Assembly: GCF_003334815.1 (NCBI RefSeq)
Contig: NZ_QOWO01000023.1
Reading direction: 5' to 3' (one strand)
DNA: 64,000 nt
Source: Escherichia coli
GTDB lineage: Bacteria > Pseudomonadota > Gammaproteobacteria > Enterobacterales > Enterobacteriaceae
The first letter of the stretch is position 1, and the number at the start of each line of letters is the position of its first letter. The notes below the pieces were generated by a model. That model was not told where the DNA came from, ran no database searches, and saw nothing but the letters and a program-made list of their open reading frames with translations. Positions 1 to 64,000 of the stretch are shown here, one piece after another. Made by a program: the position numbers and the translations under genes.

Positions 1-16
1 CCTTCCCCCACCACCA
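1..16 (+). repeat. 3' terminal 16 nt of a tRNA-Tyr-type sequence (ccttcccccaccacca) cut by the window start; part of the tyrT-locus repeat array or a further tRNA-Tyr copy
   Basis: Identical to the last 16 nt of both complete tRNA-Tyr genes and of the repeat units ending at 310 and 608; followed by the same 34-nt spacer that precedes both tRNAs. Confidence 0.6.
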
Positions 17-50
17 TCTCAAGCATTACCTCAAAATTTGAATTACCCCT

Positions 51-135
<85 letters not shown>

Positions 136-310
136 TAATTCACCACAGCGATGTGGTAACTTCGGTGAGATTGTGAAAGTTTGCACTCATCGGGGAAGGG
201 TGAGAACCTTCGACTAAGGTTCGATTCGAGCGAAAGCGAGAGAACGTTGCCACAGGCAACGGCCCGAAGGGTGAGGAGCGAAGCGACGAATAATCCTTCC
301 CCCACCACCA
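136..310 (+). repeat. tyrT-locus repeat unit (~175 bp) ending in a copy of the tRNA 3' terminal 19 nt
   Basis: Second half (from ggggaagg to ccaccacca) is homologous to 430-608; ends with aatccttcccccaccacca. Confidence 0.8.
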
Positions 311-344
311 TCTCAAGCATTACCTCAAAATTTGAATTACCCCT

Positions 345-429
<85 letters not shown>

Positions 430-608
430 TCACTTTCAAAAGTCCCTGAACTTCCCAACGAATCCGCAATTAAATATTCTGCCCATGCGGGGAAGGATGA
501 GAAGCTTCGACTAAGGTTCGGCTCGAGCGTCAGCGAGAGAGCGTTGCCGCAGGCAACGACCCGAAGGGCGAAGCGCGCAGCGCTGAGTAATCCTTCCCCC
601 ACCACCAT
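430..608 (+). repeat. tyrT-locus repeat unit (~179 bp) ending in the tRNA 3' terminal 19 nt; corresponds to the rtT RNA / tpr region of the tyrT operon
   Basis: Homologous to 136-310; literature describes 178-bp repeats distal to the tRNA-Tyr genes; exact rtT and tpr boundaries not determinable here. Confidence 0.7.
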
Positions 609-684
609 CGCTTCCTTAAATAATCAAAACCTGTTACTCCGAGCTAATTTTGCCCGATGGCACCACGTTTACCGGGCCTACAAT

Positions 685-726
685 ATCCTCCCCTGTAGGT
701 CGGATAAGCGAAGCGCATCCGACAAC
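685..726. repeat. REP-like (repetitive extragenic palindromic) element
   Basis: ctgtaggtcggataagcgaagcgcatccgacaac resembles the REP consensus (taggtcggataag...gcatccgaca) with internal dyad symmetry. Confidence 0.6.
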
Positions 727-745
727 TCACCCCGCACCGTGCCCA

Positions 746-770
746 TAAAAAAACCCCGCCGAAGCAGGGT
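746..770 (-). terminator. Rho-independent terminator downstream of narI
   Basis: Minus-strand reading ccctgcttcggcgggg hairpin (TTCG loop) followed by a 7-T run. Confidence 0.7.
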
Positions 771-790
771 CTATGTGAACTAAAATTCGC

Positions 791-1468
791 TTAGTGACGA
801 GCGCGCACCAGCTGGTACTTACGTGTCAGATACTCCACCGGTACGCTCCAGATGTGTACCAGACGCGAGAACGGGAACAGCAGGAATAACGTCATCCCCA
901 GCACCAGGTGCAGACGGAAGATAAACGCCACACCATCGAGGTGTTGAGAAGCGCCACCGTGGAAGGTCACCACCGACTGCGCCCAGCCAACCAGTTTCAT
1001 CATCTCGCTACCGTCCATATGCTGAGCGGAGAACGGAATGGTCAACAGGCCCAGCGCGCACTGGATAACGAGCAGCGACAGGATCAGGATATCCGCTCCG
1101 GTAGTGGTTGCACGCACGCGTGGGCTGAACAGACGACGTTTCAGCAACAGCACGCCGCCAATCAGACACAGCACGCCGCTGGCACCACCAGCAAACATTG
1201 CCATTTTCTGTTTCACTTCAATCGGCAGCCAGGCTTCATACATCCAGTGCGGCGTCAGCATACCGAAGAAGTGACCGACAAAAATCCCCAGAATCCCGAT
1301 ATGGAACAGGTTCGACGCCAGGTTCATCCCTTTGCGATCCAGCATCTGGCTGGACGCCGCGCGCCAGGTGTACTGCCCGTAGTCATAACGCAGCCAGCTA
1401 CCAATCAGGAAGACCGCCCCGGCTATGTACGGGTAGATATCAAAGAAGAACATATTCAGGAATTGCAT
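791..1468 (-). CDS. narI: Respiratory nitrate reductase 1 gamma subunit (cytochrome b)
   Basis: 225-aa multi-helix membrane ORF recognised as NarI; last gene of the narGHJI cluster; 1-nt overlap with narJ. Confidence 0.95.
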
Positions 1469-2178
1469 TAGTGCTGTCCTCCGGTGGTGATATTCAGATA
1501 TTGCGGCGCGACGGCACCGGCAAAGCGACGCTGATGCGCAGTGATTGCTGAATCACCGCAGCCTTTGTCAGCAAAGAATTTAACCTGCTCTTCTTCCCAG
1601 ACAGCATCCAGCGCCTGCGGCGTATCATCGCGCGCTTCGTCGGCAATTTTTTCCGCCACTTTGTCGCTGTCGATAGCGGTATTCGCCAGTTTCAGCAGCA
1701 GATCAAACAGCACGGCATAACGGCTTTCACGCTGTTGCAGACGCGCGCTCAGCAATGCCAGAATCGGCGCGATATCTTTCAAACCTTCCACGGCTTCGCT
1801 TTGCGGCAGCTGCGCCAGGTACTCCAGATACAGCGGCAGATGGTCCGGCAATTCGCGGCTGTTTAACTGCAAGCCGTGCTGCTCGTACTGCGCCAGCAGG
1901 TCCACCATCGCCTGGCCGCGGTCGCGGGATTCGCCGTGCACATGTTCAAACAGCAACAGTGACGTGGCGCGGCCACGGTCGAACAGTTCGCTGTACTGCG
2001 CCTGGGCATCGAGCGGATCCATCGTCGTTAAATCGCGCAGGAAAATGCCCAGCGCATGGGCATCCTCTTTTGGCAGATTTTTCGACGCGGCAATCGCCTC
2101 AAACATCTCTTGTTGATGCTGCCATAAGGCAGCATCCGGATATTCAAGGAGACGCGATACAATCACGAGTTCGATCAT
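1468..2178 (-). CDS. narJ: Nitrate reductase 1 molybdenum-cofactor assembly chaperone
   Basis: 236-aa ORF recognised as NarJ; overlaps narH stop by 4 nt (translational coupling). Confidence 0.95.
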
Positions 2179-3713
2179 GGATGCGGCTCCGTTTTGCTGG
2201 TCACATCGATGGCATCGATACGACGGCTGTTGAACAGATTGAATTTGGTATCTGAACCGTGGCAGCCATCACCAAAGGTAAAGCCGCAGCCATTTTTCTC
2301 CGGGAAGGCTTCCCGTGCCAGTTCACGATGACTACTCGGCACCACAAAGCGATCTTCGTAGTTAGCAATCGCCAGATAACGGTACATCTCCTGTGCCTGG
2401 GCTTCGGTCAGACCGACCTCTTCCAGCGCACGAGTATCAACTTTACCGTCAACGGTTTCAGCACGTTTGTAATGACGCATCGCCAGCATACGTTTCAGTG
2501 CGCGCAGTACCGGTTTGGTATCACCGGCGGTCAGCAGATTCGCCAGATACTGTACCGGAATACGCAGGCTTTCGACGTCTGGCAGAATGCCGTTGCTACC
2601 CAGCTCACCCGCGTCTGCTGCAGACTGAATCGGAGACAGAGGCGGCACGTACCAGACCATCGGCAGTGTGCGATATTCCGGATGCAGCGGCAGCGCCAGT
2701 TTCCATTCCATTGCCATTTTATAAACCGGCGACTGCTGTGCGGCTTCAATAACGCTCAGCGGAATACCGTCTTTAATCGCCTGCTCGATGACTTTCGGAT
2801 CGTTCGGATCGAGGAACACGTCCAGCTGACGCTGGTAAAGATCTTTCTCGTTCTCGGTGCTGGCTGCACGTTCAATAGCGTCGGCATCGTACAACAGCAC
2901 GCCAAGATAACGGATACGACCGACACAGGTTTCTGAGCACACGGTCGGCTGACCCGCTTCAATACGCGGATAGCAGAAGATGCACTTCTCAGACTTACCG
3001 CTCTTCCAGTTGAAGTAGATTTTTTTGTACGGGCATCCAGTGATGCACATACGCCAGCCACGGCATTTATCCTGGTCGATCAGGACGATGCCATCTTCTT
3101 CACGCTTGTAAATCGCACCGCTCGGGCAGGTCGCCACACATGCCGGGTTCAGGCAGTGTTCGCACAGGCGCGGCAAATACATCATGAAGGTGTTTTCGAA
3201 CTGGCTATACATCGCCTTCTGGATGTTGTCGAAGTTCTTGTCTTTCGCCAGTTTGTCAAACTCACCGCCCAGGTCATCTTCCCAGTTCGGCCCTTTTTCG
3301 ATTTTCGCCATCCGTTCCCCGGTAATCAGCGAACGCGGACGGGCAATCGGCTGCGATTTGCTGCCTTCCGGCGCGGTATGCAGGTTCTGATAGTCAAAAT
3401 CGAACGGCTCGTAATAATCGTCGATCCCCGGCAGATGCGGGTTAGCGAAGATTTTACCCAGCAGCATGGCACGGTTACCCATGCGCGGCTGCAGTTTGCC
3501 GTTGATTTTACGGATCCAGCCGCCTTTGTATTTTTCCTGGTTTTCCCAGTCAGTCGGGAAGCCCTGGCCCGGCTTGGTTTCCACGTTGTTGAACCACGCA
3601 TATTCCACGCCTTCACGGCTGGTCCAGACGTTTTTACAGGTAACTGAACAGGTGTGGCAGCCGATGCACTTATCGAGATTCAGCACCATGCCGACTTGTG
3701 AACGAATTTTCAT
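2175..3713 (-). CDS. narH: Respiratory nitrate reductase 1 beta subunit (iron-sulfur)
   Basis: 512-aa ORF with four Cys-cluster ferredoxin motifs (CIGCHTCSVTC, CEHCLNPACVATCPSG and others); length matches NarH. Confidence 0.95.
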   Translation of the reverse strand: MKIRSQVGMVLNLDKCIGCHTCSVTCKNVWTSREGVEYAWFNNVETKPGQGFPTDWENQEKYKGGWIRKINGKLQPRMGNRAMLLGKIFANPHLPGIDDYYEPFDFDYQNLHTAPEGSKSQPIARPRSLITGERMAKIEKGPNWEDDLGGEFDKLAKDKNFDNIQKAMYSQFENTFMMYLPRLCEHCLNPACVATCPSGAIYKREEDGIVLIDQDKCRGWRMCITGCPYKKIYFNWKSGKSEKCIFCYPRIEAGQPTVCSETCVGRIRYLGVLLYDADAIERAASTENEKDLYQRQLDVFLDPNDPKVIEQAIKDGIPLSVIEAAQQSPVYKMAMEWKLALPLHPEYRTLPMVWYVPPLSPIQSAADAGELGSNGILPDVESLRIPVQYLANLLTAGDTKPVLRALKRMLAMRHYKRAETVDGKVDTRALEEVGLTEAQAQEMYRYLAIANYEDRFVVPSSHRELAREAFPEKNGCGFTFGDGCHGSDTKFNLFNSRRIDAIDVTSKTEPHP

Positions 3714-6700
3714 TTTACGCTCTCCTGTACCTGGTCATTGCCTTCGCCATCTAACCAGTCAATGTTCTTCATCTTACGCACTACAACAAACTCATCGCGG
3801 TTAGAACCTACGGTGCCATAGTAGTTAAAGCCGTATGCCAGATGGGCATAGCCGCCGATCATATGCGTCGGTTTCGGCGTGATACGGGTGACCGAGTTAT
3901 GGATACCACCACGCTGTTGGGTAATTTCCGAACCAGGCAGGTTAACGATACGTTCCTGCGCGTGGTACATCATGGTCATCCCTGCCGGAACACGCTGGCT
4001 GACAACCGCACGGGCAGTCAGAGCACCGTTGCTGTTGAAGACTTCAATCCAGTCGTTATCGGCGATACCCAGATCTTTGGCATCGGCTTCACTCAACCAG
4101 ACCACCGGACCACCGCGACCTAAAGTCAGCATCAGCAGGTTGTCGCTGTAGGTGGAGTGGATACCCCACTTCTGGTGCGGCGTCAGGAAGTTGAGCGCTT
4201 TTTCCTGGTTGCCGTTGGATTTCTGGCCTATCACTTCTTTCACCGAACGGGTGTCGATCGGCGGACGATAAACCAGCAGGCTTTCACCGAAATCACGCAT
4301 CCACTGGTGATCCTGATACAGTTGCTGACGACCAGAGAGCGTACGCCATGGGATCAGCTCGTGAACGTTGGTGTAACCGGCGTTGTAAGAAACGTGTTCA
4401 TCTTCCAGACCAGACCAGGTCGGGCTGGAGATAATTTTGCGCGGCTGTGCCTGAATATCGCGGAAGCGGATCTTCTCGTCTTCTTTATTCAGCGCCAGAT
4501 GCGTATGGTCACGACCGGTAAATTCGCTCAGGGCAGCCCAGGCTTTCACGGCTACCTGACCGTTGGTTTCCGGTGCCAGTGTCAGGATCATCTCTGCCGC
4601 ATCAATTTCGGTGTTCAGCATCGGCTGGCCTTTCGCCGGACCTTCCGCTTTGGTGTAGTTGAGCTTACGCAGCAGATCCATCTCGCTCTGGGTGTTCCAG
4701 GCAATCCCTTTACCGCCATTACCGATTTTCTCCATCAGCGGGCCGATAGAGGTAAAGCGTTCGTAAGTCGCCGGATAATCGCGCTCTACGACCATAATGT
4801 GTGGCGCGGTTTTACCTGGGATCAGGTCGCACTCGCCTTTTTTCCAGTCTTTCACATCCAGCGGCTGCGCCAGTTCAGCGGCAGAGTCATGCTGGATAGG
4901 CAGCGTGACGATGTCGGTTTCTTTACCCAGATGGCCGACGCACACTTCGGAGAATTTCTTCGCGATGGCTTTGTAGATTTCCCAGTCGCTTTTCGCTTCC
5001 CAGGCCGGATCGACCGCCGCAGACAGCGGGTGAATAAACGGATGCATATCCGAAGTATTCATGTCGTCTTTTTCGTACCAGGTCGCCGTCGGCAAAATGA
5101 TGTCGGAATAGAGACAGGTGCTCGACAGACGGAAGTCCAGCGTAACCACCAGATCCAGCTTGCCTTCCAGACCATTGTCCTGCCAGTCCACTTCTTCCGG
5201 CTTCACGCCGCCCTGTTGCCCCAGATCTTTACCCTGGATACCGTGCTCCGTCCCCAGCAGGTACTTGAGCATAAACTCATGACCTTTACCGGAAGAACCG
5301 AGCAGGTTAGAACGCCAGATGAACAGGTTGCGCGGGTGGTTTTTACCGTTTTCTGGTTGTTCTGCCGCAAAACGGATGGAACCCTCTTTCAGGGATTTCA
5401 CCGTATAGTCCACCGGATTCATCCCGGCTTTTTCCGCTTCGCCAGCGATAGTCAGCGGGTTAGTGCCTAACTGCGGTGCAGACGGCAGCCAGCCCATGCG
5501 TTCCGCACGGACGTTAAAGTCGATCAAGTGTCCGGTATAGCGGGATTTGTCCGCCATCGGTGACAGCAACTCTTCCGCCGTGACGGTTTCATAACGCCAC
5601 TGGCTGGAGTGGTTATAGAAATAAGAAGTGCTGTTCATGTGACGCGCCGGACGCTGCCAGTCAAGGGCAAACGCCAGCGGCTGCCAGCCGGTTTGCGGAC
5701 GCAGTTTTTCCTGACCTACATAGTGCGCCCAGCCGCCCCCGCTCTGACCGACACAGCCGCAGAAAATCAGCATGTTGATCAGACCACGATAGTTCATATC
5801 GAGGTGATACCAGTGGTTCAGCCCCGCACCGACGATAATCATCGAACGACCGTGCGTTTTATCAGCGTTATCGGCAAATTCACGGGCGATGCGAATAATC
5901 TGGCTGCGAGAAACGCCGGTAATCTGCTCGGCCCAGGCCGGGGTATAAGCTTTCACATCGTCATAGCTGGTTGCACAGTTAACGTCGTTCAGGCCACGTT
6001 CCAGACCGTAGTTTGCCAGCGTCAGATCATAAACGGTGGTCACCAGGGCGGTGCTGCCATCAGCCAGTTGCAGGCGTTTCACCGGCAGTTTGTGCAGCAG
6101 CACGTTTTCCAGTTCCACTTTGTTGAAGTGTTCCGTGCCGTCGCCACCAAAGTACGGGAAGCCTACCTCAGCGATCTCATCCTGGCTACCCAGCAGGCTC
6201 AGTTGCAGCTCGGTTTCTTCGCCAGTTTTGCCGTCGCGCTGCTCAAGATTCCATTTGCCCTTCTCGCCCCAGCGGAAGCCAATAGAACCGTTCGGCGCAA
6301 CCATTTCGCCATTGGTATTAAAGGCGACAGTTTTCCATTCCGGATTGTTTTCCTGGCCCAGCGCATCAACCAGATCAGCAGCGCGCAGCATACGACCTGC
6401 AGCGTAGTAACCGTCGCGTTCTTCCAGCATCACCAGCATCGGCATGTCGGTGTAGCGACGCACATAGTCGGTGAAATACTGGCTTGGGTTGTCGAGGTGG
6501 AATTCACGCAGCATTACGTGGCCCATCGCCAGCGCCATTGCCGCATCGGTGCCCTGTTTCGGTGCCAGCCACAGATCGCACAGTTTGGCGATTTCAGCGT
6601 AGTCTGGTGTGACGGCAACAGTTTTGGTCCCTTTGTAACGCACTTCAGTAAAGAAGTGAGCATCCGGGGTACGCGTCTGCGGCACGTTTGACCCCCAGGC

Positions 6701-7453
6701 GATGATGTAGCTGGAGTTGTACCAGTCAGCAGATTCCGGTACGTCAGTTTGCTCGCCCCAGGTTTGCGGAGACGCAGGAGGCAAGTCGCAGTACCAGTCG
6801 TAGAAGCTTAAGCAAGTACCGCCAATCAGCGAGAGATAGCGTGCACCCGATGCGTAAGAAACCATCGACATTGCCGGAATTGGCGAGAAACCAGCAACAC
6901 GGTCCGGGCCGTAGTTTTTGATGGTGTAAACGTTAGATGCGGCGATCAGTTCGTTCACCTCCTGCCAGGAAGAACGAACAAATCCACCGCGTCCACGCGC
7001 CTGCTTAAAGCTTTTCGCTTTATCGGCGTCTTCAATGATAGAAGCCCATGCCTCAACCGGATCGCTATGCAGCGCCTTCGCTTCACGCCACATTTTCATC
7101 AGGCGTTTGCGCATCATCGGGTATTTCAGGCGGTTGGCACTATAAAGATACCAGGAGTAGCTGGCACCGCGCGGGCAGCCGCGAGGTTCATGGTTTGGCA
7201 GATCCGGACGGGTACGCGGATAGTCAGTCTGCTGGGTTTCCCAGGTGACCAGACCGTTTTTGACGTAGATTTTCCAGCTGCAGGAGCCGGTGCAGTTTAC
7301 CCCGTGGGTAGAGCGGACGATTTTGTCATGCTGCCAACGCTGGCGATATCCATCCTCCCAGTCACGGTTGGTATTGAGAAGCTGGCCATGCCCATCGGCA
7401 AAGGTTTCACCCTTCTGTTTGAAGTAGCGAAACCGGTCCAGGAATTTACTCAT
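3710..7453 (-). CDS. narG: Respiratory nitrate reductase 1 alpha subunit (molybdopterin catalytic subunit)
   Basis: 1247-aa ORF; N-terminal HGVNCTGSCSWK Fe-S motif and molybdopterin oxidoreductase domains; length matches NarG. Confidence 0.95.
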   Translation of the reverse strand: MSKFLDRFRYFKQKGETFADGHGQLLNTNRDWEDGYRQRWQHDKIVRSTHGVNCTGSCSWKIYVKNGLVTWETQQTDYPRTRPDLPNHEPRGCPRGASYSWYLYSANRLKYPMMRKRLMKMWREAKALHSDPVEAWASIIEDADKAKSFKQARGRGGFVRSSWQEVNELIAASNVYTIKNYGPDRVAGFSPIPAMSMVSYASGARYLSLIGGTCLSFYDWYCDLPPASPQTWGEQTDVPESADWYNSSYIIAWGSNVPQTRTPDAHFFTEVRYKGTKTVAVTPDYAEIAKLCDLWLAPKQGTDAAMALAMGHVMLREFHLDNPSQYFTDYVRRYTDMPMLVMLEERDGYYAAGRMLRAADLVDALGQENNPEWKTVAFNTNGEMVAPNGSIGFRWGEKGKWNLEQRDGKTGEETELQLSLLGSQDEIAEVGFPYFGGDGTEHFNKVELENVLLHKLPVKRLQLADGSTALVTTVYDLTLANYGLERGLNDVNCATSYDDVKAYTPAWAEQITGVSRSQIIRIAREFADNADKTHGRSMIIVGAGLNHWYHLDMNYRGLINMLIFCGCVGQSGGGWAHYVGQEKLRPQTGWQPLAFALDWQRPARHMNSTSYFYNHSSQWRYETVTAEELLSPMADKSRYTGHLIDFNVRAERMGWLPSAPQLGTNPLTIAGEAEKAGMNPVDYTVKSLKEGSIRFAAEQPENGKNHPRNLFIWRSNLLGSSGKGHEFMLKYLLGTEHGIQGKDLGQQGGVKPEEVDWQDNGLEGKLDLVVTLDFRLSSTCLYSDIILPTATWYEKDDMNTSDMHPFIHPLSAAVDPAWEAKSDWEIYKAIAKKFSEVCVGHLGKETDIVTLPIQHDSAAELAQPLDVKDWKKGECDLIPGKTAPHIMVVERDYPATYERFTSIGPLMEKIGNGGKGIAWNTQSEMDLLRKLNYTKAEGPAKGQPMLNTEIDAAEMILTLAPETNGQVAVKAWAALSEFTGRDHTHLALNKEDEKIRFRDIQAQPRKIISSPTWSGLEDEHVSYNAGYTNVHELIPWRTLSGRQQLYQDHQWMRDFGESLLVYRPPIDTRSVKEVIGQKSNGNQEKALNFLTPHQKWGIHSTYSDNLLMLTLGRGGPVVWLSEADAKDLGIADNDWIEVFNSNGALTARAVVSQRVPAGMTMMYHAQERIVNLPGSEITQQRGGIHNSVTRITPKPTHMIGGYAHLAYGFNYYGTVGSNRDEFVVVRKMKNIDWLDGEGNDQVQESVK

Positions 7454-7544
7454 CGGTTTTCTCCTGTGGGAGCCTGTCGGCCCTCTGATAAATCGACATT
7501 GCTAATGTTTAAGGGCAAGGTAACGCTCTGAAACAGCGTGGGAA

Positions 7545-7558
7545 TTGATAACGATCAA
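7545..7558 (-). promoter_or_regulatory. FNR box (TTGAT-N4-ATCAA) of the narG promoter
   Basis: Perfect dyad ttgataacgatcaa about 95 bp upstream of the narG start codon; known FNR-dependent promoter. Confidence 0.75.
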
Positions 7559-7595
7559 GAGTGATGGGGATGAAAAATAAAGTAAATTCCTAAGA

Positions 7596-7602
7596 TACCC
7601 CT
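7596..7602. promoter_or_regulatory. NarL heptamer (TACCCCT) in the narG upstream region
   Basis: Exact match to the NarL heptamer consensus TACYYMT in the AT-rich region upstream of the FNR box. Confidence 0.5.
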
Positions 7603-7796
7603 TTAGGATAATTAACAGCCACCACATAACAGACTGTAAATTAAGACGTTTTATACCTGTAGTTATTTAAACTATTAAGATTTTTATGCAGATGGGTATT
7701 AAGGAGTATTCCCCATGGGTAACATATTAATGGCTCTTAATGAAATCCGGCGAAATAAACCATATAACATTAGTATGTTGTAACTAAATGACGCAT

Positions 7797-7822
7797 AAAA
7801 AAAGCGCGACATCATGCCGCGC
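7797..7822 (-). terminator. Rho-independent terminator downstream of narK
   Basis: Minus-strand gcgcg-(9 nt)-cgcgc hairpin followed by a 7-T run, about 150 nt after the narK stop. Confidence 0.7.
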
Positions 7823-7968
7823 AAAGGATAATCAAATATTTTACTCTATATAATTCGGTTTACAGGAAGGCGGCAAGTGAATGAATCCCAGGAGCTTACT
7901 AAAGTAAGTGACTGGGGTGAATGAACGCAGCCGCAGCACATGTAACCCGAAGTATGACGAGTAACGGT

Positions 7969-9360
7969 TTATTTTTTAGAATGCCGACCATATACCGCCC
8001 AGGTAATCACTACGCAGGCGATATAGAAAATCAAAAATACCTTCATTGCGCCGACTGGCGAACCCGTTAATGCCAGCGAGCTACCAAACGCTTTCGGGAT
8101 AAAGAAGCCACCAATCGCGCCAATCGCAGAGATGAAACCCAGCGCCGCCGCCGTGTCGGTTGCCGCTTCACGCATCGCACGTTCGTCAGAACCCCCTTCT
8201 GCTTTCACGCGATCCATTGTCAGTTTACGGAAGATCACTGAAATCATCTGGAAAGTGGAACCACTACCCAGCCCAGCTGTCAGGAACAGCGCCAGGAAGA
8301 CCGCGAAGAACGCCATGAAGCTTCCGCCCTGCCCGTCAGTCGGTAAGGTCAGGAACAGCAGGCCGCTGAAAATCGCCATCAGAATAAAGTTCACCAGCGT
8401 GACACGAGTTCCGCCCAGACGGTCAGATAATGCACCACCTGCAGAACGCGCCAGCGCACCAATAAACGGCCCGAAGAAAGCGTATTGCAGAATCTGAACA
8501 TCCGGGAACTGCGTTTTTGACAGCATTGCAAAGCCCGCGGAGAAGCCGATGAAGGAGCCGAAGGTTGCCAGATACAGCAGGCTCATAATCCACAGATGAC
8601 CCCGTTTGAGTACCGGCAACTGCTCCTTGATGGAGGCTTTCGAGGTAGCAAGATCGTTCATGCCAAACCACGCCGCAATGGTGAAGATGGCAAGGAACGG
8701 CACCCATATCCAGGACGCATTCGCCAGATACAGCTCAGTCCCATCCGGCTGTTTGACGCCCTGGCTACCAAATACTGCGAAAATCGACAGTGATACCACC
8801 AGCGGAGCAACCAACTGCATGACGCTGACGCCCATGTTTCCCAGACCACCATTCAGACCCAGCGCGCCACCCTGCTTCTGTTTCGGAAAGAAGAAGCTGA
8901 TGTTTGCCATACTGGATGCGAAGTTCGCGCCAGCAAAGCCGCATAGCAGAGAGATGATGATGAAGACGCTATAAGGCGTGGAGGTATCCTGCACGGCAAA
9001 ACCCAGCCAGACGCAAGGAATAATCAGAATACCGGTGCTGAACGCCGTCCAGCGACGACCACCGAAGATAGGAACCATAAAGGAGTATGGAACACGTAAT
9101 AACGCGCCAGAAACCGAAGGCAGCGCAGTCAACATAAATAGCTGATCGGTCGTAAAATTAAAGCCGACTTTCGGTAGGTTCACCGCAACAGCGCTGAACA
9201 ACATCCATACGCAAAACGCCAGCAGCAGACAGGGAACGGAAATCCACAGGTTGCGGCTGGCAATACGTTGACCGCGTTGTTGCCAGAACGCAGGATCTTC
9301 CGGTCGCCAATCTGTAATGACAGCTCCAGTAGCCCTTTCGGGGGCGGATGAGTGACTCAT
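7969..9360 (-). CDS. narK: Nitrate/nitrite antiporter (major facilitator superfamily)
   Basis: Polytopic membrane ORF recognised as NarK; ATG at 9360 preceded by GAGGTG ribosome-binding site gives the 463-aa product (ORF track starts 2 codons upstream at GTG). Confidence 0.93.
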   Translation of the reverse strand: MSHSSAPERATGAVITDWRPEDPAFWQQRGQRIASRNLWISVPCLLLAFCVWMLFSAVAVNLPKVGFNFTTDQLFMLTALPSVSGALLRVPYSFMVPIFGGRRWTAFSTGILIIPCVWLGFAVQDTSTPYSVFIIISLLCGFAGANFASSMANISFFFPKQKQGGALGLNGGLGNMGVSVMQLVAPLVVSLSIFAVFGSQGVKQPDGTELYLANASWIWVPFLAIFTIAAWFGMNDLATSKASIKEQLPVLKRGHLWIMSLLYLATFGSFIGFSAGFAMLSKTQFPDVQILQYAFFGPFIGALARSAGGALSDRLGGTRVTLVNFILMAIFSGLLFLTLPTDGQGGSFMAFFAVFLALFLTAGLGSGSTFQMISVIFRKLTMDRVKAEGGSDERAMREAATDTAAALGFISAIGAIGGFFIPKAFGSSLALTGSPVGAMKVFLIFYIACVVITWAVYGRHSKK

Positions 9361-9419
9361 AGACACCTCTGATACTCGTTTCGATGTCTGCCACCTTAGT
9401 GTCTGTAGCTAAAGGCAAT

Positions 9420-9433
9420 TTGATGTAAATCAA
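9420..9433. promoter_or_regulatory. FNR box (TTGAT-N4-ATCAA) in the narK / narX divergent control region
   Basis: Perfect dyad ttgatgtaaatcaa about 60 bp upstream of narK; a second near-consensus site ttgatatttatcat lies at 9458-9471. Confidence 0.7.
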
Positions 9434-9698
9434 ACGATAAGATAACTTTATCTATCATTGATATTTATCATTACCCATAGTGAGTACAGTGACTTCATAA
9501 AAATTATGAGATTTTTCACGGTGCTGTAAAATCCCTACCCTTACCGATGTAAAGCGACTAACCACACGGCAAATAAGGAGTAACTCTTTCCGGGTATGGG
9601 TATACTTCAGCCAATAGCCGAGAATACTGCCATTCCAGAATGTATCGTCACATTCATTAAGGTTATTGCTCATTTAAAGCCTGAAGGAAGAGGTTTAC

Positions 9699-31364: not shown

Positions 31365-34232
31365 ATGGGCATCAAACAACACAATGGGAATACCAAAGCA
31401 GATCGTCTCGCTGAATTAAAAATCCGTTCGCCCTCAATTCAACTGATAAAATTTGGCGCTATTGGTTTGAATGCAATTATCTTTTCCCCCCTGCTGATAG
31501 CTGCTGATACAGGAAGTCAATATGGCACCAATATTACTATTAATGATGGTGACAGAATTACAGGAGATACCGCCGATCCATCAGGAAACCTCTATGGTGT
31601 AATGACCCCAGCAGGAAACACGCCTGGCAATATCAACCTGGGTAATGATGTCACCGTCAATGTCAACGACGCCTCTGGATATGCAAAAGGAATCATTATT
31701 CAGGGCAAAAACAGCTCCCTGACAGCTAACCGACTCACAGTAGATGTTGTTGGTCAAACCTCTGCCATCGGCATTAACTTAATTGGTGACTATACCCATG
31801 CTGACTTAGGCACAGGCAGCACCATTAAGAGTAACGATGACGGCATCATTATTGGGCATAGCTCAACACTAACAGCCACTCAATTCACCATTGAAAACTC
31901 GAACGGTATAGGCCTAACCATCAATGACTATGGCACCAGTGTCGATCTTGGAAGCGGAAGTAAAATCACGACCGATGGAAGTACAGGTGTTTATATCGGT
32001 GGTCTCAACGGCAATAACGCCAATGGTGCTGCGCGTTTTACGGCTACAGACCTGACAATCGATGTTCAGGGCTACAGCGCCATGGGGATAAACGTACAGA
32101 AAAACTCTGTTGTCGATCTCGGAACAAACAGTACCATTAAAACCAATGGCGATAATGCTCACGGCCTCTGGAGCTTTGGCCAGGTTAGCGCGAATGCACT
32201 CACTGTTGATGTAACTGGAGCCGCGGCCAATGGCGTCGAAGTTCGTGGTGGTACAACCACTATCGGTGCAGATAGCCATATTTCTTCCGCGCAGGGCGGT
32301 GGCCTCGTCACCAGTGGTTCAGACGCGATAATCAATTTTACTGGCACGGCAGCGCAACGAAACAGCATCTTTTCCGGCGGTTCTTATGGTGCCTCGGCCC
32401 AGACGGCAACGGCTGTTGTCAACATGCAAAATACCGATATTACAGTTGATCGTAATGGCAGTCTGGCGCTGGGTTTGTGGGCTCTCAGCGGCGGTAGAAT
32501 AACCGGAGACAGTTTGGCTATCACCGGCGCGGCAGGAGCCAGGGGAATTTATGCCATGACCAACAGCCAGATCGACCTCACGAGCGATCTGGTCATTGAT
32601 ATGAGTACACCCGACCAGATGGCCATCGCAACGCAACATGACGATGGTTATGCCGCCAGCCGCATCAACGCCTCGGGTCGTATGCTTATCAACGGTAGCG
32701 TTCTTTCCAAAGGTGGGCTAATCAATCTGGATATGCACCCTGGGTCGGTTTGGACAGGTTCCTCCCTCAGCGATAATGTCAATGGCGGAAAACTGGACGT
32801 TGCAATGAATAACAGCGTCTGGAACGTAACAAGTAATTCTAATCTCGACACGCTGGCGCTGAGCCATTCAACTGTCGATTTTGCCAGCCACGGGTCAACT
32901 GCCGGCACATTTGCCACATTAAACGTAGAGAACCTGAGCGGTAACAGTACCTTTATTATGCGTGCTGATGTTGTTGGCGAGGGTAATGGCGTTAATAATA
33001 AAGGGGATTTATTGAATATCAGCGGGAGTAGTGCTGGTAATCACGTATTGGCTATCCGCAACCAGGGCAGCGAGGCCACAACGGGAAATGAAGTTCTGAC
33101 AGTGGTAAAAACCACTGACGGCGCGGCCTCGTTCAGCGCGTCTTCTCAGGTTGAGTTGGGGGGATATCTGTACGATGTGCGTAAAAATGGCACTAACTGG
33201 GAGCTTTACGCTTCCGGGACAGTTCCGGAACCGACTCCTAATCCTGAACCCACACCAGCTCCCGCTCAGCCTCCCATAGTCAACCCCGATCCTACGCCTG
33301 AACCCGCTCCCACGCCTAAACCCACCACGACCGCAGATGCTGGCGGCAATTATCTCAATGTCGGTTACTTATTGAACTATGTTGAAAACCGTACGCTGAT
33401 GCAACGGATGGGTGACCTGCGAAATCAGAGTAAAGACGGTAATATCTGGTTGCGCAGTTATGGGGGAAGCCTGGACTCCTTTGCCAGTGGCAAACTGAGC
33501 GGCTTTGACATGGGTTACAGCGGTATCCAGTTTGGTGGGGATAAACGTCTCTCTGATGTAATGCCGTTGTATGTCGGTCTGTATATTGGCTCAACACATG
33601 CATCGCCGGACTATAGCGGAGGCGACGGTACCGCACGTTCAGACTACATGGGAATGTACGCCAGTTACATGGCACAAAACGGTTTTTACAGCGATCTCGT
33701 TATAAAAGCATCGCGCCAGAAAAATAGTTTCCACGTACTGGACAGTCAGAACAACGGCGTTAACGCCAACGGCACTGCGAATGGAATGAGCATCTCCCTG
33801 GAAGCCGGGCAGAGGTTCAACCTGTCCCCTACTGGTTATGGGTTCTATATAGAGCCGCAAACCCAGCTTACATACAGCCACCAGAATGAGATGACTATGA
33901 AGGCGAGTAATGGCCTCAATATACATCTGAATCACTACGAATCGCTGCTGGGGCGTGCCAGCATGATACTGGGGTATGACATCACCGCAGGCAACAGCCA
34001 GCTGAATGTCTATGTGAAGACTGGCGCTATCCGCGAGTTTTCAGGGGATACCGAATATCTGTTGAACAACTCCCGGGAGAAGTACAGTTTCAAAGGTAAT
34101 GGCTGGAATAACGGCGTGGGAGTCAGTGCACAGTATAACAAACAGCACACATTCTATCTCGAAGCGGATTACACGCAGGGTAACCTCTTTGATCAGAAGC
34201 AAGTCAACGGAGGATATCGCTTCAGCTTTTAA
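31365..34232 (+). CDS. ycgV: Autotransporter (type Va) putative adhesin: repetitive passenger, Pro-rich linker, C-terminal beta-barrel
   Basis: 955-aa ORF; passenger with Gly/Thr/Asn-rich beta-helix-like repeats; PEPTPNPEPTPAPAQPPIVNPDPTPEPAPTPKP linker; C-terminus ends GGYRFSF; AGGAG ribosome-binding site. Confidence 0.93.
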   Translation: MGIKQHNGNTKADRLAELKIRSPSIQLIKFGAIGLNAIIFSPLLIAADTGSQYGTNITINDGDRITGDTADPSGNLYGVMTPAGNTPGNINLGNDVTVNVNDASGYAKGIIIQGKNSSLTANRLTVDVVGQTSAIGINLIGDYTHADLGTGSTIKSNDDGIIIGHSSTLTATQFTIENSNGIGLTINDYGTSVDLGSGSKITTDGSTGVYIGGLNGNNANGAARFTATDLTIDVQGYSAMGINVQKNSVVDLGTNSTIKTNGDNAHGLWSFGQVSANALTVDVTGAAANGVEVRGGTTTIGADSHISSAQGGGLVTSGSDAIINFTGTAAQRNSIFSGGSYGASAQTATAVVNMQNTDITVDRNGSLALGLWALSGGRITGDSLAITGAAGARGIYAMTNSQIDLTSDLVIDMSTPDQMAIATQHDDGYAASRINASGRMLINGSVLSKGGLINLDMHPGSVWTGSSLSDNVNGGKLDVAMNNSVWNVTSNSNLDTLALSHSTVDFASHGSTAGTFATLNVENLSGNSTFIMRADVVGEGNGVNNKGDLLNISGSSAGNHVLAIRNQGSEATTGNEVLTVVKTTDGAASFSASSQVELGGYLYDVRKNGTNWELYASGTVPEPTPNPEPTPAPAQPPIVNPDPTPEPAPTPKPTTTADAGGNYLNVGYLLNYVENRTLMQRMGDLRNQSKDGNIWLRSYGGSLDSFASGKLSGFDMGYSGIQFGGDKRLSDVMPLYVGLYIGSTHASPDYSGGDGTARSDYMGMYASYMAQNGFYSDLVIKASRQKNSFHVLDSQNNGVNANGTANGMSISLEAGQRFNLSPTGYGFYIEPQTQLTYSHQNEMTMKASNGLNIHLNHYESLLGRASMILGYDITAGNSQLNVYVKTGAIREFSGDTEYLLNNSREKYSFKGNGWNNGVGVSAQYNKQHTFYLEADYTQGNLFDQKQVNGGYRFSF

Positions 34233-34331
34233 GTGCGGGATAGACAAGCCCTTAAACGATGCTGAAAATTGTTAGCGTGCGCCGGAATGAAATACAGATC
34301 ACTCTGATGTATCAGAAATCGTTTCTGTCTT

Positions 34332-36251
34332 TCATACCCGGCGCTTAAACTGCCCTGCATCAATGCCATGTTGCTTCATTTTCCGCCACAGCGTAGTGCG
34401 GCCGATCCCAAGTAAAGCCGACATTTCCTGAATGCGACCGCCTGTGACCTGGGCTGCGTTAATAATTGCCTCTTTTTCAACTTCCGCAAATGACAGACTG
34501 GTGGAAAGGCGGGTGGCGCTGACATCATCTGTCGCCTGCTCGGTAAACAGATGTTCCGGCAAATCACTGACGCGAATGCGCCCGTTATCACTACTCAGAG
34601 CAAGATTCTCGATGACGCTGTAAAGTTCAAAATCGTTGCCTGGCCATGCACAAGAAACCAGGCGAGCGAGGGCATCGTCATCAATTTTCAGCCGCGTAGA
34701 GAAGCGTTTTTCAAGACTGCGTAATTTGTTATTCACCAGCGCCGGAATGCTGCCACGCCGCATACGCAGAGGCGGGATGGTAATTTCAAATGCATGCAGC
34801 GCGTAATACAGCTGGCGACTAAAACGATTTTGTTCCACCAGCATTGCGAGGTCCGCGGTCGTTGTTGCAATCACTTTGACATCAATTGGTATTAAACGCC
34901 GCGCATCCAGTCGCGTGATAACCCCCTGCTTGATAACCTGAAGCAAAGCAGACTGTAACTCCACCGCCAGATATTCAATCTTTTCAAGAAACAGCGTGCC
35001 GCCGTGTGCCAGTTCCAGCCGACTCAGACGGCCATTTTCATTGTCCGTGCGATCGCCACCAATAAATTCTTCCGCCAGCGCAGCATCACCATATAACTCA
35101 CAATTGACGGCGATATAAGGACCTGCAGCACGCTCGCTTTCATTATGAATTGCCTGACTTAGCAGTGCCTTGCCCACGCCCTCTTCTCCACAAAGCAGGA
35201 CAGGAAAGCTACTGCGCGCCGCCTGGCGACCAAAATGAATCAAGCGGCGGGTTTGCGGATCGTCCTGTGGCATATGAGCGAAGGTATGGCTGACTTTTCC
35301 TAATTGACTGGTCATCAACTGCCGCATCTGTTCCACAGGATGGAGCAACAAAATAAAGCTGGTTCCCTGCGTTTCTATTATCGGTTTAAGGGTTATCACC
35401 GCATCAATAAACTGGTGCTGGCTTTCAAAGGTTGCTTCTACGTGTTTGAGCGGATGTGCCTGTTTTATTGCTTGTTGCAATACGGCGGGTAACGTTAAGA
35501 GTTCAGTGATTGCCCGTCCCTGACTTGCCGTCGCGTCAAGGCGCAAGACCCGCGCCGCCTGGGCATTAATAAATTGCAAATTACCCTGCTCGTCCCAGCT
35601 AATCACGCCATCATCCATACTTTCTAACAGGGCATTAAGTTGATTTAAATGACGGTTAGTTTCAGCGAGCAAACTGTCCGTCAGCAGTAAATTTCCGACC
35701 TCGCGGGCGATTGCCAACGTCAACGGCAAATCAGCTGCGGTAGTTTGCTCAACCGGACACGCCAGCGCTATTGTTCCCGTCAATCGGCCCTTGCTGTCAA
35801 ACAACGGCGTTGCACAAAAGGCCCAGTTCCAGAGTACCTGTTTGAAATGTTGATCGGCCATCGTTTTCACGGCCTGACCAGAGATAGCCGCTAACGATAG
35901 CGCACAAGTACCAATAATTCCCTCGGCGCAATACGTGCCGTCATTGAATCCCAGTGCACTTAGCTGCTGCAAGGTTTGCGGATCGCCATTACGGCTGAGA
36001 ATGCAGGCGGTTTCATCGAGGATAAACAGCGCACACTCTCGCGGTGCCATATATTCCCAGGCATCTTCCAGCGCAGCCTGCCCGAGCGTCAGCATCGCTT
36101 TCTTACGCCGATAAATAGAAGCAAATGTCACGCCCTGGGCCTGATGTGGTACGTTCCATGTCTCCCGTTTCATCAGCTTATTGCATCGCTCCCAGGAGGT
36201 TGCAATTAAGGGAGATATGCCCCGACCATCGTTGTTAAAAGCGCCACTCAT
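34332..36251 (-). CDS. dhaR: Transcriptional activator of the dihydroxyacetone kinase operon (GAF-PAS-AAA+ enhancer-binding-type protein)
   Basis: ATG at 36251 with AGGGA ribosome-binding site gives the 639-aa product; AAA+ motifs and C-terminal Fis-type helix-turn-helix; divergent from dhaK. Confidence 0.92.
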   Translation of the reverse strand: MSGAFNNDGRGISPLIATSWERCNKLMKRETWNVPHQAQGVTFASIYRRKKAMLTLGQAALEDAWEYMAPRECALFILDETACILSRNGDPQTLQQLSALGFNDGTYCAEGIIGTCALSLAAISGQAVKTMADQHFKQVLWNWAFCATPLFDSKGRLTGTIALACPVEQTTAADLPLTLAIAREVGNLLLTDSLLAETNRHLNQLNALLESMDDGVISWDEQGNLQFINAQAARVLRLDATASQGRAITELLTLPAVLQQAIKQAHPLKHVEATFESQHQFIDAVITLKPIIETQGTSFILLLHPVEQMRQLMTSQLGKVSHTFAHMPQDDPQTRRLIHFGRQAARSSFPVLLCGEEGVGKALLSQAIHNESERAAGPYIAVNCELYGDAALAEEFIGGDRTDNENGRLSRLELAHGGTLFLEKIEYLAVELQSALLQVIKQGVITRLDARRLIPIDVKVIATTTADLAMLVEQNRFSRQLYYALHAFEITIPPLRMRRGSIPALVNNKLRSLEKRFSTRLKIDDDALARLVSCAWPGNDFELYSVIENLALSSDNGRIRVSDLPEHLFTEQATDDVSATRLSTSLSFAEVEKEAIINAAQVTGGRIQEMSALLGIGRTTLWRKMKQHGIDAGQFKRRV

Positions 36252-36478
36252 ATCCCGCATCCCTTATGACAAAAGGTGTTCCGGCTCGCAATTTTAAGTA
36301 TTAATACACGTAAAAGTTTCAATATGGAACATTCATTAAAGCATATGTTTCACTATGAAACATAATTTGGGCTAATTTTCTTTTCCCTTGCCTGATGCAC
36401 AATGGATTCATCGGCAGTCAGTGGTCGCCGTGTCGTTGAACATCATCCATGCCCTACCGTAATTGCTGGAGCAAAATA

Positions 36479-37549
36479 ATGAAAAAATTGATCAATGATG
36501 TGCAAGACGTACTGGACGAACAACTGGCAGGACTGGCGAAAGCGCATCCATCGCTGACACTGCATCAGGATCCGGTGTATGTCACCCGAGCTGATGCCCC
36601 TGTTGCAGGAAAAGTCGCCCTGCTGTCGGGTGGCGGCAGCGGACACGAGCCGATGCACTGTGGTTATATCGGTCAGGGGATGCTTTCGGGGGCCTGTCCG
36701 GGCGAAATTTTCACCTCACCGACGCCCGATAAAATCTTTGAATGCGCCATGCAAGTTGATGGCGGCGAAGGTGTACTGTTGATTATCAAAAATTACACCG
36801 GCGATATTCTTAACTTTGAAACAGCGACCGAGTTACTGCACGATAGCGGCGTAAAAGTGACCACTGTGGTCATTGATGACGACGTTGCGGTAAAAGACAG
36901 TCTTTATACTGCCGGGCGACGCGGCGTTGCCAACACCGTATTAATTGAAAAACTCGTAGGCGCAGCGGCGGAGCGTGGCGACTCACTGGACGCCTGTGCG
37001 GAACTGGGGCGTAAGCTGAATAATCAAGGCCACTCAATAGGTATCGCTCTCGGTGCCTGTACCGTTCCTGCCGCGGGCAAACCTTCTTTTACCCTGGCGG
37101 ATAATGAGATGGAGTTTGGCGTCGGCATTCATGGTGAGCCGGGTATTGACCGCCGCCCCTTCTCTTCCCTTGATCAAACCGTCGATGAAATGTTCGACAC
37201 CCTGCTGGTAAATGGCTCATACCATCGCACTTTGCGTTTCTGGGATTATCAACAAGGCAGTTGGCAGGAAGAACAACAAACCAAACAACCGCTCCAGTCT
37301 GGCGATCGGGTGATTGCGCTGGTTAACAATCTTGGCGCAACTCCGCTTTCTGAGCTGTACGGCGTCTATAACCGCCTGACCACACGTTGCCAGCAAGCGG
37401 GATTGACTATCGAACGTAATTTAATTGGCGCGTACTGCACCTCACTGGATATGACCGGTTTCTCAATCACCTTACTGAAAGTTGATGACGAAACGCTGGC
37501 ACTCTGGGACGCCCCGGTCCACACCCCGGCCCTTAACTGGGGTAAATAA
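36479..37549 (+). CDS. dhaK: PTS-dependent dihydroxyacetone kinase, dihydroxyacetone-binding subunit
   Basis: 356 aa from ATG at 36479 (MKKLINDVQDVLDEQ...). Confidence 0.93.
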   Translation: MKKLINDVQDVLDEQLAGLAKAHPSLTLHQDPVYVTRADAPVAGKVALLSGGGSGHEPMHCGYIGQGMLSGACPGEIFTSPTPDKIFECAMQVDGGEGVLLIIKNYTGDILNFETATELLHDSGVKVTTVVIDDDVAVKDSLYTAGRRGVANTVLIEKLVGAAAERGDSLDACAELGRKLNNQGHSIGIALGACTVPAAGKPSFTLADNEMEFGVGIHGEPGIDRRPFSSLDQTVDEMFDTLLVNGSYHRTLRFWDYQQGSWQEEQQTKQPLQSGDRVIALVNNLGATPLSELYGVYNRLTTRCQQAGLTIERNLIGAYCTSLDMTGFSITLLKVDDETLALWDAPVHTPALNWGK

Positions 37550-37559
37550 GGAGAAAGCA

Positions 37560-38192
37560 ATGTCACTGAGCAGAACTCAAATTGTTAACTGGCTCACTCG
37601 TTGTGGCGATATTTTCAGCACCGAGAGCGAGTATCTTACCGGACTGGATCGCGAAATTGGCGATGCTGACCACGGGCTAAATATGAACCGAGGCTTTAGC
37701 AAAGTGGTGGAAAAACTCCCTGCTATCGCAGATAAAGATATCGGTTTCATTCTCAAGAATACCGGTATGACGCTGCTTTCCAGCGTCGGTGGTGCCAGTG
37801 GTCCGCTGTTCGGTACCTTCTTTATCCGCGCCGCACAGGCGACCCAGGCACGGCAAAGCCTGACACTGGAAGAGCTTTATCAGATGTTCCGCGATGGCGC
37901 GGACGGCGTAATCAGTCGCGGGAAAGCCGAACCTGGCGATAAAACCATGTGTGATGTGTGGGTGCCGGTGGTGGAATCGTTACGTCAGTCCAGCGAGCAA
38001 AATCTCTCTGTTCCGGTGGCGCTCGAAGCTGCCAGTAGCATCGCCGAATCCGCTGCACAAAGTACGATTACGATGCAAGCCCGCAAAGGCCGCGCCAGTT
38101 ATCTCGGTGAACGCAGTATTGGTCACCAGGATCCCGGCGCGACCTCGGTGATGTTTATGATGCAAATGTTGGCGTTAGCCGCAAAAGAGTAA
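37560..38192 (+). CDS. dhaL: PTS-dependent dihydroxyacetone kinase, ADP-binding subunit
   Basis: 210 aa from ATG at 37560 with AAGGAG ribosome-binding site. Confidence 0.93.
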   Translation: MSLSRTQIVNWLTRCGDIFSTESEYLTGLDREIGDADHGLNMNRGFSKVVEKLPAIADKDIGFILKNTGMTLLSSVGGASGPLFGTFFIRAAQATQARQSLTLEELYQMFRDGADGVISRGKAEPGDKTMCDVWVPVVESLRQSSEQNLSVPVALEAASSIAESAAQSTITMQARKGRASYLGERSIGHQDPGATSVMFMMQMLALAAKE

Positions 38193-38202
38193 GGAATTGG
38201 TG

Positions 38203-39621
38203 ATGGTAAACCTGGTCATAGTTTCACATAGCAGCCGACTGGGAGAAGGTGTCGGTGAATTAGCCCGTCAGATGTTAATGAGTGATAGTTGTAAAATCGC
38301 CATTGCCGCGGGAATTGACGATCCACAAAATCCCATTGGTACCGATGCCGTCAAAGTGATGGAGGCCATCGAATCTGTTGCTGATGCCGACCATGTGCTG
38401 GTCATGATGGATATGGGTAGCGCATTATTGAGTGCTGAAACTGCGCTGGAATTGCTGGCTCCCGAGATCGCCGCAAAAGTACGTTTGTGTGCTGCGCCGT
38501 TGGTCGAAGGTACACTGGCAGCAACGGTCAGCGCGGCCTCGGGGGCGGATATCGACAAAGTTATCTTTGACGCCATGCATGCGCTGGAAGCCAAACGTGA
38601 ACAACTGGGTTTACCGTCCTCCGACACTGAAATCTCTGACACATGTCCTGCGTACGATGAAGAAGCCCGTTCTCTGGCGGTGGTCATAAAAAACCGTAAC
38701 GGCCTGCATGTACGTCCGGCCTCCCGGCTGGTTTATACCTTATCGACATTTAATGCCGATATGTTGCTGGAAAAAAACGGCAAATGCGTCACACCAGAGA
38801 GTATTAACCAGATTGCGTTACTACAAGTTCGCTATAACGATACGCTGCGCCTGATTGCGAAAGGGCCAGAAGCTGAAGAGGCACTGATCGCTTTCCGTCA
38901 GCTGGCTGAAGATAACTTTGGTGAAACGGAGGAAGTCGCTCCACCTACTCTGCGTCCCGTTCCGCCTGTTTCGGGTAAAGCCTTTTATTATCAACCAGTT
39001 TTATGTACGGTACAGGCAAAATCAACCCTGACCGTGGAAGAAGAACAAGATCGATTACGCCAGGCTATTGACTTCACGTTATTAGATCTGATGACGTTAA
39101 CAGCGAAAGCAGAAGCCAGCGGGCTTGACGATATTGCCGCAATCTTTTCTGGTCACCATACACTGTTAGATGATCCGGAACTGCTGGCGGCGGCAAGCGA
39201 ACTCCTTCAGCATGAACATTGCACGGCAGAATATGCCTGGCAGCAAGTTCTTAAAGAACTTAGCCAGCAATACCAGCAACTGGATGATGAATATCTACAA
39301 GCTCGCTATATTGATGTGGACGATCTTCTGCATCGCACCCTGGTCCACCTGACCCAAACGAAAGAAGAACTCCCGCAGTTTAACTCGCCAACTATTCTAC
39401 TGGCGGAGAACATTTATCCTTCCACAGTACTGCAACTGAATCCGGCGGTTGTAAAAGGTATCTGCCTTAGCGCCGGAAGTCCGGTATCCCACAGCGCCCT
39501 AATCGCCCGTGAACTGGGGATTGGCTGGATTTGCCAGCAGGGTGAGAAACTGTATGCGATACAACCAGAAGAAACGCTAACGCTGGACGTTAAAACGCAA
39601 CGTTTCAACCGTCAGGGTTAA
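38203..39621 (+). CDS. dhaM: PTS-dependent dihydroxyacetone kinase, phosphotransferase subunit (EIIA-HPr-EI-like multidomain)
   Basis: 472 aa from ATG at 38203 with AAGGA ribosome-binding site; ORF track starts 2 codons upstream at TTG. Confidence 0.9.
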   Translation: MVNLVIVSHSSRLGEGVGELARQMLMSDSCKIAIAAGIDDPQNPIGTDAVKVMEAIESVADADHVLVMMDMGSALLSAETALELLAPEIAAKVRLCAAPLVEGTLAATVSAASGADIDKVIFDAMHALEAKREQLGLPSSDTEISDTCPAYDEEARSLAVVIKNRNGLHVRPASRLVYTLSTFNADMLLEKNGKCVTPESINQIALLQVRYNDTLRLIAKGPEAEEALIAFRQLAEDNFGETEEVAPPTLRPVPPVSGKAFYYQPVLCTVQAKSTLTVEEEQDRLRQAIDFTLLDLMTLTAKAEASGLDDIAAIFSGHHTLLDDPELLAAASELLQHEHCTAEYAWQQVLKELSQQYQQLDDEYLQARYIDVDDLLHRTLVHLTQTKEELPQFNSPTILLAENIYPSTVLQLNPAVVKGICLSAGSPVSHSALIARELGIGWICQQGEKLYAIQPEETLTLDVKTQRFNRQG

Positions 39622-39940
39622 GCCACTGTTCGGATGGCATCGTTCTGATGTCATCCGGCAATTTACTCAGCACTAATGGTTTTTAACTACCTGTTATATT
39701 TTTCACCAATTTATGATGATTTTTCTTCGCTAATCACGAACCCAACGCCGCTGGCTGGCTAATAAACAGACGTTATTTGATCACTCTATTTCGCCGTTAT
39801 TTATCCCTTTAATTCCCTTTTCTAAAATGCCTGACAGTTCGCAGAATGAGATTTCGATCATGCAGCTAGTGCGATCCTGAACTAAGGTTTTCTGATACTT
39901 GAATACCGTTTTATTCGGTTTCGCCAAAGGAGAATGATTG

Positions 39941-41638
39941 ATGAAATCCCCCGCACCTTCTCGCCCGCAAAAAATGGCGTTAATTCCAGCCTGTATCTTT
40001 TTGTGTTTCGCTGCGCTATCGGTGCAGGCAGAAGAAACACCGGTAACACCACAGCCGCCTGATATTTTATTAGGGCCGCTGTTTAATGATGTGCAAAACG
40101 CCAAACTTTTTCCGGACCAAAAAACCTTTGCCGATGCCGTGCCGAACAGCGATCCGCTGATGATCCTTGCTGATTATCGGATGCAGCAAAACCAGAGCGG
40201 ATTTGATCTGCGCCATTTCGTTAACGTCAATTTCACCCTGCCGAAAGAAGGCGAGAAATATGTTCCGCCAGAGGGGCAGTCACTGCGCGAACATATTGAC
40301 GGACTTTGGCCGGTATTAACGCGTTCTACCGAAAACACCGAAAAATGGGATTCTCTGTTACCGCTGCCGGAACCTTATGTCGTGCCGGGCGGACGCTTTC
40401 GCGAGGTATATTACTGGGACAGTTACTTCACCATGTTAGGACTTGCCGAAAGCGGTCACTGGGATAAAGTCGCGGATATGGTGGCCAATTTTGCTCATGA
40501 AATAGACACTTACGGTCATATTCCCAACGGCAACCGCAGTTACTATTTAAGCCGCTCGCAACCGCCCTTCTTTGCCCTGATGGTAGAGTTACTGGCGCAG
40601 CATGAAGGCGATGCCGCGTTGAAGCAATACCTGCCGCAAATGCAAAAAGAATATGCTTACTGGATGGACGGTGTTGAAAACCTGCAAGCCGGACAACAGG
40701 AAAAACGCGTTGTCAAACTTCAGGATGGTACCCTTCTCAACCGCTACTGGGACGATCGCGATACGCCACGACCAGAGTCATGGGTGGAAGATATTGCCAC
40801 CGCCAAAAGCAATCCGAATCGACCTGCCACTGAAATTTACCGCGACCTGCGCTCTGCCGCTGCGTCTGGCTGGGATTTCAGCTCGCGCTGGATGGACAAC
40901 CCGCAGCAGTTAAATACCTTACGCACCACCAGCATCGTACCGGTCGATCTGAACAGCCTGATGTTTAAAATGGAAAAAATCCTCGCCCGCGCCAGCAAAG
41001 CTGCCGGAGATAACGCGATGGCAAACCAGTACGAAACGCTGGCAAATGCCCGTCAAAAAGGGATCGAAAAATACCTGTGGAACGATCAACAAGGCTGGTA
41101 TGCCGATTACGACCTGAAAAGTCATAAAGTGCGCAATCAGTTAACCGCGGCCGCCCTGTTCCCGCTGTACGTCAATGCGGCAGCGAAAGATCGCGCCAAC
41201 AAAATGGCGACGGCGACGAAAACACATCTGCTGCAACCCGGCGGCCTGAACACCACGTCGGTGAAAAGTGGGCAACAATGGGATGCGCCAAATGGCTGGG
41301 CACCGTTACAGTGGGTCGCGACAGAAGGATTACAAAACTACGGGCAAAAAGAGGTGGCGATGGACATTAGCTGGCACTTCCTGACCAATGTTCAGCACAC
41401 CTATGACCGGGAGAAAAAGCTGGTGGAAAAATATGATGTCAGCACCACCGGAACGGGGGGCGGCGGTGGCGAATATCCATTACAGGATGGCTTTGGCTGG
41501 ACCAATGGCGTGACGCTGAAAATGCTGGATTTGATCTGCCCGAAAGAGCAACCGTGTGACAATGTTCCGGCGACGCGTCCGACCGTTAAGTCAGCAACGA
41601 CGCAACCCTCAACCAAAGAGGCACAACCCACACCTTAA
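39941..41638 (+). CDS. treA: Periplasmic trehalase
   Basis: 565 aa from ATG at 39941 with AAGGAG ribosome-binding site; signal peptide; glycoside hydrolase family 37 motifs. Confidence 0.93.
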
Positions 41639-41650
41639 CCAGCGCTTACT

Positions 41651-41689
41651 CCGACAACGTCATTCGGCTTCTCCGGATGGCGTTGTCGG
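41651..41689. terminator. Hairpin between convergent treA and ycgY (possible bidirectional terminator)
   Basis: ccgacaacg-(21 nt)-cgttgtcgg 9-bp inverted repeat; no strong T-tract. Confidence 0.35.
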
Positions 41690-41716
41690 CAGATAACACC
41701 ATAGCTATGGTTTTTT

Positions 41717-42157
41717 CTACACAGACGGTTTTTCAAGTCCTGGCGGGAAGTATTGCGCAAATGTTTGCCATACGTGGTTGCCGAAGATAGCGTCATTTCT
41801 ACGGGTAAGTGTTTCACTTTCATCACCCGGCGATTTACGCCGACGTTGGCTATATAAAGCATCAATTGCTACCTGAATATTGTTACGGTGTTCACTCATC
41901 AACGTTTTTTTGCTTTCTGGAGTTAAATTAATAATCACATAATCCAGACACTCCAGAGAATTTAGCAACCAAAAAAAGAATTCAGACCATTCCTCTTCGC
42001 GTAACTGAAGCATTGCCGAACGGGTATTTTGGCTTAATCTGCCAGAAGGATTGATCAATTCTAAATGTTCAATAAGCGCAGCCAAAACCGCCTCACTATC
42101 CGCCCCATTTTTAACGCCTGACTGGCTACTGTCTAAAATATTTATTTTCTGAATCAC
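41717..42157 (-). CDS. ycgY: Uncharacterized protein YcgY
   Basis: 146-aa ORF; position between treA and ymgE. Confidence 0.8.
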   Translation of the reverse strand: MIQKINILDSSQSGVKNGADSEAVLAALIEHLELINPSGRLSQNTRSAMLQLREEEWSEFFFWLLNSLECLDYVIINLTPESKKTLMSEHRNNIQVAIDALYSQRRRKSPGDESETLTRRNDAIFGNHVWQTFAQYFPPGLEKPSV

Positions 42158-42334
42158 ACCAAAAACAACGAAACAATAATTAAAAAAGGATTCTGTTGTT
42201 GTTACCGGGAACCGACTTTATCGGATATCGAAGTGCTATATTGATTTTTTTCACCCGTAAAGCAGGTGTCGAGTATACGTTCTGATGTGAAAGCGGATAG
42301 CGGCATCTGTATCGCTATCCGCCTTATGAAAATC

Positions 42335-42589
42335 TTATTCTCTTCGCAGGAGGCGGAATATGCCCAGAACGAGAATAGCTCCCACCACCGCCACCAGGAA
42401 GCTGTGCAGATTAAAACCACTGATGGAGCCGCCAATGCCAAACATGGTCGCCAGCCAGCCGCCGACCACCGCACCGACTATCCCGAGAATACAGGTCAGG
42501 AAAAATCCACCACCATCACGCCCCGGCATGATTAGCTTGGCGATAATGCCGGCTATCAGGTCAAAAATAATCCAGGCAATAATTCCCAT
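42335..42589 (-). CDS. ymgE: Transglycosylase-associated (GlsB/YeaQ/YmgE family) small membrane protein
   Basis: 84 aa from ATG at 42589 (MGIIAWIIFDLIAG...); Gly-rich hydrophobic segments. Confidence 0.88.
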   Translation of the reverse strand: MGIIAWIIFDLIAGIIAKLIMPGRDGGGFFLTCILGIVGAVVGGWLATMFGIGGSISGFNLHSFLVAVVGAILVLGIFRLLRRE

Positions 42590-42789
42590 GTTCAGGCCCT
42601 CGTTTCGATGAATCGGACGCAAGAAATGCTTACATCAACGCTCTAAGTATAGGCAAGGGCGGGATCGATGCTGGGCGTATGTCGGCTGATTTAAGAACAA
42701 CATGTAAAAAATATTCACGCATTTGTATTAAGTTTTGTTAACTGTGACCGATAAACCAAAGACAGTTTGTCAGTCAGGAGTTTTTCCGC

Positions 42790-64000: not shown

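Follow-up and report, generated by a model that had tools for sequence, protein, structure and literature searches.

Regulatory sites and the small RNA NarS in the narK-narG spacer of a K-12-like Escherichia coli

The Escherichia coli genes narG (3710-7453) and narK (7969-9360, stop codon at 7969-7971) are both encoded by the minus strand, and the ATG of narG at 7453 is separated from the narK stop codon by a spacer of 515 bp (7454-7968). The question raised by this locus is what such a long stretch carries and how much of it serves the control of narG. Coordinates are those of the window, the whole 64-kb (64,000 nucleotides) stretch of DNA that was analysed, in which narX (9699-11495) and narL (11488-12138) are found on the plus strand. 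The spacer had been presented as 515 bp of AT-rich DNA and its composition bears this out, with 39.4% G+C against 50.5% for the window as a whole; in the promoter part, 7510-7796, the G+C content is 34.5%. Small open reading frames of the spacer (25-41 amino acids) were dismissed as unsupported; K-12 has no annotation for them.

Over 551 bp that include the complete spacer (7440-7990) the identity to E. coli K-12 MG1655, which has the opposite orientation, is 100%; the K-12 coordinate is 1287317 minus the window coordinate. Differences from MG1655 in three longer stretches amount to 1 of 6501, 2 of 2501 and 9 of 2401 bases, and such near-identity indicates a K-12-like E. coli as the source of the window. 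The RefSeq annotation of K-12 at this locus features narK, narS and narG. Region 7454-7968 is almost certainly the known K-12-type narK-narG intergenic region, combining the promoter of narGHJI with the narK 3' untranslated region (UTR) that encodes the small RNA NarS. This control region of the nitrate reductase operon, with its sites for FNR, NarL and IHF, has been studied in depth and serves as a model system for co-dependent activation by these three proteins, and its substance is already known, which leaves little discovery value. The preliminary description had recognised the narG control region, the FNR box, one NarL heptamer and the narK terminator, while it labelled the heptamer as distant and left out the distal NarL heptamers, the site of IHF, NarS and an ERIC repeat. 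The present analysis adds a corrected map of the sites, a site spacing that is kept within 2 bp across Enterobacterales, and the assignment of a third of the "control region" to a small RNA gene with a polymorphic ERIC element. Mildly new are the constancy of spacing among species, the apparent decay, in Escherichia, of the NarL inverted repeat at -93.5, and the uneven distribution among E. coli genomes of the ERIC element in the NarS precursor.

The narG promoter is organised around an FNR box, TTGATAACGATCAA / TTGATCGTTATCAA at 7545-7558 (no strand assigned), which is an exact TTGAT-N4-ATCAA motif with 10 of 10 specified positions matched. The claim of a perfect FNR dyad about 95 bp upstream of narG was correct, the distance measured from the centre of the box to the ATG being 98 bp. 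Only two exact matches to the consensus are present in the 64-kb window, where 0.16 are expected, and the other one belongs to the narK promoter. The table of FNR sites from a genome-wide ChIP study (Myers 2013) places the narGHJI site at -41.5 (PMC3688515), the position of class II activators. If the centre of the box is set to this value the narG transcript would start at A7510 (or A7509), and all positions given below for narG are relative to this putative start. The predicted 5' untranslated leader would then cover 7454-7510 on the minus strand (~57 nt), with a Shine-Dalgarno sequence AGGAG just upstream of the ATG. The -10 hexamer is TACCTT at 7517-7522 on the minus strand (-12 to -7). 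A generic scan for sigma-70 promoters did not call the narG promoter, as expected because the promoter is activator-dependent and has no -35 element.

The conservation of these elements was assessed by searching a single genome of each species with NarG residues 1-200, which yielded 27 Enterobacterales narG orthologue loci (L005-L031). The promoter sequences, 28 with the window included, were aligned without gaps using the FNR box as anchor, and every offset between -245 and -55 was scanned. Sites were scored by consensus matching combined with shuffles and with the offset scan, in place of position-weight matrices. The FNR box lies ~93 to 145 bp upstream of narG in all 27 orthologue loci; it is exact in 25 of the 28 sequences and has one mismatch in the other three. 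Positions T-12, A-11 and T-7 of the -10 hexamer are kept in at least 90% of the 28 FNR-box-anchored sequences and an 'aA' at +1/+2 is conserved across the 28 species. The conserved -10 lies 29 bp from the centre of the FNR box, a distance consistent with FNR at -41.5 and with the proposed start site.

NarL is the second regulator whose sites can be mapped in the spacer. The heptamer TACCCCT reported at 7596-7602, about 50 bp beyond the FNR box, is indeed present, on the plus strand and thus inverted relative to narG, at 47.5 bp from the centre of the FNR box. Its description as distant did not hold; the heptamer is centred at -89, the position of the proximal site. In DNase I footprinting, phosphorylated NarL (NarL-P) occupies a high-affinity, promoter-proximal region centred at -89 and a second one of lower affinity centred at -195, and induction of narG needs both regions together with FNR and IHF (PMC4549865). 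The remote NarL sites required by the DNA-bending model are three heptamers of the minus strand that are absent from the preliminary description: TACCCAT at 7692-7698 (-185), TACTCCT at 7702-7708 (-195) and TACCCAT at 7715-7721 (-208). The omission of these distal heptamers, and of IHF, is probably due to a reading of the plus strand, where the heptamers appear as ATGGGTA and AGGAGTA. Together the four TACYYMT positions (-89, -185, -195 and -208) match the published footprints at -89 and -195.

The lowest mean mismatch to a forward TACYYMT heptamer over the 28 sequences is reached at -195, followed by -98 and -185. The -195 heptamer is found with one mismatch at most in 28 of 28 sequences (exact in 20); its distance from the FNR box shifts by no more than 2 bp either way, and it sits precisely at -195 in 19 of them. 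The stretches that separate the protein sites show no sequence conservation across the 28 species. This fixed spacing, with fixed best offsets, supports a loop of fixed geometry bent by IHF.

The offset at -98 found in the same scan corresponds in the window to a degenerate heptamer, TTATCCT, at 7605-7611 on the minus strand (-101 to -95). With the -89 heptamer it probably makes up what is left of a 7-2-7 inverted repeat whose centre lies at -93.5. When the 7-2-7 pattern is slid along the 28 sequences its best position is -101 to -86, that is the same centre of -93.5, where the mean is 3.0 mismatches, compared with 8.8 +/- 0.95 for the full set of offsets. NarL can regulate without a 7-2-7 pair. 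In E. coli, where the site reads TTATCCT-AA-AGGGGTA, there are two mismatches to the high-affinity 7-2-7 pattern, both in the left half. Among loci L007-L031 most genera other than Escherichia have a near-perfect 7-2-7 at -101 to -86 (TACCnCT-TT-GGTGGTA, for example TACCGCT-TT-GGTGGTA). The -89 NarL site thus appears to be a palindrome that decayed in Escherichia and was kept in other genera. Decay of the left half in Escherichia fits the published remark that 7-2-7 sites are missing from narG (PMC4549865).

The exact IHF consensus WATCAANNNNTTR is not found in the spacer, and a search of the E. coli sequence alone with two mismatches allowed returned uninformative AT-rich matches. The core was located only by the cross-species offset scan, in which WATCAANNNNTTR fits best at -129 to -117 with a mean of 2.54 mismatches versus 5.88 +/- 0.75 (28 species). 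A core with one mismatch at most lies within 3 bp of this position on either side in 14 of the 28 sequences, 4 being exact and 10 having one mismatch, as in AATCAATAAATTG. In E. coli the predicted element is TTACAGTCTGTTA at 7627-7639 on the minus strand, centred at -123, and differs from the consensus at 3 of 9 specified positions, a poor match; several genera have a consensus (perfect) core at -123. The placement of IHF at about -123 in E. coli is therefore a candidate one, based on conservation among species and on a footprint taken to span about -110 to -140 at narG. The requirement of IHF for narG induction is known from the literature (PMC4549865, PMC3688515).

The part of the spacer closest to narK has a different content. 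The intrinsic terminator of narK, GCGCGGCAUGAUGUCGCGC followed by U7, occupies 7797-7822 on the minus strand as judged from a terminator scan, RNA folding and the end of narS at 7797 in RefSeq, and NarS has this terminator as its 3' end as well. Its stem starts at 7822 and ends at 7804, with 8 pairs of which 6 are G-C, and on the minus strand it runs into TTTTTTT, which reaches 7797. A narK terminator hairpin had been placed at the far end of the spacer: the hairpin is canonical, but 147 bp separate it from the narK stop codon upstream, an interval that holds an ERIC repeat and the NarS seed. The K-12 RefSeq lists gene narS (7797-7980, minus strand, 184 nt) under the name 'putative small regulatory RNA NarS'; 12 nt of it (7969-7980) are shared with the end of narK, namely three sense codons and the stop codon. 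About one third of the "control region" is thus narK 3' UTR and small RNA.

RNase E cuts the Hfq-dependent small RNA NarS from the narK mRNA, and NarS represses nirC; it was characterised experimentally in Salmonella, where RNase E processing and Hfq binding were shown, and has RIL-seq support in E. coli (PMC7038943). The seed found here, UUUGAUUAUCCUUU, covers 7823-7836 on the minus strand directly upstream of the hairpin. It is a 14/14 perfect complement of AAAGGATAATCAAA / AAAGGAUAAUCAAA, the nirC sequence that holds the Shine-Dalgarno and the start codon, in agreement with the 14-bp NarS-nirC duplex described by Wang et al. 2020 (PMC7038943). The locus shares with the NarS of that work the terminator hairpin and U tract, the single-stranded seed just upstream and the 14-bp nirC duplex, and differs in length: Salmonella NarS-S has 63 nt while the precursor of the E. 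coli K-12 type is longer owing to an insertion by the stop codon (PMC7038943). The narK 3' UTR (7797-7968) is arranged in the order ERIC repeat, NarS seed and intrinsic terminator, and processing of the narK mRNA by RNase E, as known from the literature, would release the Hfq-dependent NarS for pairing with the ribosome-binding site of nirC. Among the 27 narG loci, an exact 13-mer of the seed is found in Escherichia loci only. A scan of 7000-10200 with Rfam (E <= 1) returned no NarS family, and an Rfam match to a lncRNA in the same scan was rejected as spurious.

The insertion in the K-12 narK 3' region was noted by Wang et al., who gave it as 170 nt and left it unexplained (PMC7038943). It is identified here as an ERIC/IRU repeat that is polymorphic within E. 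coli. The element is an imperfect palindrome of ~127 bp at about 7841-7967 (no strand assigned), starting one base after the narK stop codon and contained in the NarS precursor. At 7902-7923, 20 of 22 positions agree with the ERIC2 primer, and the element folds as a long hairpin (z = -4.6), while a match of the element to the Rfam family V_AS5 is sub-threshold, with 30.9 bits against a gathering score of 96. All 5426 complete E. coli genomes carry the ERIC family, at 2 to 16 places per genome (median 10). The narK copy is present in 2454 of the 5426 (~45%) and missing from ~55%, for instance from strain M19. It does not differ in kind from known ERIC/IRU elements, with which it shares the length of ~127 bp, the imperfect palindrome, an intergenic location within a transcribed 3' UTR, about 10 copies per genome and presence/absence polymorphism. 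The feature of its own is the position inside a small RNA precursor.

The composite nature of the spacer invites a reading in which its length and AT-richness are mainly non-regulatory, accounted for by a mobile repeat, the narK 3' UTR and AT-rich filler of the H-NS type. About one third of the spacer (7797-7968) does consist of narK 3' UTR, NarS and an ERIC element that more than half of E. coli genomes lack, and the DNA between the protein sites has no conserved sequence. The promoter proper (7510-7721), however, spans more than 200 bp in which sites are held at fixed distances in 28 species, which filler would not keep, and the -195 region is needed for induction (PMC4549865), so that this account of the spacer is extremely improbable. 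The hairpin at 7797-7822 could likewise be seen as a mere terminator that insulates narG from narK read-through and has no further role. It has canonical features of intrinsic terminators and stands just upstream of the narG upstream activating region, but the 14 nt that directly precede it are the perfect complement of the nirC ribosome-binding site, narS is annotated at this place in the K-12 RefSeq, and NarS has been studied by experiments in Salmonella and RIL-seq in E. coli (PMC7038943). A role limited to termination is very unlikely, and the terminator and small RNA roles can coexist.

It can also be argued that TACCCCT at 7596-7602 matches by chance and has no NarL function, leaving the FNR box as the single meaningful site. 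TACYYMT occurs 53 times in the 64-kb window, which amounts to 0.43 expected occurrences per 515 bp and a probability of 0.35-0.51 of finding at least one in such a length. A single TACYYMT heptamer carries almost no statistical weight by sequence alone. The presence of four in the spacer is far less probable, with P(>=4) of ~0.001 when computed from the density in the window and 0.009 when the spacer is shuffled, and only 1.3% of 515-bp sliding windows reach at least four. Against a chance match, TACCCCT falls on the high-affinity NarL-P footprint published for -89, and footprinting or point mutation of the heptamer bearing on nitrate induction is already on record in the literature (PMC4549865). 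In the unbiased scan the best offset for an inverted heptamer over the 28 species is exactly -92 to -86, that is -89, and the GGTA core at this offset is kept in at least 90% of them. The probability that the heptamer is fortuitous is practically negligible.

The reading retained is that of a narGHJI promoter (~7510-7721, minus strand) in which FNR and NarL act together with the help of IHF. FNR is active only without oxygen and, as a class II activator, contacts RNA polymerase; nitrate is sensed by NarX, which phosphorylates NarL. The promoter would be FNR-dependent of class II type, with an FNR dimer at -41.5 beside the weak -10 hexamer TACCTT. Induction by nitrate would require phospho-NarL at the proximal site, composed of the -89 heptamer and its degenerate partner at -98, and with lower affinity at the distal cluster (-185, -195 and -208). 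IHF at ~-123 would bend the AT-rich DNA between the proximal and the distal NarL sites, allowing the distal NarL complex to fold back to the proximal complex of NarL, FNR and RNA polymerase. Such looping geometry is deduced from the arrangement of the sites, while protein binding and the dependence on FNR, NarL and IHF at narG are taken from the literature (PMC4549865, PMC3688515). There is no difference to the K-12 narGHJI promoter, which has the same sequence over the whole spacer and, relative to the putative start, FNR at -41.5 and heptamers at -89, -185, -195 and -208. The K-12 promoter was reportedly studied by Li & DeMoss, by Walker & DeMoss, and in the Stewart and Gunsalus laboratories.

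Two features of the locus might carry functional consequences in E. coli, although the combined proposal is rather doubtful. The ERIC insertion may alter the stability of the narK mRNA or the processing by RNase E and yield of NarS, and, separately, the decay of the -89 7-2-7 repeat may have led to a stronger dependence on the distal sites and IHF. If the former were true, E. coli lineages would differ in the post-transcriptional control of nitrite import (nirC); if the latter were, the dependence of E. coli on the distal -195 sites and IHF could be stronger than elsewhere.

The promoter of narK, in the narK-narX divergent region (9361-9698), had been said to have a similar layout with two FNR-like dyads and heptamer repeats, and this is what is found. 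An exact FNR box at 9420-9433 was set to -41.5 (PMC3688515), an FNR-like box with one mismatch lies at 9458-9471 (-79.5), and heptamers at 9472, 9576 and 9596 correspond to -90, -194 and -214. FNR at -41.5, heptamers near -90, -194 and -214 and an AT-rich spacer are features in common with narG, whereas the second FNR-like box at -79.5 is not found at narG. No IHF-like core with one mismatch at most is present in a comparable position of the narK promoter. In the K-12 annotation narK starts at the ATG at 9360, not at the GTG at 9366 given in the mechanical list of open reading frames.

The 14-mer of the narK -79.5 box occurs in identical form elsewhere in the window, as an FNR/CRP-like box TTGATATTTATCAT at 56783-56796 whose centre precedes the ATG of hlyE (56923, plus strand) by 133.5 bp. 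This is presumably the known FNR/CRP site of the hlyE promoter. Apart from the spacer, at least four TACYYMT matches per 515 bp are reached in the window only in the AT-rich hlyE region (56650-57600). These matches are mostly of the TACTTAT type and therefore probably reflect base composition rather than NarL sites.

TACYYMT matches with a period of 535 bp are found at 16857-18149, where they mark three tandem long direct repeats, ldrA-rdlA, ldrB-rdlB and ldrC-rdlC. Tandem Repeats Finder detected nothing between 16 and 19 kb because the 535-bp period exceeds 500 bp. The ldr-rdl loci are type I toxin-antitoxin systems, and the stretch that holds them has the most differences from MG1655 (9 in 2401 bases).

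Follow-up and report, generated by a model that had tools for sequence, protein, structure and literature searches.

The window analysed here is a stretch of 64,000 nucleotides from an Escherichia coli contig (NZ_QOWO01000023.1), and all positions below are positions in the window. On its plus strand, with ychF and dhaR as neighbours, lies an open reading frame of 955 codons plus a stop (31365..34232), beginning with ATG and encoding an intact type Va autotransporter. A sequence-only reading had called an intact frame of 955 codons in this place and named it ycgV. It was right on both counts: frame, strand and start codon agree exactly, and the locus is 100% identical to that of K-12 MG1655/ER2796, where it is annotated as b1202 ycgV, "putative autotransporter adhesin YcgV".

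A Shine-Dalgarno sequence, AGGAG (31356..31360, plus strand), stands 4 nt 5' of the ATG and is identical across 7 aligned strains. Passenger and translocator are held in the single 955-aa frame, without a partner TpsB or usher gene. The protein contains no Cys and ends in YRFSF, with a terminal Phe. I hold with high confidence that the frame is ycgV, a classical type Va autotransporter that is normally silenced and that has the export and adhesin role proposed below. The gene is already catalogued in K-12, and what this report adds is descriptive detail only: an account of the repeat units, of polymorphism in the linker and of the range of lesions, together with an AlphaFold2 model.

The ychF-ycgV spacer

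The same reading had noticed an AT-rich region of 768 bp upstream of the gene and connected it with H-NS. The spacer between ychF and ycgV (30597..31364), which is the regulatory region of ycgV, has a GC content of 33.7%, compared with 50.5% for the window. No 768-bp stretch in the 64 kb is lower, and the 0.08% of 768-bp frames that are equally low all overlap the spacer. The leader-coding part of ycgV has 41.8% GC. Binding of H-NS is a published result: Table 1 of PMC3661553 gives flag 'A' to the ycgV/ychF promoter island, meaning that it was H-NS-bound in all the ChIP-chip studies compared there (Grainger, Kahramanoglou, Oshima). Converted from U00096.2 coordinates (1255333+301), the island maps to about 30907-31207.

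Nearer the gene lies a 126-bp EMSA probe (31239-31364, with the probe primer mapping at 31239). It represents the proximal region bound in an APEC strain by YbdO, which represses ycgV there, as judged by EMSA and RT-qPCR (PMC11681634). In laboratory K-12 ycgV is essentially silent, and I propose that this is because H-NS occupies the AT-rich spacer.

The upstream limit of the control region would be a hairpin, AAAATCCACGCAATTGCGTGGATTTT, followed by a run of T (30653..30678). Its palindromic stem and T run point to an intrinsic terminator of ychF on the plus strand; the scan reported it on the minus strand. An Rfam scan of 30400-34500 gave only sub-threshold Leu_leader matches on this same hairpin, which I judge to be chance. 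Two other scans were uninformative: one with promoter and terminator consensus sequences returned fewer matches than shuffled sequence did, and one of the spacer with a 10-bp H-NS consensus returned 2 weak matches.

Alignment places the site of a 75-bp indel, flanked by CTGGC microhomology, at 30875..30880. K-12, BL21 and their relatives are without the segment, and 1,848 of 5,426 genomes have it (about 45% of those positive for ycgV). It is single-copy in each genome, which rules out a mobile miniature element. As a lesser possibility, the indel, inside the H-NS-bound promoter island, may alter how tightly ycgV is silenced. A minus-strand frame across this region (30841-31023) looks as if it might encode a small transmembrane protein. 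This is unlikely, since most of the differences seen between 7 strains alter an amino acid and the C-terminal end changes with the 75-bp indel.

Predicted architecture and export of YcgV

A beta-helical passenger, a Pro-rich linker and a C-terminal barrel of type Va, as the sequence-only reading described the protein, find support in Pfam, NCBIfam, sequence matches in the PDB, an AlphaFold2 model (mean pLDDT 85.5) and Foldseek comparison, the last two supplying the evidence on fold.

The protein begins with a leader of 47 aa (residues 1-47; 31365..31505, plus strand). Its n-region, about 28 aa long, is basic; the h-region reads FGAIGLNAIIFSPLLIA, and cleavage probably falls between AA and DTGSQ. 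An n-region of 28 aa is atypical. The best 12-residue Kyte-Doolittle window in the h-region reaches 2.12, residues 1-44 have pLDDT below 50 in the model, and SignalP 6 gives the native leader a P of only 0.47 (PMC13101318). The h-region and the cleavage junction are conserved among homologues of five genera; leader length, h-region and the junction between AA and D(I/L)GSQ are kept in those of Citrobacter, Morganella, Pragia and Leminorella. The case for a putative Sec signal peptide consists of this conservation and the published phenotype on induction.

The passenger (residues 48-493; 31506..32843, plus strand) is predicted to be a beta-helix, with three short strands in each rung of 22-31 aa and pLDDT mostly above 90. 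Foldseek matches it to pertactin (1dab, E = 2.8e-12). The best fold matches to the passenger are to pertactin, Hap and Hbp; in AIDA-I only the transport unit matches. The C-terminal end of the helix is capped by a pertactin-type autochaperone (residues 494-615; 32844..33209, plus strand; PF03212, E = 1.4e-37). PDB sequence matches to Vag8 and pertactin span residues 478-616, and PMC5767081 lists a YcgV autochaperone cluster.

The Pro-rich linker (residues 616-656; 33210..33332, plus strand) is 36% Pro and 18% Thr and is predicted to be disordered, with pLDDT below 50 at residues 620-648. The string PEPTPNPEPTPAPAQPPIVNPDPTPEPAPTPKP, by which the linker had been recognized, is found at residues 621-653 (33225-33323). 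Next comes an alpha-helix (residues 655-684; 33327..33416, plus strand), modeled as H655-661 and H663-684, with the first barrel strand at 693. In autotransporters, the helix preceding the barrel plugs the pore. Alignments to the structures of EspP before cleavage and of the BrkA beta-domain begin at YcgV residues 666-678.

The outer-membrane barrel translocator itself (residues 693-955; 33441..34229, plus strand) ends with YRFSF. It is recognized by PF03797 (residues 694-935, E = 1.6e-37), by TIGR01414 (residues 513-955, E = 2e-107, 359.9 bits where the cut-off is 16) and by Foldseek, which superimposes it on the BrkA beta-domain 3qq2 (TM 0.89-0.90, rmsd 2.6 A) and on EspP (TM 0.77-0.85). In the model the barrel spans 693-954, and DSSP divides it into 13 long strand segments, not a clean 12. 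A PDB sequence search (E <= 1e-3) found Vag8 (E = 5.7e-25), BrkA, EspP, pertactin and Hbp, with similarity confined to residues 478-955.

From this architecture and the established type Va pathway, a route of export may be sketched. The leader would carry YcgV through Sec. BAM would insert the C-terminal barrel into the outer membrane with helix 655-684 in its pore, and the passenger would be threaded outward, C-terminus leading. The autochaperone would fold first and template the stacking of rungs into a three-stranded beta-helix. The disordered linker, by the same analogy, would stay behind as an extended stalk joining the barrel to the helix.

Repeats, length variation and loss of the gene

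The passenger had been described as rich in Gly, Thr, Asn and Asp and as built of degenerate repeats. Its composition over residues 48-493 fits (G 14.8, T 11.0, S 10.3, N 9.6, A 9.2, I 8.3 and D 7.6%), with Ser and Ala abundant as well. The repeats are real, as judged by gapped self-alignment of tiles and by alignment of the units. There are about 5-6 of these, each of 49-60 aa and two rungs, over residues ~64-386 (31554-32522); they are 20-56% identical as protein, with an approximate consensus of TA..LT.DV.G...A.G...T..VDL.GT.STI..NG...G.II. The test that carries the claim used 50-aa tiles: the mean best score was 47.9, against 36.1 +/- 1.7 in 60 shuffles, and the top tiles reached 63-82, where the shuffles went no higher than 65. 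It replaced an ungapped comparison of 20-aa diagonals, where the best score in the passenger (47; shuffle mean 35.9 +/- 4.0, maximum 49) is not significant alone. In the DNA of the passenger, TRF (minimum score 30) and a repeat finder detected only matches of chance size, 17-28 nt. Repetition above chance is visible at the protein level only. The repeats are ancient, diverged two-rung units; they are without identity in the DNA and therefore do not drive changes in copy number.

It had been supposed that so repetitive a passenger would be the seat of in-frame length variation. Internal repetition and variation in length are both present, so the reading as a whole is not refuted; the variation sits in the Pro linker, not in the passenger. 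The survey consists of 57 full-length rows from complete genomes sampled at even spacing, of which 35 span 2868 bp, 16 span 2886 bp and 6 are disrupted alleles; none is a passenger length variant. The two in-frame classes, the only ones in the sample, differ by one 18-bp (6-aa) unit, and in the alleles aligned as protein and DNA the difference maps to a tandem repeat in the linker (33285..33323, plus strand), where TRF finds 2.2 copies of PDPTP-x in K-12; alleles of 961 aa carry a further copy. Set against the long allele, short alleles of the K-12 type and of the RIVM type lack 18 bp in different registers, the unit having been lost at least 2 times independently within E. coli. It is the sole common in-frame length polymorphism of ycgV. 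In-frame deletions in the passenger occur in singleton protein clusters only, and none of 5,426 complete genomes has the junction of the one deletion that keeps to the repeat register (193-249). Contingency-type variation in repeat number in the passenger is rejected: there are no DNA repeats, the units are diverged and no variant occurs in the 57 rows.

The picture is the same beyond the species. Among 50 homologues it is the linker that varies most in length of all the modules, from 11 to 97 aa (sd 16.8); the other mature modules have sd of 0.8-7.3, and the passenger is of nearly constant length. Slippage of the 18-bp unit would alter the linker within E. coli, and free drift would alter it between genera. 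These observations, the gain or loss of the 18-bp unit at least twice, and the resemblance of PDPTP-x to the Pro repeats of pertactin, bring up a tentative idea, possible though by no means probable: that the Pro-rich linker, and not the repeat-built passenger, is the evolvable module of the family, its length serving as a tunable stalk that determines the reach of the beta-helix past LPS or capsule, or the linker being an epitope exposed to immunity. In Bordetella, prn is polymorphic for copy-number-variable Pro-rich repeats near the C-terminus of the passenger, to which the YcgV linker may be likened. One practical consequence is that strain typing by ycgV length is better aimed at the linker repeat (33285-33323), since divergence among the repeats of the passenger is too great for them to vary in copy number. 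For the engineering of surface display, the points to note are a leader that is conserved yet atypically long and a linker that tolerates 11-97 residues across the family.

A more common kind of variation is loss. A match of any sort to the ycgV CDS is present in 4,119 of 5,426 complete genomes, leaving about 24% without the gene, and where the gene is found it may carry IS1 at codon ~28, IS1-mediated deletions, an IS3 insertion or frameshifts; some O157:H7 strains have a deletion from ycgV nt 1631 into dhaR. The leader-coding region contains a direct duplicate of 10 bp, CTGCTGATAG (1.9 copies by TRF; 31491..31509, plus strand), and the loss of one copy shifts the frame. One-copy alleles exist in MEI2B and O157:H7 FRIK2455, and their junction is found in 18 of 5,426 genomes, in several backgrounds. 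An out-of-frame allele this scarce is a recurrent but rare lesion, and a phase-variation switch at the duplicate is rejected. A common frameshift in the barrel, represented by protein cluster P0006 (867 aa), was also considered and dropped: the cluster size of 3,116 counts all members at 90% identity and the exact protein is on 2 contigs only, so no frequency is drawn from it. Natural isolates have often lost ycgV or carry a broken copy; the gene is dispensable, and presence/absence together with disruption alleles is the dominant form of its variation.

Where the gene is intact, it appears to be kept so. Comparison with three divergent alleles gives dN/dS of 0.17-0.23, indicating continuing purifying selection on intact alleles, and pairwise dN/dS in the linker is 0.13-0.38, below 1. 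Positive selection has been reported on ycgV, and also on yfaL (PMC9110714).

Function and relation to known autotransporters

The label of adhesin, given in the sequence-only reading, rests on published induction experiments: adhesion and biofilm formation on induction of ycgV are attributed to Roux et al. 2005 by PMC3796261 and PMC9289746, the form in which that study is cited here. Once ycgV is expressed, the exposed beta-helix would act, as this literature has it, as a non-fimbrial adhesin and promoter of biofilm. Since a large minority of genomes have no ycgV or a disrupted one, any role must be conditional. The importance of the gene is limited, lying in the published adhesion and biofilm phenotype, in regulation by H-NS and YbdO, and in its recent use as a scaffold, the YcgV barrel having been found to support surface display (PMC13101318).

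An adhesin for surfaces or host ligands is not the only protein that such results would fit. YcgV might instead be self-associating, like Ag43, AIDA-I and TibA, its beta-helix binding head to tail between cells and causing autoaggregation. The biofilm phenotype would be expected from this, as would a passenger that is modeled as beta-helix over its full length, and homophilic binding and autoaggregation of YcgV have been suggested, as putative (PMC9289746). I consider it rather improbable. Pfam gave Pertactin and Autotransporter only and no AIDA-type repeat family, no passenger of Ag43, TibA or AIDA was among the PDB sequence matches (E <= 1e-3), and the best folds were those of other passengers, with AIDA-I entering through its transport unit. 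Those matches turn attention to pertactin, BrkA and Vag8, and to a function in host interaction or complement evasion, in gut or bloodstream, with the Pro region as an immunodominant and drifting epitope like region 2 of pertactin. The PQP repeat is polymorphic among Bordetella prn alleles, which the polymorphic Pro-X repeat of the YcgV linker recalls. Vag8, BrkA and pertactin are the closest solved relatives by sequence, homologues go by the names 'P.93' or 'pertactin family autotransporter' at their sources, positive selection has been reported as noted, and ycgV has been treated as a virulence gene of APEC (PMC11681634). Yet the similarity, confined to autochaperone and barrel, is to modules of secretion and not to determinants of function; YcgV has no RGD motif, and linker dN/dS stays below 1. 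I regard this function as unlikely.

It may also be asked whether K-12 ycgV does anything at all. A silent relic, decaying toward a pseudogene, could look intact and never be productively expressed or exported, and the silencing of the gene with its H-NS-bound upstream region, the weak prediction of a signal peptide, the absence of the CDS from so many genomes and the many independent lesions all agree with this. Low dN/dS among intact alleles does not, nor does the conservation of leader, autochaperone and barrel across genera. There is further the adhesion on induction relayed by later papers, and ycgV mutations arose when populations with fim deleted were put under selection for adhesion (bioRxiv 10.1101/2021.08.03.454899). 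A relic is very unlikely, and the view preferred remains that of a normally silenced adhesin.

How does YcgV compare with other autotransporters? With pertactin P.69, BrkA and Vag8 of Bordetella it shares a pertactin/autochaperone domain, a homologous barrel and a three-stranded beta-helix as passenger. It differs from them in the absence of RGD, in its N-terminal 450 residues, which are without significant sequence similarity, and in belonging to a different phylogenetic group (PMC9289746); it is not known to bind integrins or to evade complement. Ag43/Flu, AIDA-I and TibA are, like YcgV, type Va proteins with beta-helical passengers that promote biofilm, and they fall in the same Group 4 (PMC9289746). 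YcgV is set apart from these by the lack of a detected AIDA-type repeat family and of a PDB match to the passengers of Ag43 or TibA, and it is not known to undergo Dam/OxyR-type phase variation or glycosylation of the passenger. Similarity to MisL of Salmonella and to the BafA family, by NCBIfam, is weak and lies in the C-terminus of the passenger and the barrel; scores of 49.8 against a curated cut-off of 1297 and 81.6 against 700 fall too far short for membership in either.

The nearest parallels in circumstance are YfaL (EhaC) and YpjA (EhaD), chromosomal and laboratory-silent like YcgV, and credited, in what is cited of the same study, with adhesion and biofilm when forced. Their passengers are of other lengths (1250 and 1526 aa), and the long non-ESPR leader and short polymorphic Pro stalk are YcgV's. 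The protein of the window is in the end the YcgV of E. coli K-12 (Roux, Beloin & Ghigo 2005 and later reviews), the same in sequence, annotation, reported biofilm and adhesion phenotype and silent state, with nothing to tell the two apart.

The gene and the seat of its length variation

A single long ORF on the plus strand, 31365..34232, starts with ATG, is preceded by a Shine-Dalgarno AGGAG 4 nt 5' of that codon, and encodes 955 amino acids. It is flanked by ychF (29505..30596, plus strand) and the convergent dhaR (34332..36260, minus strand). The DNA from 30597 to 34332 is 100% identical to that of E. coli K-12 MG1655 and ER2796, and NC_000913.3 annotates the ORF as b1202 ycgV, "putative autotransporter adhesin YcgV". 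The gene has been described before, and ORF list, identity and annotation all agree with the sequence-only reading of it as intact. The Pro-rich string quoted in that reading lies at residues 621-653.

The same reading held that the passenger (residues 48-493) is made of degenerate repeats and that repeat-rich passengers are prone to in-frame length variation between strains. The first part is right at the level of protein. Repeat searches of the passenger DNA found no tandem or dispersed repeat of note, and an ungapped window self-comparison of the protein was not significant. Gapped self-alignment in 50-aa tiles gave a mean best score of 47.9 vs 36.1 +/- 1.7 for shuffles, and tiles starting at residues 123-273 scored 51-82 (shuffle 95th percentile 47, maximum 65). 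Repeat units align at 64-118, 119-168, 169-225, 226-274, 275-326 and 327-386, with pairwise identities of 20-56% and an approximate consensus of TA..LT.DV.G...A.G...T..VDL.GT.STI..NG...G.II; repetition is undetectable in residues 387-615.

The polymorphism seen in this analysis places the variation elsewhere. The CDS has a match in 4,119 of 5,426 complete E. coli genomes, with at least 80% of it covered in 3,936. Sixty evenly spaced rows were sampled from these matches, and the full query was covered in 57: 35 span 2868 bp (the 955-aa allele), 16 span 2886 bp (a 961-aa allele), three span 3644-3645 bp (IS1 insertion), and one each spans 4093 bp (IS3 insertion), 2867 bp (not a multiple of three) and 2876 bp (a frameshift, in O157:H7 FRIK2455). 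The 18 bp by which the two common alleles differ are one PDPTP-x unit of a tandem repeat in the Pro linker, at 33285-33323. Aligned as DNA with the long allele, which has three units, the K-12-type and RIVM-type 955-aa alleles each lack 18 bp in a register of their own, a pattern that implies two or more independent slippage events. The same module varies over greater distances. In 50 aligned homologues (identity 45-99%; Citrobacter, Morganella, Pragia, Leminorella, Limnobaculum, Pantoea and others), linker length ranges from 11 to 97 aa with a standard deviation of 16.8; the repeat zone has a standard deviation of 7.3, the remaining passenger 1.9, the autochaperone 2.2 and helix plus barrel 0.8.

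In-frame passenger deletions in E. coli, of 57, 78, 76 and 130 aa, occur only as singleton protein clusters (P0002/P0007, P0004, P0005 and P0008). Only the deletion of residues 193-249 removes exactly one repeat unit: its 57 aa are in repeat register and are flanked by a 13/14-nt match, GTCGATCTyGGAA. Not one of the 5,426 complete genomes contains its junction. (The source of P0002 is a short-read Logan assembly, that of P0007 a 4.8-Mb NCBI contig.) The deletions 431-506 and 367-496 are flanked by microhomologies of 7-9 nt, and no clear flanking microhomology was found for 105-182. Since repetition and length variation both exist, the earlier finding is not refuted, but its location of the variation in the passenger repeats does not hold. 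The one correction it needs is that the module which varies in length is the Pro linker rather than the passenger with its repeats.

Leader, lesions and selection

The YcgV leader is atypical, 47 aa long with a basic n-region of 28 aa, and a 2026 surface-display paper gives it a SignalP 6 probability of 0.47 (PMC13101318). Its length, its h-region and its AA|D(I/L)GSQ junction are kept across genera in the homologue comparison, and for that reason I take it to be, in all likelihood, a true signal peptide of unusual length.

The leader-coding part of the gene contains a 10-bp direct duplicate, CTGCTGATAG x1.9, at 31491-31509. Where only one copy remains, the reading frame is shifted; such alleles are present in 18 of the 5,426 complete genomes, spread over unrelated backgrounds (an O157:H7 sublineage, and isolates from soil, dog, pig and human). 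The duplicate is a recurrent slippage hotspot. As an on/off switch it was rejected, the one-copy allele being too rare.

Other lesions are also found. Besides frameshift alleles, there is an IS1 insertion at codon ~28, and IS1-mediated deletions take out ycgV along with either parts of dhaR or all of the dha region; in some O157:H7 strains a deletion runs from nt 1631 of ycgV into dhaR. The stretch that follows ychF varies among the compared genome loci (L014, L009, L015, L008), and in at least one ycgV-negative genome (L014, NZ_CP124483.1, 4704-8700) an island led by a tyrosine integrase and carrying IS elements adjoins ychF. Between intact alleles dN/dS is 0.17-0.23, a value that points to purifying selection on them; positive selection has been reported for the gene (PMC9110714).

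The upstream spacer

The 768-bp spacer between ychF and ycgV (30597-31364) was said to be AT-rich, and so it is: its GC content is 33.7% vs 50.5% for the window, making it the most AT-rich 768-bp frame of the 64 kb. Silencing of the gene is taken from the literature. The spacer belongs to a set of 78 "promoter islands" and is flagged both as H-NS-bound in each of the three compared ChIP-chip datasets and as associated with a predicted foreign gene (PMC3661553); converted to window coordinates the island lies at ~30907-31207, the GC minimum. In an APEC strain YbdO represses ycgV ~3-4-fold and shifts a 126-bp probe (PMC11681634) that maps to 31239-31364.

Differences in locus span arise mainly from a 75-bp indel at 30875/30876 (site 30875-30880), flanked by CTGGC microhomology and, by its position, inside the H-NS-bound spacer. 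The 75-bp segment is single-copy, is present in 1,848 of the 5,426 genomes (~581-655 in the compared locus L001), and is lacking in K-12, BL21 and their relatives.

A 60-aa ORF on the minus strand of the spacer, 30841-31023, has a strongly hydrophobic, TM-like stretch, IFIFGQWVFWPIVVIVLLVIIFILP, and on some metagenome contigs it has been called as a gene of 59-67 aa. It is probably not a gene: across seven strains the differences, by reading, are mostly amino-acid-changing, and the C-terminus shifts with the 75-bp indel. Matches to the Rfam Leu_leader, at 31-33 bits below the gathering score of 50, overlap the terminator hairpin of ychF on either strand, at 30650-30769 and 30611-30681; they are almost certainly due to chance, hairpin and T run being to blame. 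Within the barrel-coding part of ycgV, on the sense (plus) strand at 33586-33602, is the motif TTGGCTCAACACATGCA, listed as the weak intragenic sigma-54 ChIP-seq site IS15 (PMC4591121); convergent dhaR is ~750 bp away.

Architecture, proposed secretion route and relatives

The architecture found in this analysis is that of an autotransporter. Pfam places PF03212 (Pertactin, the autochaperone) at 494-615 and PF03797 (Autotransporter beta-domain) at 694-935, each with E ~1e-37, and NCBIfam TIGR01414 spans 513-955 (E = 2e-107); scores against the NCBIfam MisL and BafA models fall well under their cut-offs. The passenger is rich in G (14.8%), T (11.0%), S (10.3%), N (9.6%), A (9.2%) and D (7.6%), the full sequence has neither Cys nor RGD motif, and the protein ends in YRFSF. 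The fold is that predicted by AlphaFold2 from the alignment of 50 homologues (mean pLDDT 85.5, pTM 0.70). In the model residues 1-44 are disordered; 50-616 are all-beta, with pLDDT mostly >90, in rungs of 22-31 aa with three short strands each, one repeat unit corresponding to two rungs; 620-648, in the Pro linker, are disordered; a helix occupies 655-684 and the barrel 693-954.

Taking the established type Va pathway as a guide, I propose that Sec would export YcgV by way of its long leader, that BAM would insert the barrel with helix 655-684 sitting in the pore, and that the passenger would be secreted C-to-N as a hairpin, the autochaperone nucleating the stacking of the beta-helix. The disordered Pro linker may then remain as an extracellular stalk.

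The adhesion phenotype comes from the literature: forced expression leads to adhesion and biofilm, according to Roux et al. 2005 as cited by reviews (PMC3796261), and ycgV mutations emerged in a fim-deleted background selected for adhesion (bioRxiv 10.1101/2021.08.03.454899). YcgV is placed in Group 4 with self-associating autotransporters, and no structure or mechanism has been published for it (PMC9289746). By sequence its nearest solved relatives in the PDB are Vag8, BrkA, EspP, pertactin and Hbp, with matches that begin only at residue ~478. Foldseek, run against the PDB, matches the predicted passenger to pertactin P.69 (E = 2.8e-12), Hap and Hbp, and the predicted barrel to the BrkA beta-domain (TM 0.89-0.90, rmsd 2.6 A), with further matches to EspP, Hbp, NalP and AIDA-I.
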